The notes under the pieces are model-generated. The model was not told the origin of the DNA. It saw only the letters and a list, made by a program, of their open reading frames with translations, and did not search any database. Positions 1-64,000 of a stretch of 64,000 bases of DNA are shown here, piece by piece. Position 1 is the first letter of the stretch, and every line of letters begins with the position of its first letter. The position numbers and the translations under genes are program-made. The stretch lies in the sequence record NC_055733.1. The stretch is one strand, 5' to 3'.

Positions 1-73
1 ACAGAAACCCAGGAGTGTCAATGCAATATATGCCCAGTTTTCCATAATCCAGTGAACAATTGACATAAAAGAA

Positions 74-622
74 TCAAGCATTCAAATGCTCCTTCAAAAC
101 TCGAATATGTTCAGGACTAAGTCCACGAAGACTCTTCTTAACTTCTTCCAGTAGATTATGATCTCGATTTGCGCTTTCGTCAACAACAACCTTATAAGAT
201 TCACCAAAAGATTTTGTAACTTTCACTCCGTTAGCTTCTTTCATATGATCCGCATTGAGGATCTCTACCGGTTGAAAAGTATAGGTGTAATACGGATTCT
301 TTCCCTGCAATAACAGAAGACTTACAATCCGCTTGATCTCTCCGCTATAAACACCAAGCTGACGAACGGAGCGACCTTCACAATCGCCCTCAGTTGAAAC
401 ACGATACGTTGCCATGATAACTCCTTAGATTTTGAATTTCACACATTCCGACCCGTGAATCACAATCACAGTTTGACGACGACGCCAGAATTGGTACCAT
501 TTCACCTTAGCATACTCGGCCATTTGCATTACCTCTTCAACTGACGCGGAAGTAACGGAAATTTCACCGTTTGGCAGAGTCATCATAACTTGATCATTCA
601 CGATTTGCAGATTCATAATCAT
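74..622 (-). CDS. Two small hypothetical ORFs (74..415, 425..622)
   Basis: Co-oriented with the early region, with GGAG/GAGG ribosome-binding sites; no recognisable motif. Confidence 0.6.
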
Positions 623-738
623 TTCCTCAATTAAGTTGATTCAGAGCACTTGACAGGGCTTCGGCATACGCTATTGCAAATCCCATCATCATTATAAAGA
701 ATGCGACTTTCATTTTGTTTGTCCGATTTCGTCTTGAC

Positions 739-772
739 GTGGACATCATATCAGGATGTCCACGAGTGTCAA
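739..772 (-). promoter_or_regulatory. sigma70-type early promoter with -10 box inside an inverted repeat (PeSL-like)
   Basis: Minus strand reads TTGACA-N17-TATGAT; GTGGACATC/GATGTCCAC arms flank the -10 box. Confidence 0.75.
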
Positions 773-1273
773 TCAAATATCGAAAAGATTTTCTAAAGAA
801 TTTTGCTTTACTATGCCACGAGCTTCTAACAGCCAGTCTGGATATTTTCTACCCTCGCTGATATCAGTGTGATCGATTGTGTTACAATACGCAATGTTAT
901 TCAGCGCAATATCTCGGATTTCATCTGTCTGCCAATCACTGGTTAGATTGAGTTCAGCTAATAACGCTCCAATTCGAGCTATAATCGCTTCCCAGTTATC
1001 TCGCATATACTCACAAGCATAAACATCGGAAACAGCTTGGATCGCGTTGGACCGAGTTACGCCGGCTTTCTTGATCTTACGCTCGATAACTCTAACAACA
1101 AAATTACCGTCGCCAGCAGCAGGCTCAAACATGGTAACGCCGAGATTATCCACGTCCGATACCATATCAATCATATGATCAACGATATGAATAGGAGTAA
1201 AAACTTCGTCGGTTTTCTTTTGTCGATCACGACTGATTGGACCAGTAAACGTTCTCGCATCATCTTTTATCAT
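773..1273 (-). CDS. Small N6-adenine DNA methyltransferase-like protein (SAM-binding motif I only)
   Basis: R..Q.K.DEVFTP and MFEPAAGDGNFV (motif I); no NPPY/F motif. Start placed at ATG 1273 after GGAG. Confidence 0.7.
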   Translation of the reverse strand: MIKDDARTFTGPISRDRQKKTDEVFTPIHIVDHMIDMVSDVDNLGVTMFEPAAGDGNFVVRVIERKIKKAGVTRSNAIQAVSDVYACEYMRDNWEAIIARIGALLAELNLTSDWQTDEIRDIALNNIAYCNTIDHTDISEGRKYPDWLLEARGIVKQNSLENLFDI

Positions 1274-1287
1274 AATTATCTCCAAAG

Positions 1288-1309
1288 AAAAAGGGGCCGC
1301 AGCCCCTTT
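1288..1309 (-). terminator. Intrinsic terminator between the two methyltransferase-like genes
   Basis: GGGGC-TGCG-GCCCC followed by TTTTT on the minus strand. Confidence 0.65.
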
Positions 1310-1312
1310 ATA

Positions 1313-2950
1313 TTATCGTACCAATTCAGCAAAATCAACCGGAATTGCATTTCTTTGTTCTTCGGTGATGCCAAAATGGTTGAACAACTTTTCATCGTCC
1401 CAAGACTGGGTGAAATCAAGCCACGGAATGGATTTCAACTCACCTCGGTGTAGATTTCCGTTCATTTTCAGCGTTGCCAGACACGAGCGAAAAAAGAGTG
1501 TTTTGGTATACGATAGGAAATTGTCTGCCTCTTCCTTGGTAGAAAATTCCCAAGATAACCAGCTATTGTTAGTCAGTCTTGAATCCGATACTACCGCATT
1601 TGTAAATCGTTTCCATAGAGTACATACGAACCATTTTCCATTTTTGTATTCCGGTTCGTTATCTCCATTCATATACTTATGATCATCAACGCTATCCGCG
1701 AACGTGATATTATAAAATGGAAGAAGCCATTCGCCGTACATGTTTACTTGATCTATCGTTTCGGCTGTGTATTTTCCATGTTTTGCAATAACTCGAACGC
1801 GATCCAACTTCGTGAGCTTATTGATATAGGTAATTCCAACCGGAGACGAAATATCAGCAGAGAAACAATCAAATCCGATATATTCCCATGAGCAGTCATA
1901 TTTGGAAACATATGTTAGAAATGCCTTGGCATCATTAGAACGACGAACTTCCTTTCTGTTTGTGATTGTGCTACACGGATGAATAGCAACAACGCGATCT
2001 GCCACTTCTAAGCCTATATTCACAAACTTGAGATCTTCCGCAAAAGGAGGATTCTGCAAGCATACATCAAATTTCATTTTTGCTCCCAGTTTATCTTTGT
2101 TTTTCATCGCATCTGTAGAAATTGCTCCAACCAACATAGAACGCATTTCTTTTGCCTTCTTATCAGAAGAAGTTGCCAGAGTAATCTTTGCTGGATTATA
2201 TCCCATTTTAACTAGAGTATAAACAAACTCCACAGCTTCGACAACAAGGACAGACGGCTGCATATACTTACAAAGATCCGCATAGGAGATCATCTTGTGT
2301 GCAGTTTCGAAGTCCATGACATAAGGCTGATTGGATTTCGCGCTATCGACATAAGTCAAATCCTTGATCCGAACTTCGGAGTTATACCAATCGCGCAATC
2401 CGATCATTTCGATGGCATAGTGATTCATGTAAACGGGCTTTTCAATGACGCTTACACTGGCAACCGGAGCAGGAGCGATCATGTTTTCGATAAGAAAAAC
2501 GATACGCTTCATTTTTACGATGATAAAGTTGGAAACAATTTTGTTCATTTGTTCCGGACTAACATTATAGTCGAATGCGTCTTTTACCATGCTTTCAGGA
2601 ACAGCTACTTCGAACCACTCGGTGCTATTCTTTTCTTTGCGGTCCACGCGAACAAAACCACAGTGTTCCATCATCAGGTGAAGTTGGTGATCGGTATTGA
2701 CGGAAGAATTGGACAGTGACATTTTCCAAGCTTCCACGCAATCTTCGCTAACTGCGGTAGTCTTAGTTTGTCCTTTTACACGAAGGGAAGTATCTTCGTG
2801 TTTGGTTTCACCAACTTTGAACTTGATTTTACGCTCGGCTCGAATCATGTTCCGCACTTCGTTCGGATAGAAATATGCGTACACGTTCTTGCTTTTGTTG
2901 GTGCAGTTTTCGCCCAGGGTTTTCAGCTTAGTGATCAGTTCGTTTTTCAT
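1313..2950 (-). CDS. Eco57I/type IIG-like methyltransferase-domain protein with N-terminal T5orf172/GIY-YIG-like domain
   Basis: FDVCLQNPPF (motif IV); C-terminal IPWLDFTQSWDDEKLFNHFGITEE typical of this family; N-terminal FKVGET...H..L...EWFE. True start MKNEL at 2950 after the TGAGGAA RBS and a promoter. Confidence 0.65.
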   Translation of the reverse strand: MKNELITKLKTLGENCTNKSKNVYAYFYPNEVRNMIRAERKIKFKVGETKHEDTSLRVKGQTKTTAVSEDCVEAWKMSLSNSSVNTDHQLHLMMEHCGFVRVDRKEKNSTEWFEVAVPESMVKDAFDYNVSPEQMNKIVSNFIIVKMKRIVFLIENMIAPAPVASVSVIEKPVYMNHYAIEMIGLRDWYNSEVRIKDLTYVDSAKSNQPYVMDFETAHKMISYADLCKYMQPSVLVVEAVEFVYTLVKMGYNPAKITLATSSDKKAKEMRSMLVGAISTDAMKNKDKLGAKMKFDVCLQNPPFAEDLKFVNIGLEVADRVVAIHPCSTITNRKEVRRSNDAKAFLTYVSKYDCSWEYIGFDCFSADISSPVGITYINKLTKLDRVRVIAKHGKYTAETIDQVNMYGEWLLPFYNITFADSVDDHKYMNGDNEPEYKNGKWFVCTLWKRFTNAVVSDSRLTNNSWLSWEFSTKEEADNFLSYTKTLFFRSCLATLKMNGNLHRGELKSIPWLDFTQSWDDEKLFNHFGITEEQRNAIPVDFAELVR

Positions 2951-3057
2951 GATGTATTCCTCAGTGTTTTGTTTCGATGTGGAACATAATAACAGAATTG
3001 GATTACTGTGCAAGCACTTTCTGGAACTTTTTATATAAAAATCCCGACGAAGCGGGA

Positions 3058-3279
3058 TCAGTCTTTCTTGGATGCCAACATTGCTGCCATCAGCATGTCG
3101 TGGCGTTTTTGTTCTTCTTTCTCTTTGCGTAGATTCGGCAGAATCAGTAACAGAATGATAGAGAAAAGAGGAGTCAGAAAAATGGTGATGATTAACCAAC
3201 CCAGAACAGAACGCCAGCGAGAGTTTGCCAATACCAAAGTTACGATCAGAAATACAAGCCAGCCAATTGCGATTGTCAT
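3058..3279 (-). CDS. Small membrane protein
   Basis: Two hydrophobic segments and a charged C-terminal tail. Confidence 0.6.
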   Translation of the reverse strand: MTIAIGWLVFLIVTLVLANSRWRSVLGWLIITIFLTPLFSIILLLILPNLRKEKEEQKRHDMLMAAMLASKKD

Positions 3280-3731
3280 TTAAACACCGTTATGATAGTT
3301 GATAACGTATTCTTTCAGCTCTTGATAAAAAGCCTGATACTCGATAGCGCGAATAATGTCCTTCGGACCAACACCCTTCAAACGTCTTATATCGCTATTG
3401 TGTCGGAGATCGCTCATTTTGATGTAGACAGAACGAATGTCGGACTTGACTCGTTGCTTGTAAGAATCCATACTTTCGCCCTTGATCTTACTCACATTTT
3501 GAACAAGTTGAACGGCTTCTAGCTCATGCCGTTAGAGATCAAGAGATCTCGTCCACCTTCGATATCTTCAATGATATCATGAGCCAACGCTGCCTGTTTA
3601 GTAGCTTCGTCAGCACACTCCGGAAGACCCTCCATAACCGCCAAGCAGTGTTCGAAATAGGGACGTCCACCTTTGTCGTTAGTTTCCGAGAAAGCAGTTG
3701 CTACCAGTGCGTACAGTTTAGCTAAAGTCAT
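3280..3731 (-). CDS. HD-domain (SpoT/Mesh1-like) hydrolase, split by a frameshift near 3520
   Basis: DKGGRPYFEH...AALAHDIIED in 3519..3731, and K.SDLRHN in 3280..3495. The frames join with a one-base shift (GMS / EAVQLVQNVSK). Confidence 0.7.
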
Positions 3732-3962
3732 GTTCCTTCTCCAGTTCGTTTAACTCTTGAGTTAACATCTTATCACGGTTTGCGTGATATTCAACTTTTT
3801 TCTTTGAATGTTCAATTTCTCGGACTAAATGTTTCCTAGTATTGCTTGAACTCGCCGTTTACAACTTCACCCATTTGACACGCAAAACCGTACATCATAT
3901 ATTCCTCAGTTGATTTGAAAGTGCGATCTATAATGATCGCACCGATTTGGATTACAAGCTTT

Positions 3963-5861
3963 TTAGAACTCTGGATTCATTTTGCTGTGAGTGCCAGCGA
4001 CAAGAGCAAATGTCTTGGAGTATAGCCACTGACCAGTCAACTTTTTACGCCAGAACACACGACCGCTGGAAGTCTTGATAGTTTTCAGACTATCGGAAAT
4101 CTTAACGATTGTTCCACACGGGTAATAATCGCCGTTAAACGTCATGCTCACTTCATCACCAACTTTCGGCATTTCGATTACATCAAATCTAGGGCTTGCC
4201 CATTCGCCTTTGTCGATTGCCAGCAGATTTTTACCTTCGAATTCATCAACGATAGCTTGAGCATTCGCCAGTGACTTGAAATCCCAGCGAGAAACGATGT
4301 AGTGAGTACGATCAGCTTCGCGGGCAGCCATGGCGGCTTTGATATCGGTGTAGATTTCTTTGGTGTTCATATTGAAGTGCAGCATGATGTAATCCTCAGA
4401 AGTTGTTTTGTTTTGATGTGGCTATAGTATCAATAGCCACACCTAGCGTCAACTACTTTTTTCGAAAAATTAGTAATCTTTTCCATTTCGACCGGCGTGA
4501 TATATCATTTCTCGATATATCTTGATGCTCTTTTCATACGGATCTGGCACATTATCCATATCTCGATAGAACTCTCTGTTGTTCTTACTGTCTCTGATGT
4601 ATTTTCCGAGATAGCCACTGATTCCATTCAGATAGGTACGCATGGATTGCGTATTGAGCATTTCAGACGGAATTGTTTGGAGTAGTTCTTTCAGTTCGTT
4701 GAAACGTTCTACCACTTTCTGGTATTGTTCATCGAACTTAGAGAACTCGGCCAGATTCATACGAAGTCGATTCATGTGCCTAAGTTCAAACGCGAGTTCG
4801 CGAGAGATTACTCCAAATTTACTTGCAAAATCAGGATTCATTTGATCTCCCTTTTAAGATTCGCATTTCCATTTCAGCGCAAGCGACATTATAGAAATCA
4901 CGCTTTGCTTGAGCCAGTTCCGGAACAACTACGTTCATTCGATGCATATACAGATCATCAAGACGATTCAGAATCTTGACACCATCGCGAGACAGTTTAC
5001 CGTTTTCGGTCTGTGCCTGCTTTTCAATCTCAACTTCTCGAATGCATTCCAACTGATAATCCGCCGACATTTGCCGATCTTTCAGTCGCTTGTATACTTC
5101 CAAAATATCAATTTGCATTTTTCAATCCTATATACCACAGTTTACCAACACTGGTATGTTGATACCGTTCTTTATCCCACATACGGCGTCTAACGGCACT
5201 TGTGTGTTCATTGCCACCGCTTGTTTTGTCTAGCCAGCGCATCATGATACGGAAACAGAGTCCCACGTCCATTCTGAATTCGCAAGCCATTTCGTCATAC
5301 AGTTTATCATTTACATAAAGCCGACAATGATACTTGTTGTTGATCCTTGTCAGCTTGGTCTCGGTTTTTAGTTCGCTCAAATAAGACGCTCCCCAGTTAC
5401 AACAGTTTTACCACTTGAATAGTAGCCGTACTGTTTCCACTTTCTCATATTGCTAATCATGATATTCTTTGCCGCTTGTTCCGCTTTCTCCGCAGTATCA
5501 TAAGAAATAGTATAATCAACACGGGAAATACCTACAGCACATACGAACGGATAAAATTTCATGATTAGCTCCTCGATTTGATAAAGTGATTGTATCAGAG
5601 TCCAAACCGATACGCAATGTATTGTTTGTAAGAATCCAAAGAAATTACGTTTTTGTGCCAACTTACGTGCAGTTCAACACCAGCAACAGAATCAACACTA
5701 CCTAATTTGGTATCCCAGAAGTGAGTTTTCACTTTACGTTTCGGGCGCTCCAAAAAGAAATTTAAACTGCCGTCTTTGTCTTGCGCAACGTATGACCCGC
5801 AGAAGTTTTTGCCTTCTTTAACGAGAGATTCAACAACGATTTCCATGAATGACTTTTTCAT
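3963..5861 (-). CDS. Run of small hypothetical early ORFs (3963..4385, 4470..4841, 4831..5118, 5108..5380, 5595..5861)
   Basis: Tightly packed, with overlapping start/stop codons, RBSs and upstream promoters; no motifs recognised. Confidence 0.6.
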
Positions 5862-5917
5862 AATAAACCTCGGCGTTTCGATGTGGCTATATTATCAGGT
5901 CCATATCCGGTGTCAAC

Positions 5918-5943
5918 AAAAAAGCCACCCGAAGGTGGCTTTT
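5918..5943 (-). terminator. T4-type UUCG intrinsic terminator
   Basis: GCCACC-TTCG-GGTGGC-TTTTTT on the minus strand, after nadV. Confidence 0.85.
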
Positions 5944-5947
5944 ATTT

Positions 5948-7393
5948 TTACGCTTGTTCGTCGCTACGTGCGCGAGCTTCGTCAAACAGTGCTTTGTTGT
6001 AGCTGTGAGCACAAACACCGTCCATCAGATAAGTAACAAACTCGTTACTGTTCTCATACTGTGCGAATCGCGGGTCAAGAACGTTTACAGTCTTATATTG
6101 ACCGTCGATCTTAACGAGACGCATACGACCAGCTTTGGAAGCTTTCCATGCAGCGTCTTTTGGATTCTTACGAACACCACGCCATTTGCCATTTACGCGA
6201 ATCGCAGAGCATTTGTAAGCCCACTTCTGAGTGTCGCGGTCGCATTTTTGCAGCAAGCCACCACCCATACCGAAAGCAACGTTTTCAACACTGAAACCCA
6301 GTTCTTTGATGAACTTCAAGCAAGCTTCGACATCCTTATCGGAACTCAGGCCGTCTCCTTGAATCACGCGGTAGCTACCATGCAGAACTTTATAACCTTT
6401 GCTGTTTACAGTGAAGCCAACGTTTTTCGCGATAGTCTCCAGTGCATATCCGATATTGTCGAACATGTCGCCAGAGTCAGGACGAATCACGCAAGTACCG
6501 CCACGTGCCAAAATCTCTTTCTTGAATTCACCGGTAGTCAGACGATCAACGGCAGATTTGTAGTCGATAGAGTCAGCAACTACAGCATAAACACCGTCAC
6601 CCCATTGACGAATACTGTTCCAGAATGCTTCATCTTCTTGTTCAGGAGTCAGCATACCTTCATCACCATAACAAATGGTAGTGCTGTGCTCACGCGCTGG
6701 AATACTGATACCAACCGCGATATCATGAGCCAGATTATAGATATCTTGTGCCATAATCAGAGCTTCAACGGTATCGGTACCGATAAAGTTGATCAGGTGC
6801 GCCAGACCACCCAGTTTTGCCGCTTGTTCGCAAGTCGCGCCGCGAGCACCGAAGTCGTGCAAGCGAGTTTTCAGAACGAAATCAAAGTCGGCACCGGTCA
6901 GATCTGAGGTTTCTTTCAGATACTTTTTCACCAGCTTCTTGATTTTGAAACTCAGAGTGGCAACAGAACTCGGATACCAGTGACCACGCAACAGGAAAGT
7001 TTCCAGATGCCCACCAATGCTGAATTCAGGACCGAAAGTCTCAACAACCATAGTTGCATTGCGACCGGGGATAACTTGTCCGTCTTTTACACCGTACATA
7101 TTAACCGGCAGCTTACCACCACGTTCAGTTGCAATTTTCATCCACATGTCATAGGCGAATACATCGCGACCGAAATGTGATTTGTAAAGCATGTTAGCGC
7201 GAGTTACGTCAGCGACGGTAATGCCCTGCTCCAGGACACGCGAAACAAAGTGCAGACCCGATACCATCAACTTATCATCAATACGAGGTTCAGCATAGAA
7301 ACTCGCGGCGTCAGTACCTTGTGGGAACTGCCATGGATGAGTGATTTTGTAAGAGTCGGTGGAAGTACACAGGTTAGATTTAAATACGTTCAT
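5948..7393 (-). CDS. nadV: Nicotinamide phosphoribosyltransferase (NAMPT)
   Basis: TDSYK..H, LHDFGARG, PAREHST, VADS.D, IRPDSGD, RVIQGDG, FGMGGGLLQK.DRDT..WAYK motifs. Start at ATG 7393 after GGAG. Confidence 0.93.
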   Translation of the reverse strand: MNVFKSNLCTSTDSYKITHPWQFPQGTDAASFYAEPRIDDKLMVSGLHFVSRVLEQGITVADVTRANMLYKSHFGRDVFAYDMWMKIATERGGKLPVNMYGVKDGQVIPGRNATMVVETFGPEFSIGGHLETFLLRGHWYPSSVATLSFKIKKLVKKYLKETSDLTGADFDFVLKTRLHDFGARGATCEQAAKLGGLAHLINFIGTDTVEALIMAQDIYNLAHDIAVGISIPAREHSTTICYGDEGMLTPEQEDEAFWNSIRQWGDGVYAVVADSIDYKSAVDRLTTGEFKKEILARGGTCVIRPDSGDMFDNIGYALETIAKNVGFTVNSKGYKVLHGSYRVIQGDGLSSDKDVEACLKFIKELGFSVENVAFGMGGGLLQKCDRDTQKWAYKCSAIRVNGKWRGVRKNPKDAAWKASKAGRMRLVKIDGQYKTVNVLDPRFAQYENSNEFVTYLMDGVCAHSYNKALFDEARARSDEQA

Positions 7394-7514
7394 TTTGAAG
7401 GCTCCCTTCATTGATTGTGGTTTGTTTGTGATTTCTTATCACAAAAAGATTGTCTCATATCTTTAGACACAAAACAAGCTTTTTGTGAGGGGTATTTTCT
7501 ACCCCGTCACGTTA

Positions 7515-8192
7515 TCAGAATACCAGTGCGATACCAGCAACAGCAGAGTTATCATAGCCAACACCGGTAGTTACAGTGTGGCGCAGTTTAACATAGGGCT
7601 GGAACAGCTCGCCAGTCAGAGTCATAGCGATTTCGTGTTCATTGGAAGTCGGAAGACCCAGAGAGAAATCGGTACGTTCATGTTGGGTTTTACGGGTAAA
7701 GTTATATCCTACAGTCATTTCGGGGTGAATTTCATAACTCACACCAGCTTTGATCTTGCTATAGTCTTGACCTTCGTTCATGAAGCTATAACCAGCGCCA
7801 GCGTAGGAATACAGTTTGGCGAACGGCATGTATTCAACGATGCCCTGGAAGTAAGTTTCATGATCGGTATTCACATCACCTTCATAGATGCCGTATTCAG
7901 CACTAGGAACAAAGGTAAAATCATCAGAGATCTGAATTGTCTTGCCCAGAGTACCGGCAGTGTGCTTGGTAGTGTCGTGTTTGACTTCCAGGAAGTAGGA
8001 GTCAGGCAGAGCAACGGAAGCACCGTATTCAGAAACATCGGTAGAGACGTTACGCTCTACATAGATCTTTTCAAATTGAACTTGAGCGGCAGCTTCGGTC
8101 AGATCGGAAGCTTGTGCTTGGGTACAGCCAAAAGATGCAGCAGCTACGGCCAAGCCAATGATTACACTGTGAATAAAGTTTTTGGACATCAA
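7515..8192 (-). CDS. Exported outer-membrane beta-barrel-like protein
   Basis: Signal peptide ending AQA, amphipathic aromatic-rich beta strands, and C-terminal ...GIALVF with a terminal Phe. Confidence 0.65.
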   Translation of the reverse strand: MMSKNFIHSVIIGLAVAAASFGCTQAQASDLTEAAAQVQFEKIYVERNVSTDVSEYGASVALPDSYFLEVKHDTTKHTAGTLGKTIQISDDFTFVPSAEYGIYEGDVNTDHETYFQGIVEYMPFAKLYSYAGAGYSFMNEGQDYSKIKAGVSYEIHPEMTVGYNFTRKTQHERTDFSLGLPTSNEHEIAMTLTGELFQPYVKLRHTVTTGVGYDNSAVAGIALVF

Positions 8193-8203
8193 GGTATTAC
8201 CTC

Positions 8204-8931
8204 TTAGTTGATTGAGAATAAAGCAACAACAAGTATCAACATTATTATTAGGATCTTGTTGTCACCATGTTTACTTAACGTTTCCAGTATACGTCGCTCG
8301 ATTGCAACTGTCAACAACTTTTTCGCGATTGCTAACGGTATAACAAGAAACGTTAAGACTAGGAACTTATGTTGATTATACATTAGCTCCAGAAGATTGC
8401 AAACACTATCGTAAAAATCCATATCGTTACTATAGTTGACGGTCGATGAAGAAAAATCAAACCAATCGTCCTTACAGTAACTCCGTCATATAACGGCTAT
8501 ACGAGATTGTATAGTCAGAGCCAAATCCGGTGATATCTTCCCAGTCTTGACCCGGGTCCACTTTTACAATAAACCCGTAACCGAGAAATGGAATTTCATG
8601 ATTGGTTCCTAAACCGACAACGGTACATTTAAACTTTTGAACGTTGCCGAATATACCGGAGACGAGTTCAACTTCAACCCGATCTCCATTTTCAAACGGA
8701 TACATCGAATAGTCCTTGTTGTTTAGCTTTTTCAAAAAGCGGGTGATTGTCCGATATCGAGATATCAAGAGCTTTTATGATAAGACTAATGTCTTCCAAT
8801 GTCAACTCTTTTTTCGTGATTTTATGGGTTTTCGGGATGCGAATAGATCCAGTCAGACTATTGTCACCACGATGATACCAGTCTTCTCGTTGCTCGATCA
8901 GTTCGTCTTGATGGAGTGCGTCCTGACTCAT
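8204..8931 (-). CDS. Small hypothetical ORFs (8204..8422 membrane, 8472..8768, 8692..8931)
   Basis: Co-oriented and tightly packed. Confidence 0.5.
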
Positions 8932-9881
8932 TTGTTGATTTCCTCTACATAAACATCATAAAGGAAATTATCCCAGAATTCCTTGTCCACGGACTCGCGC
9001 ATACCGTTTTTCTTGGCAATAACGATTTCCGCTTCCACGTCATTCATGAGCTGTTCAAGATACGGATTAACTTCATCTACCAGATTACGATTTCCCAACT
9101 TAATGTCAAGAATAAATTCACGATGTTTCAACGGGAATTTCAGATCACCAGTCCGATAAATTTCAAGCAGTTGCTCGCCACCACGGACGGCATGAGAAAG
9201 TGCTTTCCAGTCCACACCGACTTCTTCTTTCGCCTTCTTAGCGCGATCACCGTACTCTTCCCAGATCTTCGTGATCTGTTGTTCAAACTCAGTGAACTTG
9301 ATTCCATAAAGATACTTGCGCCCCAGAACTTCATAGAAGCTCACCGGCTCGCCAGTTCGAGAGAGTTCACACCCAGGGAACGTGAATTCGTCGCTAGGAA
9401 GACGTCCAATAAAGCTGGACAGACGGTAGCCACGTTCGTCTTGTGGTACTGCTTTGACTACTGCCATAACTCGTTCCAGCGCGGCCAAGCGTGTGCCCTT
9501 AACGCCGTACTTGGTAGCTTGCTTACGACAGTAACCCAAGAATGCATCCATTTTTGTGGTATAGAACATCGAGCGATTTTCGTGGATATATTCCCAGTGC
9601 TTTGAAGTCTCCAGCAGTTGATTACTATGCAACATATCAATACACATAGTTTCGCCTTTGCTTGCGAGTCGCAAGAACTGGCGCAAGGACATCATTTCGG
9701 TATCGATATCATCAACGGTATTCTTGCCTTTGCCACCGGTCGATTCGTTGTAGACTTCTCGCCCACCCAGTACGATTTCTCTGGGAGTAGGGATAAAGAT
9801 TCCTTTATAATCTCGATCCGAAGTCGGGGTACTCAGCCCGTACAGGTGCGAGCCGAATACAGTTTTCATCAAAGTTTTCAT
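8928..9881 (-). CDS. nrdC.11: Pol-beta-superfamily nucleotidyltransferase (T4 NrdC.11/RlaP-like)
   Basis: GSHLYGLSTPTSDRDYKGIF (GS..G....SD.D) and the DWKALSHAVR motif. Confidence 0.85.
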   Translation of the reverse strand: MKTLMKTVFGSHLYGLSTPTSDRDYKGIFIPTPREIVLGGREVYNESTGGKGKNTVDDIDTEMMSLRQFLRLASKGETMCIDMLHSNQLLETSKHWEYIHENRSMFYTTKMDAFLGYCRKQATKYGVKGTRLAALERVMAVVKAVPQDERGYRLSSFIGRLPSDEFTFPGCELSRTGEPVSFYEVLGRKYLYGIKFTEFEQQITKIWEEYGDRAKKAKEEVGVDWKALSHAVRGGEQLLEIYRTGDLKFPLKHREFILDIKLGNRNLVDEVNPYLEQLMNDVEAEIVIAKKNGMRESVDKEFWDNFLYDVYVEEINK

Positions 9882-12337
9882 TCTGTTTCCTTAAAGAAAT
9901 CAACACTCTTTTTAATTACACTTGAGCTTTCTTTGTAGTAATCTACCACAAGTTCTTCGTCTCGTCCGAGTGCAAGCATGAATCGTTTTGCTTGACTAAC
10001 TGACATTGGTCCAGTAGTTCTTCCCCAGCCAAGAAAAACGAAATCTTTCTCTTGCTCATGAATTTGAATCCCATATTTGAGCATATTCTTATTCACAACG
10101 GGGAGCTTATTCAAAAATGAATCGCGATCCAGATAGTTCATAATCTTAACATAGATAATACGACACACGATTGAAGACAAAAACAAAACCAAAATAAAAA
10201 TCGCGTATTCTTTGGCACCAATTTCGATAATGTTCATTATTGCATTGCCTTCTGTTGATAGAGTTCAGCCAAGTTTTTGTTCAGTCGCTCGATTGCTTGT
10301 TCCAAAGTCTCAGCATTCGGATCATAGTTATCGGCAGTTGAATCGTAATGTGATTTTGATTTACCATGAGAAACATCCCAATGAGTGGAAGTAGTCTCAG
10401 GACAACGAGTCACATACAGATTTTGATCTGATTTAGACCGTAGATAAAACACTTTACACCCGGCCAGACCACTAGGCATTTGATATGCGTTCGTGGTCTC
10501 AGTTGTTACAGTATCGCATCCAATCAGAGCGAATGCAAGAGTAATTACGGCAAACTTTTTCATATTTCAAGCCGCTCCAGTACAGGTAAAATTGATTTGA
10601 AGACCATGATCATAAAGTCGTTGCTTCCGACCATGGCCCAGATCACAAAGTTAAGAACAATCAGTAACACCCAGATTGCATTTAATCCTTTCGCCACCAT
10701 ACGTCTTCGTCTCTCATGTCACTTGATGTATTGGATCTTATCACAACAGGACGAGGAGTTACAAGTGGATTTTTCATTATTTTTGTTTCTGTGCTTGCGT
10801 AAACAGGGATATATTTCTGGCTGAAATCTTGACCCTGTAGCATTAGCTCAAAGTTACGCAAAACGCTCTCCTTAGAGGGCGCACTAATGTCCTGATACCT
10901 ACTTGACATTAAACTGCCTGTACAGATACTTGCCAAAGATCAGTTTATGAACGTCGTTGGATTTCTCTGCCTGTTGCAGGATATCGTAAAATTCAGGAAT
11001 AGTCAATACTCTGGTTTGTTTTCCGTCTGAACTAACGAAATCATATCCGTGAGTGCTATCAGTCGGCACTTTTGGAATTCCGTAGTGGTCATAAAGGCGA
11101 ATAGTGATTCCTTTCTTTTGGAAAGCATCAACAATTTCATTGAAATGTTGTTTGATCCAAATACGTCGATTGGTTGCTTTTTCGCTACGACGCTTTTTGA
11201 TCAAGTCTGAGATCCAGATAGCAAAAGCGATAATTGCAACAAAAATAATTGTGATCATCGCGGCAACATAAGCCATTTTATTACCTCACAGTGAATAGAT
11301 CAGACGTAACCGGTTTATCGCTCAAAGGAACGGTGTGTTCTTCGAACTTTTCTCCGTATTCACATTTTCGCCAGAACAGCATTACCTCAGACGGATATAG
11401 ATCTCGGCTGATTCTTTCTCCGTTGGTAAACACGAAACGGACTTTGTGTACCTTTTTGAGCTGTACTCCATGTTTCATAAGATTGTGTTGGATGATATCC
11501 CAACTCTTTCTGATACGACGATAGGAGACAAACTCAACGATAGCACACATTAACAATATTGCGGCAAGAATAACTGCCGCAACGATTCCCATGATATCGA
11601 TTGTAGTCATTATACCTCTAGTTTGTAACAGTCAATAAACGCCTGTGCATTCTTATTAACAAAGTCCACGATTTTGTCACAAGCCAACTCACGGGACTTT
11701 TGTTTCCGCAGAACCGGAAACTTAACACCAGATTTCCACTTACAATCACCACAAAGAGATTCGAACTTGGTTTCACCGGCGTGAAGCATGAAATGCGCCC
11801 AACGATTGTTGAAAAACTCAAGATCAGAACAACCGATCTTAGCACCAACCATGATCACTTCCATGATTTCTTCGCCCAGAGATTTACGTGATCTAACTCG
11901 AACATACTCTACCAGACGCGGGTCAATCTTGGATTTTACTTGTTCTACCAGAGCTTGATTCATGATGTTTTCCTCAGAGTGATTGCTTTGTTTCAATGAG
12001 GCCATTATTACATGGCCTCCGATTTATGTCAAACTTATTTTTGAACTTTTTTCTGTTGCTTCTGGATTTCTTTCCAGACTTGCTTTTGCAGCTTTTCGCG
12101 GCAGCCGTTCTTGTTCATCAGATAATCGTTGGTGATCTTCTGTTGAGCGTGGAACCAGTGGGCAACAGCTTCACTAAGAATAACACGTTGTTCGGCTTCT
12201 GGGAGTTTCTTGAACTTCTCAATACCGAAGTATTTGATACGAGATACAACACCGTTTGTCATACGCTCCAGAGCATCACGATTCACATTAAACTGCTTTG
12301 CGATTGCGTCGAATTGTGCTTGAATTGCCATGTCCAT
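9878..12337 (-). CDS. Run of small hypothetical ORFs, several membrane or lipoprotein (e.g. 10237..10563 with lipobox LIGC)
   Basis: N-terminal TM helices in 9878..10237, 10899..11276 and 11281..11610; RBSs and promoters present. Confidence 0.55.
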
Positions 12338-12420
12338 GATGTTTTCCTCAGTGTTTTGTTTTGCGACGAGTCGCGTTGTTTCGATGTGGACATCATAACA
12401 GGCCGATCCTTGCTGTCAAC

Positions 12421-12447
12421 AAAAAAAGGCACCCGAAGGTGCCTTTT
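12421..12447 (-). terminator. UUCG intrinsic terminator
   Basis: GGCACC-TTCG-GGTGCC-TTTTTTT on the minus strand. Confidence 0.85.
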
Positions 12448-12451
12448 ATTT

Positions 12452-15400
12452 TTATAGCTGTTCGGTGAGTTTCAGATAGTCTTTCAACTCTTTGCCTTTC
12501 AGCTTCTTACACGCTGAATACTCGCGGTACTCTGTGCGCTTGGCTGGGATATAGACACGAACGTATCCGTCATCCTCGTTGCCACCTTCGATTTTGATCC
12601 CAGAAGGGAAATCGACTTTCTTGGGTTCCACGTACTCAAGACGTCCGTTCTTCAATCTCGGCAATTCGCCGTCTCGGAAAGAATACACGATATAATCTTG
12701 AACACCGGAACGCTTGGATTCGGTAAGTAGTTCACTGAACTTCATTGTTTTACTTTCTTCCAATGTTCCCTTCATTTTCTCTTGATATGCTTTGAACTTG
12801 TCGTATCGATTCAGTTCAACCTCATAGCATTTTAGAATTCGCAGTTGTTTTTCTGGACTAAACACTGCCCATTCTGGACTGATTACGTTTGATTTTGATG
12901 TTGCATTAGGCACACCAGCAGAACGATAATCCTTGATAGGCTGACCCAGAATAGATTCCATTTCGAAAACATACCCACGGGTACCAGCTTGACGTCCATA
13001 ACCGGAGTTACCAACGTATTGCAAGATCTTATCAATCTTGTTACTAAAGTAAATCCCGTCACCAAGCATACGTCCAACAACAGATGAATCCTTGCTAGGA
13101 ATAATCTTGAAGCCGTAACGCAAGATCATGTTAGCAGCGATACCACCGGTTCCGTGGAAACATGGAACAACTTGTTCAAGTTTACCAGCGTCGATCTGTT
13201 CTTGCATGAACTTTTTGAATTCACCGTCTGGGAAACTCACGGTCATACTACGCAGAATTAGAGGATAAACGTTACCGTGTTTACCAGCGTAATAGTTATC
13301 GATCAAATGCTTACCAATCAGGTATTTCTGTTCGTTGGTAATATTGTCGTCAACTGCTTTAACTTTCGGAACAACACCGTCACCTTTCGCAGCTTCGGCT
13401 TCCACACGCTTGATATAATCGGTGAACTTCTCATTCTTGCCGAGTTTGATCTTCGCTTGTTTCACCAACTCAGTTGGGTTAATTTCGTTAAACTCAAACA
13501 TCTGCTTAACACGACGACGATCCAACTTGTCGAACAAGTTAATTGGACCCTCAAGAACTTGTCCGTAAACAAACTTGATTGCAGCCAATTGATCTCGCAC
13601 TTTACCACGATAATATGTTTCCAAGTTATCGAAGAAAATGTCCGTGATAGCAGGATCAGTTTCTACGGCGTCAGTCATAATGTCTACCAATGCTTGTTGC
13701 ATACCTTGCTTATGATCACGAACACTGATAGATTTACCGTTCTCGGCGTTAAAGAACTTAAATCCGTTCTTAACTTCAAGCTTCATGAATTCTACCGCGT
13801 CTTCTCCATCAAAATCATAATATTTCAGGAAAGCGGAGTAAAGATTATCATACTTACTGTTTTTATTGATGCCAAGATCGTAAATGTCCAGATCTTTGCC
13901 TAGTGCTCTGTATCCACCAAGGAAAATCTTTTGTCTGTATTCGGGCATTGTACCACGATTCGACATAAAGAAAATTCGAGTCTTAGCACCCGCGTTTGGA
14001 GTTCCCTTGATTTTATTGATAACATATTCAGCACCAGCAGCAACGTCGCTTTCACCATGAATGAAGGCAGCGGACATCAAAGCGTTTTCTTGCTCTTCCC
14101 AAGAAGAACCCACGCTGGTATCTTTTGTGATATATGCATCCAATGCGTCTCTAACTCGCTGCTTCATGCTTGGTACCATGTTATAAGCCATAGCATTAAC
14201 ACGATTCGGGAAAATAACACCAAGCTCAAGAGCACGAATAACACACTTAGCAATCATGGAAACATCTGCCGCGTCCATGTTTTCTAGTGGATATTCAACT
14301 GAACTCTTATAAGAGTCTTTTACTCGCTTGATTGTATCAACGAAATCCGCGTCATCGAGTGCGTACAGTTTAGTCCAATGATCGTTGATGAACGAGAAAT
14401 CGGCGTTGGCTTTATTCGCGGGAGTCAACAGAAACTCAAGTCCATGACGACACATCGAAACTTTGTTATTTGCGTTCCAGGAATCCCATTTATAAGGAGG
14501 ATATACTCGCTTGTATCTTTCCAGCACGTAACTCGTTACTGTATCCCAACCAATCATATCAGCAAATGAGCCGTCAAACAACAGAGATTTGAAAGCATCC
14601 GATAGATAGCTAGAATAGGACATCATATAGACATAAGCAGTTGAAATTACTTCCAACAGGCAATTGAAATACATCTGACGGATAGTAGGAGACATTTCAC
14701 GCATGTATCCCAGAATACCAATTACGATACTATCGCCGTTGGCTCCCTTGTAATGATCAAGCATGTCTTTGCCTAGTTTTCCGCTTGTAATCTCAAGAGC
14801 AACGTCGGTAGTATTAAATCCGAATAGCCAGCAAGTTGGGTCAGACTTAATATTGCCAAAAGTCATTGCCATAGTCTGATAAGCAGAATACGGAATTTGA
14901 TTGCCAAGAATGCCGTACTTTTCTTTTAGCCCACGGAAGAATGAAATGTTGTTGCGTAGAAACTCAACGTTTTTCAATTCCAACGCTTCTTCGATTGCGT
15001 ATACACCCGTGGAATTATCCATAAACAGGAATGCAGCGATTCGTTTTCCGATTTCAGTCAACTGGGTAACAGTGTACACATAACGTTGGCGCCACTTGTT
15101 ATGGATTTCAACTTGTTCTTCGTCGGTAAGATCAAACTCGAATCCAGTTACCATATGTCCTTGATTGCTAACAGTAGGATAAGCCAACTGTGACATTGCC
15201 TGTAATCCTCTCAGACCGGTATCAGAATCAACGCACTTTTCAATCTGACTGGAAATGAATTGGAGCAATCCCGCTTCATGATCATATGTCAGATAGTCTG
15301 GCTGAACAGGAACAGCTACAGGCTCGTCCTGGACGCTCGGAGCAGCATCATCGGTAACGTCATTGACGTCAGGAGAAGCGTGGACTTGTGCCACGTTATC

Positions 15401-16090
15401 GTTCTTGTCGTCGTCATCATCGTCACCTACATTCGATGTAACACCTGCACCAGCAGCAGTACCGACAGTTACGGTATTTACACCAGCAAGGCGCGCATAC
15501 TTAACATACATACTAACTGTCCACAAATCTTCACCCGCTTCTGGGAATTTCTTCAAGACTCGACGCAACTCTTTGGAAGTGTCGATCAGACTAATAGCTC
15601 CGGTCTTGAACTTATTCATTAGCTCACGGAGCTTAGGATGCAAGTTCGTCAGCGCGGTAGATTTGATGTTTGCTACCCAACCACGGACGATATCATCATC
15701 AACGGTATTAATAACACCAGCTTTACACTTAACTAGGAAGCGGGTCATTTCGCTTACCTTAGCGTCACTGATAAACATTTTCTTATCAGCCATGAGTTTC
15801 AACACCAGAGAAATGTTATGGTTATCGTCTCCGATATTCTTTAACATCAACTGGCCGTCACTCTTGAAATAACGCTCATACTTGCGCAGGCTAGACAGGT
15901 GATTCATCTGGCGAGCGGCATTGAAACTACCAAGAATACCGATGAAGTTGAACATGAAAGCATTCATGATCGCGGTTTCATCATCAACAAATGTTGCCTT
16001 GTTTGCGGCATCATACATGGTATTTTCTGCCAAGAAGCGTTGGTATTCCTCTTCTTCTTGACGTTCGAATAATTGTTTGGTTGTTAACAT
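12452..16090 (-). CDS. 1212-aa protein with a C-terminal PARP-like (H-Y-E) ADP-ribosyltransferase domain; probably late and virion-packaged (Alt analogue)
   Basis: CFHGTG, GRMLGDGIYFS and SPEWAVF motifs; CTAAATA late-promoter motif at ~16124-16130. Confidence 0.75.
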   Translation of the reverse strand: MLTTKQLFERQEEEEYQRFLAENTMYDAANKATFVDDETAIMNAFMFNFIGILGSFNAARQMNHLSSLRKYERYFKSDGQLMLKNIGDDNHNISLVLKLMADKKMFISDAKVSEMTRFLVKCKAGVINTVDDDIVRGWVANIKSTALTNLHPKLRELMNKFKTGAISLIDTSKELRRVLKKFPEAGEDLWTVSMYVKYARLAGVNTVTVGTAAGAGVTSNVGDDDDDDKNDNVAQVHASPDVNDVTDDAAPSVQDEPVAVPVQPDYLTYDHEAGLLQFISSQIEKCVDSDTGLRGLQAMSQLAYPTVSNQGHMVTGFEFDLTDEEQVEIHNKWRQRYVYTVTQLTEIGKRIAAFLFMDNSTGVYAIEEALELKNVEFLRNNISFFRGLKEKYGILGNQIPYSAYQTMAMTFGNIKSDPTCWLFGFNTTDVALEITSGKLGKDMLDHYKGANGDSIVIGILGYMREMSPTIRQMYFNCLLEVISTAYVYMMSYSSYLSDAFKSLLFDGSFADMIGWDTVTSYVLERYKRVYPPYKWDSWNANNKVSMCRHGLEFLLTPANKANADFSFINDHWTKLYALDDADFVDTIKRVKDSYKSSVEYPLENMDAADVSMIAKCVIRALELGVIFPNRVNAMAYNMVPSMKQRVRDALDAYITKDTSVGSSWEEQENALMSAAFIHGESDVAAGAEYVINKIKGTPNAGAKTRIFFMSNRGTMPEYRQKIFLGGYRALGKDLDIYDLGINKNSKYDNLYSAFLKYYDFDGEDAVEFMKLEVKNGFKFFNAENGKSISVRDHKQGMQQALVDIMTDAVETDPAITDIFFDNLETYYRGKVRDQLAAIKFVYGQVLEGPINLFDKLDRRRVKQMFEFNEINPTELVKQAKIKLGKNEKFTDYIKRVEAEAAKGDGVVPKVKAVDDNITNEQKYLIGKHLIDNYYAGKHGNVYPLILRSMTVSFPDGEFKKFMQEQIDAGKLEQVVPCFHGTGGIAANMILRYGFKIIPSKDSSVVGRMLGDGIYFSNKIDKILQYVGNSGYGRQAGTRGYVFEMESILGQPIKDYRSAGVPNATSKSNVISPEWAVFSPEKQLRILKCYEVELNRYDKFKAYQEKMKGTLEESKTMKFSELLTESKRSGVQDYIVYSFRDGELPRLKNGRLEYVEPKKVDFPSGIKIEGGNEDDGYVRVYIPAKRTEYREYSACKKLKGKELKDYLKLTEQL

Positions 16091-16140
16091 TTATGTTCCT
16101 CATTGGTGAGCTTTAATTTACTATATTTAGTGCGTCCAGC

Positions 16141-16245
16141 ACTGCGGCGTAAGCCGCTAGAGTAGAAAAGACAAAATAAAATCTCTTATAGATCTTTAAT
16201 GAGAATCTATTTTGTCTTCCTTAAGGTAATCAATGAGTTAGCTTC
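16141..16245. repeat. Dispersed palindromic element, copy 1 of 3
   Basis: GCGGCGTAAGCCGC hairpin, AAGACAAAATA...TATTTTGTCTT inverted repeat and AATCAATGAGTTAGCT; near-identical to the copies at ~45800 and ~45990. Confidence 0.9.
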
Positions 16246-16275
16246 GCAGTCGCCGGCGCGACTTCCTACAACTGA

Positions 16276-17178
16276 TTAACTTTTGTGCAAATAACTTGGT
16301 AAATGATCAATCATTGTACAAACAACTCGGTGAGTGAACTCTTTAACAATACTATCAACTAGATCTTGTCGTTTGATATTCTCTACTAGCCAAGGAGTAA
16401 ACTCTTGACTTTTGTACTGGACAGTTGTATATGCGCCAATCATTGATCCATATATACTTGCGATTGTGTCGCTATCTAATCCCATGTTTGCTATGAGAAA
16501 AATCCCATACTCTTTGTGTTCGAACTCTAGGAACACTCTCCAAGCGATTGTGAGCGAGTCCTTAACGTAGCCAGTAGGCAAGCATGAGTCTTCATCGAAA
16601 TACGCTCCAAACTCTTTGGATAGCGTCCTTTTGTTTACTCCGTCGAATATCCGATGCATGATACGAACATATAGCATAGAGTAATGCAGACACAACGGAA
16701 CCGGATGGGTAAACTCCGTCATGTATTTAACGATTCGCTCGATATCTTCTGGACTTCTACCGTAAGTTGCAATCGCGACTGGATACATACGCATGAGCGC
16801 GCCGTTACCGGCACCTTTAGATGGGTCTGTTACCGGTTGGTCCTTGAGTATGGCATAGGCAGTACCTGTACCAACATCAAAGCACTCGCCAGTGGAAGAA
16901 AACGCACCACGCTCGATCCAACGCTTCATATCGCGTTTAATAGCTGGAACATCAAACTCACCATATTTGAAGTTGCGCATGGTGATCAGCGCACAGGTGG
17001 TATCGTCTGTGAAGTTACCGTATTGATTGTTAAAAACATCGCGTTTTGTTTTCAGGAGTTCGAGATCTACGTTACGCAGTCTTTTCTTTCCTTTAGTGCC
17101 GAAATTGAATTCGTTGAATGCGCCTACGCAATCGCCAATGATTGCAGCTTGTGTGGTGTTTTTGATAATGTCGATCAT
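16276..17178 (-). CDS. ADP-ribosylglycohydrolase (ARH/DraG family)
   Basis: IIGDCVG, FTDDT, DVG, GNGALMR..P, THP and G.DSDTIASIYG motifs. Confidence 0.9.
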   Translation of the reverse strand: MIDIIKNTTQAAIIGDCVGAFNEFNFGTKGKKRLRNVDLELLKTKRDVFNNQYGNFTDDTTCALITMRNFKYGEFDVPAIKRDMKRWIERGAFSSTGECFDVGTGTAYAILKDQPVTDPSKGAGNGALMRMYPVAIATYGRSPEDIERIVKYMTEFTHPVPLCLHYSMLYVRIMHRIFDGVNKRTLSKEFGAYFDEDSCLPTGYVKDSLTIAWRVFLEFEHKEYGIFLIANMGLDSDTIASIYGSMIGAYTTVQYKSQEFTPWLVENIKRQDLVDSIVKEFTHRVVCTMIDHLPSYLHKS

Positions 17179-17246
17179 GATATTCTCATAAATGAAAAAG
17201 GGCCTTACTCGATAGGCCCAGATTGTACTTCAACTTTCTATGTAAA

Positions 17247-19742
17247 TCAACGACGATGTGGAATAATTGATTCCATGTAGTTGTTGACATAGACAACATC
17301 ACCAGCAACCCGTTGCAGGTTGCAATCATCCATTTCGGATTTGACAGAGTGGAACACAACTTGATCTTTGCTGTTGTCTTTGCTGATAATTTTCAGCAGG
17401 ATGTATTCTTGTGTCATCGGGTCGATCATAGGCTCACCTCCCATTTTCAGAACTTCGATCCGAGTGCCGCTATTCCGGTACAGTTCGATCATGTCACCTT
17501 CGACGATAGCACGACCTGTAATCAGACCAGGATTCATCACTTTCCGTACTTTGTGAGCGTAGAAACCGCCACGCTTAACCCAGCCCATTGTGCCGACTTC
17601 GATACTTTCGTTGGTGATACCAAAGTTAACTTTGTTGACCCGAGTGATCAGAGCGTTGCCGTTGACAATACGCATAGAAACACGTTCATCGCTCGCTTCT
17701 AGGTTGTAGACTGGCTCAACGTTGGTACCAGTTCGTTCGATATTCAGAAGAACATAAGAACGATCTTTGATTGAAATCGATTCTCCTGGTTTCATGTCAA
17801 TCAGTCGGATATAGTTGTATTCTACTTTCGGGAGAGCTACTTGATGTTTCAGATAATAAGCCATGATATTTCCTTAGTGTGTGATTTCGTTAATACGAGT
17901 TTCGTATGCTTTGATATGACTGCGGAACAAATCCATATTTTCTTTGTGTTCCATGATAACAGCTTGTGACAGTGCGCGTTGTGCGAATGCATGAGATTCG
18001 ATCAAAACTTCTTTCTCAATACCGAATCCACGTTTGGCGCGTTTTGCTTTCAGTTCAGCAGTAGTCATCATGATTTATTCCTCAGTTCGTTTGATGTAGC
18101 TATATTAACAGCTATGAATTTCGTGTCAATCTTTTTTCGGAACTATTCTCACAAAAATTTTCATTGAGATCATGCCGCCTTCATAACAGAACTCTTCGAC
18201 CATACCGGACTTTGGATCTTGTGTGATCTCAGGACACAGCTTAGTGAACATCCAATAGGTGTCGCGTTTGTACTGTTTGAAACTCTCGGTATCTCTGATC
18301 TTCTGTGACTTAGTTTTGCCATAGAAGTCATTCAGAACTCGCAGAATGTAGGCGAATCGATTTATCAATACCGGATGCGTTAGATAATGTTTTGTTTCGT
18401 AATGCATTTTATGCTCCAAAAGGGCCCGAAGGCCCTCGATCAAAATTCGTCATCCGACTCACATAGCTCAACAAAGCCGATTCCATGTGCATCCATAGCG
18501 CCTTCGTCGTTCTTACGGATAAGAATAGTCTTACCTTTAGCGTCACTCAGAACAACGGCATCGGAAGTAATCAACAGAACTTTGCATTTCCCGTTCCGAC
18601 TTTCAACTTCATCGGCGATATCAAGTGGAGCACCGACACCGATCCGATATGCTGCTTTTTCAACAAACAAGCCGTTGGAGCTTGCTTTGCGAACAATACC
18701 GAGAGGCTTCATTTGTTGACGAGTTACGCTATAAGTTTTGGAATCCTTATATACCCGAGTAATCTCGACTTCATACGCACCGAACAGACGGAAAGTAAGC
18801 TCGGTTTTACCGTCTTCGGATTCAGCACGATAGAACGGAGAATATACTCCGGAACCATTGCTCACTCCGTATCGAACAAAATTTTTGAACTTGACGTTAT
18901 TCGCTTCATCAACGAACGGCTTACCGGCTAGGTGAATTTCCACAAGCTCCACAGGAACGTCTTTGATATTGCTCTTATGATAAAACATATTTACCCTTTT
19001 GATTTGTAATAACCGGATTTAACTCGTTCGCGATACGCTCGACGTTGCTCCAAAGTCAAATCGTCTTTCATCAGTGTTACTAGCTTATAAGGTTTCGGCA
19101 TTTCTGTCAACTTCAAATATTGATTTGTTTCGCGTGGCGCACCGGGTCGTTTCTCAGACTCATAGAGAAAAGCTTTGCCAAGAATTTCGCATCCGTCAGA
19201 ATGAAGCCACTTTGAGTAAAGAAATTCAATCGGAGGCGAACATAACCCAGTTACATCGCGATCTTCCGCTAGATCTCGCAGCTTGTCAAATTCTTCTTTG
19301 CTTACTTCCACATAATCATGAGTTACTTCTCCGACGTCGCAATATTCGTCGTGGTCTCGAATTCGTTCTATTCTCATTAGCTATTCACCCAGCAAGAGGA
19401 GTTATTGGTAATAAAAACTTTCGTTTTATAAAACCATTTGATTGCACTATCTTTAGATTTAAACCGTTTTAGATAACTTGTGTTATCGGTTCCCTTGAAA
19501 TATAGAACGGTATTGTGTCCGCTGTCAATAAATTTTTGCTCTTTTCCTTCTTCTTCGGAAACAGGCCATGTTGAACGTTCGTTGAGCAAATGACAAGCGG
19601 CGAACGTCCGTTCGCCAATTTTGATGCCCCAATAATCGTCTTTCTGTATTTCTATGAATCCCAAAAACGTATAGCCTGTTATTCCACTCGACATATAGTT
19701 AATGAGATTCATTTTTGGATCGTCAAGGCACTTATGAATCAC
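17247..19742 (-). CDS. Run of hypothetical ORFs (17247..17864, 17874..18071, 18126..18443, 18440..18988, 18991..19377, 19377..19742)
   Basis: Packed and co-oriented, with promoters and terminators (17196..17219, 18418..18436). Confidence 0.6.
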
Positions 19743-20380
19743 GCTTTACATCCGTAATATTTGGAATCAACAAACTTACCGACGTAGATACCTTCCATAT
19801 CCTGATAAATCACAATCTGAGAATCACGATTTGGCAGCATAGGACTCGCCTTAGTTACGTCGATTGAAACCATATCGATGTTATCGAAACATGGCGGAGT
19901 TTTACCGTCTTTCGACTTGACTTCACGATCTTGCCAGATATCGGTAACTTTCGGACGAGTTACACGTTTGGTCTTGTTAATCACTTGTATAGTGAAAATA
20001 ACATCGATTTCATGAACTACTTCAATCCTCTTGATGTAAGACATAAATTTCAGCAGTCGATTTGCAGAGCCGTTGAAATCTGCATAACCGGAGAAGTCCA
20101 GAACTATAACATCGATTTTACGCTCTCTGCCAAGCTCTACCACAGCGTTATGAACCGCGTCCTGTAGGGCACTCATAGTTACGCCGTCAACTTCACCAAC
20201 AGCGATTTCACCGTCACCAAATTCGGTATCGATATCTGAGATTTTACCAATGATACTTTCTTGGGTTTCTTCGTTGTTCAAAAAGACGACATACTTGCCT
20301 TTCTTCGCTTCTTCTACCGCAAGTTCAATAGCTTTGCTAGTCTTGCCTGCACCGGCACTTGCTTTAATTACCTTGATCAT
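19739..20380 (-). CDS. Small RecA/DnaB-like P-loop ATPase
   Basis: Walker A ASAGAGKTS, then YVVFLNNEET and Walker B-like VIVLDF. Confidence 0.6.
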   Translation of the reverse strand: MIKVIKASAGAGKTSKAIELAVEEAKKGKYVVFLNNEETQESIIGKISDIDTEFGDGEIAVGEVDGVTMSALQDAVHNAVVELGRERKIDVIVLDFSGYADFNGSANRLLKFMSYIKRIEVVHEIDVIFTIQVINKTKRVTRPKVTDIWQDREVKSKDGKTPPCFDNIDMVSIDVTKASPMLPNRDSQIVIYQDMEGIYVGKFVDSKYYGCKA

Positions 20381-22187
20381 TTACTTCCTCGTGATATTCT
20401 TCTAACCAGTAGTTATCTGAGTCTTTGTTCCGACGTTTCAAATCTGCTTGAATGCAATCAATAACGTCTTGATGATTTCGCATTTTCTCCGCATGTGGCT
20501 CAACATCGGATTCTACAGTGAATTTTATCTCACCAATAAGAACAATGCAACTCATAAAATCGCGACGTTTAACCCAAACAGTAACATCATACTTCTTGAG
20601 TTTCGATTTGCGCTTGAAATAGTTAAGTAGATTCATTATAAAAATCTGGGAATTAACCCCGATTCTCCAGAGATTTGATCATCGCATAGAGTCGATCAAT
20701 ATGACGGCGCTGGGAGATTACCATCATCCACATAAACACAAAGAACGACATAGCAGAGATTACAAATGAGCCTTCCACTTGATAGTTTTCGTAGCCAGCA
20801 TACAGATCCATGAAAATGTATGAATAGCCTAGAAACATCAGCAGAAGATAGATAACATTGTCTACCTTGAAATTCCACTTGCCGTCTACTTTCATTCGAG
20901 TATCAATCATTTTTATTTCCTTAGTTCATTACTAACATAAATGGGCAGTTTACGCAAACACCGTACCAAAGTGCGCCGCTTGCTACAACTGGGATAAGAG
21001 TTCCAATATCAATCTTGCCGCTCAACGCAAGTTGCGCATATGTACCAAAAGCGGTAGCGAACGAGACAACAACAGCAATAACGACAAGGACAATCCAACC
21101 GAATATGATCATACAGTTAGATCTCTGTGAATTTGCGACAGTGCCGCTAGTTCGGTTTCGTCTTTGCAATCAAACGCCGCATCTTCAATCAGTCGCATGA
21201 TGATATCATGATGTTTAATCAGGTTCATCATAACACGACGGGCATTTTTGAAATCATGATCACTCATTGACTTCGGTTTGCCTTGAATGCGAAGACCGTT
21301 ACGTGCATTTTCTGGTAACATTTCATTCAGAAACATATTTTACTCCTAACTTTTCGGCGATAGTTTTCAGTCGTTCTTCTCGATCAAGACGAGTCTCAAT
21401 CACCATTCGAGTATAGAACGAGTTGGCAGCAATTTCAACTAATTTCTTCGTTGCTTCTTCAACATCAGATTTCAACACCGCTTGAGAAACGGAAGTTGTT
21501 ACCATTCCGTTGACGATGTTAACATTCTTCATGTTTTCTGACGGGATACGAACCGGACTATTTTGTGCGCTGGTACCGCGAGAATCAGCAGTAACTCGAA
21601 TGTGTACCCAATCACAGTTACTTTCGTTCGGTACGTCAACGTCAATCAGCACGGTATCATCCGTTTGTAGAGACGAGAGAAATGCTAACGGTACTCGACC
21701 CAAATAACGTCCATCGAACTTTCCATCCAGATCAAAGAAGCAAACGTGATAGACTTCTTGATTTTCCACTACCTTAGAAATAGCGTAAACGTTCTTCGGG
21801 TTACCAGTACCCATGATAACATCACGATAACGGAACGTTGCTCCAATTTCTTTCAGCATTTCGGCAATGCTATCGGTTGCTTTAGTGTGCATTTTCATTC
21901 TCCAGAATTTCAATGAGTCCAGTATACAGAGATTTGGCTTCTAGTTCAACAAATTCAGGTAAATCCAGTAGATCGAAACATAGACAACGGCCGTAGTCCC
22001 AGCCAAGATTGTAAGCGATAGACTGCCACTTTGCTTTACTACCGAATGGTCGTTTATCGTGTTTCAGAAACTCGATCATCGTTACTGGGACAAAGCTTTC
22101 ATCTTGCTCGGAGAAATCTGAATAGTAGCCTTTCAGAATCATCATGAGTCGTTCAAGTTCAAACGCCCGTGGCATACGACGCTTCAT
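20364..22187 (-). CDS. Run of small hypothetical ORFs (some membrane)
   Basis: Packed and co-oriented. Confidence 0.5.
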
Positions 22188-22277
22188 GACTTGCGTCCAG
22201 TAGGTAATTCTACGGACGCCAACTACATCCAGATATTGATCGTCTATTTGCTTGATAAGCTTTTCTTTTCGTCCATG

Positions 22278-22562
22278 TTATTCCCCTTTCATATCAGTTT
22301 CGTATTTCTCGATCATCTGCATATTGATCCACTCGGGCTTGGTTTCGAAGCTGTTATACAGAGCTTTCATGCTTTCGATTTGTTCGCCAACACTGCCAGC
22401 CCACAGGCGAGATTCAGAACGATTTCCGTATCCCAGAAAGAACTCACAATCGGATTTCATACGACTCAGTAGCATGTATTTGAATTCGTGGTCCGCTGGA
22501 CGAGTTGCGATAACTTCTTGAATATAGGTCATGATTTGTTCCTCTCGTTTGGATATGTCCAT
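22278..22562 (-). CDS. LPD11-like (large polyvalent protein domain 11) small protein
   Basis: FKYMLLSRMKSDCEFFLGYGNR...LWAG.V.EQI..MK.LYNSF..KPEW pattern. Confidence 0.65.
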   Translation of the reverse strand: MDISKREEQIMTYIQEVIATRPADHEFKYMLLSRMKSDCEFFLGYGNRSESRLWAGSVGEQIESMKALYNSFETKPEWINMQMIEKYETDMKGE

Positions 22563-22971
22563 AATAGCAGGTTAGATTGGCATGTCAAGCACCAAAACGA
22601 AAAGGCACCCGAAGGTGCCTTAATTTATCTTAACTGATCACTCATTATCCCAAGAACGTTTTACGTTACGTCCGTCGCGACGAGGACGAGACTTGTCTTT
22701 GGCTGGTTTTTCGATGTGCTCACGCTCTTCCATGATAGACTTGATCAAATCGTAATACTCGGCCAGATTATGAGCGCGTTCGCGATCTGCATCGGAACAA
22801 TCCTGTTGATCTGCATGATATTGTGCAGCAGCGCGAGACTTCAACACAGTTTTACGCAGTGCATTCAGACGTTCGGTAGTCAGATTGCGGAGTTTTTTCT
22901 CAGTTAGAAATTCCATCTTTGTTTCCTACAGGTGGTTTTAATACACTATCACTATCACTAATGGCAGATAT

Positions 22972-23093
22972 TGGCGGAGAAGGTGGGATTCGAACCCACG
23001 ACCAACAGTTTGATTTTGCAAGGGTTTGCGGTAAAGAATCTTAATCAGATTCCGCTTTTTGCGACTACTGCTCTACCACTGAGCTACTTCCCC
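22972..23093 (-). ncRNA. tRNA-like RNA E1 (122 nt) with a greatly expanded anticodon arm
   Basis: Acceptor GGGGAAG/CTTCTCC with G3-U70 and encoded CCA; canonical D arm GCTC-AGTGGTA-GAGC and T arm GTGGG-TTCGAAT-CCCAC; ~54 nt in place of the anticodon loop. Confidence 0.8.
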
Positions 23094-23101
23094 AAATTTT
23101 T

Positions 23102-23240
23102 AACAACACTATGCTGGCGGTCTGGGCCTCGAACCCAGATTACAGGCTTAACAGGCGAGTATTTATTGCGGAAAACATTCTTATCAGAATGAATTTTACA
23201 GTGTCCTACCAATTAGACGAACCGCCAGCATAATGTTGTT
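23102..23240 (-). ncRNA. tRNA-like RNA E2 with an insertion between the D arm and an Asn-like CTGTTAA loop
   Basis: Acceptor TGGCGGT/ACCGCCA extended by ~13 bp; D arm GTCT-AATTGGT-AGGAC; T arm CTGGG-TTCGAGG-CCCAG. Confidence 0.75.
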
Positions 23241-23241
23241 T

Positions 23242-23365
23242 GTTGTAGCGATACTGGATTCGAACCAGTGACGTTTCTCGATGTGCCCACACTTAACGGA
23301 ATCGAACCGTTCTCGATACTTCTCTGCGATCAGAGGCGTTCTCCCGCTGAACTAATCGCGACAAC
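23242..23365 (-). ncRNA. tRNA-like RNA E3 with two T-psi-C arms
   Basis: D arm GTTC-AGCGGGA-GAAC; T arms AACGG-TTCGATT-CCGTT and ACTGG-TTCGAAT-CCAGT; terminal stem closes the molecule. Confidence 0.75.
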
Positions 23366-23381
23366 AAAACAATCTTAACAC

Positions 23382-23801
23382 TTATTTCTTAGAGGGTAAA
23401 CCTTTTTCGTTGAAATTTTTCACTGCCAGTTTGAACTTCAAACGAATCAACGTTTCCCGATTCGGATTTACTTTCATGATCTTGGCGTTACCGCGATGAA
23501 TCAGCGCGTAAACATCCTCGATCTGATTGCGAGCGATAAGCTCCGCGAACTCCTCACTATATCGAATCTGAGTAGTGAAGTCGATAAACTCCTCACCTGA
23601 AATCAGATCAACAGAACGAGTTACGGCACCATCATACATGTATTCCGTGTTTACAACAACTCGAACATTATCAGCACCGTCGAACGAGATCATTGGAATA
23701 CCAAGAGGACGTTTGTATGAAAGTGACAACAGACGATCTTTCTCTTTCTGTTCTTCTTGTTCTTTACGCTTTGCTTCCGTGCCACTTGCCTTCTTCGACA
23801 A
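23382..23801 (-). CDS. Hypothetical protein
   Basis: 139-aa co-oriented ORF. Confidence 0.55.
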   Translation of the reverse strand: MSKKASGTEAKRKEQEEQKEKDRLLSLSYKRPLGIPMISFDGADNVRVVVNTEYMYDGAVTRSVDLISGEEFIDFTTQIRYSEEFAELIARNQIEDVYALIHRGNAKIMKVNPNRETLIRLKFKLAVKNFNEKGLPSKK

Positions 23802-23881
23802 TAGCAGTATAGGTATTAGGAAACAGCAGTTTAGCCAGATATTTCATACTCATGATAACTTCCTCTTAGTTAATGTCGCCA

Positions 23882-24226
23882 TTATAATGACTCTGGATTA
23901 CCAGTCAAGAAAAAATACGCGATTGCGATCAAAATTTTACACACAATATGAAGTGCTTGATCTTGATGTAATCCAATCTTGCTGTTGCACTTAGCATAAT
24001 CGATGATCCAATGACTCACAAGCTCTGCCAAACTAAGCCAAACGCTCTTGGTTGCAACGTATACCACAAGCGCATGAGTAGCACTATGAGCAGTTAGCCA
24101 GTAGAACCAATGCACCCCATAGAGCGGAGAATTGATTGGATTCTTACCACGAGCAATACTATCGGATTGCAGAACATAATCGGCCACAAAATGGCCGATT
24201 ATGAGAATATACAGAATTTCAAACAT
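23882..24226 (-). CDS. DUF3307-like membrane protein
   Basis: GHFVADYVLQ...H..TH...SHWIID..K...DQALH pattern with TM helices. Confidence 0.75.
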   Translation of the reverse strand: MFEILYILIIGHFVADYVLQSDSIARGKNPINSPLYGVHWFYWLTAHSATHALVVYVATKSVWLSLAELVSHWIIDYAKCNSKIGLHQDQALHIVCKILIAIAYFFLTGNPESL

Positions 24227-25370
24227 TTCCAGGCGCCATCACTAAGAAAACGTGATACCCGTTTTGTTTGATCTGCCTAATATGGAAAGAGTATCCACGC
24301 CTCAACAGCTCGGTGTGATCGTATTGGCTAATGAAATCACTTCTGTCCTGCGGATCGGTACTAACTTCGTCATATCCCATGCACTCGATAATTCGAAGAA
24401 TCCGCTTGAGATTTTCAGATATCATTTACCAGCAATCTCTAATTTACAGTTTGCCAAATGATGTTCGATAACACGGTCATCGGCAAACAGTTTCAGATTC
24501 AAAGCGGCACGATAAAAATCACCTTCGCCTTGATACGAATGAATCCAGAACTCAACGTTTCCTTCGTCATCAATAATAGCGTCGTTCGCTTCCCAATTGG
24601 AATCGTTGTTACGCTTGATCTGATTGGCATATTGTACCAATGCGCGTTTGAATGTCTTGATATTGTAAATCAGCATTGTTGCATTCTGCATTTTATTCTC
24701 CGTTGACCTGTTTGACGAAATCTTCCACTTGCTTTATCCAAGCAGACACGCTAGTTTGATTTCGGAAGAAATCCATTTCGAACTTATGTTCCAAATCCGT
24801 GCCGTTAACATTAAATTTTACCACTATCTCATTCTTGATAAGATTAAACGAAACATCATCGGCTTTAAACTCCATATTGTGGATTTTTGCCATTGCATCG
24901 CCATACATCTTAACGTTAGCAAGGATAAACTCAATAATCGAACTCATTTTTAATTCTCACATTGGAGTTGAAATTTGACCGAACTCAGCTTGCAGCCTCT
25001 TGTATTGCTCTAAACGTTGTTGCTTCTGATTAGCGTCCCATTTTTCTTTTTTAACCCGATAGTCTTCATCACGTTGTTTGATATGCTCGAATGAACGAGC
25101 AATCTCGGACTCGATATCTTCCAGAACGTCATCAATCTCACGATCATCAACAGCAACATCAATGCTACAAACGTGAAAGTCGTCATCCCAGCCAGTCTCA
25201 TACGTGACGCTAATCGTCATATCTTCGAGATCCATACTAACATTCGAATATTTTCCTGTCAACTTCCGAATGTTATCTTTATCGTGAAACTGAGAAACTT
25301 TTTGATTCCAATCAATTCGCAACTCTTCTACTTTCGCCACAATCTTCTTACAATCTTCACTCTTGAACAT
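24219..25370 (-). CDS. Run of small hypothetical ORFs
   Basis: Packed and co-oriented, each with a GGAG RBS. Confidence 0.55.
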
Positions 25371-25422
25371 ATCATTCTCCTAATTAGAATCGTATTATCT
25401 CATATTCAAATCAGTTGTCAAT

Positions 25423-25450
25423 AAAAAAGCCACCTTCGGGTGGCTTTTTT
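25423..25450. terminator. Bidirectional UUCG terminator
   Basis: AAAAAA-GCCACC-TTCG-GGTGGC-TTTTTT. Confidence 0.85.
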
Positions 25451-25451
25451 A

Positions 25452-26888
25452 TTAGAAATCGATACCGACGTAACGGTCGCTCATGATCTTGTCGAGCATG
25501 ATTTGCATCGGGTTAAACTCTTTCGCACTCAGGATTGTCTCCATGATTGCAGGACTAAAACCAGAAACAAGAGCAGTGCCTTGATCATCTTTGGTCACCG
25601 GATTGTTAGTCGGGCGCGGGCAAAGATTCCAGAACACCAGTTTCGGCATTTCGTAACCAGCGTCGCGGTAAGTCTGACGAATCACCTCAAAGTTGGTAGG
25701 CTCACGGTCACGCATACGATAGTAACCACTATAGCCACCATCAGCAACGTTGAATTCCATGTCAGACAAGACAACCAACATAGTCGGCATATCTTCTTGC
25801 GGAACTCGATTGCGTACAGCGCGATCAAGAATGATCTTGAATGCACCAGCAAAGTTGGTAGAGCCACCCCACGGAGCGCGTCTCAGATGATTCACCATGC
25901 TTTGAAGATCGTCGCCTTTCTCTTTGATGTTGTAGAACTCAGGATTATCATCGAAGGTAATCACTTCGTTCCGGAACACACCGCGCGAACGTTCGCCGAT
26001 GTACAGACCCAGAGAAATCGCGATGTCCATAGCAGACAAGCCAGCAACAGCGGTCGGAGTGCTCATAGAGCCGGAAACGTCAACCATTGCGATTACGTTT
26101 TCAGTAGAGCCAGCCATCCAGTCGCGTTGTGCTTTCCACTGTGCATCAGCAGCAACGGAAGAACCAGTACGCAGGGATTTGATCATGTCATACGGATAAA
26201 CCGCAGCAGCGTTGATCTTAGCCTCACCCTTTTTCAAGGACTCAAGGTAAGCAACATAATGCTCATTCGCGTTTTTCAGGAATGCTTTCTGATAACGAGC
26301 AGAAGCAACAGACGGCAGTTTATCGAACTCAATACCGTCCCACTGACGAGCACACATCTTTTGTTCAACGGTGTTCGACATACGGACGATAGTGTGACGA
26401 TATTCTTTAGCAGTCATTCGCATAGCTTTGGCCAGAATACCGGCTTCTTTGCCCTTTCGAGGTGCCCACTTTGCAGCAAGACCGTTTTGCTTGGTCATGA
26501 TTGCATCAACCATGATAGCCACAGCAGCGTCCTGAATCGGAGAATTGAACATTGCTACCACGTCTTTGAAGCGACCGATTTCAGGAGTGTTCATCAGAAC
26601 TACGGTGGCGTCAACAGGGTGACGATGCGCAAGGACTTTCAGCAGGCGGATGAATTGTTCACGTTCACCGGCACCACCGCGAATATCGCGAGCCCATTGC
26701 AGAATGCGAACAGCCCAGTCAGGAGACTCGGTATAAGCATCAACAAACATCTGAGTCAGATCTTTCCCGCGAGAGGAACCAATCTGAGAAAACAGATTCA
26801 GACACTTGTCGCCAGTGGTGTAGTTAGTGACAGCACCGTTAGCAGTGCGGGTTTGAGCTTGTACCATTGCATTCATAAAATTAGACAC
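25452..26888 (-). CDS. DUF2828-family TROVE/Ro60-like protein with C-terminal vWA (MIDAS) domain
   Basis: ARDIRGGAGER, LAAKWAPR, IEFDKLPSVA, MIDAS DVSGSM, WGGSTNF, SDMEF and FWNL motifs. Start GTG 26888 after GAGG. Confidence 0.8.
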   Translation of the reverse strand: MSNFMNAMVQAQTRTANGAVTNYTTGDKCLNLFSQIGSSRGKDLTQMFVDAYTESPDWAVRILQWARDIRGGAGEREQFIRLLKVLAHRHPVDATVVLMNTPEIGRFKDVVAMFNSPIQDAAVAIMVDAIMTKQNGLAAKWAPRKGKEAGILAKAMRMTAKEYRHTIVRMSNTVEQKMCARQWDGIEFDKLPSVASARYQKAFLKNANEHYVAYLESLKKGEAKINAAAVYPYDMIKSLRTGSSVAADAQWKAQRDWMAGSTENVIAMVDVSGSMSTPTAVAGLSAMDIAISLGLYIGERSRGVFRNEVITFDDNPEFYNIKEKGDDLQSMVNHLRRAPWGGSTNFAGAFKIILDRAVRNRVPQEDMPTMLVVLSDMEFNVADGGYSGYYRMRDREPTNFEVIRQTYRDAGYEMPKLVFWNLCPRPTNNPVTKDDQGTALVSGFSPAIMETILSAKEFNPMQIMLDKIMSDRYVGIDF

Positions 26889-26901
26889 AGAATTACCTCT
26901 T

Positions 26902-27501
26902 TCAGGTTTGTTTGAATTTGTCCCAATCATAGGACAGTTTGTTTTTCCAGCACTTGCGGCAGAACGAAATGTAACGTTGTTCAGCCCCAATGCAAATTTG
27001 TTCACCTCGACGGATAACATTGCCGTTATCATCAACGCGAGCTACCATACAGGATTTTCTACCACAATCACAGATACCAGACAGTTGTCTAATTTCATCT
27101 GAAATCGAAAGTAATGCCCTAGAGCCAGGGAACAAGTTACCGAGAAAATCGGTACGCAGTCCGTAGCACATAACAGGGATATCCAGCTTGTCAACAACGT
27201 CGGACAGTTCCCACACTTGTTTTTCAGTCAGGAACTGTGCTTCATCAACAAGAACACAGGCGATATCGGACAGTTTACTCTCTTTTTCGATCATTGTAAA
27301 CATGTTTTCGTCAACATGCACACAGCGACACTCGCGCTGGATACCGATACGTGATCCAATCGTACCTTCTGTTCTAGTGTCAAACGCAGGTTTGTACAGC
27401 AGAACGTTTTGATTTCTCTCGTTGTAGTTGAAAGCCACTTGCAGTAATTGAGTGCTCTTGCCCACGTTCATCGAGGCATGTGTAAAAAACAGCTTTGCCA
27501 T
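26902..27501 (-). CDS. tk: Thymidine kinase
   Basis: ASMNVGKST, DEAQFL, YGLRTDF.GNLFPGS, CDCG and Y...CRKC motifs. Confidence 0.95.
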   Translation of the reverse strand: MAKLFFTHASMNVGKSTQLLQVAFNYNERNQNVLLYKPAFDTRTEGTIGSRIGIQRECRCVHVDENMFTMIEKESKLSDIACVLVDEAQFLTEKQVWELSDVVDKLDIPVMCYGLRTDFLGNLFPGSRALLSISDEIRQLSGICDCGRKSCMVARVDDNGNVIRRGEQICIGAEQRYISFCRKCWKNKLSYDWDKFKQT

Positions 27502-27550
27502 TAGTTCCTCTTTTCTGTTACTTTAACTCGCCTTCCGTGGCAAGTAAACA

Positions 27551-27877
27551 TCAGTAACAATATTTTGCTAAAAAGTTAGCTTGGTATGAATCGTCCTTGA
27601 TGTAGTATTTGATTCCACTCGAATAAACAGCTTTCATCAACACAACGGTTTCTTGTTTGAACTCGGGTACAATCGTACAGCTACCGGTTTCGATTGAGTA
27701 AACAAGAATCCCGTTATATTCAAACTCAACACGAGCAGCTTGATAGAACTTACCACGCCATTCTTCTGGCTTATATCTTGTCGCCTGTGCTGTTACTTCT
27801 CGTACTACGATTGGTTTTTCTGGTTCACCGCACCCAGATAACAGCACGACGAACACAAGAAACATTACACGGAACAT
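27551..27877 (-). CDS. Putative lipoprotein
   Basis: Lipobox LLSGC. Confidence 0.6.
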   Translation of the reverse strand: MFRVMFLVFVVLLSGCGEPEKPIVVREVTAQATRYKPEEWRGKFYQAARVEFEYNGILVYSIETGSCTIVPEFKQETVVLMKAVYSSGIKYYIKDDSYQANFLAKYCY

Positions 27878-27886
27878 AGAATTCCC

Positions 27887-28315
27887 TTACAGAACAGGCA
27901 CCACAGTGATAGCAGAACTAGCGTTGTCGCCGTCCATTTTCTTGGTATAGCTAACATAAACCATGTTCATATGCTCTTTGTCATACACACGGTCGATTAC
28001 CATGTTCTTGAAGAACCAGCTTTTCTTCTGAGAGAATACGTTCTTGCGAGACGTCAATTCAACCCCAGATTCGAACGGAGCAGAAACACACTGCATGGCA
28101 ACATCAGTCTGATCTTCGAAACTCAGAGTTCGAGACGGCAGATTGACATAGCAGGTGATGTTTGGATAATCAGGATCGCTGAATACTTCCACACTCAGAG
28201 TATCTTTGAATACCAGACCAGAGGTCTCTACTTCATACAGAGTATCGGCTTTAACAGCACCGACTGCCAGCATGGCACATACGAATATAACATTTTGAAT
28301 AATCTTTTTCATCAT
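27887..28315 (-). CDS. creA: CreA-family exported protein
   Basis: Signal peptide; FSDPDYPNITCYV, C.., VFSQKKSWFFK...RVYD and VY.SY..K motifs. Confidence 0.8.
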   Translation of the reverse strand: MMKKIIQNVIFVCAMLAVGAVKADTLYEVETSGLVFKDTLSVEVFSDPDYPNITCYVNLPSRTLSFEDQTDVAMQCVSAPFESGVELTSRKNVFSQKKSWFFKNMVIDRVYDKEHMNMVYVSYTKKMDGDNASSAITVVPVL

Positions 28316-29480
28316 ATTTCCTTAGCAATTAGTTTGCAGTTGACAACATAACACGACTTGCCGTTATACTTAAACACAACAAAATCTCGGGTAATACTCA
28401 AGTCGGTAACTATCAAATCCTTAGCAAGGATTTTCTCTCCACTTTCGCTCGGAAGTTGATAGTACGTTTCGTAAGCCTGATCGATGTAATAGATCGATAC
28501 GACATATTGTGTCATTATTTCACATCCCAGAGAACAGAACAAGTGGCATTTGTGACGAAGTATTTCCGCTCATTGAACATAAACATCCAACCGTTGTTGT
28601 TTCTATTCAACTCACTAGCGTGAATGCCATTGATCAGCATACCGTCGGGTGTCTTTACATATCCGCCATTATGAAACCAGCAAGTAATCATGCCAGGAAC
28701 GGCGAACACAGAGCTATTAAACATCATCAGAGCCACAAAAGCAAGAACTTTTTTCATTTTTCACCACACTTTTCTTTCAAACGTTTAATTTCATCGTACA
28801 TTTCGGACACGATGTTGGAAACATAACGGCGACAATCGCCTCCAGTTCCCCAACAAGTGGTACAGCAATATTGATCATCAAAGCCCATTCCGCTACAGTC
28901 GGGACAGCTCACTAGACCGCGGAATTCATCTTCATCGATCATACGCTTGATCATATGAAGTTCGGAGTTATCAATCACCCTTGCACATCCATGAACAGGT
29001 TATCGGCACCATAGAACTTGATAAAGCGTTGTCCAACGATTGCCACCATTGTGCCATACTCGGACATGATAGAACCGCAGTCGTGATACATATTCTTGGT
29101 GAAAACGAATGGACGAACTCCAAAGACGTTTTCGAACAGTTGACCGGCATCATCGTTTCGCTCATAAATTGAGTCCATACAATCAACGATGCGAACACCG
29201 ACAAGGCTCATTGTCAATAACTCTTCCAGATTCTTTACAAATACTTTCATTTTCCATCTTCTCCATACAGTTTAATCAAATCATAGTTACCGAAATCGCA
29301 TGTAAACGCAACAACTTTTCGGTTTTTGTGAACTTGATAATACAACTCTAGTCCACGATTGCGCTTATATAAGTCCGGCTCGCCGTCGAATTTCACGGTA
29401 ATAGTTTCAAACTGACTAAGCTCAGTCTCGGTAAAGTGCAAAATCTCTCTTGCCGAATTGAAAGTTATATTTTTACTCAT
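28312..29480 (-). CDS. Run of small ORFs, including a CxxCxGxG zinc-finger protein (28754..28978)
   Basis: CPDCSGMG...CTTCWGTG; overlapping start/stop codons. Confidence 0.55.
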
Positions 29481-29583
29481 GATTAACCTCCTGTTTCTAT
29501 GTGACCATCATATCAGGTCACAAAAGAGTGTCAACACTTTTTGGAAATAAAAAATCCCGCCGAAGCGGGATTGTGTTTACCAT

Positions 29584-30075
29584 TCAGTCATCGACATATG
29601 ACTTATTGTGAATAATTTTGAAAATTGCAACTTCGGATACCGAATACTTTTTGGATAACATAGCCATGGTAACAACTCTAGGAACATAAGATTCGCGTAT
29701 TTCCTGAACTTGTTTTTGATTCAGTTTCGCTGTAATCGATTTCTCCCCTTTTGGGCTTACAATCAGATTATTTTGATGTGCGTGTTTTACGTTGTCTGAG
29801 TGTGTGCACCATTCCAGATTAGAAACGTGATTGTTTGATTTGTCCCCATCTTTATGATTTACAGCTGGTAAGTTATTTGGATTCGGTAAGTAGGCAGTGG
29901 CAACTAATCTATGTATTGTAAAAAATTTAGCGGTTCTATCCTTTAATTTCGTACAATGACAAGAATATCCTCGATTGTTTGTGAACAACTTTAAAAATCT
30001 ATTTCTACGTTTAGACCAAAGTCGTCCGTCTTCGGTTATTGCAAATCGATCCTCATATCCCAATACATCTTTCAA
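29584..30075 (-). mobile_element. Freestanding HNH homing endonuclease (NUMOD4/HNH type)
   Basis: IHRLVA..YLPNP...VNHKDGDKSNNHVSNLEWCT.SDN..H; AT-rich insert. Confidence 0.88.
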
Positions 30076-30090
30076 TTTATTTTAAACACC

Positions 30091-30252
30091 TTAGCCTTTA
30101 TGTTTTGCAATCTCAATAGCCTGTAGTTGATCTATTGCTTGTTCTTTGGTTTTGTGTGTGCCAAGAACTTTCGTCTTAGCATGATTCAAAACCACCCATT
30201 CGTCGCCTAGTTTTTTAACAAACTCCAGCAACATGAAACTTTTAAAATCCAT
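30091..30252 (-). CDS. Small protein MDFKSFMLLE... (possible internal head protein)
   Basis: True start at 30252; the 5' part of the listed ORF overlaps a tRNA-like element. Confidence 0.5.
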   Translation of the reverse strand: MDFKSFMLLEFVKKLGDEWVVLNHAKTKVLGTHKTKEQAIDQLQAIEIAKHKG

Positions 30253-30269
30253 ACAGATCTCCAAATAAA

Positions 30270-30352
30270 GGCGTCGGAAGGCAGGACTCGAACCCGCACC
30301 CCACTGGGTTTCTGCCCAGTAGCTCTTCCAATTGAGACTTACAACCGACACC
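30270..30352 (-). ncRNA. Aberrant tRNA-like RNA (8-nt anticodon-position loop GCAGAAAC)
   Basis: T arm GCGGG-TTCGAGT-CCTGC; D-like CTC-AATTGGAA-GAG; stem ACTGG/CCAGT; mismatched acceptor; CTAAATA motif just upstream. Confidence 0.6.
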
Positions 30353-31154
30353 TATTATTTAGTTAGATGTTTTCGTGAGCTTCGCACATCATTTCAGCCA
30401 ATGTGTCTTCGTTGTCACTAACAATCAAACAACGAGACTCATGAAGTTCAAGACGATACGGATCCAAATCACCATAGCAGTATTCGGCACCACTTTTCAT
30501 GATATCGCGAATTTCATCGGCACAATCTTCGATGTAATCCTCATCTACAATATCTTTTTGATTCAGAAATGCAATGATTTCCCAACGGTGATGAACAACT
30601 TTCTTTTTATAGCCTTCAATCATCAGAATCATGTTCGTATTCCCAGTTAGCTTGATGTAAAGCTTGGTGCATTTTAAAGTTGAAATCGTCTTTCTGTCTA
30701 GCCAGTTCTCTCCTGAATGCGAACTCACTAACAGAAGCAATCAACATCTTTTTATCTTCTACGGCGTTAAACGGCGACTCCGCAACATAAACAAGTCTAT
30801 TTTGTTGGTGCATTTCGTTGATGTACCGACAAACGCGAGCTCCGTTATGGAACTTACGTGCGAGATAAAGACGTTGAAACCGAGACACCCGGATGTTTTT
30901 CTGCTTGTCAAAGTCGTAATAATGCATTATATGTCCAAATCCCCAAAACTCTCTTCGGTATGTTCTTCTATCGAGAATCGGTAGCTTTCGCTATATCCTT
31001 TATCGGAATACTCAGCACTAGCGCGAGCGACAACGGATTCAGCAACCTTTTTGTCGGTACGAACGGCATAGAACTCTTTGTATTCTCCGCCGTATTCTAT
31101 ATCAAAGAACGAACGGATTACAATATAAAACATGATTATTTCCTCAGATGAATT

Positions 31155-31229
31155 TGGTGGCCCCGAGCGGACTCGAACCGCTTTTCTTCGCTTATGAGGC
31201 GAGCACATTTACCATTATGTTACGGGGCC
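31155..31229 (-). tRNA. trnI2: tRNA-CAT, probably Ile2 (lysidine type)
   Basis: Acceptor GGCCCCG/CGGGGCC-A-CCA resembles enterobacterial tRNA-Ile2; loop CTCATAA. Confidence 0.8.
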
Positions 31230-31271
31230 GTTTGTTTATAGGAACCATTATTACACAGTTCCTAATGATAG

Positions 31272-31658
31272 TCAACCTTTAAGATTCAATTTGTATCTAA
31301 TCGAAGTCAAAAACGTCATGATATCTTCCAGTGCATTCACCAGATCGAAATGTCGTTTAGTCTCCAAATACTCATGCACCATAGTACACTCTTGCAGGAA
31401 ATTGTCAATCAACATTTCAACTTCAACTTCCGCATGAGTAGCAGTAAAGCTCTGAGCATATCCACGAGCGATAGCGTATTCTGCAAAGCTATCAATCAGC
31501 TCTGGAAGTTCTTCGTAATACGCTTGGAGCGCTTTGTGACGGCTATAGATAGTAGTAGTCAGGTGTTGGTGATGAACGTATGCCACGCTTTTCAGAAGCT
31601 TGGAAATTAGTTCGCCAACACTTGAGTTTGTATCACCTTTGAAATCTTTGAAACTCAT
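31272..31658 (-). CDS. Ferritin/Dps-like four-helix protein (DUF5856-like)
   Basis: H.QH..T..YSRHKALQAYYEELPELIDSFAE pattern. Confidence 0.7.
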   Translation of the reverse strand: MSFKDFKGDTNSSVGELISKLLKSVAYVHHQHLTTTIYSRHKALQAYYEELPELIDSFAEYAIARGYAQSFTATHAEVEVEMLIDNFLQECTMVHEYLETKRHFDLVNALEDIMTFLTSIRYKLNLKG

Positions 31659-31704
31659 ATTATACTCCTAATGAAAAAGGGAGCCGAAGCTCCCTTTATT
31701 TATC

Positions 31705-31782
31705 TGGTGCGCCAACTCGGACTCGAACCGAGAAACAACTGATTCTAAATCAGCTAGGTAGACCAATTCCCATCATTGACGC
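31705..31782 (-). tRNA. trnL: tRNA-Leu(TAG), short variable region
   Basis: Loop TTTAGAA, A73, encoded CCA; only 5 nt between the anticodon and T stems. Confidence 0.8.
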
Positions 31783-31788
31783 ATTGTT

Positions 31789-31876
31789 TGGAGGAGAAAG
31801 TGGGATTCGAACCCACGGACCCTTGCGGGCCTACGAATTAGCAATCCGATACGTTCGGCCTCTCTGTCATTTCTCC
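31789..31876 (-). tRNA. trnS: tRNA-Ser(GCT)
   Basis: Loop TTGCTAA, long variable arm, CCA. Confidence 0.92.
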
Positions 31877-32232
31877 GTATTCTTTGATGTATTCGGCAAC
31901 TCGTTTAATCTGTTCCCATTGAGAATCAGTAACACGCTGACCGGATAACACGAACGAGGCTCTTACATTTTCCTCGATCTCTTTCTTTAAGCTTTGCAAT
32001 AGTGAGTGCCTCTTCGAACAAAACCACCAAAATCTTTCTGACCAATGCAGTGAACACCGCGAGTAACTTTAATCAGTCCAAGCTTTAGCAGCTTTTCGAT
32101 TTGTTGATTGGTACATCTGGCATCACCTTGAGTAGTAGCGAAACCGTATGAATCAGCTTTATCAGCGAAACGGGATGCCAGCTCAAGATCTTGTTTTGTT
32201 GCTTTCATGATATAACTCTCTATTGTTTGATT

Positions 32233-32327
32233 TGGCGGAAGCGATCCGATTCGAACGGATGGACGAGGGGATACCTCGCCGTCAGTTTTCAAGACTGGTG
32301 CAATAAGCCGGACTCTGCCACGCTTCC
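32233..32327 (-). tRNA. trnS: tRNA-Ser(TGA)
   Basis: Loop CTTGAAA, long variable arm, G73, CCA. Confidence 0.93.
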
Positions 32328-32467
32328 AAATTCTTCGACACGGCTTTATGTCGTCATGACTCTTGAACATTACGTTCTGGCTACATACGCGCATCACCTT
32401 CCCGTTTGATAATTTAACGAGTTACGGGAATCATAGCAGCTCATTTTTAGCCTTTGCAAGCTAAATT

Positions 32468-32543
32468 TGGCGGGGGTAACTGGGCTCGAACCAGTGCATG
32501 ACGGAATCAAAGTCCGTTGCCTTACCAACTTGGCTATACCCCT
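32468..32543 (-). tRNA. trnQ: tRNA-Gln(TTG)
   Basis: ACGGA-CTTTGAT-TCCGT; CCA. Confidence 0.93.
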
Positions 32544-32555
32544 ATAAACTGGGAC

Positions 32556-32638
32556 GAATATGAACGTTTAACGTGGATCATCGTCTTATCTTTCGGACAA
32601 CGTATTTCTACGGCCTACTAAGGTAACTCCACATATTC
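32556..32638 (-). ncRNA. Candidate multi-junction small RNA
   Basis: GAATATG/CATATTC and TGGA/TCCA close a junction holding GNRA-type hairpins (CGTA-GAAA-TACG). Confidence 0.5.
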
Positions 32639-32831
32639 AAACGATGCAACGCTTGAATCAATTCAAAGAACTCTATATTAGAATACTTTGAAATGATCCA
32701 CAAGTGAATCACTCGCCCCTTAAATCGCATCACCGATCAAATCGGGAGAGGGAATTTTCAGCTGGACTTCTAACAAAGTTTCCTAGGACATCGTTAGCAT
32801 TCTCTTTAACAGGCCTTTGCAGGCAACTCTG

Positions 32832-32905
<74 letters not shown>

Positions 32906-32920
32906 AATATTCTTATAAAA

Positions 32921-33034
32921 TGGGGCGCTAAGGTAGAGAATCGAACTCTACATGAAATCAATACCGACGGGGCAATCTATATCCCGACTTTCGAGAAGCT
33001 ATCTCATTGCACTTAAAAGCATTAGCGATTTCAC
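32921..33034 (-). ncRNA. tRNA-like RNA with T arm and CCA but a non-tRNA core
   Basis: GTAGAG-TTCGATT-CTCTAC, CGCTAA/TTAGCG terminal pairing, 3' CCA, and two internal hairpins. Confidence 0.65.
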
Positions 33035-33052
33035 CTTTCAAAGCGATTAAAC

Positions 33053-33128
33053 TGGTGCGCCGAACTGGAATCGAACCAGTGACCAACGGAATTTCAACCC
33101 GTCACTCTACCTGCTGAGTTATCGACGC
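33053..33128 (-). tRNA. trnF: tRNA-Phe(GAA)
   Basis: ACGGG-TTGAAAT-TCCGT; CCA. Confidence 0.93.
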
Positions 33129-33136
33129 AAAATTTG

Positions 33137-33211
33137 TGGGTGACGGACGGGCTTCGAACCCGTGACTACCAGGATCACAACCTGGAGTTCTACCAACTGA
33201 ACTACCGCCAC
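33137..33211 (-). tRNA. trnH: tRNA-His(GTG)
   Basis: CCAGG-TTGTGAT-CCTGG, C73; the base at -1 is T, not G. Confidence 0.9.
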
Positions 33212-33292
33212 ATAAATGATCACTCGAAAGAAAGCATTTATGTAACGAGTTACACACCAGATGCTACAAACGGGGCATCTGGATCCCTCTTA

Positions 33293-33377
33293 TGGTGCTC
33301 GGCACAAGATTCGAACTTGCGATGCCTTTCGGTCTGGATTACAAAACCAGTGCATTCAACCACTCTGCCAACCGAGC
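33293..33377 (-). tRNA. trnY: tRNA-Tyr(GTA) copy 1
   Basis: Loop TTGTAA in stem CTGG/CCAG, long variable arm, CCA. Confidence 0.9.
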
Positions 33378-33386
33378 GTTTTAAAT

Positions 33387-33478
33387 TGGTGGATGCGGTA
33401 GGATTCGAACCTACAACGTTTACCCTGTGGGGCCAGATTTACAGTCTGGTGCAATACCACCGTCATTGCAGCACATCC
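33387..33478 (-). tRNA. trnY: tRNA-Tyr(GTA) copy 2
   Basis: CCAGA-CTGTAAA-TCTGG, long variable arm, CCA. Confidence 0.92.
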
Positions 33479-33503
33479 ATTATTCGTTATTTAGTACGCT
33501 AAG

Positions 33504-33577
33504 AAGCGAGTACCTGATTCGAACAGGTGATCTCTGGGATATGAGCCCAGCGAGGACGGCCTCTCCTCCAACTCGCA
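33504..33577 (-). tRNA. trnfM: Initiator tRNA-fMet(CAT)
   Basis: Three consecutive G-C pairs (CTGGG/CCCAG) and an unpaired 1:72 position; no CCA. Confidence 0.85.
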
Positions 33578-33597
33578 TCTTAGCGCACTAATCAATT

Positions 33598-33673
33598 TGG
33601 TTCTCCGTATGGAATTCGAATCCATGTTACCGCCGTGAAAGGGCAGTGTCCTAGTCCACTAGACGAACGGAGA
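33598..33673 (-). tRNA. trnE: tRNA-Glu(TTC)
   Basis: CTGCC-CTTTCAC-GGCGG; CCA. Confidence 0.92.
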
Positions 33674-33677
33674 TCTG

Positions 33678-33917
33678 TCAGTAAGCGAAACTAAACAATC
33701 GTCTTTGTTTTGCTTTTAAGTCTTCTTCGACAACAGGAACATTATCACATGTTTCCGCAGTAGAGTAAACATCTTTTTGTTTTTCTTTTTCAGCGGCTTC
33801 CGCAGCTTTCTTTCTAGCAAGTGGACCAACGTTTTTCCACAAAGGCGCGTTGTACCATGCTGCACTACATTGATTCGCTGAGCCACGATTGGCACGAGCG
33901 TCTAAATCATTACTCAT
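33678..33917 (-). CDS. Small late-promoter ORF
   Basis: GGAG RBS and ACTAAATA motif at ~33944-33951. Confidence 0.55.
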   Translation of the reverse strand: MSNDLDARANRGSANQCSAAWYNAPLWKNVGPLARKKAAEAAEKEKQKDVYSTAETCDNVPVVEEDLKAKQRRLFSFAY

Positions 33918-33960
33918 TTACTAACTCCGTCTAAATTACAACAGTATTTAGTAACCAAAT

Positions 33961-34086
33961 TTAAATGCACTGTCGCGATCCCCGTAGGTGGTTCCCACCT
34001 ACTAGCCTTTGTTCGCACAAGCTTGCGGCTCTTAGCTACATACGAGGGCTTATCTCGTCCCATTTAGGTTAGGGCAATGCACTTAA
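33961..34086 (-). ncRNA. Candidate ~125-nt multibranch RNA
   Basis: Terminal TTAAGTGCATTG/CAGTGCATTTAA stem; internal ACGAG/CTCGT, TAGC/GCTA and GTAGGTGG-GAA-CCACCTAC stems. Confidence 0.6.
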
Positions 34087-34089
34087 ATT

Positions 34090-34163
34090 TGGTGGAGACG
34101 GCGGGATTTCCACCCGTATCTCAGATCCCAGTGACCTGCGATTATGAAGTTATCTACGTCCCC
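34090..34163 (-). ncRNA. 74-nt tmRNA-TLD-like / Ala-identity mini-RNA
   Basis: GGGGACG/CGTCTCC with G3-U70, A73 and CCA; no D stem; CAGGTC/GATCTG stem; degenerate T loop TGGAAAT. Confidence 0.65.
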
Positions 34164-34210
34164 GAGAAGGCTTAAACGTAACGAGTCAGAGGTTTAAGCG
34201 CGATTGAATT

Positions 34211-34285
34211 TGGTGGTGCATAGTAGATTTGAACTACTGACCGACGGCGTATGAAACCGCAGCTCTACCACTGAGCTAATGCACC
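34211..34285 (-). tRNA. trnM: tRNA-Met(CAT), elongator type
   Basis: Loop TTCATAC, canonical arms, CCA. Confidence 0.85.
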
Positions 34286-34477
34286 AGACGGTATCAAGAG
34301 TCGATACCGAGGCAATAATATTGATTTAACTCATACTACCGCTATATAGGCCGCAGTATAAGAAGCGCGTTGGTGTCAATAGTAACGTTTAAGTTATTCG
34401 CCCCACACAACAATCACCGCTTTTTATAGCCTATCGCCACGCAATAAGCAATCTACCTATTGATTGACTCGACTATT

Positions 34478-34554
34478 TGGTGAGTCGCCCGAGATTCGAA
34501 CTCGGGACCTTCTGATTAAAAGTCAGATATTCTATCCAACTGAATTAGCGACTC
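34478..34554 (-). tRNA. trnK: tRNA-Lys(TTT)
   Basis: TCTGA-CTTTTAA-TCAGA; CCA. Confidence 0.95.
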
Positions 34555-34560
34555 ATTGTT

Positions 34561-34635
34561 TGGCAGGGCGCGGGAGACTCGAACTCACATCGCGCGGTTT
34601 TGGAGACCGGCATAATACCGTTATACTAACGCCCT
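34561..34635 (-). tRNA. trnW: tRNA-Trp(CCA)
   Basis: CGGT-CTCCAAA-ACCG, G73, CCA. Confidence 0.92.
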
Positions 34636-34814
34636 AGAATTCTTACCAGCTATCAAAATCTGTAATAGGAACGCTCTTTGCGCCTTCTTTGACAGCTTTC
34701 GCACTTACTACAGTACCGATTGAACCGCTTTGATATTCAATGTTTCGTGCATCTGCATGAGTTCCATCATACGCTGTAATTCGGTAACTGAAAATCTTAC
34801 AATCATTTTTGCAC

Positions 34815-35414
34815 CTACACAATAGGACTTTCGATTATGACGTCAAGAACGGAATAATACGTGCTGTATTCCGAACTCATATCATCGTAATATGCGCGAA
34901 CTTTGCTTTCGGCATCGTCTACGTCTTCCGCTTCTACCAACTTAATGGTATCGAATGACTTAGAGGAACCCATGTATTCGCTTTTCATATAACGTATCTT
35001 AGCAAGAAACATCATCGTTGTAAACTACCTTTTAGCCGCTAGTTTGAAATATTCGCTGTTCGGTACCGACATCGGTTGAACACCAGTTAACTCAAGAGCT
35101 ATTAAACTCGGCATAGCTTTGAGGATAAGAGGCATCTGTATCTTATCAGGCAACGGACGCTTTTCAAGTTTGATTTTTCGAATCTCTTGCCACTGATTCC
35201 GTTCTTCGCAGGCTTTCAGTAGCTCAAGTTCTAAGTCATTGCTATAGTTAACACCATACGCGATTACGCTATCAAATTCAACTGGATTTTGATCAACATA
35301 CTCGATGATCTGCCGTAAAGTTTCGACGTCATCTTGAAACCAACCGCAGTTGATAAAACAATTTCCGACACAATCGCCGTTCTTCATGAACAGCGCATAA
35401 CTAGGTGCGCTCAT
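34815..35414 (-). CDS. Two small hypothetical ORFs inside the tRNA cluster
   Basis: 34815..35015 and 35025..35414, with RBSs. Confidence 0.55.
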
Positions 35415-35429
35415 ATTTTATTTCTCATT

Positions 35430-35504
35430 TGGAGTACCGAGTCTGGTTCGAACAGACGATAAAGTGATTTGCAATCACTTGCCTTACCTCTTGGCTATCG
35501 GCAC
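35430..35504 (-). tRNA. trnC: tRNA-Cys(GCA)
   Basis: AGTGA-TTGCAAA-TCACT, U73, CCA. Confidence 0.93.
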
Positions 35505-35511
35505 GTTAATC

Positions 35512-35584
35512 TGGAGCGAGTGAGGAGAATCGAACTCCCTATCTACGGCTTGGAAGGCCGAGCGCGTACCTTACGCACACTCGC
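35512..35584 (-). tRNA. trnG: tRNA-Gly(TCC)
   Basis: CGGC-CTTCCAA-GCCG, U73, CCA. Confidence 0.9.
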
Positions 35585-36203
35585 TTTTACAACTTTTTAT
35601 GTGTTTGATCATTCCACCAGTTTTCTTACCGGTTCTACCGCATTTTGGACACGATATAATTGGTCTATTATCTGGTGCGTTTTTGACCGACTCTGAAATT
35701 TTTCTTCTAGTTTCTTCACTTTTTGGCAAACTGGCAATTTTAGCAAGTTTCTCGAAGTGAAGTTTAGCATTTTCTGGATCTTTACGAACCCAGCTATTAC
35801 TTCGTATTTTATTTTTGGATTCTTCCGAATGTCGGAATTTACTAGCCATTTCACTTAATATTTTCTTGGTTTCTTCTGTGTGATGTTTACCGTGAAATTT
35901 CGAAACAGCTCCAGAGTTTATCCAATCCCACCCGCCTTCTCCACCAATCTTCAAATTGTATGTATCATCGCGGCCTACAAAATCACTGTCAACAATTTCA
36001 CGTTCTTTGAGATACATTTCTTCCTTTGTCTGGAATTCGTAAAGTATCTCCTTTTTGAAGTTATCAATCCCGTATTTGGAAATAGATAGTTTCAAATGTT
36101 TACCGGAGCCCATATACCCATCATTTTCATCTGATGTCTTATGTGCGCCTATGTAGAATTTGCCGTTTATTTTGTTGGTGATTTTATAAATTAAGTATTT
36201 CAT
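35571..36203 (-). mobile_element. Freestanding GIY-YIG (Seg-type) homing endonuclease
   Basis: LIYKITNKINGKFYIG.H...DGYMGSG...KYG..NF.KEIL; NUMOD3-like HTEETKKILSE repeats. Confidence 0.9.
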
Positions 36204-36260
36204 CGGAACTCCAAAAAAGGAATACCGAGCGCCTCACGGCGTGTCATTAAATCAAAAATT

Positions 36261-36334
36261 TGGTGGAGCACGGGGACTCGAACCCCGGATCTCTGCGTGC
36301 AAAGCAGAAGTGTTCCCAATTATACCATGACCCC
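36261..36334 (-). tRNA. trnA: tRNA-Ala(TGC)
   Basis: TCTGC-TTTGCAC-GCAGA, G3-U70, CCA; the 3' acceptor strand is one base short. Confidence 0.85.
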
Positions 36335-36344
36335 AAATTCTAAT

Positions 36345-36550
36345 AGATACTCGAAAGTATACATTAGAATAGGCACTTTATGCAAGTACCTACGCAAGTC
36401 TTCGGATTCACATACGGGAGTGGTGACTAACCCACGTTACTTTTACCTGCTGTTCCCTCTCAGCCGCACATCCAACTACCGAAGCAAAGGAGTGCTATCT
36501 TTTAATAGTAGATTTGAAGTTTTGTATTGGTTGCAGAAGTGAATCCATAC
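36345..36550 (-). ncRNA. Candidate ~150-200-nt structured RNA
   Basis: Long-range GGATTCAC/GTGAATCC helix enclosing several hairpins; no ORF on the sense strand. Confidence 0.55.
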
Positions 36551-36609
36551 ATTTTCAAAGAGCATTGAACTACTGTCGGGTAAGTTCATTTTTCCTACTA
36601 GGTAGAAAC

Positions 36610-36686
36610 TGGCAGTGACGACGGGGCTCGAACCCGCGCTCTCCGACGTGACAGGCCGGAATTTTAACCAACTAAACTACGTCACT
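36610..36686 (-). tRNA. trnD: tRNA-Asp(GTC)
   Basis: CCGGC-CTGTCAC-GTCGG, G73, CCA. Confidence 0.93.
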
Positions 36687-36692
36687 AGAAAC

Positions 36693-36767
36693 TGGTAGCC
36701 ATGGGCAGGCTTGAACTGCCGACCCCACCCTTATCAGGGGTGTGCTCTACCACTGAGCTACATGGCT
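36693..36767 (-). tRNA. trnI: tRNA-Ile(GAT)
   Basis: CACCC-CTGATAA-GGGTG; CCA. Confidence 0.95.
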
Positions 36768-36804
36768 ATAAACTGGAAGACTTTTAACTGCCACCTGGAC
36801 TCTT

Positions 36805-36887
36805 GTGCTAGAGAGTTGAGGAATCGAACCTCACCGTTTTCTTAACAATAGAAAATTCGAATGGTTTGCTGAAATCTTCCGTAGCAC
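36805..36887 (-). ncRNA. Degenerate tRNA-like RNA (T arm, no D arm, GTT-containing hairpin)
   Basis: GTGCTA/TAGCAC ends, TGAGG-TTCGATT-CCTCA, TTTTCT-ATTGTTA-AGAAAA. Confidence 0.55.
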
Positions 36888-36903
36888 GGTAAATTGTTAT
36901 TTG

Positions 36904-36977
36904 CGGAGGAGACCGGACTCGAACCGGTGACCTGTCGCTTAACAGGCGAATGCTCTAACCAACTGAGCTACACCTCC
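36904..36977 (-). tRNA. trnN: tRNA-Asn(GTT)
   Basis: TCGC-CTGTTAA-GCGA, G73; no CCA. Confidence 0.92.
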
Positions 36978-37074
36978 CAAATAACAACTCTAATCAATAA
37001 GAAACGGAATGAACTTTTAGGCTATTTCAATATAATGGCTTTTTAAGTTGGTTGCTGAACTCATTCCTATCTTT

Positions 37075-37290
37075 GTTTACTATACACTACTATTTAGTGA
37101 CTGTAAACAAAGCTTCTTAAATTTTTGACAGGCTCACTTTTGTTTTTCATCCGCAGAAAAGTTTTGATTGCTGAACGGAGCCTTATAAAGATTGTATCAC
37201 GTTTTATCAACGCTGTAAACTATCTTTTATTTATGCTCTACTTTAAGAGCATGTGATAATGATAGCACAGTGTTTTAATAGAGTAAACAA
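37075..37290 (-). promoter_or_regulatory. Three tandem T4-early-type promoters driving the tRNA cluster
   Basis: GTTTAC(A/T)-N17 followed by TATAGT (~37080), TACAAT (~37192) and TATCAT (~37259); the first also contains ACTAAATA. Confidence 0.8.
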
Positions 37291-37324
37291 TCTTTTTCTC
37301 GATATCCCACACATTGTTTCATGC

Positions 37325-37525
37325 TACTGCCGGTTGAGTCCGAAGACCGAATAAGGGTTCACTTCCACGTTAGGTTTACGGCATACCGAGAAAAAGACAG
37401 TCCGCATCACAGTGTTAGCGCAAGGGGTTCCACTGTCACTAAGTTATTTAGTGTCTACTGTCAACCAGCTAGGTGGGCGCTGGTCCCGTCCATACGAGCA
37501 TGATGCCACCAATACATGCTCGGAA
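37325..37525 (-). ncRNA. Candidate ~200-nt structured RNA with possible kissing loops
   Basis: CGAGCATG/CATGCTCG, ACCAGC/GCTGGT, GACAGT/ACTGTC and GGTC-TTCG-GACT stems; loop complementarity GGTGG/CCACC. Confidence 0.6.
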
Positions 37526-37556
37526 AGATCTTACGGTTTTTCAAATCTCGAAATCT

Positions 37557-39781
37557 TTACTTGTCGTAATAATATGGCTTGCATTGACCTTCGAACTTGG
37601 TTTGACCACCGAACAATCCAACGCGATTCTCGCCATATGTATCTTGTGCATTTTCCTCCGCGACTTTCAGCGCGGCTCTGCATTCTGCTTCGGTGTCGAA
37701 CTTCTCAATTGTATGGCTATGTGAGCCATAATTGGTACCAAAGTTAACGAACAACGAAGTAATCAACAAGAACTTAATCATAACATCACCTATTGGCATT
37801 GTAAACTTATTTAGTATCGCAGGAATACACTTCTTTCACGCGAGTTACAGAACGTTTGGTAACGTTAATGGAGCTACCCTGATACCAGCGAGACTCAGAG
37901 TCCAGCACTTTGTCAACAACTGCCTCAGACTTAGGCAGAATCACATCAAAGCAGGTTTGTCCCATTTTGTCTTTCATGTGCGACCAGATAGACAGCGAGA
38001 AACGTTCGAGTTTGTTACAGACTTTTACCTTGCACATTTCTTCGGACTGAGCGCCGAAAGATAACAGCGCGAGCAGAATTACGGCAGCTTTCATTCTTCA
38101 ATCTCCACAACTCGATTTGTTTTTACAAGATGATCCCACAGCTTTTGATAAGAGATTGAATAATCTTCTTTATCGTTGCAGCAAGAACAGCCTTGTTCAT
38201 AGTAAACGGTGATCCAGTTCATGTCAAGCTTATAGCCACATCCGTAGAAATGACGACTACCGTGACTGGGTTTACCCAGCTCATAGTTTACGACCTCTTC
38301 CAGTGCGGTATCAATACCGTCAGAATCGATGAAGTCTTCCGCCGCGTCTTGCTTACGCAAAGCGTCCATAAAGTCAAACAGATTATCAATGTTCATGATT
38401 ATTTCTCACAATTAACACACATATAAAAAGGCATTGATGCTGCAACGGCACCACTAATGGTAAGACCATACGGGAGAAAATTGCCACATTTGCATTTTGA
38501 TTGCTTTCGATAGTTGACTTTCTCAACAGAACGAATCATAACACGGCACAACGATTGAAGCAAGAACTTATTCATTTTATTTTCCTCATTAGCCATAGTA
38601 ATACGTTATCGCATTAATATGGCGGCTCTTTCGAGCCACCTTTTAGAAATCGGGCCATTCGTCTCTCACGATTAGACCCCCCCCTTGAACTCCACGATAT
38701 TTGAAATCTCGTTGAACTCACCGTACTTCTGCATTGACGGAACAATGTTGCCATTCTCGTCATGAATCAGATCTGGATTTTCTTTCCAGCTACCGACTGG
38801 ATACATGTATTCTGACACAGCATCCGAATTCAAGTCAACAACTAATTTCGGACTGATTTTTAGTGGGTATTCGCGAGTCTGATCATTCTCAGCACCAGCT
38901 ACCACAATTCGAGTCATCAGATCGGCATGATACAGATGATCGTTGTCCTGACTGCCGTATTGTTGTGGGTTAAACTCGATGATGAGTTCACACAACATGC
39001 TAACAAACTTACGGAGTCCGATATGCAGATCTGCATTAGCAGCGGTGAGTTTAATAACAAGGTTTGTCAAGTTGTTTTTAGAGTAAGGACCCATTCCTAC
39101 ATTGACAACGCTATCATATTCCCAGGAGAAACCCATACTGAGATATTCATTGAACAGATCCTTTCTCAGTTCATCACGAATGATCTCTGGCTCCTTCTCG
39201 ATTTCTTCCAGTCTAAAAGTGAGTTCTTCTTTAGTCAAGCGTTTTTTATCTGGATCACGAATTGCAAGCCTGGCGAAAGTATCGCGGATCTCTTTATGCG
39301 ACTTGATAGCGTAGTCTTTGTTCCATGATTGTTCCAATTTGCGGTCATATTCTGCTACCATCAGATCATAGACTTTCCGCTTGATTACCATGAACATAAC
39401 TGGAGATTTCTTTGCACCGCTGAATGAGAAAGCTGGCTGAATATACAAAGCTTCTTCGTGCATCAAGTCCTGATATGACAGCTTTTTCGGATCGAATAGA
39501 TCATCAATGTTAACATTACGTTCTTCGTCACAAACGATATAAGTCTTTACCATGTCTTGGAACGCTTGGTATGCGTCGTTATCTTCGATCTCGAAGTTAC
39601 CATAGTCATCATATGTCGCATACATCGGAAGATGCATAGCGAGCTGGTATCGATCCCAGTTATAGCAACCAGGTGCGGCTGGAATAGTTTCTCCGTTACA
39701 AACGAGTGCCAGCAGAACAACCGGTTCGCCACATGTAACGATATGACGACTAACGCCACAAATAGTATTGAAAGAACCCAC
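37557..39781 (-). CDS. Hypothetical ORFs (two exported small proteins, 38091..38396, 38399..38596, 369-aa 38672..39781)
   Basis: Signal peptides in 37557.. and 37807..; co-oriented. Confidence 0.55.
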
Positions 39782-39836
39782 GTAATTTTCCCTTGATTAG
39801 GTTACAAAAAAGCCCCAGTTAAGGGGCTTATGATAA

Positions 39837-40226
39837 TTAAGCGATAGCTTCCAGAACAGCTTCCAGAGATTCTTCGATCATGACGCGATTCGGTACGTCA
39901 TACTCGGAAGTGCGGAAACTCAGAAGAACTTCACCGTGAATGTTCTCATGCAGACCAACGATCTTGTCGGCACCAACTACGAACTTCGCAATGCCACGAT
40001 GTTCAACCGGAGTAACAACAGCGCGTTTGATGTAGCAATCTTTCAGTTTCAGCGCCAGATCTTCGAAACGCTCGGCAACAGTATACACAGTCGGCAGTTG
40101 ACCGTCAACTTTTACAGTCAGCAGAGTCTTACCAGAATGCAGCTTTACCAGACCAACAACTTTCTCGGAGTTGACTACGAAACGGGTGATTTTACCAGCT
40201 ACAGGGGATACAACAAAACGGGACAT
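39837..40226 (-). CDS. Protein of two tandem FlbD-like repeats
   Basis: Internal duplication: FVVNSEKVVGL...TVAERFEDL / FVVGADKIVGL...IEESLEAV. Confidence 0.55.
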   Translation of the reverse strand: MSRFVVSPVAGKITRFVVNSEKVVGLVKLHSGKTLLTVKVDGQLPTVYTVAERFEDLALKLKDCYIKRAVVTPVEHRGIAKFVVGADKIVGLHENIHGEVLLSFRTSEYDVPNRVMIEESLEAVLEAIA

Positions 40227-40492
40227 TTTAGTTCCTTAAACAGTGATAGAAAATACATGCTGGTCATTCTCAATGATTCCAGCGTTGTTGTCAACGAAAA
40301 TTTCAAAATTCATTTCCTTTGACGCTTCGATGTGAGCTTTCGCAGCTTCTAATGCCACTACACTCGGGTATTCCGAACGATTTCCAGCGAAAATACAGAT
40401 GCCGTTTAGACCATAAACACGTCCACTAAAGCTTCCGTCTTCATCTTGGTCCAGTATACAGACAAGTTTCAACGTGTCAACCTCTTTTCGTT

Positions 40493-40577
40493 TGGTGGGG
40501 ATAGTGGGACTCGAACCCACACGTCCGAAGACTTGGGATTTTAAATCCCCCGCGGCTACCGATTACGCCATATCCCC
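40493..40577 (-). tRNA. trnL: tRNA-Leu(TAA)
   Basis: GGGA-TTTAAAA-TCCC, long variable arm, CCA. Confidence 0.93.
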
Positions 40578-40582
40578 GAATT

Positions 40583-40667
40583 TGGTGGGAATAGTGGGAG
40601 TCGAACCCACACGACTTTCGTCAACAAGGTTTGAGCTTGTCCTGTATGCCTGTTCCAGCATATTCCC
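40583..40667 (-). tRNA. trnL: tRNA-Leu(CAA)
   Basis: ACAAG-CTCAAAC-CTTGT, long variable arm, CCA. Confidence 0.92.
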
Positions 40668-40759
40668 AAAAATAATGCGCGTCCGGAACTCTCTTGTGTA
40701 CATTGGACTTTATGAGTGTCAGTTCCGACGCGACTTTTTCTTTTGTGTAAAACACATTG

Positions 40760-40861
40760 CCGAGGATACTGGATTCGAACCAGTGACCCACTGCTTCTTC
40801 TGTACTCTCGTTGGAAAGCACAGGAGAAGGCAGTTGTTCTATCCCACTGAACTAATCCCCG
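40760..40861 (-). tRNA. tRNA-Arg(TCT)-like gene with a 28-nt insertion in the anticodon loop
   Basis: Canonical acceptor, D and T arms; ACTGC-CTTCT-[28 nt]-AA-GCAGT. Confidence 0.8.
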
Positions 40862-40885
40862 TCAATGTGTTCTAATAGACTGGAA

Positions 40886-41380
40886 TCAAGGACTCCAGTC
40901 AAAATTTAAATCTTCCATGTATTCTTCGAGTATACATAGCTTGTAATCGATTGTAAAGCTTTTTGGCAAAACAAAATCAGGACCAACATCATAACTAGCG
41001 GTAATGTGTGGATGATAGTCAGGATAATCATGAGTTGCACCATGTTTCTCTCTGATCTCTTTGTGTCTAGCACCGAACCATGGGTCGGTGAGCTTCAACA
41101 CCAAAGCACGTTTGCCGCTTTGAGTTTCAAAGATATCAGGTATCATGACACCTTGCAACACTTTATCGATCTTACCACTTGCCTGAAACTCAGGCAAGTA
41201 TTTTCTTGAGTAGATCAAGGTAGTGTGTAGCTTATCATAGGGGACAAGATTAGGTATCCCCATTTCCCTACATCTTCGAACAATTGCCATTGCAGTGCGC
41301 GGCTTGTAACGTACTGCTACATAAGTGCCGCGCGTGTCTTGCTTATTCGCTTCTGTGAATTCAGAAAACGACTTTAACAT
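40886..41380 (-). CDS. 57B: gp57B / Acb1-family 2H phosphoesterase (anti-CBASS nuclease family)
   Basis: Two HxT motifs (LHTTL, PHITASY) and position next to 57A. Confidence 0.88.
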   Translation of the reverse strand: MLKSFSEFTEANKQDTRGTYVAVRYKPRTAMAIVRRCREMGIPNLVPYDKLHTTLIYSRKYLPEFQASGKIDKVLQGVMIPDIFETQSGKRALVLKLTDPWFGARHKEIREKHGATHDYPDYHPHITASYDVGPDFVLPKSFTIDYKLCILEEYMEDLNFDWSP

Positions 41381-41613
41381 TACTCGGTTACCAGCTCGCC
41401 GTCAACTGCTTTCGGAGCTTTCAGTTCAGCGATTGCTTTCAGATAAGCTTCTGGTTGAGTAGCAGCTTCGCCTTCCAGGCCCAGTTCTTTAGCCAGTTGA
41501 GCAAAGAAACCCTGATAGAATTCAGTTTCTTGGGTGCGAGCTTCTTGAGCATCAAACAGACGAACTTTGAGAGTGTTCAGTTGTGCTTGCAGTTGTTGAA
41601 CTTGTTCTTGCAT
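41380..41613 (-). CDS. 57A: Tail-fibre assembly chaperone gp57A
   Basis: Coiled coil with LKVRLFDAQE; synteny. Confidence 0.85.
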   Translation of the reverse strand: MQEQVQQLQAQLNTLKVRLFDAQEARTQETEFYQGFFAQLAKELGLEGEAATQPEAYLKAIAELKAPKAVDGELVTE

Positions 41614-42263
41614 TTCAATTCCTTATAAGTGTTTAAGACATCATAACGGAAGCTATCTAATGTGCTATCGTTATGAATAATTGGTTCATGTTCTAACGGA
41701 GTCAGACCCCGCTCTGTGATATGATTATCACACATTTTTGTGTCGCGATAAACAAAGAACATTAATCCGTGTTTTCGCACGTATTCGATTTCGTGTTCTT
41801 GTCTAATGTCCGGAATAACAACATCGAGTCCCCAAACGCGGACTTCCGATTCAATGCACTTGATCCAATAATCGCGATCAACACGATCAACGATAATATC
41901 GGTACCTAGCAACTGCATCATCCGTCGCATTGTAATAGGACGTTCAACGTCGAGTCCGATTATAATGTTATTTAGTACGTCAGATTGGTCATTGCTGAAT
42001 TTGATATAGGTATCATTGAGATATTTTATTGCTTCAAGCCAGAATTGGCGAGTAAGCTTAAACTCAACAACGTCTCTATCTTTTCCTTTGCCGTCAATAT
42101 CAGCGTAGCTAAATCCAGCACAGGTTTTCATTGAAGCAAATTCCAATGCCCGTTTTATAGGAGTAGCAAGCGAACAAACGGTGATTGAGTTGTCATATTC
42201 CGCAATGAATTTAGCAGCGGTATCTTTACCGCTGCGCTTTTTACCATGAATACCGAATATCAT
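41577..42263 (-). CDS. 1: dNMP kinase gp1
   Basis: GKKRSGKDTAA, RRMMQLLGTD, PDIRQEHE and HITERG. Confidence 0.92.
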   Translation of the reverse strand: MIFGIHGKKRSGKDTAAKFIAEYDNSITVCSLATPIKRALEFASMKTCAGFSYADIDGKGKDRDVVEFKLTRQFWLEAIKYLNDTYIKFSNDQSDVLNNIIIGLDVERPITMRRMMQLLGTDIIVDRVDRDYWIKCIESEVRVWGLDVVIPDIRQEHEIEYVRKHGLMFFVYRDTKMCDNHITERGLTPLEHEPIIHNDSTLDSFRYDVLNTYKELKCKNKFNNCKHN

Positions 42264-42271
42264 ACTGATCC

Positions 42272-42841
42272 TTATGTGTGGGAATAAAATGGATGCAAAG
42301 TAGGAGCACTGCCATTAGATCCGGCAACGTAAGGACGTATTTCCACACCGTCTTTTTCTATGACAAATGACTTATACATAAACTGAACGGGAAGAACGAT
42401 CGGACTATTAATTTCGTCGGTGTATGTAAACTCTACCTCACCTAAATTTGACGGCCAAGCGTCAATGAACTTGAATGTTAGAACGATTTTCTTCTTGGAG
42501 TTATCCAGAACGTGAAGTAGCAAAGTTCTAGGAACAGTGCCTTCGATTTGTGCAGTGCTGTTTAGCTTTGCATAGTCTACTACAGATAACATCCACTTGT
42601 AAACTTCCACATATGCACTTAATTCCTCATCAAGCAACACACGTATGTTAAGCGGCTCGAAATCAACAACAGTGCCTGGAAGTTTACCAGTTGTCATTGG
42701 GTTAATTGGTATTTCAATGGGGTTAATATTGATTCCAGGGATACCCAATCCCTGGACTGCCATCTCAAACGCAATTGTACCTCCAGAGTCTGGAATATCC
42801 AGTCGGAAGTTCGTTACGTGTGCTGGGTTACTATGTATCAT
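42272..42841 (-). CDS. 3: Tail tube terminator/completion protein gp3
   Basis: TNFRLDIPD, IPGI, FEPL..RVLLDEEL..Y.EVYKWM and F..AWPS.L.E.EF. Confidence 0.9.
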   Translation of the reverse strand: MIHSNPAHVTNFRLDIPDSGGTIAFEMAVQGLGIPGININPIEIPINPMTTGKLPGTVVDFEPLNIRVLLDEELSAYVEVYKWMLSVVDYAKLNSTAQIEGTVPRTLLLHVLDNSKKKIVLTFKFIDAWPSNLGEVEFTYTDEINSPIVLPVQFMYKSFVIEKDGVEIRPYVAGSNGSAPTLHPFYSHT

Positions 42842-44691
42842 CGATTTTGCATCCCGTATGGTGTTGAGTTTGAATATCCGTGATCTGACGGGAATCCAAA
42901 TGAGCTTGTGTAAATGCTGGTATTGTTGTTGTTAACGTTACTCGTCATTGCCATTTGTGCTCGCATCGCCGTTGCGTCGCGTTGTCTATCTCGTTCTTTC
43001 TTTTCTGCCTCGGCTCGCTTCAAATTCTCTCCACTAGCTTCAACGGCAGCACTTTCTGGTGCCATACCACTTTGAATATTAGCAACAGGAGATAGTTTCT
43101 CTTTCAAAGCATCCCCGGCGCTGTTTACCATGTCAGAAACTTTACCGTCGGTAACATAGTCCGCAATATCGTAAAGATCGCTCAGTAGTAACGCGGTTCC
43201 GACAAACGGAATAAACTTAGTCGCAACTCTACCCACAACTTTAGCCGCTCCAGTCAATGCAGCTTTACCACCGATTTTTTCAAGGAAACCTTTTGTGCCC
43301 GCAGCAGCGGCTTTTTGTCCAGCTTTTCCTTCAATAGTCTCAGCAGCTTCACCAAGAGCTTTGCCAGATTTCATTTCAACATCAGGCGTTTTACCTGGCT
43401 CAATAGTCGGCTTAGGCTTACCGTTAATATCAACATCAACGTTTGGTCTAGGCTTACCCTTCGAATCAACATCTGGTTTTGGCTTTTTGCCGTCGGCGTC
43501 AACATCCGGTCTATGCTTTTTGCCGTCAACATCGATATCGGGCTTCGGCTTTTTAAATCCAGGGAAAGCTTTCTCAAACATTGAGCCAAGCGACGATTTA
43601 ATCGCAGACGCAAATTTAGCAGCTAATCCACCAAGAGTCGTGATCAATAATCCGAATCGCGAGAATAGTCCTGTACCAAGACTTGCTAATCCTCCAAGTA
43701 AGCCACCGAACATCTTCATGATGCCACCAATCAACAGCATTTTGCCCAGATCTTTCAGTGTGCTGATTAGTGTCTTGTGACGCTTGTCGTTTTCTCCTCG
43801 CTCTTTCCTATTCTCACCTCTCTCCTGACGCTGCTCTTGACTCTCTTTTTTGGATTGTTCTTCCGCATTAACATCTTCGCCAGTTTCAACTTCGCGAGAA
43901 GATTGGAATTTACTAATCTCTTTTTCTCTCAGTCGCTCAAATCTATTTTCCTTGAGCTTTTCAATTCCTCTACTACCAACGTCCTTGATAAATTTAGAAC
44001 CTTTACTAGCGACTGTATTCACCGCAGATCGAGCCATGCCGTATCCAGGAATATCTTTAAACACAGCAGATTCAACTCCACTGACCATTTGACTAAACGC
44101 ACCTGACGCCGTTTCATGAATAGTGGAAAGAGTATTCTTGACAAGGGATTCAGCGGACTTGCGAATAAATCCTTTATTTTCTTCTCGCTCCTGCTTGTCT
44201 GCTTTCTTCTTGTCCTCATACTCCTTGCGACTTGTTAAACCTTTCTCTTTCAGGAACTTTTTCAGCTCCGCATCAACGTCCGGTTTTGTTTCCGGCGTCG
44301 GTGATGGACTAGGTGCGTCTCCGGCTGGAATATCAGTCTGCGCGGCAGCATTAGCCGCTTGTTCAGAATATCGAATAATAGGACTCTGACTCGATATTTT
44401 ATTTTCCAACTCTGTTCTTCGCTGTAATGCCTTCTGATATTCGTCCTCAATTTGAGAACTATTTCGTTGAGCGTAGGCAACCGTGTCCATATATTCAGTG
44501 GCGCGTTCAGTTGCCTTTACTTTAGACGAAATAGACTTAACAAGCGAGTCCTCGGCTTTCGCAACGTCGAGACTAGAATCGGTAGTCATATCAAATGCCG
44601 TTTCCAGATCCCTCGCTTGTTTTCGGGTATCATCAAGTTGCACAGCGAGCTTTAAACTAGAGTCTTCCAGTATTTCGTTTGTTTCTTTCAC
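42838..44691 (-). CDS. 29: Tape-measure / baseplate hub protein gp29-like
   Basis: Helical Ala/Gly/Lys-rich protein with hydrophobic segments and P-D-V-D-x-x-G-K repeats (~43380-43560); next to 51/26. Confidence 0.7.
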   Translation of the reverse strand: MKETNEILEDSSLKLAVQLDDTRKQARDLETAFDMTTDSSLDVAKAEDSLVKSISSKVKATERATEYMDTVAYAQRNSSQIEDEYQKALQRRTELENKISSQSPIIRYSEQAANAAAQTDIPAGDAPSPSPTPETKPDVDAELKKFLKEKGLTSRKEYEDKKKADKQEREENKGFIRKSAESLVKNTLSTIHETASGAFSQMVSGVESAVFKDIPGYGMARSAVNTVASKGSKFIKDVGSRGIEKLKENRFERLREKEISKFQSSREVETGEDVNAEEQSKKESQEQRQERGENRKERGENDKRHKTLISTLKDLGKMLLIGGIMKMFGGLLGGLASLGTGLFSRFGLLITTLGGLAAKFASAIKSSLGSMFEKAFPGFKKPKPDIDVDGKKHRPDVDADGKKPKPDVDSKGKPRPNVDVDINGKPKPTIEPGKTPDVEMKSGKALGEAAETIEGKAGQKAAAAGTKGFLEKIGGKAALTGAAKVVGRVATKFIPFVGTALLLSDLYDIADYVTDGKVSDMVNSAGDALKEKLSPVANIQSGMAPESAAVEASGENLKRAEAEKKERDRQRDATAMRAQMAMTSNVNNNNTSIYTSSFGFPSDHGYSNSTPYGMQNR

Positions 44692-44852
44692 GACTCACTA
44701 GCCTCCTTAGCTCGTTTATTTCTGTCATTAATGAATAGAGTACGATATATGGCACGTTCGAAGGGAGTTGTAGTTTCCAACTCTTCAATCGACCAACCCT
44801 CTTTGTGCATTTCGTAATTTACGTTGAATAAATCGTAAACCGAATCATTCAC
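44688..44852 (-). CDS. 51: gp51-like C-terminal ORF (54 aa; not in the ORF track)
   Basis: Reads NDSVYDLFNVNYEMHKEGWSIEELETTTPFERAIY; it lies in the -1 frame of gene 26 and its stop overlaps the gp29 start (GTGA). Confidence 0.7.
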   Translation of the reverse strand: MNDSVYDLFNVNYEMHKEGWSIEELETTTPFERAIYRTLFINDRNKRAKEASES

Positions 44853-44857
44853 GAGGG

Positions 44858-45634
44858 TCAGTCGAAAAAATCGGATAGCCCTCTCAGTGTAACGGGTTCA
44901 GCATGTCCGCAATGAGGACATTTTACTGCCAAGTCAAGAGTCGTTTGTGGAATATCATTAACAAACTTAGCCATTTTCTCATAGCCGTCTTTGTCCAAAT
45001 AATCCAATAGTTCGATCAACTCTTCATGTTGAATATCTTCTCCGACTTTCATAACATCGCCGTTAAGATGAACTTCCTGAACACAACGCATAGTGATATC
45101 AAACAAATCGGATTCTTTTTCTACGTCAAAGAATTCAGATTCATATACAGTCGGATAACGCATCTTGATAGAAAGCTTATCGTTGATCTTAATCATACTT
45201 TCCGGGACTCTTGACAACTTCGCACGACGCAGATCCGCATTTACCTTGATCTGAGTTGAGCACTGACGTTTAGCCGGTTCATCGCCAATCATTACGGGAT
45301 TACCCTCTTCGTCCAAAGCGTCGATCATATTCTGACAAATAAACGACACAGGAACGACTGACGTACCCTTGGAGAGCTTCCACACTGCTAGATAGATAGT
45401 CTCTATGTCAAAGATCGGAAGCGTCTCCAAATCGATTCCAGACGTATCAATCACGCAGTTTTTCAGAATTTGGATCATAGCGTCTTCCATAGGAGAGCCA
45501 CTTTCATGAGCCAACATCAAAATTTTATATTCTTTCACCAAGAAAGCACGAACTCGAACTTTCTTTCCACTAGACAGCTTGACGCTCGATTGTTGAACAG
45601 CTTCAAGAAGCATGTCCCTTGTAAACTTTGCCAT
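44858..45634 (-). CDS. 26: Baseplate hub assembly protein gp26
   Basis: VRAFLVKEYK, MRYP, CPHCG...RGLSDFF; canonical TATAAATA late promoter at 45657..45664. Confidence 0.88.
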   Translation of the reverse strand: MAKFTRDMLLEAVQQSSVKLSSGKKVRVRAFLVKEYKILMLAHESGSPMEDAMIQILKNCVIDTSGIDLETLPIFDIETIYLAVWKLSKGTSVVPVSFICQNMIDALDEEGNPVMIGDEPAKRQCSTQIKVNADLRRAKLSRVPESMIKINDKLSIKMRYPTVYESEFFDVEKESDLFDITMRCVQEVHLNGDVMKVGEDIQHEELIELLDYLDKDGYEKMAKFVNDIPQTTLDLAVKCPHCGHAEPVTLRGLSDFFD

Positions 45635-45789
45635 TTAAAAACTCCTTATTTGTTCTTATTTATAGAAACGCTCGTAAACTTCACCAAACAACTGGTGAAG
45701 CGTTTCGACTCAATATGAGTATGAACGTATCAACTCACCAATGAATCGATTATAGAGCATTCCAACGAGATAGTAATCAAGTCGAGATA

Positions 45790-46118
45790 GTCGATAGACT
45801 GCGGCGTAGCCGCTAGATTGTTACTACCTTGTTATAAAAAGACAAAATAAAATCTCTTATAGATCTTTAATGAGAATCTATTTTGTCTTCTTCAATGAAA
45901 TCAATGAGTTAGCTCACTACGTTCGCAATCTTGCGATCATCGATTTCTGGAAGAGTATAGTATTTGAACTAATGTAAACCGTCGATAGACCGCGGCGTAG
46001 CCGCTCGCTATTTGATCAAAGACAAAATAAAATCTCTTATAAATCTTTAATGAGAATCTATTTTGTCTTCTTCAATGAAATCAATGAGTTAGCTCACTAC
46101 GTTCGCAATCTGACGATC
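45790..46118. repeat. Tandem copies 2 and 3 (180-bp period) of the palindromic element
   Basis: Cores AAAGACAAAATAAAATCTCTTAT...CTATTTTGTCTTC start at 45838 and 46018, each preceded by GCGGCGTAGCCGC and followed by AATCAATGAGTTAGCTCACTACGTTCGCAATCT. Confidence 0.92.
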
Positions 46119-46153
46119 AATGTTTACTGGATAGTATTGCAATCATATAATGA

Positions 46154-47141
46154 TTATGCATTCCTGATTCCACGTACCATTTGTTTAGTTCTGTTATAGA
46201 ACGACTCTACGGAGTTGATCAAGTTATCTTTACCGGCATGTTCAGCATGAATCATTGTGCTAACGGTAAATTCTACCTCGAACGTCGCTACCTGATTATT
46301 GTTTTCGTAATCCAGTTGAACTTCGCCAACTCGAACTGGAAAACACCCGTCACTATGAACAACGGAAGTCATTACTCCGCGTCTGTTTAAAGTCACGATA
46401 TCAATGTCCCGAGCGTAATTGCTATAAAAGCCGAATGTACCTTCTTGGATTATGAATCGAGTTCATCCAAGTTAGGAACCAAATACGTTCCGCGTAATCG
46501 GAAGAGCAATAGAATGTCATTCTGATCGGATCAACCGTTCTATTTCGAACTTCGGTAAACGGCTTTCTTTCGTTGTAGTTTGATTGTGTATCAAAGCTAA
46601 CACCAGGCAAGCTTACCGATTTTACCATAAGCGCCAGATCTCTGTTTACGTCATAATCAGACCCCAAGAATCCGTCAAGCAGTTCACCTGCACCCGGAAT
46701 CATTCTCACTAGAGTTGGGTCAATCGCGCCCATAATATTTTTGATCTTCGGACTCAATAACTTTTTGCCCTGATTCATCGCGATATCTTGAATACGATGC
46801 CAACTAAAATTTGTTCCTCCGAAGAATCCACCAGTTGATTTGTTAATCGCATCGCCAATTCCACCAATAGTCTCGCCCAGTGGACCCAAATGTCCCAAAA
46901 TGCCGTCAGCGGAAGCAACGGATTTAAAATCACCAAATCGAACAAGAAACGTATTCGATCTTGCTAAATCTTTATTTTCAATCACTCGCATAAAACGCGC
47001 AAAGTCCGGAGTAGAATTCGGATCATCTGCTAATTTATCCGCAATATAATCAATACCGTCAGATAATGCCGTACTCGCCATTCCAGGAATTTTACCCGGA
47101 ATCTCTTTAATATAATTCGCGGCTGTATCTAATAAGCCCAT
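46154..47141 (-). CDS. 54: Baseplate-tail tube initiator gp54 (frameshifted near 46440)
   Basis: KDLARSN.F.V, MVKSVSLPG, R.VDPIRMTF; continues in another frame as GTFGFYSNYARDIDI...FPVRVGEVQLDYE.NNQVATFEVEF. Confidence 0.85.
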
Positions 47142-47190
47142 TATAAACTCCTTTAGTAAAAAGGCGGCATTCGCCGCCTTGTGTAAATTA

Positions 47191-48189
47191 TTAATAGCCC
47201 TTCCAGACTTTCTGTGCACCAAACGATTTGCTCTGAGGACCAGAAACAAATTTTTGGAAAGGTAAGAAGCAAACATTCACCCAGTCTTGTGGCTTGATCT
47301 CAATCATACCACCTTTAATTCGCTGAGGAATATATGCCTTGATCATATGCTCGGCACCACGCATTGATTTAACTTTGTCCCAGTTAATCTTCAACGAAGT
47401 TTTGTTGGTAATGCGATCTGTACTTGCATATTTCAACAACTCTTCCAAAAAGTCCTTACGTGCTTTCGGCGGAATATAGTGCAAGTTCAAGCCCATCATT
47501 AATCCTGGATATCTCAAACTCGGACCAAGATAAACAATAAGCGGATACACGTCCCAATATGGCAGAGTGTCTTTATGCTTCGCGTCATATATGTAGGTAT
47601 ACAGTTTGCCAATCTGTGGCTTATTCGGCCTGAATCCACGAACGTTCTTTTTGATAATATCAGTAAACCACTCGTTGGATTTCTTCTCGTTCTTTTGAAC
47701 GCTATCCCGAGTTCTTAGCTTCACCTGGGCATTGAAATCCTGTTTCAGCAAATCATATTTCTGTTTTGCCGTCAACTTGGACTTATTCCTCATACTATCT
47801 TCCAGATTCTTCTTGATGATGATATCATCCCTGAATTTTCTGAAAGCACGACTCATGGTTTCTTTATTAAGATTCTTATCATCTGCGAATTGGGAGATTG
47901 TGATTCCTTTCTCCTTTGCTCTTAGATAAGCCACACCAAGCTCTACCCATTGCGCTTTATTCTTATTTGGATTAATCGCGCTGTAATATTCCTTGATATC
48001 GTCTTTATAACGACGCATAGCACGACCAAACGTTTCGTATTTAAGTCCGTTATCGTCTGCGAACTTCTTTACCGTTAAGCTTGGATTCTTTTTCTTTGCG
48101 TCAAGAAAACGGACACCTATATCAATCCAGGCTTTCTTATTACGCTTTTCAGCCGGAGTTTCCGGAATCTGAACTTCCTCAAATATCAT
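47191..48189 (-). CDS. 2: DNA end-protector protein gp2 with a duplicated N-terminal HTH-like repeat
   Basis: PQIGKLYTYIYDAKHKDTLPYWD.YPLI, GLNLHYIPPKAR and HMIKAYI. Confidence 0.92.
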   Translation of the reverse strand: MIFEEVQIPETPAEKRNKKAWIDIGVRFLDAKKKNPSLTVKKFADDNGLKYETFGRAMRRYKDDIKEYYSAINPNKNKAQWVELGVAYLRAKEKGITISQFADDKNLNKETMSRAFRKFRDDIIIKKNLEDSMRNKSKLTAKQKYDLLKQDFNAQVKLRTRDSVQKNEKKSNEWFTDIIKKNVRGFRPNKPQIGKLYTYIYDAKHKDTLPYWDVYPLIVYLGPSLRYPGLMMGLNLHYIPPKARKDFLEELLKYASTDRITNKTSLKINWDKVKSMRGAEHMIKAYIPQRIKGGMIEIKPQDWVNVCFLPFQKFVSGPQSKSFGAQKVWKGY

Positions 48190-48649
48190 CTTTCACCCCT
48201 TTGAATCCCATTCGTTTCAAGGTATCTTCTGTGATTATATTAAATCTCCAACCTTTTTGCTCGCATATTTTAATCGCGGCTTTCCACTTTGATGTATTAA
48301 CACCCCAAGTATATACTTCCTGTGCAAATCGTTTCTTTGCCGCTGCCGTATTTCTAGTTGGCATTTGTGGAGGCATTGTCTCTTTTCGAGGCTTTACTTC
48401 CCAGAGTGAAATATCTCCGTTTTTCCAGCATACAGTCATGTCCATGAAGTATCTTCTTTTCTTACCGTCTGCTTCTGAGAAATAAGGAATTACAGTTTCC
48501 TCTGAATTCCACCACTTGACTTCTGGGTTTCTGTCAAGCATTTTCATGATGAAAAGTTCCCAGCTACTGCGATACGTTATTTTTGAGGCATCGCCTCTAT
48601 ATTTTTCTTTGTTTTCAGGCACAAACTTGCCTTTATATGTTTCTGCCAT
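48179..48649 (-). CDS. 4: Head completion nuclease gp4
   Basis: YKGKF.PEN.EKYRGD..KITYRSSWE, WNSEE..IPY, RRYFMD, EVKP..ET.PP. Confidence 0.95.
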   Translation of the reverse strand: MAETYKGKFVPENKEKYRGDASKITYRSSWELFIMKMLDRNPEVKWWNSEETVIPYFSEADGKKRRYFMDMTVCWKNGDISLWEVKPRKETMPPQMPTRNTAAAKKRFAQEVYTWGVNTSKWKAAIKICEQKGWRFNIITEDTLKRMGFKGVKDDI

Positions 48650-48667
48650 AACTAACTCCTTTAACTG

Positions 48668-48681
48668 TATTTAGCTAAATA
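48668..48681. promoter_or_regulatory. Back-to-back late promoters for genes 4 and 48
   Basis: Perfect palindrome TATTTAGCTAAATA gives TAAATA on both strands. Confidence 0.75.
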
Positions 48682-48700
48682 ATCATAAAAGGAGCTTAAT

Positions 48701-49773
48701 ATGGCCAACAAAACAATCACTATGTTAAACAACGGTGTCAAGACGATTTCAGATGCCGCTGGTAAATTTATTGGTGAATTTCTTAGCTCGCCAAGTGGAG
48801 AGACAGGGATTCAAGCACTACAATATCCTCTCGCAATGAAGGGAGAGGCAGACAGACACAAGAACTACCTATGCTTTTATGCCGTTGATGCCGCCGCTCA
48901 AGGTTTGAGCAATGCAGATATTCAGACCCGAAGCTTGAATAGCGTTAGTGTAAGTTCAACGAGAAGACTATTGCCGTTATTCAGATGTATATGCCAAATC
49001 TTAATCAGAATATCGGTCACGAATACAGCGATAATGACGGTGGATTCTTGCAAGATATGATGATGAATTACGCTGGCTCTGCTGGCTCTGGACTTATTGA
49101 AACTGGTAAAGATCTGGGTGTGGCATTTGCGAAAACTGCGATTCAACAAGTAACTGTTAATTTGGGTAAAGCGACTCAACAATATAATGCGCAACTGAGT
49201 GGCAAGGTGTTGGGTAGCAGAAGCGCGAACATGTATAAAAATACATCTTTGCGATCACAGACGTTTCTATATAACTTGCGTCCAAAGAATCTGGCTGAAT
49301 TGAAAGAAGTTGGACAGATCATACGTGCGTTTCTGATTTATAGCTCTGCATCTGTTACAGGAACAACTTCTATCAACGAAATGGTGGGCAGTATTACTGG
49401 CGGATCAAACGCTCTTGGATCGATTGGTGCGGGTGGTGGTACTGAGAGTATCCAAGTTCTAAAAGTTCCTCCGCTGTGGTATCTTGAGGAGAGAGTTAAT
49501 AGCCAATCCGCATCGGCTGAAATCAGATACACTCCCAAGTTTGCAATGGGTCCGTGTGCGTTAACGAATATTAGAATCACAAGTACACCGGAACAGATTT
49601 ATAACTCATTCGAGGGAACAGCCGGTGACCCAATTGCTATTGATTTGGAACTAACATTCACCGAATTGCGTCCAGTGTTCAAAGAATATTGGGAAAGTCT
49701 GACAAAGAATTTGGGCTCACAAGATACCGGTCAATTCTTCTTTGGCTCATATGCAAGTAAGGAAAGCAAATAA
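48701..49773 (+). CDS. 48: Baseplate tail-tube cap gp48 (frameshifted near 48960)
   Basis: LQYP; R.Q.F..NLRPKN..E...V..II; P.L..IR...TP; IDLELTFTEL. The frames join as SST/EKTIAVIQMYMP. Confidence 0.82.
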
Positions 49774-50339
49774 TGTTGATGCAATTTTTTGACCCGATTA
49801 ACTACAACGGTATTCCAACTGCGAATATTTTTAAGAGTTACGGTAAGTATTTTAATGAAGTCGCTGGTAGTTTCGTATTGCGTCGTTATTTCGTGACGGG
49901 TGATCCCCGTCCTGAATTGCTGGCTCATAGACTTTATGGAAACAGTTCGTATTACTGGATTCTGTTGATGTTGAATAATATATATGATCCGTTTCATGGA
50001 TGGATTAAATCGCAGGAGCAAGTTTATAGCTCTGCCGCGCAAAAATATAAGAATCTACCAGACAAAGAAAACACGGTATTATATCATGTTGATTCTGACG
50101 GCAAACGATATTACCGAATGAAAGAGTTTCCTGTTGGATCAAAGAACTGGTATGATATTGGAGACACACTTCATCGATTTGTTCAGCACACGGGTGCGCT
50201 TGCTCCCGTTAGTGCGATTGAACATGAGTTGAATGAGAATGAAAACAAGAGAAACATTTTTATTTTGAGTCCGGCTGATTTGCAGACTTTTCTGGATATG
50301 TTGACTCGTAGAATGGAGAGAGTTCGTCGTGGCAGTTGA
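49773..50339 (+). CDS. 53: Baseplate wedge protein gp53 (LysM)
   Basis: RPELLAHRLYGNSSYYWILLMLNNIYDPFHGWIKS. Confidence 0.93.
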   Translation: MLMQFFDPINYNGIPTANIFKSYGKYFNEVAGSFVLRRYFVTGDPRPELLAHRLYGNSSYYWILLMLNNIYDPFHGWIKSQEQVYSSAAQKYKNLPDKENTVLYHVDSDGKRYYRMKEFPVGSKNWYDIGDTLHRFVQHTGALAPVSAIEHELNENENKRNIFILSPADLQTFLDMLTRRMERVRRGS

Positions 50340-51554
50340 CCGTATTAGTACCAACTCGCTTGAGAATTTCACGATTGAGCGAATTCTGGTAATGCAAGGT
50401 GAAAACGGATTTGAAGTCAGTGATGCGTTTTACTCAATCGAGATAAACGAGGGAATGACTAAGGGATTTATGACTGGTGTTCTTACGATTAAGAATGATG
50501 CTGATTTTCTCGATGTTGCTATGAATCCTAGAGGTGATGAATACATCGAGATCAGCTTTTATCACAAATACCCAGGTGGTGCTTCTGGTAAAAAGTTCAC
50601 CAAGCTATTCCGTGTTAACTCTTATAAAGAGTTTACCGACGCAAATACAATGAGTCGTGGTGTAATTGAATTCCATTTTGAGAGTGTTGGATCTATTGAT
50701 AACGAATTCGTTAGAGTTTCTAAGTCTTATTCCAACGTTGTACCCATGTTATTGTTGCTGATATGCTCAAACTTCTTGGATACAAAGACATTGATATGAA
50801 GATTGAGCCAACTCTTTATAACAAAGATATTGTTATTCCTAATTTGACTCCGATTGAAGTGATAGGACATCTTGTTAATCATTCTCAATCGGGTGATAGT
50901 ATTACGAAAGGAGATAGCAACTTTTATTTCTTTGAGAACAGGGATCAGATCAACTTTGTTAGTGGATCGAGTATTGTCAACACTGCTCCGGTTGCGACTT
51001 ATGTTTATAACATGACAAGCGATCAGAATTTCCAAGGAAAGGTAATCAAGTTTGTTCGAGATCGCGGATATAACTTGCGGGATCAGGCAAGAAACGGTGC
51101 TTTTGGTGTGACTGTTATTTCAAACAGTCTTGTTGATAAGAGTTATAGAGTTACTCCCTTGGAAGTTGAAAGTGTCAAAGCGGTATATAAGACTTTGAAT
51201 ACGGATAAGTGGTATGGAGGCACAGTTGGAAACAATCGTGATTCATGTATTCTTATGTCTAGTGAGGATCAGATGTATCAATATTTGAACATGGGTTCTA
51301 ACGGTAATAGCCTCGGTATTCAAAGAGTAAATAGATCAAACTTTAATGCCAAACGCGCATTCGCTCGTATTGGTGGAAATACCGACATTACAAGCGGAAG
51401 TGTTATCGACTTGAAAGTGCCGAGTATGAGTGGAAATAGCAATAACAGAGATAGCGGCAAGTGGATCGTTTTCTCTGTTCGTCACTTCCTAACTCGGGAG
51501 CAATATTTTATGGATCTTGAGTTAATGAGTGATTCCGATATTAGGAGAACTTAA
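50329..51554 (+). CDS. 27: Baseplate hub protein gp27-like (frameshifted near 50740)
   Basis: Between 53 and 5; FYFFENR..INF and SGKWIVFSVRH. The frames join as SNV/CTHVIVADMLK. Confidence 0.72.
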
Positions 51555-53368
51555 TGTTTTACGGATTACAATATAAGTGGTTCGAAGGAGTCGTGGAGGA
51601 TCGATTTGATCCTCTCGATCTGGGACGTGTTCGTGTTCGTGTGATGGGAATTCATAGCAATCAAAAAGCAAAGAACGACAAGAATGGTATCCCAACAGAA
51701 GAGTTATTGTGGATGCATCCAATGCTCCCAATTACATCTGCATCTATGTCCGGTATAGGACAAAGTCCAACTGGATTAGTTGAAGGCTCACATGTTGTTG
51801 GATATTTTAGAGATTCATTTTGTCAAGATGGTGTTATTATAGGATCTCTACCTGGGATTTATAAAAATAAGCCAGATTCGACAAAAGGATTCGCTGATCC
51901 GAACGGACAATATCCGAGATACGTCGGCAATGACGTAAACGTATTGGCTGGAGGTGGACAACCAGGAAGCGGAGGTTCTGGTAGCGGAGCTATGGTAGGT
52001 CCAAACGGTGAGCCTATTTCCGTTTATACTCAGAATGAGAATACTGGACTAGCAGTTAAGCCGGATGATACACCAGCCGGAGAATATATTCCAGACGATG
52101 ATCCAAATTTCACGATTGAAAAGATGCTTGTTCAAGACGAAGGTGTCCGCACTAAATGGTATCTTGACTCGGAGGGATATCCAACAATTGGAATCGGTCA
52201 TTTGATTATAAGAGAAAGAACGAGTAACTTGGTAACGATCAACTCTATTTTGAGTGCTCAATTAGGAAGAGTTGTTACTGGTGGTGTTATTACTTCGGAA
52301 GAAGTTAGCAAACTATTTCAACAAGACTTGAATAAAGTTCGGGCTGATATTATGCGGTTTACTTCTATTGCTCAAGTTTATATGAAAGCAAACAGATCTC
52401 GCCAAATGGCAATCGAGAATATGTGCTTTCAAATGGGTGCAGGTGGTCTCGCTAAGTTCAAAAACACACTAGCGGCTATGGCGCGTGAAGATTGGCCGGC
52501 GGCTTACAACGGATTACGCGACTCATTGTGGGCTAGACAAACTCCAGGACGCTCTGCTAGAGTTTCCAAGATTATTCTAACGGGTAACTTAGAGTCGTAT
52601 GGCGTAATGACTCCAGAAGCGGCTCCAAAGCTTATGCGAGTGAATAACGAAGACCCCATTGGCACAGTATCTCCTAGAGCTACAATCGAAGACTCTGATG
52701 ACCCAGAAAATCCGCCAGAAGAGCCGAAGACTCGAATAATGTTCGAGGAGCCCAAATCAAGCTACGCGGCTCAATATCCATATAATCACGTTTATGAATC
52801 TGAGAGTGGGCATATTCAGGAATTCGATGATACTCCTGGCAAAGAACGTTACCACAGAAAACACCCGACTGGCACTTTTGAAGAAATACGCCCAGACGGA
52901 ACACGTTTAGTTAAAATCGTTGGTGAGGATTATCTAATCGTCAAAAACGGAAGAAATCTAAACGTAAAGGGTAATTTGAAAGTTGTTATAGAGGGCAACG
53001 CGGAAATGTATTATATGGGAAATGTTACACAAACAATCGACGGTAACATGACTCAAATGATACGCGGTAATGTTCAAGAGACGGTAGAAGGAAACGTTAA
53101 TCAACATGTTGTTGGCAACGTTGATCAATTTATCGAAGGTAACGTGGGTCAACTTATTAGTGGCAACGTCAATCAAAATATAGACGGTAATGTTACACAG
53201 GGGATTAAAGGAAATCAAACATCAAATGTTGACGGAAACTATAAATTAACTGTCAAGGGAAACTATGATGTTGTTGCTACTGGTAACGCTAAGATGAAGG
53301 GACAAAACGCTACTATGGAAGCTTCTGCTACCGCCCAAGTCAGCGGCTCAACTATTAATCTAAACTAA
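51554..53368 (+). CDS. 5: Baseplate hub spike / tail lysozyme gp5
   Basis: OB fold DPLDLGRVRVR; T4-lysozyme domain DEG..Y.DSEGYPTIGIGH; C-terminal VxGN beta-helix repeats. Confidence 0.97.
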   Translation: MFYGLQYKWFEGVVEDRFDPLDLGRVRVRVMGIHSNQKAKNDKNGIPTEELLWMHPMLPITSASMSGIGQSPTGLVEGSHVVGYFRDSFCQDGVIIGSLPGIYKNKPDSTKGFADPNGQYPRYVGNDVNVLAGGGQPGSGGSGSGAMVGPNGEPISVYTQNENTGLAVKPDDTPAGEYIPDDDPNFTIEKMLVQDEGVRTKWYLDSEGYPTIGIGHLIIRERTSNLVTINSILSAQLGRVVTGGVITSEEVSKLFQQDLNKVRADIMRFTSIAQVYMKANRSRQMAIENMCFQMGAGGLAKFKNTLAAMAREDWPAAYNGLRDSLWARQTPGRSARVSKIILTGNLESYGVMTPEAAPKLMRVNNEDPIGTVSPRATIEDSDDPENPPEEPKTRIMFEEPKSSYAAQYPYNHVYESESGHIQEFDDTPGKERYHRKHPTGTFEEIRPDGTRLVKIVGEDYLIVKNGRNLNVKGNLKVVIEGNAEMYYMGNVTQTIDGNMTQMIRGNVQETVEGNVNQHVVGNVDQFIEGNVGQLISGNVNQNIDGNVTQGIKGNQTSNVDGNYKLTVKGNYDVVATGNAKMKGQNATMEASATAQVSGSTINLN

Positions 53369-53377
53369 GGAAAAAGA

Positions 53378-53932
53378 ATGGCAAATATAGTCGATCCGCT
53401 TGGTGGATGGGAACAATATGCCAATATCTACGAGTATTACGAGGGGGCAGGAAATCTGCCCGTTCGTCAGACGATTGAATTTGGCGCAAATATCGATCCA
53501 CTAACGGAAGTTGTATTATCGGTTCGCGTTGATGTTAACGTGTTAATCGAAGATTACGGCGGAAGTAGAAGGGGCTTGCTTGTTGAGCCTAAGTTTGTTG
53601 ATTATTTTGAAAAGAACGGAGCTAAGTTCACAATAAAATATAGGGATCGGAAAACACTTGAAATAAAAACTGCCAATGGTTTCTCCGAGTTGCCTTTTGA
53701 TCCAAAAACTTGTGATATTATTGAGTTTAATCCACCCGGTGAATTGTCAGCTCAAATAATATACAAACCTACTATCACTTATAGAAAATACGATCCTCTC
53801 AATCCAGGACTTCCTGGCACAGTTCAAAACACCTCAAAAACATACATTCAGACGCTTCATGGATCATATCAGGGATGGGCAAATAAACTCAAAGATTACA
53901 TAAATAAGAGTGGACCATTTCCGAGGATATAA
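53378..53932 (+). CDS. Hypothetical baseplate-region protein (5.1-like position)
   Basis: Position after gene 5; no clear motif. Confidence 0.5.
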   Translation: MANIVDPLGGWEQYANIYEYYEGAGNLPVRQTIEFGANIDPLTEVVLSVRVDVNVLIEDYGGSRRGLLVEPKFVDYFEKNGAKFTIKYRDRKTLEIKTANGFSELPFDPKTCDIIEFNPPGELSAQIIYKPTITYRKYDPLNPGLPGTVQNTSKTYIQTLHGSYQGWANKLKDYINKSGPFPRI

Positions 53933-53933
53933 C

Positions 53934-54227
53934 ATGGCAGGAATTGTATTAAACATGGCCCCAACTATTGGACCGGGGCCGTGGAAACCTTCAAAAGTTG
54001 TTGGCACTAGCTCTACTGTATTTGCAGAGGGCCAACAAATCGTAGTTAAACAAGATGATCAAGTAATAAAACATGAAAGGCCAGACGGACCTGATTGGAA
54101 GCAAGGCAAAGTTATCGCAAGCACTTCTAAAGTATTTGTTGAAGGAAAGCCAATTGCTCAAATCGGAGACGTATGCACCGATGGTGAAATACTGGTGAAG
54201 TCGGCAACAAGCGTATTTGCTTCATAA
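53934..54227 (+). CDS. 5.4: PAAR-like spike tip gp5.4
   Basis: STVFAEG...SKVFVEGKPIAQIGD.C..G.....A.SVF. Confidence 0.8.
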   Translation: MAGIVLNMAPTIGPGPWKPSKVVGTSSTVFAEGQQIVVKQDDQVIKHERPDGPDWKQGKVIASTSKVFVEGKPIAQIGDVCTDGEILVKSATSVFAS

Positions 54228-54236
54228 GGAGAAATC

Positions 54237-54659
54237 ATGAGTTTGTTTAAAAATCGACTGCGAATGTTAGCGGTTGATACAAAAGAGTATTATTCCGATA
54301 TTTCTGCTGATTTTAGCCGAGACTTCCGAGACAACGATATTAGTGTAGTCACGAATGTTAGTGCTGTTCAACAATCTATGGCAGGAATTATTGGAACGCG
54401 ACGTGGTGAACGTCCATTCGACCCCAATTTCGGATGCGATATTCATAACTCGCTGTTTGAAAACATGAGCGAGGCATCGGCTACCGCGATTGAACGCTCG
54501 ATATACGACGCAATAGGCAACTATGAGCCTCGTGTTCGAATTGAAAACGTATCCGTTATTCCAGTATATGACAGAAACGAATATATCGTTACTCTGTATT
54601 ATCGGCTAATAACAGATCTCAACTATTTGTACGAACTTAAAATGGGAGTAGCTGGATAA
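54237..54659 (+). CDS. 25: Baseplate wedge/sheath initiator gp25
   Basis: TRRGERPFDPNFGCDI...LFE and IGNYEPRV. Confidence 0.95.
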   Translation: MSLFKNRLRMLAVDTKEYYSDISADFSRDFRDNDISVVTNVSAVQQSMAGIIGTRRGERPFDPNFGCDIHNSLFENMSEASATAIERSIYDAIGNYEPRVRIENVSVIPVYDRNEYIVTLYYRLITDLNYLYELKMGVAG

Positions 54660-56602
54660 TGGCTAATAAGATTAATGCAGTGGATTTGCCGAAGGATTTT
54701 ACCGGTGCTTCGTTTGAGCAAATCAAAGTAAAGCTGATTCGTTGGTTGCAGAATCAGGATGAATTTAAAGATTATAATTTCGCTGGCAGTCGCTTATCCG
54801 TTTTGACTGATTTACTGGCATACGCAACCCTGTATATTCAACAGTTTGGTAACGCCGCTGTATTTGAAAGCTTCTTGCGTCTTGCACAACTGAGATCGTC
54901 GGTTGTTCAGCATGTACAGGATCAGGGTTATTTGCCTTCTACTGCGAGCGCGAGTGGAACAACTGTTCGATTCACTGGATATTACAGTCCTATGGAATCA
55001 AGTCCGATTTCTATTACTATTCCTCGTGGAACAAAGTTCACCGGCTCGATTGAAGATATCGATTTCTATGATTATGTAACTTGGGATGATGTTCAAGTTA
55101 TCCGAGGCATTAACAATCGTTATATTACAGATCTTGCGTTGAAACAGGGTAGAATTATTCGTCAGGAAATGATTTACCAGAAAGATAGTATTATCGAGAT
55201 TAACGATACCAGTATTGATAGAAACTATGTTCGTGTTTATGTTGACGGCGCTCCTTGGACGGACTGGACCACTAAGCCTCTTGTTAGTGTTGGTGGTACA
55301 AGCACTGTATTTTATCAGCGTGAAACAATCGACGGATATACCGAGATTTTCTTCGGTGAAGGCGAGAAAGTAATTAAAGCTAATGGACAGTTGAGTTCAA
55401 GCTTTGTTGGTGGATTAAAGCCTTCCGTTGGCTCAACTATCGTTATTGAATATCTGACTACCGACGGCAAAGTCGCTAACGGGTGTCGTAATTTTGCATA
55501 CGTTGATACTATTCCAAATATTGTCGTTGAGCGCATCGAAGAAAATCCAACTTCTCCGCTTGGAAAAGATGACCCAAATTATACAGGTGCAGCCGGTGGT
55601 GGTGGAGAGGAAGATATTGAGCGTCTGCGCGAACTTGGACCTATTATGAGAGAGACCCAGCGCCGTGCGGTTACTCGATCTGATTATGAGGCTTTCGTCA
55701 ACTACCGTTTTGGTAACATCGTTCAAGCTGTTCAATGTTATACAGATTCAGAAAAGCCTGGATATGCATTTATTGCTATCAAGCCAAAAGACGGGCTTTA
55801 TTTGACTACCGTTCAGAAAGAAGATATTCAAAACTTCCTGCGCGAATACAACGTGGCAACAATTACCCCCGTTGTTCATAGTCCGAATTACCTATATGTC
55901 AAATCGAACGTGAAGGTAACATACGCAATGAATAACTTGAGTCAAACAGAAGAGTGGCTACAGGGTAAAGTATTGGACGCAATTGACCGCTATTACATCG
56001 AAGAAGTTGAGATTTTCAACAAGGGCTTCTATACATCCAAATTGAACGGACGAATTGATGATGCGGATATATCAATTCTTGGTACTACTACGAATATCGG
56101 TCTTGTTCGCGAAATTGAGAATTTCTATTCTTCTCCAATGATTGGCATTAAATACTTGAATAAGATTACCGAAGGATCAGTATACAGCTCTGATATCAAG
56201 TATACTCCAAGAGCGGGAACAAGTTATAATGTTCATTATGTCGGTACAAGAAAGAACAATGTTTCATTTAACGGCAAAGTTGGAATGACTTTGATTGGAC
56301 CATTCGCCGTTGGTGATATCACCGGTGTTCCTGCATATACAGGAAACGACTTTGATCGCAAAGTTATTGACGGCAGAAATCTATATTATGCTGTTGGTGA
56401 AGTTGATTATGTTGCCGATGCGATTTCTTTCAATCTAGGTGTTCTAAATCAGAATATCGATAAGTTTAGTTCTGCTTATATTGAACTTCATGCAACACCC
56501 GTCGAAGATAACATTTATACTTCCGACGGAACAATGATTGTGTTCGAAAATAACCTCAGACCACAATATACCACTATTCAAATGGAGGCGGTAGTTCGCT
56601 AA
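54659..56602 (+). CDS. 6: Baseplate wedge protein gp6
   Basis: FKDYNFAGSRLSVLTDLLAY and RRAVTRSDYE. Confidence 0.95.
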   Translation: MANKINAVDLPKDFTGASFEQIKVKLIRWLQNQDEFKDYNFAGSRLSVLTDLLAYATLYIQQFGNAAVFESFLRLAQLRSSVVQHVQDQGYLPSTASASGTTVRFTGYYSPMESSPISITIPRGTKFTGSIEDIDFYDYVTWDDVQVIRGINNRYITDLALKQGRIIRQEMIYQKDSIIEINDTSIDRNYVRVYVDGAPWTDWTTKPLVSVGGTSTVFYQRETIDGYTEIFFGEGEKVIKANGQLSSSFVGGLKPSVGSTIVIEYLTTDGKVANGCRNFAYVDTIPNIVVERIEENPTSPLGKDDPNYTGAAGGGGEEDIERLRELGPIMRETQRRAVTRSDYEAFVNYRFGNIVQAVQCYTDSEKPGYAFIAIKPKDGLYLTTVQKEDIQNFLREYNVATITPVVHSPNYLYVKSNVKVTYAMNNLSQTEEWLQGKVLDAIDRYYIEEVEIFNKGFYTSKLNGRIDDADISILGTTTNIGLVREIENFYSSPMIGIKYLNKITEGSVYSSDIKYTPRAGTSYNVHYVGTRKNNVSFNGKVGMTLIGPFAVGDITGVPAYTGNDFDRKVIDGRNLYYAVGEVDYVADAISFNLGVLNQNIDKFSSAYIELHATPVEDNIYTSDGTMIVFENNLRPQYTTIQMEAVVR

Positions 56603-59600
56603 TGATTAAGGCACCCACGATTACCAGCTTGCGTATAGCAAAGCTTGGTGCAAACTTCTTGCACTTGAAATGGGATGACGTGGGTTCTAACTTCTTTTAC
56701 ATCGTAGAATATTCCATCGATAACGGTGATGGAAATTATGCGTGGATTCAGCGCGGGGTCACACCAGACCCAGACTGGTTCGAAGATAGAATCCTTGCAC
56801 CCAACACAAAATACATTTTTAGAATCTCTACCACTTTCTCTGGATTTGAGCCGTCGGATTGGGTTTATTCTGATGTTTTTGAAACATTCGACACAAACGC
56901 TTATTCCGTTAGTACAATGTCGCAGTTGATTCCTAATAATGTTTTTGTAAAAAACAAATTGACTGATAACAAAAATTACGTGAACTTTGACAAGGATCCG
57001 ATCTATGCAACGCTGATGAACGAAAACTTTGTATATGACCCGGGTATTGCTAATATCACCAATATAGAAAACTTTATTGCCGCTGATGAGGAATCACACC
57101 TAATACAAGAAGAAGTTGAAAAGGTTTGTGTTAGCGTTGACCGTACTTATCTCGGATATAAGGACGAAGTTCTTTATACATTCGAGCGTTTCCAGAATAT
57201 GGCAAAAGTATCGAATGACGGAGGCCAAAACTGGTGGTATTATCAAGCTCTAACCGGTAGAATTGGATATCCAGTTGCTCGAACAATCATGTATCAAAAC
57301 TCAAACAGTAGTTTCCTGTTGGGTTATGATGATGTTTTCTACGGACGTCAGTCTGATGAAATCCGATTCAGTAGCAATACGCATTTCTGGTCTGACGATC
57401 AAATCACATTCGTTCGTATGGACGTCGATGCCAGTATCCCATTTAAGACTCTGGTATTCGGTCGCTACACTTCATATCCGGAAGATATTCGACGCAAGGT
57501 AGAAGCACAGGCGGCGTCCAATCAGTGGATTTATGCTGTAGCGGAAGATAAATTTCGTCGCATTCTCGTTAAGAACGCTCCTATTGGCACAGACGCAGAG
57601 GGCAACACAATCAAGATGTGGGACAGTAATGTTTACCATATCACAAATAACCCGCTTTGCGTTGTCAAGAAACTTGATGTATTCAAGGACAAATGCTACG
57701 CATTGGTAACTGGTAAAGTTGCAACTATGGAAACAGATCGTCGCAATCCGGATAATATTTTGCCTGCGTCGGAAGCCGGTGTATATCGATTTGATGAAGT
57801 ATATAAACCAGAATTATTCAAGCTTGGGAATATTAACTCGAACGGATACACAAAAGGAATTGACTTTGCAAAAATGTCGGTTACTTTTGCGGGTGGGTCA
57901 CATGCCGGTCAAGTAACAACGTCTTGGGAAAATCGAGTATTCAGGGGAAAGAACGGTGTCCAGATGACCGTTGTTCGCACTATTAGTAGCAAGAACAAAG
58001 ACGCATTTATTTTTGATGCGGATTTGAAAGATGCTGACGGAAATTTGGTTCAGGCTAAAGTTGATGCATTCAATGCCGCATTTGCAAATCCAAATGAGTT
58101 TGAGCTTATCATGGAAAATGGTCAGATTGTACTACCTGGTATTCCAAACGGTGGTTCTTGGGTCAGAGTTTTCGGTAATACCGAACAGGAAAGACTTAGC
58201 ATTGAACATAAGTTCAGCAACATGAGTACCGACGGAGTAAACATCTTTGTTAGTTCCGCTGCTTATAAGTTTGATGAAACTGTTGTTGATTCTGATTTGC
58301 CACAAAAATATCCAGATGATGTTAGTTCAGCAGTAAAATATAGTTCCGAATATCCATATTTGTCTTACAAGAGACACCACTTCTATGTATGGAAATCGGA
58401 GGACGGTGAAGAATATACAAGACGTCCGCAGACTTATTATAACGAGGCAAACTTTAGCTGGATGGCCACACATGGACAACGTTGCTGGATTTCTCATGAC
58501 AATAAAGCAGTCGTTATTAATCCGAGAAAAACACATAGCTACAGATTAGATCCGGATTACAAAACAAACAAGGAAGTATGGAATAAAGGAAACGTCAAGT
58601 TCTATCTCGAAAACGTCAAGTTTAGTGGGTTCACCCAATACTGTAACGGTATCATGATTCATAAGGGATATGATCGCGAACGCGCTTCTGGAGGAGAAAT
58701 AATTGCCTATTACGAATATCCATATCGTGTTCGTGATAATGCAACGATTGTTTGGAGACCTGAATTGGTAGCGATTGAGGCAAACTTACAAGATCAAGAA
58801 CGTCCGACACCTCCTGTTGTGAAAGATGAAACTGGACTTGTTGATCCGGACTTGAGTCACTTTATCAGAATAATGGGACCGGAAGTATATTTTGATGATG
58901 AATCCAATTTCTCTAAGTTTGGTGAATACTATCTGAAATATATTTCAGAAGGGTCTGAAACTTATTACAACAGACTTTTGAATCTGATTCGTAATAAGTA
59001 TCCAAGAGAGAAAGACAACTTCGAATATCTGTGGTCAGAAATTAGACGTCGTAACATTTATTTGGATCAGGAAAAGCGCGATTCGGTTATTAGATTCTTC
59101 GAATCAAAAGCAGCAAATTTCTATAGTTCAAAGGGAACAGAAGCGAGTTATAAATTCCTGTTCAAACTGCTATATGACGCGGACGTGGAAATCGAAGTAG
59201 AGAGTTCGGTTGGTATTGATTATGATATCGTTGTTAAGTCTGGAAACGTAGATCAAAGTCTCGTAGGACGCACTATATACACTCCTACCGGTAGAGCTAA
59301 CGTTACCTATATCGAGCGTATCTATGATAGCGGCCTGCTTCGCTGGAAGATTACATTGCATAACTTGATTGGTAAGTACGTCGAAGGGCAGATTATCAAA
59401 TCAGAGAGTTCCGCATTTGAGGGTGAAATTGTTCGTGGTGTTCGAGGTAAAGAACTTGCTTATTCTGACATTGATTATATCAACCGGAATCGTTCTTACT
59501 ATGTGATGAAAATTCGCTCCGAGTTGAACACCGCTAGGTATCGAGACGATATTTTGCGTTTTGTTCATCCTGTTGGATTCGGGTTTATTGGTATTGCTAT

Positions 59601-60093
59601 GCTAACTGTTTTTATTAACGGTGGTATTAGTATGGTGCCGCAGCAAACCATGATTGAGATAAATAAGACATACAGATGGGACTCAGGGCTTCCTAGTGTA
59701 ACTCCAAAACTGAAAACGAGTGTTAACCCGGATTCGCCGCTAGATAATCCAGATCCGTTATTTGATAGTAAAACCGGAGAATTGATCGAAGTTCAACAAG
59801 CACAGACTGCTTTTGATATTGCTAAATGGCAGACTGCGAAAGATTCAAACGGTGTTGCTTACGGAAACAGGAATTATGACGCAAACGAATCAAACGTTAC
59901 TTGGAACGGAAAAGTTTATAAACCGTCCGAAAGACGTTTAGAATGGAGTCCTTTGTTCAGTGATTTTAGTACACGATTCAGTGATTATCGCCGTCTCGTA
60001 GAACAAAGACTGAAAGACGACTTGGGAGATCCTCGTGATGTTAGTCGTTTGGTAGCTTTGAAAGAACCGTCACAAACAAGAATTGAGGAATAA
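56602..60093 (+). CDS. 7: Baseplate wedge initiator gp7
   Basis: KAP.ITSLRI.KL..N...LKWDDVG.NF.Y; KGTEASYKFLFKLLY; FVHPVGFGF. Confidence 0.93.
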   Translation: MIKAPTITSLRIAKLGANFLHLKWDDVGSNFFYIVEYSIDNGDGNYAWIQRGVTPDPDWFEDRILAPNTKYIFRISTTFSGFEPSDWVYSDVFETFDTNAYSVSTMSQLIPNNVFVKNKLTDNKNYVNFDKDPIYATLMNENFVYDPGIANITNIENFIAADEESHLIQEEVEKVCVSVDRTYLGYKDEVLYTFERFQNMAKVSNDGGQNWWYYQALTGRIGYPVARTIMYQNSNSSFLLGYDDVFYGRQSDEIRFSSNTHFWSDDQITFVRMDVDASIPFKTLVFGRYTSYPEDIRRKVEAQAASNQWIYAVAEDKFRRILVKNAPIGTDAEGNTIKMWDSNVYHITNNPLCVVKKLDVFKDKCYALVTGKVATMETDRRNPDNILPASEAGVYRFDEVYKPELFKLGNINSNGYTKGIDFAKMSVTFAGGSHAGQVTTSWENRVFRGKNGVQMTVVRTISSKNKDAFIFDADLKDADGNLVQAKVDAFNAAFANPNEFELIMENGQIVLPGIPNGGSWVRVFGNTEQERLSIEHKFSNMSTDGVNIFVSSAAYKFDETVVDSDLPQKYPDDVSSAVKYSSEYPYLSYKRHHFYVWKSEDGEEYTRRPQTYYNEANFSWMATHGQRCWISHDNKAVVINPRKTHSYRLDPDYKTNKEVWNKGNVKFYLENVKFSGFTQYCNGIMIHKGYDRERASGGEIIAYYEYPYRVRDNATIVWRPELVAIEANLQDQERPTPPVVKDETGLVDPDLSHFIRIMGPEVYFDDESNFSKFGEYYLKYISEGSETYYNRLLNLIRNKYPREKDNFEYLWSEIRRRNIYLDQEKRDSVIRFFESKAANFYSSKGTEASYKFLFKLLYDADVEIEVESSVGIDYDIVVKSGNVDQSLVGRTIYTPTGRANVTYIERIYDSGLLRWKITLHNLIGKYVEGQIIKSESSAFEGEIVRGVRGKELAYSDIDYINRNRSYYVMKIRSELNTARYRDDILRFVHPVGFGFIGIAMLTVFINGGISMVPQQTMIEINKTYRWDSGLPSVTPKLKTSVNPDSPLDNPDPLFDSKTGELIEVQQAQTAFDIAKWQTAKDSNGVAYGNRNYDANESNVTWNGKVYKPSERRLEWSPLFSDFSTRFSDYRRLVEQRLKDDLGDPRDVSRLVALKEPSQTRIEE

Positions 60094-60094
60094 A

Positions 60095-61080
60095 ATGTCT
60101 TCTATTATCTATCGTTCAATTGTAACAAGTAAGTTCAGGACAGAAAACCTCCTGAACTTTTATAACTCGATTGGCGATACGGCAGACAAACATACGATTT
60201 ACGCGACATTTGGCCGCCCAGATAAATGGGCGGACAATGAGACGGATTCTAAGTTTGCTCCACCGTATCCAGATGATTCAATCGAGGGAATCGCTGATGT
60301 ATGGTCCCGTATGTTGGGTGCTGTAAAAATCCAGCAAGCTTTATTGCGTCCTGTTGTTCCTCGTGACGACTGGGGAGATCAGCGATTTACTGATCCGTTT
60401 ATTCATCATATCGGTGATATTGTTGTAACAAACAGTGCTCCCTATAATAGAACAGAGATTGGTTCTGGGTGGATGATTTATCGTTGCGTTGATGTTCCTA
60501 ACGTCGGACAATGTAGTATTAAAAGCATTGTTGAAAAGGGCGAGTGTATGAAAATCGGAGGTAAGTGGACACCTAGCGTGAATCGCTTTTGCCTGTTGGT
60601 AAGAGTGACGGCGTTGATATGAAAGACGGATATATCTGGGAATATCTATATACGATTCCGCCCGATGTGGCAATTAACGAATGCACAAACGAGCATATTG
60701 TTGTGCCGACTCCACAGGAATTGATTTCTAATCCAACTCGTTGGGGTTATCAACATGTATTGAAGTGGTATCCCAATAAATACGATGTTATCTATAGAAT
60801 GAAATGTCATACGTTGCGATTCCGAGCGTACATTGACAGTATTTATTTTAAAGAAGCGTCTATGGTAGGTAACAAAGGTTTCCGTCAAATGAGTGTTATT
60901 CTTGATCCTATTTTGGTGAAAAATAACCCAGCAAGCCCTGATGTTAAAGCGACGGGTGCAAACTATTTGCCAAGTCAACTTGAAAGACATTCGGGCGAAA
61001 TGATTTATATGGAAAACAGACAGCCTATTATTCGTTCGCGAGATCAAACGGAAGAGTTCAACTTAGTATTTGAGTTTTAA
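60095..61080 (+). CDS. 8: Baseplate wedge protein gp8 (frameshifted near 60580)
   Basis: IYRSIVTSKFRTENLLNFY; YRCVDVP; DGYIWEYLYTIPPDV; SGEMIYMENRQPIIRS.DQTEE. Confidence 0.92.
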
Positions 61081-61085
61081 TGAGA

Positions 61086-61107
61086 GCCACCTTCGGGTGG
61101 CTTTTTT
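61086..61107 (+). terminator. UUCG terminator, followed by a CTAAATA late promoter (~61121)
   Basis: GCCACC-TTCG-GGTGGC-TTTTTT. Confidence 0.85.
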
Positions 61108-61155
61108 ATTGGTGATTTTGCTAAATAAGTTAATATAACAACGGAGAACTTTATA

Positions 61156-62082
61156 ATGCAGCAAACTAAGATTTTGATTGACACCGGTGAAGAAGGTGTG
61201 GAAGGAACAGGCGATACCCTATACCAAGGCGGTACTTCGCTTAATAGAAACTTGAATAGCTTGTATAATGTGTTTGGTGATTACAGACAATTTAAGTCTG
61301 ATGCCGGACAAGGAAATCAAGTAATGACTCTTCATGCCGGTGGATATTATCAGAAGCACTCCCGTGCATATTATGCAGGAGCAGAGCAACCCAGCGGTAA
61401 CCCAGTTGAGTTCGGATCGCTTCACGATCTCTCTGTTACAAGAGACGGTGCAGGCGATTTGATTGTTACTCTTCCTGCTGGTAACAATCACCAGGGAGAA
61501 TATGTCCACGTTATCAACACAGACGGTTCTGTTGGTGTTGGATCAGGCAAAGAAGTTATTATTCGTGTGAGTGGTTCCGGTGATAGTATTGGAACTCTAG
61601 GAACACAGATGAAAATCCAGAAACCATATTTTTCTATTCGCCTATGGGTGGATAAAGCAAACCCAACTGGTTCACATTGGAGCTATAAAGTTGAGAGTTT
61701 GTTTGGTGACGGATCTGTTCCATATAACAGTGTCATTTCAAACATCGGCACAGGAGTAACCAAAGATATTCCTCTGTTCAACAAATTCCAGTATAACGCA
61801 GTTAAGCATATGGTATTTGTTACCGAGCGTGGATCGAATATTCAGCAAGAAGCGAGTGAAGTTTTGGTACTCGTAAATAACAGCAACAATAACGACAACA
61901 CTGTTTATATGACGGAATACGCTCGTATCCGCACTAAGTCAACTGCAAATTCAAAAGACGATTTGCTATATGAAGCTGATTATAGAATTGTGAATGGAGT
62001 TGTTAGAATGTATGTCAAGAACATCGGTTCGACTGCAATTGACGTTACCGTTAAAGCAATCGAATCCATTGGGGGTCAATAA
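61156..62082 (+). CDS. 9: Baseplate wedge tail-fibre connector gp9
   Basis: LIDTGEEG..GTGDTLYQGG..LN.N.N.LYN.FGD and HAGGYYQK. Confidence 0.92.
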   Translation: MQQTKILIDTGEEGVEGTGDTLYQGGTSLNRNLNSLYNVFGDYRQFKSDAGQGNQVMTLHAGGYYQKHSRAYYAGAEQPSGNPVEFGSLHDLSVTRDGAGDLIVTLPAGNNHQGEYVHVINTDGSVGVGSGKEVIIRVSGSGDSIGTLGTQMKIQKPYFSIRLWVDKANPTGSHWSYKVESLFGDGSVPYNSVISNIGTGVTKDIPLFNKFQYNAVKHMVFVTERGSNIQQEASEVLVLVNNSNNNDNTVYMTEYARIRTKSTANSKDDLLYEADYRIVNGVVRMYVKNIGSTAIDVTVKAIESIGGQ

Positions 62083-64000
62083 TGAGTAAACAATCTATTA
62101 TCATCGGTAACGCAGTTGATGACGGCACCGGTGATTACATGCGTCGTGGTGGACAGAAGATTAACGACAACTTCACTGAACTATATAGTGAATTGGGCGA
62201 CGGTTCTGTTCCTCACGCTGCTGGCGCGTGGAAGCGTTATTCTACAGTCGGCACACCGCTTAATGTTGTGTTCGGTAAAGCATACACAATCGACACAACC
62301 GGCGGACAAATCACAGTTAACTTGCCTGCTGGTAAGCCATCCGATTACGGTAAAGTAATTCGTCTTCGCGATGTTAACGGCTCTTGGGCAACTAACCCAG
62401 TTAACTTAGTTCCGGGTGGTACCGATACCGTTAAAGGAACAACTAAGAAACACAAGCTTTGGAAGAACTATCTTGACGCCGAACTGGTATATTGCAGTCC
62501 TGGTAAATGGGAATATGCAGATAACAAGCGGGTGAACGGAATTAGTACCGCAAACGGTGCCACTGTTGCAAGAAAGGAATTTATTGCGGTAGAAGGCCAA
62601 ACTGATTTCATTAATATTTTCGAATCCAGTTATAACCCAGCTGCGGTAGAAGTTTATCGTCGCGGTAACTTGCTCTATTACGGAGATCGCATTTCCGAGA
62701 ATACTGACTACGGATCAATGACAGCAAAAACTCCTGTTGTTAGTGATGTGACTATTACAGGTGGCAAGAAAAATGATACTGTTGGCTATTCTCAGGGTGT
62801 GGTTGGAACAATCAACGCAACAAAAAATAAAGTTGAAGGACTTGTTATTGTTGATTTTCGTGGAGAAGTGTCAACAAATACCGTTATCATGCAATTTGCA
62901 AACGGCGCTAAGCCGATGGACGCAAACGTAATTTACGTTCAAAACGGAACTTCTGGACCATGGTTCTTACAATATGATTCAAGTCGTACCGCATATATTG
63001 GTGTTTATCCAGATCTGATTACAAAGCTAACATCTACCGAGAGTCAGACATATAAGGTATCGGTATATAAACTGAATACACTTGACGGATTTTCTATTCG
63101 TTTATCAGAGCCATGTTTTGCGGGTGACGTTGTTACCGTTGTGACTTATCTCGATGGAATTGCGTCATATCGTAGCTCATATCAACGTTATACTCTTAGA
63201 GTGTATGACGAAAAACTTACAACCGCTGACATTAAGACTGTTCCGGGACAGCGTTGGGTAGGAGATCTGAGTAAGAAAGCTAGATTCAGTTTAAACGACT
63301 TTGACCTGCTGGAGAACGAGACTTATAACCCGTTTAGTATGGAGATACTTGTAAACGGTAGATCTCTTACCAGAGCAGGAGAGGGAGATTTGCCTGCGTT
63401 TATTTGTGAGGGCGCAAATGCGAATGACGAAACATCTTGTATCGCACTTGGTGGTGCGTGGGTACCATCTGGTGGTGATTTCTCTACAGTAACGGATTTG
63501 AATGATCGTTATCGTGAGTTTGTTATCAACCAACCACTAAATCACAAAGATATCATTACTATTCGCTGGTATAATAACGATATCGGGACAACGCTTGATT
63601 GGGAAGGCGACGGTGGAATCAAAGAATTGGCAGATGCTCGATTCCTAGTTTCCGATAGAACGTTCAATCGAAATAGCAAAATTATGTACACCGATACAAA
63701 TAATCCCAATGCATCAACTGCTGTAGCAGATCCAGAAACGGAAGATGCAATTAGATTTACAAGTGTAGATAGTTTACTTGAGTCGATTTATCCTGTTGGG
63801 TCAATTTATATCAACGCACACAACCCAAATAATCCAAAGTCATATATGGGATTTGGAGAATGGCGTAGATTTGGACAAGGTAGAGTTCCAGTTTCGTGGA
63901 ACGAAGATAATCCGAATGACCCGAATTTTGGATTGAATACCAATGATAAAGACGTCAACGGAAACCCAAGACATTCTGCTGGTAATACCGGAGGTGCGGT
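62082..64000 (+). CDS. 10: Baseplate wedge subunit and tail pin gp10 (truncated by the window end)
   Basis: KQSIIIGNAVDDGTGDYMRRGGQKINDNFTELY; the same frame continues to IYPVGSIYINA.NPNNP..YMGFG.W. Confidence 0.93.
   Translation, partial: MSKQSIIIGNAVDDGTGDYMRRGGQKINDNFTELYSELGDGSVPHAAGAWKRYSTVGTPLNVVFGKAYTIDTTGGQITVNLPAGKPSDYGKVIRLRDVNGSWATNPVNLVPGGTDTVKGTTKKHKLWKNYLDAELVYCSPGKWEYADNKRVNGISTANGATVARKEFIAVEGQTDFINIFESSYNPAAVEVYRRGNLLYYGDRISENTDYGSMTAKTPVVSDVTITGGKKNDTVGYSQGVVGTINATKNKVEGLVIVDFRGEVSTNTVIMQFANGAKPMDANVIYVQNGTSGPWFLQYDSSRTAYIGVYPDLITKLTSTESQTYKVSVYKLNTLDGFSIRLSEPCFAGDVVTVVTYLDGIASYRSSYQRYTLRVYDEKLTTADIKTVPGQRWVGDLSKKARFSLNDFDLLENETYNPFSMEILVNGRSLTRAGEGDLPAFICEGANANDETSCIALGGAWVPSGGDFSTVTDLNDRYREFVINQPLNHKDIITIRWYNNDIGTTLDWEGDGGIKELADARFLVSDRTFNRNSKIMYTDTNNPNASTAVADPETEDAIRFTSVDSLLESIYPVGSIYINAHNPNNPKSYMGFGEWRRFGQGRVPVSWNEDNPNDPNFGLNTNDKDVNGNPRHSAGNTGGA

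Follow-up and report, generated by a model that had tools for sequence, protein, structure and literature searches.

Introduction

The tRNA introns of bacteria are, in the textbook view, self-splicing group I ribozymes, while tRNA introns that depend on enzymes for splicing are a feature of archaea and eukaryotes. Group I introns interrupt bacterial-type anticodon loops, as in cyanobacterial tRNA-Leu(UAA), tRNA-Arg(CCU), and tRNA-fMet. The archaeal and eukaryal introns are short, non-self-splicing inserts in the anticodon loop that pair in part with the anticodon, and their removal needs an endonuclease and a ligase (EndA or TSEN, with RtcB or Trl1). Such introns lie at position 37/38 in a 3-4-3 bulge-helix-bulge, and cleavage of the EndA type leaves a cyclic phosphate and a 5′-OH. 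To our knowledge, bacteria lack EndA.

Bacterial RNAs can also carry the intervening sequences (IVSs) of 23S rRNA, which are known from helix 25 and helix 45 in Salmonella and are excised by RNase III. These cellular elements of about 90-150 nt form a hairpin at the tip of a helix, which makes a duplex of the length RNase III requires, and they are sporadic among close relatives. They are removed at the RNA level, and the rRNA stays fragmented, with no rejoining, in a ribosome that still works. Broken tRNAs, on the other hand, are repaired in cells infected with phage T4, where a single host-inflicted nick at 33/34 of host tRNA-Lys, made by PrrC, is healed by Pnkp and sealed by Rnl1. Finally, the tRNA introns of Lak megaphages have been described as "enigmatic" (Devoto et al., bioRxiv 10.1101/356790; PMC6784885), and their discoverers believed them to be the first in phage tRNAs (PMC6784885). 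The Lak inserts measure about 90 nt or more, some are themselves tRNA-like, and they occur in tRNAs for Phe, Gly, Thr, and Tyr; they are identical across cohorts, and no common structural rule has been reported for them.

Here we describe hairpins of 24-30 nt that interrupt phage tRNAs between positions 36 and 37, among them a 28-nt insert in the tRNA-Arg(UCU) gene of Aeromonas phage Ah1. Like bacterial group I introns, these inserts interrupt bacterial-type anticodon loops, including that of tRNA-Leu(UAA), but the group I ribozymes are about 200-300 nt long. With archaeal and eukaryal introns they share their small size, their partial pairing with the anticodon, and the fact that removal would need an endonuclease plus a ligase. 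However, the phage inserts lie at 36|37, the cuts would fall within a duplex and be staggered by 2 nt at the 3′ side, the expected ends are a 5′-phosphate and a 3′-OH, and the host is bacterial. The 23S rRNA IVSs resemble them as short hairpins that create an RNase III-length duplex and come and go among close relatives. Unlike the IVSs, the phage-only inserts are ones whose removal we infer, and a tRNA cut at 36|37 would have to be sealed. T4 repair likewise presents RNA ligase 1 with a break in the anticodon loop, and Ah1 has both rnlA and pseT, but in Ah1 a phage-encoded precursor would lose 28 nt through two programmed cuts. As to the Lak introns, they too are non-group-I inserts in the anticodon loops of phage tRNAs with no known mechanism; we considered them as members of the same class and rejected them, as they are about 90 nt long and structurally different.

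Results

An Interrupted tRNA-Arg(UCU) Gene in Phage Ah1

Aeromonas phage Ah1 (Straboviridae, Cinqassovirus; 42% G+C) was analyzed over a stretch of 64,000 nt of its record NC_055733.1 (the window), where each window coordinate equals the record coordinate minus 62000; 1 kb of sequence around the tRNA gene is 100% identical to this record. An initial annotation, made from the sequence of the window, had described a tRNA-Arg(UCU) with a 28-nt structured insert at 40797..40824, and both its coordinates and its arms proved right. On the minus strand, a 102-nt gene extends over 40760..40861, from C1 at 40861 to the discriminator G73 at 40760, with no encoded CCA. Its cloverleaf reads CGGGGAU-UA-GUUC-AGUGGGAUA-GAAC-A-ACUGC-CUUCU-[28 nt]-AA-GCAGU-GGGUC-ACUGG-UUCGAAU-CCAGU-AUCCUCG-G (40861..40760), in which the acceptor stem is CGGGGAT/ATCCTCG, the D arm GTTC/GAAC, and the T arm ACTGG-TTCGAAT-CCAGT at the DNA level. 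The Rfam tRNA model RF00005 covers the gene end to end (53.7 bits, E = 1.8e-09, model positions 1-71) and exceeds its gathering score of 29.

Alignment to the intronless tRNA-Arg(tct) of phage phiAS5 delimits the 5′ exon (positions 1-36; 40825..40861, minus strand), which ends in C32-U33-U34-C35-U36 and holds the anticodon UCU at 40827..40825. The 3′ exon (positions 37-73; 40760..40796, minus strand), assigned from the sequence and from relatives, starts with A37-A38. Between U36 and A37 lies the intervening hairpin CCUGUGCUUUCCAACGAGAGUACAGAAG (40797..40824, minus strand), which is exactly absent in phiAS5 and is supported by the minimum free energy (MFE) fold and by covariation across 18 insert families. 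Only after 40797-40824 is taken out does the 7-nt loop CUUCUAA form. The 102-nt precursor folds with an MFE of -40.9 kcal/mol (z = -3.48), and 0/200 shuffled sequences were equally stable.

ARAGORN in its default mode missed the gene and listed 23 other tRNAs, none of them for Arg, in line with the initial annotation, which had found no Arg tRNA beside the 23 canonical ones. Intron mode, a check proposed there, recovered the gene, which is absent from the annotation of the Ah1 record. Besides the 23 canonical tRNAs, the window contains three further odd tRNA-like elements at 22940-23400.

The D loop GGAUA puts an A at position 20, and the gene has both A20 and C35, the ArgRS identity elements of E. 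coli. A candidate sigma-70-like promoter, TTTACA-17-TATACT, is located about 68 nt upstream (40929..40957, minus strand; 10/12 positions in a consensus scan). Immediately outside the gene, the 5′ flank ACACAUUG (40863..40870, minus strand) is complementary to the 3′ flank CAAUGUGU (40752..40759, minus strand), and this pairing would lengthen the acceptor stem of the precursor by 8 bp. The tRNA is bordered by these two copies of the flank sequence only. Since the flank pair is invariant across all nine Aeromonas phages compared below, it offers no covariation evidence for the extension.

The codon usage of Ah1 points to a role for the tRNA. In 171 long ORFs, 20.5% of the Arg codons are AGA, which ranks second among them in use; in the G+C-rich Aeromonas host, AGA is rare. 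Given this usage and the lack of another tRNA-Arg, the interrupted tRNA-Arg(UCU) is probably needed by Ah1.

Intronless Alleles Fix the Insert between Positions 36 and 37

The tRNA-Arg locus of Ah1, which has gp57B on its upstream side and two tRNA-Leu genes downstream, is syntenic in the Aeromonas phages Aeh1, avDM12, PX29, AsFcp_1, AsFcp_2, AsFcp_4, phiAS5, and phiWae14. Counting Ah1, eight of the nine phages carry an insert of 26-28 nt at the identical phosphodiester, and the avDM12 gene is identical to that of Ah1. The ninth, phiAS5, has an uninterrupted 75-nt tRNA-Arg(tct) at the same locus, with exons that share 89-92% identity with the PX29 exons. To arrive at the phiAS5 form by a single excision, the only solution is to take out precisely what lies between U36 and A37. 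Cyanophage S-RIM8 and the metagenomic contig L031 provide another, independent pair, which likewise differs by the exact absence of the insert at 36|37 in S-RIM8. Because of these two intronless alleles, we could fix the boundaries at 36|37, which differs from the canonical 37/38 intron position.

The same comparison bears on the two A residues after the insert. These had been read as a bulge left one base short by a single-base loss. They are A37-A38, however, and are invariant in all homologues, the intronless one included. Alignment with related phages, another of the suggested checks, showed pairing inserts at the same site, covariation, and AA throughout.

Existing annotations of the locus vary. 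In Aeh1 the interrupted gene is labeled a 105-nt "tRNA-Glu (UUC)", in PX29 it is a two-piece "tRNA-Lys", and the copies in the remaining relatives are unannotated. Nolan et al. (2006) gave no Arg(UCU) for Aeh1, whose copy they entered as Glu(UUC) or among the pseudogenes. Among the neighbors, gp57B is named "RNA ligase" in RefSeq; we considered it as a splicing candidate and discarded it, as Pfam identifies its product as the anti-CBASS 2H phosphoesterase Acb1 (1.9e-35). In phiWae14, an ORF that has been inserted next to the tRNA and was suspected to encode a homing endonuclease gave no match in Pfam.

The exons of these genes diverge strongly, with compensatory changes, and keep the cloverleaf, A20, and C35. 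Between Ah1 and Aeh1, the flanks are 96% and 87% identical and the insert 96%, but the exons only 68% and 73%. For PX29 and AsFcp4, the values are 94% and 96% for the flanks, 57% for the insert, and 62% for both exons; for phiAS5, which has no insert, and phiWae14, with one of 26 nt, they are 99% for the upstream flank and 62% and 59% for the exons. Over the locus as a whole, exon identities range from 59 to 73% versus 87-99% in the flanks. The same pattern appears in two metagenomic contigs, L098 and L031, with identical inserts, similar flanks, and exons that differ by about 50%. As judged from these identities, turnover of the exons, by evolution or by exchange, outpaces that of the insert and flanks. 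Two explanations offer themselves: movement of the insert from one tRNA allele to another, or a tRNA body shaped by diversifying pressure or by frequent cassette replacement.

Similar Inserts Interrupt Four tRNA Species in Diverse Phages

We scanned IMG/VR contigs with sequence patterns, using ARAGORN in intron mode and folding as filters. More interrupted tRNA-Arg(UCU) genes came to light, located in the tRNA clusters of diverse contigs of 6-170 kb, and their insert sequences were unrelated to those in Aeromonas phages. Homologous inserts were present in about 30 metagenomic contigs. Two other interrupted tRNAs, a class II tRNA-Leu(UAA) in contig L052 and a tRNA-Glu(UUC) in contig L119, were met unprompted in loci that had been fetched for other reasons, and their inserts are built like those of tRNA-Arg. 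Targeted scans of viral contigs yielded five families for Leu(UAA), with 7/7 matches real, and three for Lys(UUU), with 3/5 matches real. BLAST searches for isolate relatives of two of the contigs, L038 and L031, returned short tRNA matches only.

In total, we obtained 18 unrelated insert families, in tRNA-Arg(UCU), tRNA-Leu(UAA), tRNA-Lys(UUU), and tRNA-Glu(UUC). In all 18 the insert lies at 36|37 and is 24-30 nt long, and all carrier tRNAs share the loop C32-U33-U34-N35-N36-A37-A38. The 3′-terminal dinucleotide of the insert is AG, UU, AA, or GA and is in each case complementary to nucleotides 35-36 (CU, AA, UU, or UC). Beyond the bases that pair with the anticodon loop, the 18 families have no common sequence motif; recurrent features are a pyrimidine as the first insert base and, at the second, a mismatch between two purines.

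The search patterns had preset the last two bases of the insert. When the Leu and Arg scans were rerun free of this constraint, no interrupted tRNA with another ending was found, and the six families discovered independently of it (the four Aeromonas types and those of tRNA-Leu in L052 and tRNA-Glu in L119) also obey the rule. One further candidate, in contig L046, was set aside; its insert contains an internal direct repeat and ends in GC, which breaks the rule.

A search with the Leu pattern of 185,579 bacterial and archaeal species, one genome each, gave a single match, which is a chance match and not a tRNA. For the Leu pattern, the device is virus-specific. One contig, L086, encodes an uninterrupted tRNA-Arg(UCU) together with an interrupted copy, and the interrupted copy is therefore not always indispensable.

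The Insert and the Anticodon Arm Form One Continuous Helix

Folding gave the same architecture in 18/18 families. Above the 5-bp anticodon stem, C32 is bulged, U33 pairs with A38, U34 with A37, and N35 and N36 with the end of the insert; from there, in all precursor folds, the helix extends through the insert as far as a loop of 3-6 nt. The whole extended arm is a duplex of about 19-21 bp, and the anticodon loop is completely sequestered in every family. The 5′ arm of the insert measures 10-12 nt, except in two Leu families, where the MFE structure has 7 nt and a larger loop. The 3′ arm is 2 nt longer than the 5′ arm in 11/18 of the sequences tabulated and 1 nt longer in seven that have an internal asymmetry.

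In Ah1, the arm (40790..40834, minus strand; -23.6 kcal/mol) is a near-continuous duplex of about 19 bp. It comprises the 5-bp stem, the bulged C32, 4 bp (U33-U36 with A38, A37, and the insert bases G-1 and A-2), one C·A mismatch, 10 bp, and a tetraloop. The insert consists of an 11-nt 5′ arm, the loop CAAC, and a 13-nt 3′ arm (11 + 4 + 11 + 2 = 28 nt), and its terminal AG dinucleotide is paired with U36 and C35.

Because MAFFT mis-registers the inserts when run on full precursors, we counted pairs in arms that were aligned without gaps from either end of the insert, after removal of the center of the loop (i1 denotes the first insert base and i-1 the last). The continuous-helix register was 87.3% paired over 306 cells, a value reached by 0/500 shuffles; controls with a slid register were all at or below 46%. 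Nucleotide 35 pairs with i-1 in 18/18 families (CG 9, AU 5, UA 4) and nucleotide 36 with i-2 in 18/18 (UA 12, AU 5, CG 1). The pair i1:i-3 is formed in 17/18 (CG 10, UA 6, GC 1) and i3:i-5 in 18/18, with four pair types. This covariation supports a single continuous helix in which C32 is bulged. The putative scissile bonds, after U36 and before A37, would then lie inside the duplex with a 2-bp stagger, so that a cut would leave a 2-nt 3′ overhang, and the implied product is a predicted hairpin of about 11 bp plus its loop.

A Proposed Route of Removal by Host RNase III and Phage RNA Ligase

The reading that we favor, with a probability of roughly 45%, is that the insert is a micro-intron that is cut by host RNase III and sealed by a phage RNA ligase. 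Removal by a nuclease and a phage RNA ligase had been one of the readings in the initial annotation, and it remains the best one; Ah1 encodes RnlA, RnlB, and PseT. Removal as such is inferred, and the nuclease and ligase named here are our proposal. In the precursor there would be no anticodon loop, with U33-U34 paired to A38-A37 and C35-U36 paired to the last two bases of the insert. A double-strand-specific endonuclease, most likely host RNase III, would cut both strands, after U36 and before A37. This would free a hairpin (about 11 bp, ending in a 3′ overhang of 2 nt) and leave the tRNA broken in its anticodon loop, with a 3′-OH and a 5′-phosphate. The tRNA-specific RNA ligase 1 (RnlA), possibly RnlB, would seal the break to give the normal loop CUUCUAA.

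The ends made by RNase III (5′-phosphate and 3′-OH) are direct substrates of ATP-dependent RNA ligases. The length of the duplex is also suitable for RNase III: by the requirement given in PMC1540722, the 19-21 bp duplexes are long enough, and in 16/18 of the sequences tabulated the inferred cut is 10-12 positions away from the loop. The exceptions, the Leu families of L052 and L117, have 7 positions and a larger loop. Exhaustive digestion by RNase III leaves products of 11-15 bp (Pertzev and Nicholson; PMC1540722), and for the E. coli enzyme the loss of one base pair from 11 lowers reactivity about 50-fold (PMC1540722). The size of the predicted excised hairpin matches this minimal E. coli substrate.

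Some details fit the E. coli enzyme less well. In several families the helix above the inferred cut is only 10 positions long, one below the E. coli minimum, and the bulged C32 on the tRNA side of the duplex counts against RNase III. Moreover, a C:G pair beside the cut is a catalytic antideterminant in E. coli (PMC1540722), and the pair beside the inferred 5′ cut (i1:i-3) is C:G in 10/18 families and U:A or C·A in the others; these are E. coli rules, and those of the relevant hosts may differ. In six families, the C:G pair is followed by a G·G, G·A, or A·A mismatch, while in Ah1 a C·A mismatch occupies i1:i-3 itself.

For sealing, Ah1 offers a ligase of the right type. The product of rnlA, a gene outside the window at Ah1 187155-188324, contains the domains RNA_lig_T4_1 (1.4e-25) and T4_Rnl1_C (7.5e-41). 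In T4 Rnl1, the T4_Rnl1_C domain steers the enzyme to broken tRNA anticodon loops, and the known repair junction is 33/34, not 36/37. Ah1 also encodes RnlB, PseT, a CCA-adding enzyme, and an RlaP-type nucleotidyltransferase. The short flanks of the insert-bearing loci gave 0 tblastn matches to Ah1 RnlA, RnlB, PseT, CCA enzyme, gp57B, gp150, or NrdC.11.

Six-frame translations of the Ah1 genome and the other retrieved loci (1.2 Mb) contained no RNase III signature motif. In an all-against-all blastp comparison of 761 ORFs from the flanks of insert loci, no protein family was common to at least three groups. As neither an RNase III signature nor a shared neighbor gene was found, a nuclease encoded by the host fits the data.

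Other Readings of the Insert

A micro-intron might instead be cut by another nuclease, with PseT healing the ends and RnlA sealing them as in T4 tRNA repair. PseT, RnlA, RnlB, and the RlaP-type nucleotidyltransferase of Ah1 would all be at hand for this route, T4 Pnkp and Rnl1 act on anticodon-loop breaks, and the pyrimidine at insert position 1 and the purine-purine mismatch at position 2 could be recognition marks. Such nucleases, however, cut single-stranded RNA, and the inferred scissile bonds lie in a conserved duplex. Moreover, the inserts lack both a common motif beyond the bases that pair with the anticodon loop and a conserved neighbor gene, and the narrow hairpin size of about 11 bp would be left unexplained. 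We therefore regard this route as unlikely. We are also doubtful that the insert is kept, whether the RNA serves as a masked-anticodon decoy or inhibitor of tRNA-targeting defense nucleases or as an RNase III sponge, or whether the insert acts mainly at the DNA level, for instance by shielding the tRNA gene from a homing endonuclease directed at the anticodon-arm sequence. The sequestration of the anticodon loop in all families would suit a decoy, as would the U-rich loops of the four affected tRNAs, of which tRNA-Lys(UUU) is a known target of anticodon nucleases. The intact tRNA-Arg(UCU) next to the interrupted one in L086 fits as well, and the tRNA-Arg locus is a hot spot of cassette swapping, reminiscent of homing-endonuclease marker exclusion. 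Were the insert kept, though, Ah1, Aeh1, PX29, and their relatives would be left with no tRNA-Arg(UCU) in spite of AGA ranking second among Arg codons, while the corresponding gene of phiAS5 has stayed intact. The exact complementarity to nucleotides 35-36 in four tRNA species and the fixed size of the hairpin suggest a processing signal, and even with a role at the DNA level, removal from the RNA would still be needed for a working tRNA. A decoy with a masked anticodon, which the initial annotation had offered as its second reading, is less likely than a micro-intron, since AGA supplies 20.5% of Arg codons and Ah1 has no other tRNA-Arg.

The initial annotation had proposed a geometry close to the archaeal bulge-helix-bulge, and for an intron of that kind the expected nuclease would be a splicing endonuclease like EndA. 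The Ah1 sequence, where CUUCU faces AGAAGAA, allows either register, which explains the earlier reading; the CTTC/GAAG and TGTGC/GTACA pairings it listed do exist in the Ah1 copy, but comparative data favor the other register. A CUUC/G(A/G)AG helix with bulges of 3 and 2 nt can also be drawn in Aeh1, L019, and the L032 family. Across the 18 families, however, its diagnostic pairs C35:i-4, C32:i-1, and U33:i-2 occur in 6/18, 9/18, and 13/18, with no compensatory change, compared with 18/18, 18/18, and 17/18 for those of the continuous helix. The inner helix is common to both registers, but the bulge-helix-bulge one breaks entirely in the Leu, Lys, and Glu inserts. Its second bulge would be the conserved 2-nt A37-A38 and not 3 nt, and cleavage by the bulge-helix-bulge rule would put a pyrimidine (C or U) at position 37, at odds with the intronless allele. 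The annotation of the complete Ah1 genome lists no EndA, and the phage infects a bacterium; we consider such an intron highly improbable. There is also very little chance that the insert is a sequencing artifact, a sign of a decaying pseudogene, or a self-splicing ribozyme. The Ah1 assembly is not free of errors, with many genes split in the record (60_1/60_2, 54_1/2, 8_1/2, 23_1/2), but the tRNA gene is identical in avDM12, and inserts are found in eight independently sequenced phages and about 30 metagenomic contigs. Decay, which the initial annotation had named as the outcome that would count against it, is at odds with a conserved cloverleaf and with inserts that pair, both of which covary. 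A group I or group II intron, or any known small ribozyme, would need far more than the 28 nt of the insert, and Rfam searches over it returned only the tRNA model at E <= 1, with no match to Intron_gpI.

Discussion

We found no earlier description of a class of 24-30 nt inserts at 36|37 in the full text of the openly accessible literature. The class appears not to have been described before, and the pathway would be categorically new if the mechanism that we propose, removal by host RNase III and sealing by a phage ligase, is confirmed. Taken generally, this mechanism would mean that phages own a protein-dependent path of tRNA splicing, separate from group I self-splicing and from the EndA route, in which hairpins of about 11 bp at 36|37 of C-U-U-N-N-A-A loops turn the anticodon arm into a target of host RNase III, and Rnl1 or Rnl2 joins the exons again; we put this forward tentatively, as a real possibility that stops short of even odds.

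The phage hairpin at 36|37 would represent a third kind of tRNA intron, with a non-canonical position, a simple structural rule, and a distribution over four tRNA species. If our reading is correct, it would reveal a new RNA processing pathway, and one that could be assembled from two commercially available enzymes. T4-type RNA ligases, hitherto explained only as repairing host-inflicted damage, would have a constitutive substrate.

The finding would also explain why these genes have been missed or mislabeled, with none annotated in Ah1, a tRNA-Glu in Aeh1, and a tRNA-Lys in PX29. Inventories of phage tRNAs, and the analyses of codon compensation built on them, undercount interrupted tRNAs. 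For the phages themselves, maturation of tRNAs for rare codons would come to depend on the state of the infected cell. This would raise the question of why phages gate the decoders of AGA, UUA, AAA, and GAA, for which timing, evasion of anticodon nucleases, and immunity to homing endonucleases are possible reasons.

Divergence and surroundings of the interrupted tRNA-Arg gene

At the syntenic tRNA-Arg locus of nine Aeromonas phages, the exons of otherwise close phages, such as Ah1 and Aeh1, diverge far more than do the insert and the intergenic flanks. The same pattern recurred when loci L030 and L098 were compared with the metagenomic locus L031: the 26-nt inserts of L098 and L031 are identical, and it is again in the tRNA exons that most of the divergence lies. 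This pattern suggests either that the insert has been transferred between alleles or that the tRNA body has been rapidly replaced.

Between tRNA-Arg and tRNA-Leu(CAA) lies a 13-bp inverted repeat (GUCGCGUCGGAAC ... GUUCCGGACGCGC; 40670-40735, minus strand), which encloses ~31 nt, is followed by a U-rich run and may serve in transcription termination or in RNA processing. The phiWae14 locus carries an inserted ORF of 246 amino acids (L009:2124-2864, minus strand) that separates its tRNA-Arg from the tRNA-Leu genes. This ORF, which had no Pfam match and is missing from the other phages, might be a mobile gene.

Many essential T4-like genes in the Ah1 record (60, 54, 8, wac, and 23) are split into two annotated pieces, as in 54_1/54_2 (46154-47141) and 8_1/8_2 (60095-61080). 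Single-base indel errors in the assembly would account for such splits, but the insert in tRNA-Arg does not belong to this set of errors.

Interrupted tRNAs in metagenomic phage contigs

One metagenomic phage contig, L086, carries both an ordinary tRNA-Arg(tct) gene and an interrupted copy (L086:4148-4220 and L086:11459-11562), and both belong to a cluster of 24 tRNAs. In a second contig, L032, the interrupted tRNA-Arg lies ~5 kb from a GOLLD RNA (L032:4861-5269; Rfam RF02032, 328.7 bits). A tRNA-like gene in locus L126 (L126:5145-5271) has a good acceptor stem, D arm, and T arm and an encoded CCA. Its anticodon region contains an insert of ~50 nt, a size class distinct from that of the 24-30 nt hairpins.

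Tandem tRNA-like elements

Ah1 also contains three tandem conserved tRNA-like elements (22940-23400, minus strand), each with an acceptor stem, a D arm, and a GGTTCGA T arm. In all three, a structured block of ~45-55 nt takes the place of the anticodon loop. Element 3 (22975-23093, minus strand; Rfam tRNA, 54.3 bits) has a G3:U70 pair and an encoded CCA, and element 1 (23248-23359, minus strand; Rfam tRNA, 25.9 bits) has D and T arms in common with the interrupted tRNA-Arg. The elements are 84-98% conserved across all Aeh1-like phages, where they are variously annotated as tRNA-Val, Leu, Ala, or OTHER, and an internal hairpin contains compensatory changes in phiAS5. Phage T4 makes stable RNAs C and D, to which these elements may be analogous.

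Other RNA-related genes

The RefSeq label of gp57B (40886-41380, minus strand), next to tRNA-Arg, is "RNA ligase." Its match to the 2′-5′ RNA ligase superfamily was weak and below threshold; the protein is instead Acb1, an anti-CBASS cyclic-nucleotide phosphodiesterase (Pfam PF23474, 1.9e-35). The product of another gene, gp118 (NrdC.11; 8928-9881, minus strand), matches Pfam RlaP (RNA repair pathway DNA polymerase beta family nucleotidyltransferase, 2.4e-13), which adds to the RNA-repair-type genes of Ah1. The 478-amino-acid gp150 (25452-26888, minus strand), annotated as "RNA-binding protein," combines DUF2828 and DUF7788 with a VWA domain, an arrangement similar to that of Ro/TROVE. The protein may be a partner of the nearby tRNA-like RNAs.

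What the first reader, a model, noticed from the sequence alone, without database searches (positions are those of the whole stretch)
44688..44880. Probable programmed -1 frameshift fusing gene 26 to a gene 51-like tail, directly before the tape measure gene
Seen: gene 26 ends GAT TTT TTC GAC TGA, which contains the slippery heptamer T-TTT-TTC (44864..44870). The -1 frame continues RLTLVNDSVYDLFNVNYEMHKEGWSIEELETTTPFERAIY... to a stop overlapping the gp29 start. The downstream GTG has no obvious RBS. Established: lambda-type tail assembly chaperones G/GT are made by -1 frameshifting just upstream of the tape measure gene. From memory, T4 gp26 also ends RGL..FF and T4 gp51 resembles gp26 plus a C-terminal ..P.ER.I segment. 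Inference: this phage makes gp26 and a gp51 equivalent from one locus, which would identify T4 gp26/gp51 as G/GT-type chaperones.
Basis: partly seen in the sequence, partly recalled or inferred. Interest (0 to 1): 0.75.

Follow-up and report, generated by a model that had tools for sequence, protein, structure and literature searches.

The report
Frameshift site in phage tail chaperone gene
Aeromonas phage Ah1 very probably makes a short and a long version of its gene 26 tail-assembly chaperone by a ribosomal slip just before the tail-length gene; the signal is real and strongly conserved, but this idea for T4-like phages was already published in 2022.

Summary
The window is Aeromonas phage Ah1, a T4-like phage (100% identity). 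Gene 26 (44858-45634, minus strand) carries T_TTT_TTC in the slippery phase at 44864-44870, one codon before its stop. The -1 frame stays open for 58 codons and ends in a GTGA overlap with the 617-aa tape-measure-like gene.

- **Conservation:** the heptamer is invariant in 92 distinct relatives, while neighbouring synonymous sites are nearly saturated.
- **Frame switch:** codon-phase variation switches to the -1 frame exactly at the heptamer.
- **No shared start codon:** Ah1's GTG is GTC or GTT in sister phages, and in some lineages the first start codon lies 14-31 conserved codons downstream.
- **Link to T4:** the -1 piece aligns without a gap to residues 201-249 of T4 gp51. T4 gp51 is a gp26 paralogue plus this tail.
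- **T4 contrast:** T4-type phages with a separate gene 51 encode the same Phe-Phe with non-slippery codons.
- **Stimulators:** cyanophage relatives also have an SD-like GAGG upstream and a covarying hairpin 5 nt downstream.

So a programmed -1 frameshift is well supported, though no product has been observed. Vladimirov, Gautam and Davidson (Virology 2022) already identified gp26/gp51 as the T4-like tail assembly chaperones. Novelty is therefore low. The Ah1 record simply lacks the annotation.

The parts
44858..45634 (-). Gene 26, the short chaperone form (TAC-N). 0-frame product of 258 aa.
   Evidence: PF12322 T4_baseplate, E 1e-55. phrog_150 positions 10-232 of 282. Annotated as gp26 in NC_055733. 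AlphaFold model pLDDT 85.5.
44864..44870 (-). Slippery heptamer T_TTT_TTC in X_XXY_YYZ phase, one codon before the 0-frame stop (44858-44860).
   Evidence: Read directly. Invariant in 92 distinct relatives, with zero entropy at three 0-frame third positions. Also present in Aeh1 and PX29, four metagenomic relatives and EniLVp02.
44879..44884 (-). Purine-rich AGAGGG, a possible Shine-Dalgarno-like stimulator 8 nt upstream of the heptamer.
   Evidence: Read directly. In the cyanophage clade the matching Glu codon is GAG in 73 sequences and GAA in 9, against a background of 32% GAG. The motif is variable in Ah1's own clade, so it is inconclusive for Ah1.
44688..44864 (-). -1 frame extension: 58 sense codons plus a TGA that overlaps the next gene's GTG. 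It is the equivalent of the C-terminal tail of T4 gp51. Not annotated in the Ah1 record.
   Evidence: phrog_634 (hub assembly catalyst), E 4.6e-14, positions 58-114 of 121. phrog_150 positions 236-280 of 282. Aligns to T4 gp51 residues 201-249 with no gap at the joint. tblastn finds it in 44 phage records.
44791..44863 (-). Predicted RNA structure starting right after the heptamer. An 11-bp closing stem holds two inner hairpins.
   Evidence: MFE -28.1 kcal/mol, z = -3.89, and 0 of 200 shuffles fold as well. The CCCUC/GAGGG core is shared with Aeh1, PX29, phiAS5 and Ahp1 but shows no covariation and is absent from CC2 and phage 65. Inconclusive.
42838..44691 (-). 617-aa tape-measure-like gene with a GTG start and AAGGAGG at 44702-44708.
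   Evidence: phrog_11300, function unknown. No similarity to T4 gp29. The assignment rests on position between gene 26 and gene 3, a size close to T4 gp29 (590 aa), and a coiled-coil, Gly-rich hydrophobic make-up. No phrog_1283 homologue was found among the ten ORFs of the window's plus-strand baseplate cluster that were scanned.
42272..42841 (-). Gene 3, the tail tube terminator, the downstream neighbour.
   Evidence: phrog_45 and a weak PF06841 hit. Annotated as gp3.
46154..47141 (-). Gene 54, a tube-fold baseplate-tube initiator and the upstream neighbour. It is broken into two ORFs in this assembly.
   Evidence: phrog_45 in two pieces. Annotated as 54_1 and 54_2. It is a single CDS in Aeh1. 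Frame-shifting 1-base indels relative to Aeh1.
45657..45664 (-). TATAAATA, matching the T4-type late promoter consensus (from established knowledge), 23 nt upstream of the gene 26 start.
   Evidence: It is the only copy in the 64-kb window.

Best explanation
Gene 26 of phage Ah1 encodes the short form of a tail assembly chaperone. A minority of ribosomes slip back one base on U_UUU_UUC (44870-44864), one codon before the stop, and then read 58 further codons in the -1 frame. This yields a long form with the same architecture as T4 gp51: a gp26-like body plus a tail of about 50-60 residues. The long form ends exactly where the tape-measure-like gene begins.

Shown by sequence and comparison:
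- the signal itself and its nucleotide-level conservation;
- the switch of coding phase at the heptamer;
- the homology and colinearity with T4 gp51.

Inferred:
- that the slip is ribosomal rather than transcriptional;
- its efficiency;
- that the two products act on the tape measure and tube proteins as lambda G and GT do.
For: **1. The heptamer is conserved as nucleotides.**
- In 92 distinct gp26 gene ends (Aeromonas, Vibrio, Cronobacter, Citrobacter, Pelagibacter phages and 80 cyanophage-like contigs), heptamer positions 0, 3 and 6 are 0-frame third positions with entropy 0. Flanking third positions have 1.4-1.75 bits.
- The codon before the heptamer encodes S, S, A, D or N but always ends in T (AGT 45, TCT 20, GCT 12, GAT 8, AAT 7).
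- The second Phe codon is TTC in 92 of 92, although TTC makes up only 25% of Phe codons in the same genes.

**2. The coding phase switches at the heptamer.**
- The first variable site after the heptamer (position 8, 1.67 bits) is a 0-frame second position and a -1-frame third position.
- Position 7 is G in 88 of 92, so the first -1 codon is CGN.

**3. No start codon is conserved.**
- Ah1's GTG is GTC in Aeh1 and GTT in PX29. PX29's annotated TTG is CTG in Ah1 and Aeh1.
- The first ATG, GTG or TTG lies at codon 31 in CC2, phage 65, ZPAH1 and L107, and at codon 14-18 in several others. The residues before it are conserved.
- Gene callers call nothing in this gap in four metagenomic relatives.

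**4. Homology to T4 gp51.**
- T4 gp51 matches phrog_150 over positions 13-280, T4 gp26 over 14-235, Ah1 gp26 over 10-232 and the Ah1 -1 piece over 236-280.
- The alignments place the last pre-slip residue and the first -1 residue on adjacent residues of T4 gp51, 200 and 201.

**5. Natural contrast.**
- T4 and Karamvirus vB_Ent31 have a separate gene 51. They encode the same Phe-Phe as TTC TTT or TTC TTC, and their -1 frame does not lead into a gp51-like tail (it closes within three codons in T4 and reads into the next gene in vB_Ent31).

**6. No fused form exists.**
- All 54 homologue clusters found are 224-259 aa long.

**7. Classical stimulators in the cyanophage clade.**
- An SD-like GAGG lies about 9 nt upstream, with a synonymous-site bias of 73:9 against a 32% background.
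- An 11-bp hairpin lies 5 nt downstream. It is 81.5% paired, against 27-48% for slid controls. Seven of 11 pairs show compensatory changes, and 0 of 500 shuffles reach the observed score.

**8. Genomic context.**
- A tube-fold gene 54 lies upstream. The tape-measure-like gene lies immediately downstream with a GTGA overlap, followed by gene 3.

**9. Published view.**
- Leiman et al. 2010 (PMC3004832) list gp26 and gp51 as hub assembly chaperones.
- Two papers citing Vladimirov et al. 2022 describe the T4-like chaperone pair and poly-T slip sites.
Against: - No protein, ribosome-profiling or transcript data for Ah1 or any relative were available, so the long product is inferred.
- Ah1's own stimulators are unproven. 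The upstream purine motif varies within its clade, and the downstream fold (z = -3.9) shows no covariation.
- The tape-measure identity of the 617-aa ORF is positional only.
- The Foldseek match of the gp26 model to the solved HK97 tail assembly chaperone (2ob9) is not significant: E 0.59, probability 0.75, 67 columns, TM 0.41 normalised to the target.
- In 57 of 93 relatives an ATG lies 3 codons after the slip. Independent or re-initiated translation of a small protein could therefore co-exist with frameshifting there.
Confidence: 0.85

Rival explanations
1. The small ORF is a separate gene, as annotated ('gp51' or hub assembly catalyst) in PX29, phiAS5, KVP40 and the cyanophages. It would be translated from its own start codon or by re-initiation after ribosomes terminate at the gene 26 stop. 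No fusion protein would be made.
For: - In Ah1 a GTG lies 6 nt after the stop.
- Several GenBank records annotate a separate small gene.
- 57 of 93 relatives have an ATG three codons after the slip site.
- The close stop-start spacing would suit translational coupling.
Against: - The start codon is not conserved. Ah1's GTG is GTC or GTT in sister phages.
- There is no SD before it.
- In several lineages the first start codon lies 14-31 codons inside a conserved peptide.
- This reading does not explain the invariant T, T and C at synonymous sites, or the phase switch at the heptamer.
- In cyanophages the ATG sits inside the 5' arm of the conserved hairpin.
Confidence: 0.06
2. The long form is made by transcriptional slippage. 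RNA polymerase would add one U in the run of six, giving an mRNA that encodes the same long protein without any ribosomal slip.
For: - The site is a homopolymer run.
- The protein product would be identical.
Against: - From established knowledge, six U's are short for efficient polymerase slippage.
- The run always lies in the X_XXY_YYZ phase.
- It is flanked in the largest clade by an SD-like element and a covarying hairpin at the distances known to stimulate ribosomal -1 slips.
Confidence: 0.06
3. The frame change is an assembly or sequencing error in a T run, or a recent mutation, and the real gene is one continuous ORF.
For: At least one other essential tail gene in the Ah1 record (gene 54), and apparently two more (the gp27-like gene and gene 48), are split. 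The assembly may therefore carry indel errors.
Against: - The same two-frame layout, heptamer and stop position recur in about 100 independent genomes and contigs.
- None of the 54 homologue clusters is a fused protein.
Confidence: 0.01

Closest known systems
T4 gp26 and gp51, identified as the tail assembly chaperone pair of T4-like phages (Vladimirov, Gautam and Davidson, Virology 2022; paper not readable here)
   Same: Ah1 gp26 belongs to the same families (PF12322, phrog_150). The -1 piece matches the gp51 family phrog_634 and aligns to T4 gp51 residues 201-249. The Ah1 body plus tail is colinear with T4 gp51.
   Different: T4 and other Tevenvirinae make the long form from a separate gene 51, placed before genes 27-28-29. 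Their gene 26 has non-slippery Phe codons, and its -1 frame does not lead into a gp51-like tail. Ah1 has one locus with two frames.
Lambda gpG/gpGT and the conserved tail-chaperone frameshift of long-tailed phages (Xu, Hendrix and Duda, Mol Cell 2004; from my knowledge and the reference lists seen)
   Same: Two products share an N-terminus. The -1 slip occurs on an X_XXY_YYZ heptamer near the end of the first ORF. The locus lies immediately before the tape-measure gene and after a tube-type gene.
   Different: There is no sequence similarity, and only a non-significant fold hit to the solved HK97 chaperone. gp26 is larger (258 aa) and carries a CxxC pair near its C-terminus plus two upstream cysteines. 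The added tail is short (58 aa).
E. coli dnaX -1 frameshift signal: upstream SD-like element, heptamer and downstream hairpin (from established knowledge)
   Same: The cyanophage relatives show all three parts at comparable spacings, with selection visible at synonymous sites and covariation in the stem.
   Different: In dnaX the shift truncates the protein. Here it extends the protein. In Ah1 itself only the heptamer is secure.
The small 'gp51' or 'baseplate hub assembly catalyst' ORFs annotated after gene 26 in KVP40, cyanophages, PX29 and phiAS5
   Same: They occupy the same locus and are homologous. The KVP40 record already notes similarity to the C-terminal 40 residues of T4 gp51.
   Different: Those records treat it as an independent gene, with start codons that differ from phage to phage. 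The Ah1, Aeh1, CC2, S13 and ZPAH1 records annotate nothing there.

Membership tests
Tail assembly chaperone pair made by -1 frameshift (lambda G/GT type; TAC-N and TAC-NC) | The second ORF overlaps the end of the first, lies in the -1 frame, and has no start codon of its own. | tested here: met
   The -1 frame is open across the stop. Candidate start codons are not conserved and lie up to 31 codons downstream in relatives.
Tail assembly chaperone pair made by -1 frameshift (lambda G/GT type; TAC-N and TAC-NC) | A conserved X_XXY_YYZ slippery heptamer in phase near the end of the first ORF. | tested here: met
   T_TTT_TTC is invariant in 92 distinct relatives at synonymous sites. T_TTT_TTT occurs in phiN3 and nACB2.
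Tail assembly chaperone pair made by -1 frameshift (lambda G/GT type; TAC-N and TAC-NC) | Location immediately upstream of the tape-measure gene and downstream of a tube-type gene. | tested here: inconclusive
   The gene order 54 (tube fold), 26, 617-aa ORF, 3 is conserved. The 617-aa ORF is tape-measure-like only by position, size and composition. It has no similarity to T4 gp29.
Tail assembly chaperone pair made by -1 frameshift (lambda G/GT type; TAC-N and TAC-NC) | The fold of the short form resembles solved tail assembly chaperones. | tested here: inconclusive
   For the AlphaFold model (pLDDT 85.5), the only Foldseek PDB hit with notable probability is the HK97 chaperone 2ob9: probability 0.75, E 0.59, 67 columns. 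No sequence hit to any solved structure.
Tail assembly chaperone pair made by -1 frameshift (lambda G/GT type; TAC-N and TAC-NC) | Both products are made, the long form in minor amount. Both are needed for tail assembly and are absent from virions. | not testable with these tools
   No expression or proteome data are available. For T4, Leiman et al. 2010 list gp26 and gp51 as assembly chaperones and state that gp51 is absent from the particle.
T4 gp26 family (Pfam PF12322 T4_baseplate; phrog_150) | A significant full-length match to the family profile. | tested here: met
   PF12322 at 189 bits against a cut-off of 24.5. phrog_150 at E 1e-60. BFVD fold matches to gp26 proteins of many myoviruses.
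T4 gp51 family (hub assembly catalyst; phrog_634) | A gp26-like body followed by the conserved C-terminal tail. | tested here: met
   The tail matches phrog_634 at E 4.6e-14. T4 gp51 covers both parts of phrog_150. The joint is colinear. In Ah1 this architecture exists only if the frames are read together, which was inferred and not observed.
dnaX-type three-part -1 frameshift signal | An SD-like element upstream and a stable stem-loop 5-9 nt downstream of the heptamer. | tested here: inconclusive
   Met in the cyanophage clade. In Ah1, AGAGGG lies 8 nt upstream and a fold with z = -3.9 begins right after the heptamer, but neither is supported by variation within its clade.

The most novel reading that the evidence does not exclude
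The one-locus frameshift layout, with an upstream SD-like element, T_TTT_TTC (or T_TTT_TTT) and a downstream hairpin, may be the ancestral state for the whole T4 supergroup (Kyanoviridae, non-Teven Straboviridae, Emdodecavirus, Ackermannviridae). The two-gene 26 + 51 layout of T4 would then be a derived replacement in Tevenvirinae. In cyanophages the hairpin that encloses the annotated ATG might allow two modes of expression: a fusion by slip and a free tail peptide by re-initiation. This would count as new only if the 2022 paper, which I could not read, did not already describe this distribution and these signals.
Probability: 0.25. Interest if true: 0.45.

Novelty: already known. Interest (0 to 1): 0.3.

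Why it matters
- **Annotation:** Ah1, Aeh1, CC2, S13 and ZPAH1 annotate nothing in this gap. Other records call a free-standing 'gp51' with arbitrary start codons. The locus should be annotated as one gene with a -1 frameshift.
- **Biology:** the result ties the long-puzzling T4 hub 'catalyst' gp51 to the universal tail-chaperone frameshift. It also shows a clean natural contrast: a slippery site is kept where there is one locus and lost where the gene is duplicated.
- **Limit:** because the main idea is published, the value here is confirmation and detail, not discovery.

Tried and rejected
- **Locus search with the full alignment:** The search for related loci with the 11-sequence alignment failed because no block was conserved enough. 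Clade-specific alignments worked. The Aeromonas-type search only re-found known isolates.
- **Consensus RNA folding:** RNAalifold on the 81-sequence alignment predicted no consensus structure. The hairpin was then read from the alignment and tested with the count of structure pairs.
- **Direct pairwise comparison:** BLASTP of T4 gp51 against the 58-aa piece is not significant. The link rests on profiles and multiple alignment.
- **Solved structures:** a profile search found nothing for the gp26 family.
- **Tape-measure identity:** BLASTP of the 617-aa ORF against T4 gp29, and PHROG scans of the equivalent ORFs in relatives, gave no link to the gp29 family.
- **A second frameshift candidate:** the other in-phase T_TTT_TTC at 23909-23915 was rejected because its -1 frame stops after 3 codons.
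- **Literature:** four searches for gp26, gp51 and frameshift found nothing relevant. The prior work surfaced only through the PRFect paper. The 2022 paper itself is not held.
Full report
**Identity of the window.** The region is 100% identical to Aeromonas phage Ah1 (NC_055733/MG250483; Straboviridae, Cinqassovirus). Window coordinate equals record coordinate minus 62000. On the minus strand the gene order is 4, 2, 54, 26, an unannotated gap, a 617-aa 'hypothetical protein', 3, 1.

**The observation.** One search shows gene 26 (44858-45634) ending GAT TTT TTC GAC TGA.
- T_TTT_TTC lies at 44870-44864 in the X_XXY_YYZ phase, one codon before the stop.
- The -1 frame read from 44864 runs 58 codons. 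Its TGA (44690-44688) overlaps the GTG start (44691-44689) of the 617-aa ORF.
- That ORF has a strong AAGGAGG at 44702-44708. The GTG at 44852 has no such motif before it.

The heptamer alone is not beyond chance. TTTTTTC is in fact depleted in the window, with 11 copies against 32 +/- 6 expected. One other in-phase copy, at 23909-23915, leads nowhere.

**What the two pieces are.**
- The 0-frame product is a clear gp26 (PF12322, E 1e-55; phrog_150 positions 10-232 of 282).
- The -1 piece matches phrog_634 'baseplate hub assembly catalyst' (E 4.6e-14) and, more weakly, phrog_150 positions 236-280, exactly where the gp26 match stops.
- On a T4 record returned by the tools (OZ209023.1), gp51 (249 aa) covers phrog_150 positions 13-280 and phrog_634. 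T4 gp26 (208 aa) covers only positions 14-235.
- In multiple alignments the C-terminus of Ah1 gp26 aligns up to T4 gp51 residue 200. The -1 pieces of eight phages start at residue 201, with no gap.

So T4 gp51 is a gp26 paralogue with a C-terminal tail, and in Ah1 the tail lies in the -1 frame. I kept the two pieces separate in every tool call, script and note.

**Conservation of the slip site.**
- tblastn with the -1 piece finds it in 44 phage records from several Aeromonas phage genera, Cronobacter, Citrobacter, Pelagibacter phage Mosig and cyanophages.
- In nine of the ten relatives first read, gene 26 ends xxT TTT TTC GNN stop. Mosig keeps the heptamer in phase, but its 0-frame runs 8 more codons. 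KVP40 and P-SSM2 show the standard ending.
- With 80 further cyanophage-like IMG/VR contigs, 93 of 95 loci carry the heptamer in phase, and in 92 the stop lies exactly one codon later.
- Over 92 distinct neighbourhoods, the three heptamer positions that are 0-frame third positions have zero entropy. Flanking third positions have 1.4-1.75 bits.
- The preceding codon is AGT, TCT, GCT, GAT or AAT, which is four different amino acids (Ser from two codon families), always T-ending. The second Phe codon is always TTC, although TTC is only 25% of Phe codons in these genes.
- Aeh1 and PX29, four metagenomic relatives at 46-62% protein identity and Vibrio phage EniLVp02 behave the same way.

**The -1 frame is decoded from the heptamer onward.**
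- The first variable site after the heptamer is a 0-frame second position but a -1-frame third position.
- The base before it is G in 88 of 92, so the first -1 codon is always CGN.
- The 3-nt periodicity of variation then stays in the -1 phase.

**No start codon is shared.**
- Ah1's GTG is GTC in Aeh1 and GTT in PX29, both synonymous in the -1 frame. PX29's annotated TTG is CTG in Ah1 and Aeh1.
- The first ATG, GTG or TTG is at codon 31 in CC2, phage 65, ZPAH1 and L107, and at codon 14-18 in S13, Ci1, phiAS5, L108 and L110. The peptide before it is conserved.
- None of 54 homologue clusters in a 5.8-billion-protein collection is a fused protein of about 315 aa.

**Natural contrast.** T4 and Karamvirus vB_Ent31 carry a separate, divergently placed gene 51. 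They encode the same Phe-Phe as TTC TTT or TTC TTC, and their -1 frame does not lead into a gp51-like tail (it closes within three codons in T4 and reads into the next gene in vB_Ent31). Sinorhizobium phage phiN3 and Acinetobacter phage nACB2 have T_TTT_TTT in phase with an open, homologous -1 frame. Kuttervirus PhiSH19 has G_ATT_TTC, also with an open -1 frame.

**Stimulatory elements.**
- In the cyanophage clade, the Glu codon at -14..-12 is GAG in 73 sequences and GAA in 9, against 32% GAG in the same genes. This gives GAGG about 9 nt upstream.
- An 11-bp hairpin lies 5 nt downstream (alignment columns 33-43 paired with 53-63). It is 81.5% paired, against 27-48% for slid controls. Seven of 11 pairs have compensatory changes, and no shuffle of 500 reaches the observed score.
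- The ATG annotated as the 'gp51' start lies inside the 5' arm of this hairpin.
- In Ah1, AGAGGG lies 8 nt upstream (44879-44884). The 89 nt after the heptamer fold with z = -3.89.
- The upstream motif varies in Ah1's clade. The downstream stem shows no covariation and is missing in CC2 and phage 65. These remain open for Ah1.

**Chaperone role and the tape measure.**
- Leiman et al. 2010 list gp26 and gp51 as hub assembly chaperones and note that gp51 is absent from particles.
- The 617-aa ORF shows no similarity to T4 gp29, and its PHROG has no function.
- Calling it the tape measure rests on three things: its conserved place between gene 26 and gene 3, a size close to gp29, and the absence of a gp29-family gene among the ten ORFs of the window's plus-strand baseplate cluster that were scanned.
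- An AlphaFold model of Ah1 gp26 is confident (pLDDT 85.5). It matches gp26 homologues of many large myoviruses in BFVD.
- Against the PDB, the only hit with notable probability is the HK97 tail assembly chaperone 2ob9. It is not significant (E 0.59).

**Prior work.**
- The PRFect paper (PMC10885494) cites Vladimirov, Gautam and Davidson, Virology 2022, for T4-like phages that carry a short chaperone gene and a long fusion gene instead of a frameshift.
- PMC12846349 cites the same paper for poly-T slip signals in TAC-N genes of T4-like phages.
- The KVP40 record already notes that the small ORF resembles the C-terminus of T4 gp51.
- The 2022 paper is not held. I know it only from its title and these citations.
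The Ah1 record merely lacks the annotation.

**Verdict.** This is a real, strongly conserved programmed -1 frameshift site in the gene 26 tail-chaperone gene, with confidence 0.85. The product is inferred, not observed. Novelty is low.

Noticed in passing
window 46154-47141 (-): Gene 54 is split into two ORFs in Ah1 (annotated 54_1 and 54_2) but is one CDS in Aeh1. My alignment to Aeh1 shows four 1-base indels, two in-frame indels and no premature in-register stop. This could be a sequencing error or real decay.
   Followed up: partly
window 50329-51554 (+) and 48701-49773 (+): Two more tail genes look split. The gp27-like gene (phrog_350) is in two overlapping ORFs covering profile positions 6-131 and 142-430. 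The annotated gp48 ORF covers only the C-terminal half of phrog_230 and is about 96 aa shorter than in Aeh1. Several breaks in essential genes suggest indel errors in this assembly.
   Followed up: no
window 45790-46131: A unit of about 180-190 bp is repeated twice between gene 26 and gene 54: a 25-nt copy pair at 96% identity and a 114-nt copy pair at 94%. Function unknown.
   Followed up: no
window 45657-45664 (-): The only TATAAATA in the 64-kb window (3.3 expected) lies 23 nt before the gene 26 start. This fits a T4-type late promoter for the operon of gene 26, the tape-measure-like gene and gene 3.
   Followed up: no
whole window: TTTTTTC is three-fold depleted: 11 copies against 32 +/- 6 in shuffles. 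Only three copies lie on the minus strand, where the genes of the first 48 kb lie, which is consistent with avoidance of slippery runs.
   Followed up: partly
L113 (phiN3), L112 (nACB2), L017 (PhiSH19): Slip-site variants occur. phiN3 and nACB2 have T_TTT_TTT in phase. Kuttervirus PhiSH19 has G_ATT_TTC, which is not a canonical heptamer. All three have an open -1 frame carrying the gp51-like P-[FW]-[EH] motif.
   Followed up: partly
L008 (Pelagibacter phage Mosig) 2495-2530: Mosig keeps the heptamer, but its 0-frame runs 8 more codons before the stop. It is the only exception to the 'one codon, then stop' rule among the 93 loci that carry the heptamer.
   Followed up: no
alignment A4, columns 33-63 (cyanophage-like loci L016-L097): The ATG annotated as the 'gp51' start in cyanophages lies inside the 5' arm of the conserved hairpin, 2-5 nt after the gene 26 stop. 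The hairpin could both stimulate slipping and gate re-initiation.
   Followed up: partly
window 45335-45340 and 44900-44920 (-), protein residues about 100-125 and 239-242: gp26 homologues keep a CxxC pair near the C-terminus and two upstream cysteines (C100 nearly invariant). This suggests a zinc-binding site, which is not a known feature of lambda-type tail chaperones. The cyanophage forms lack the CxxC pair.
   Followed up: no
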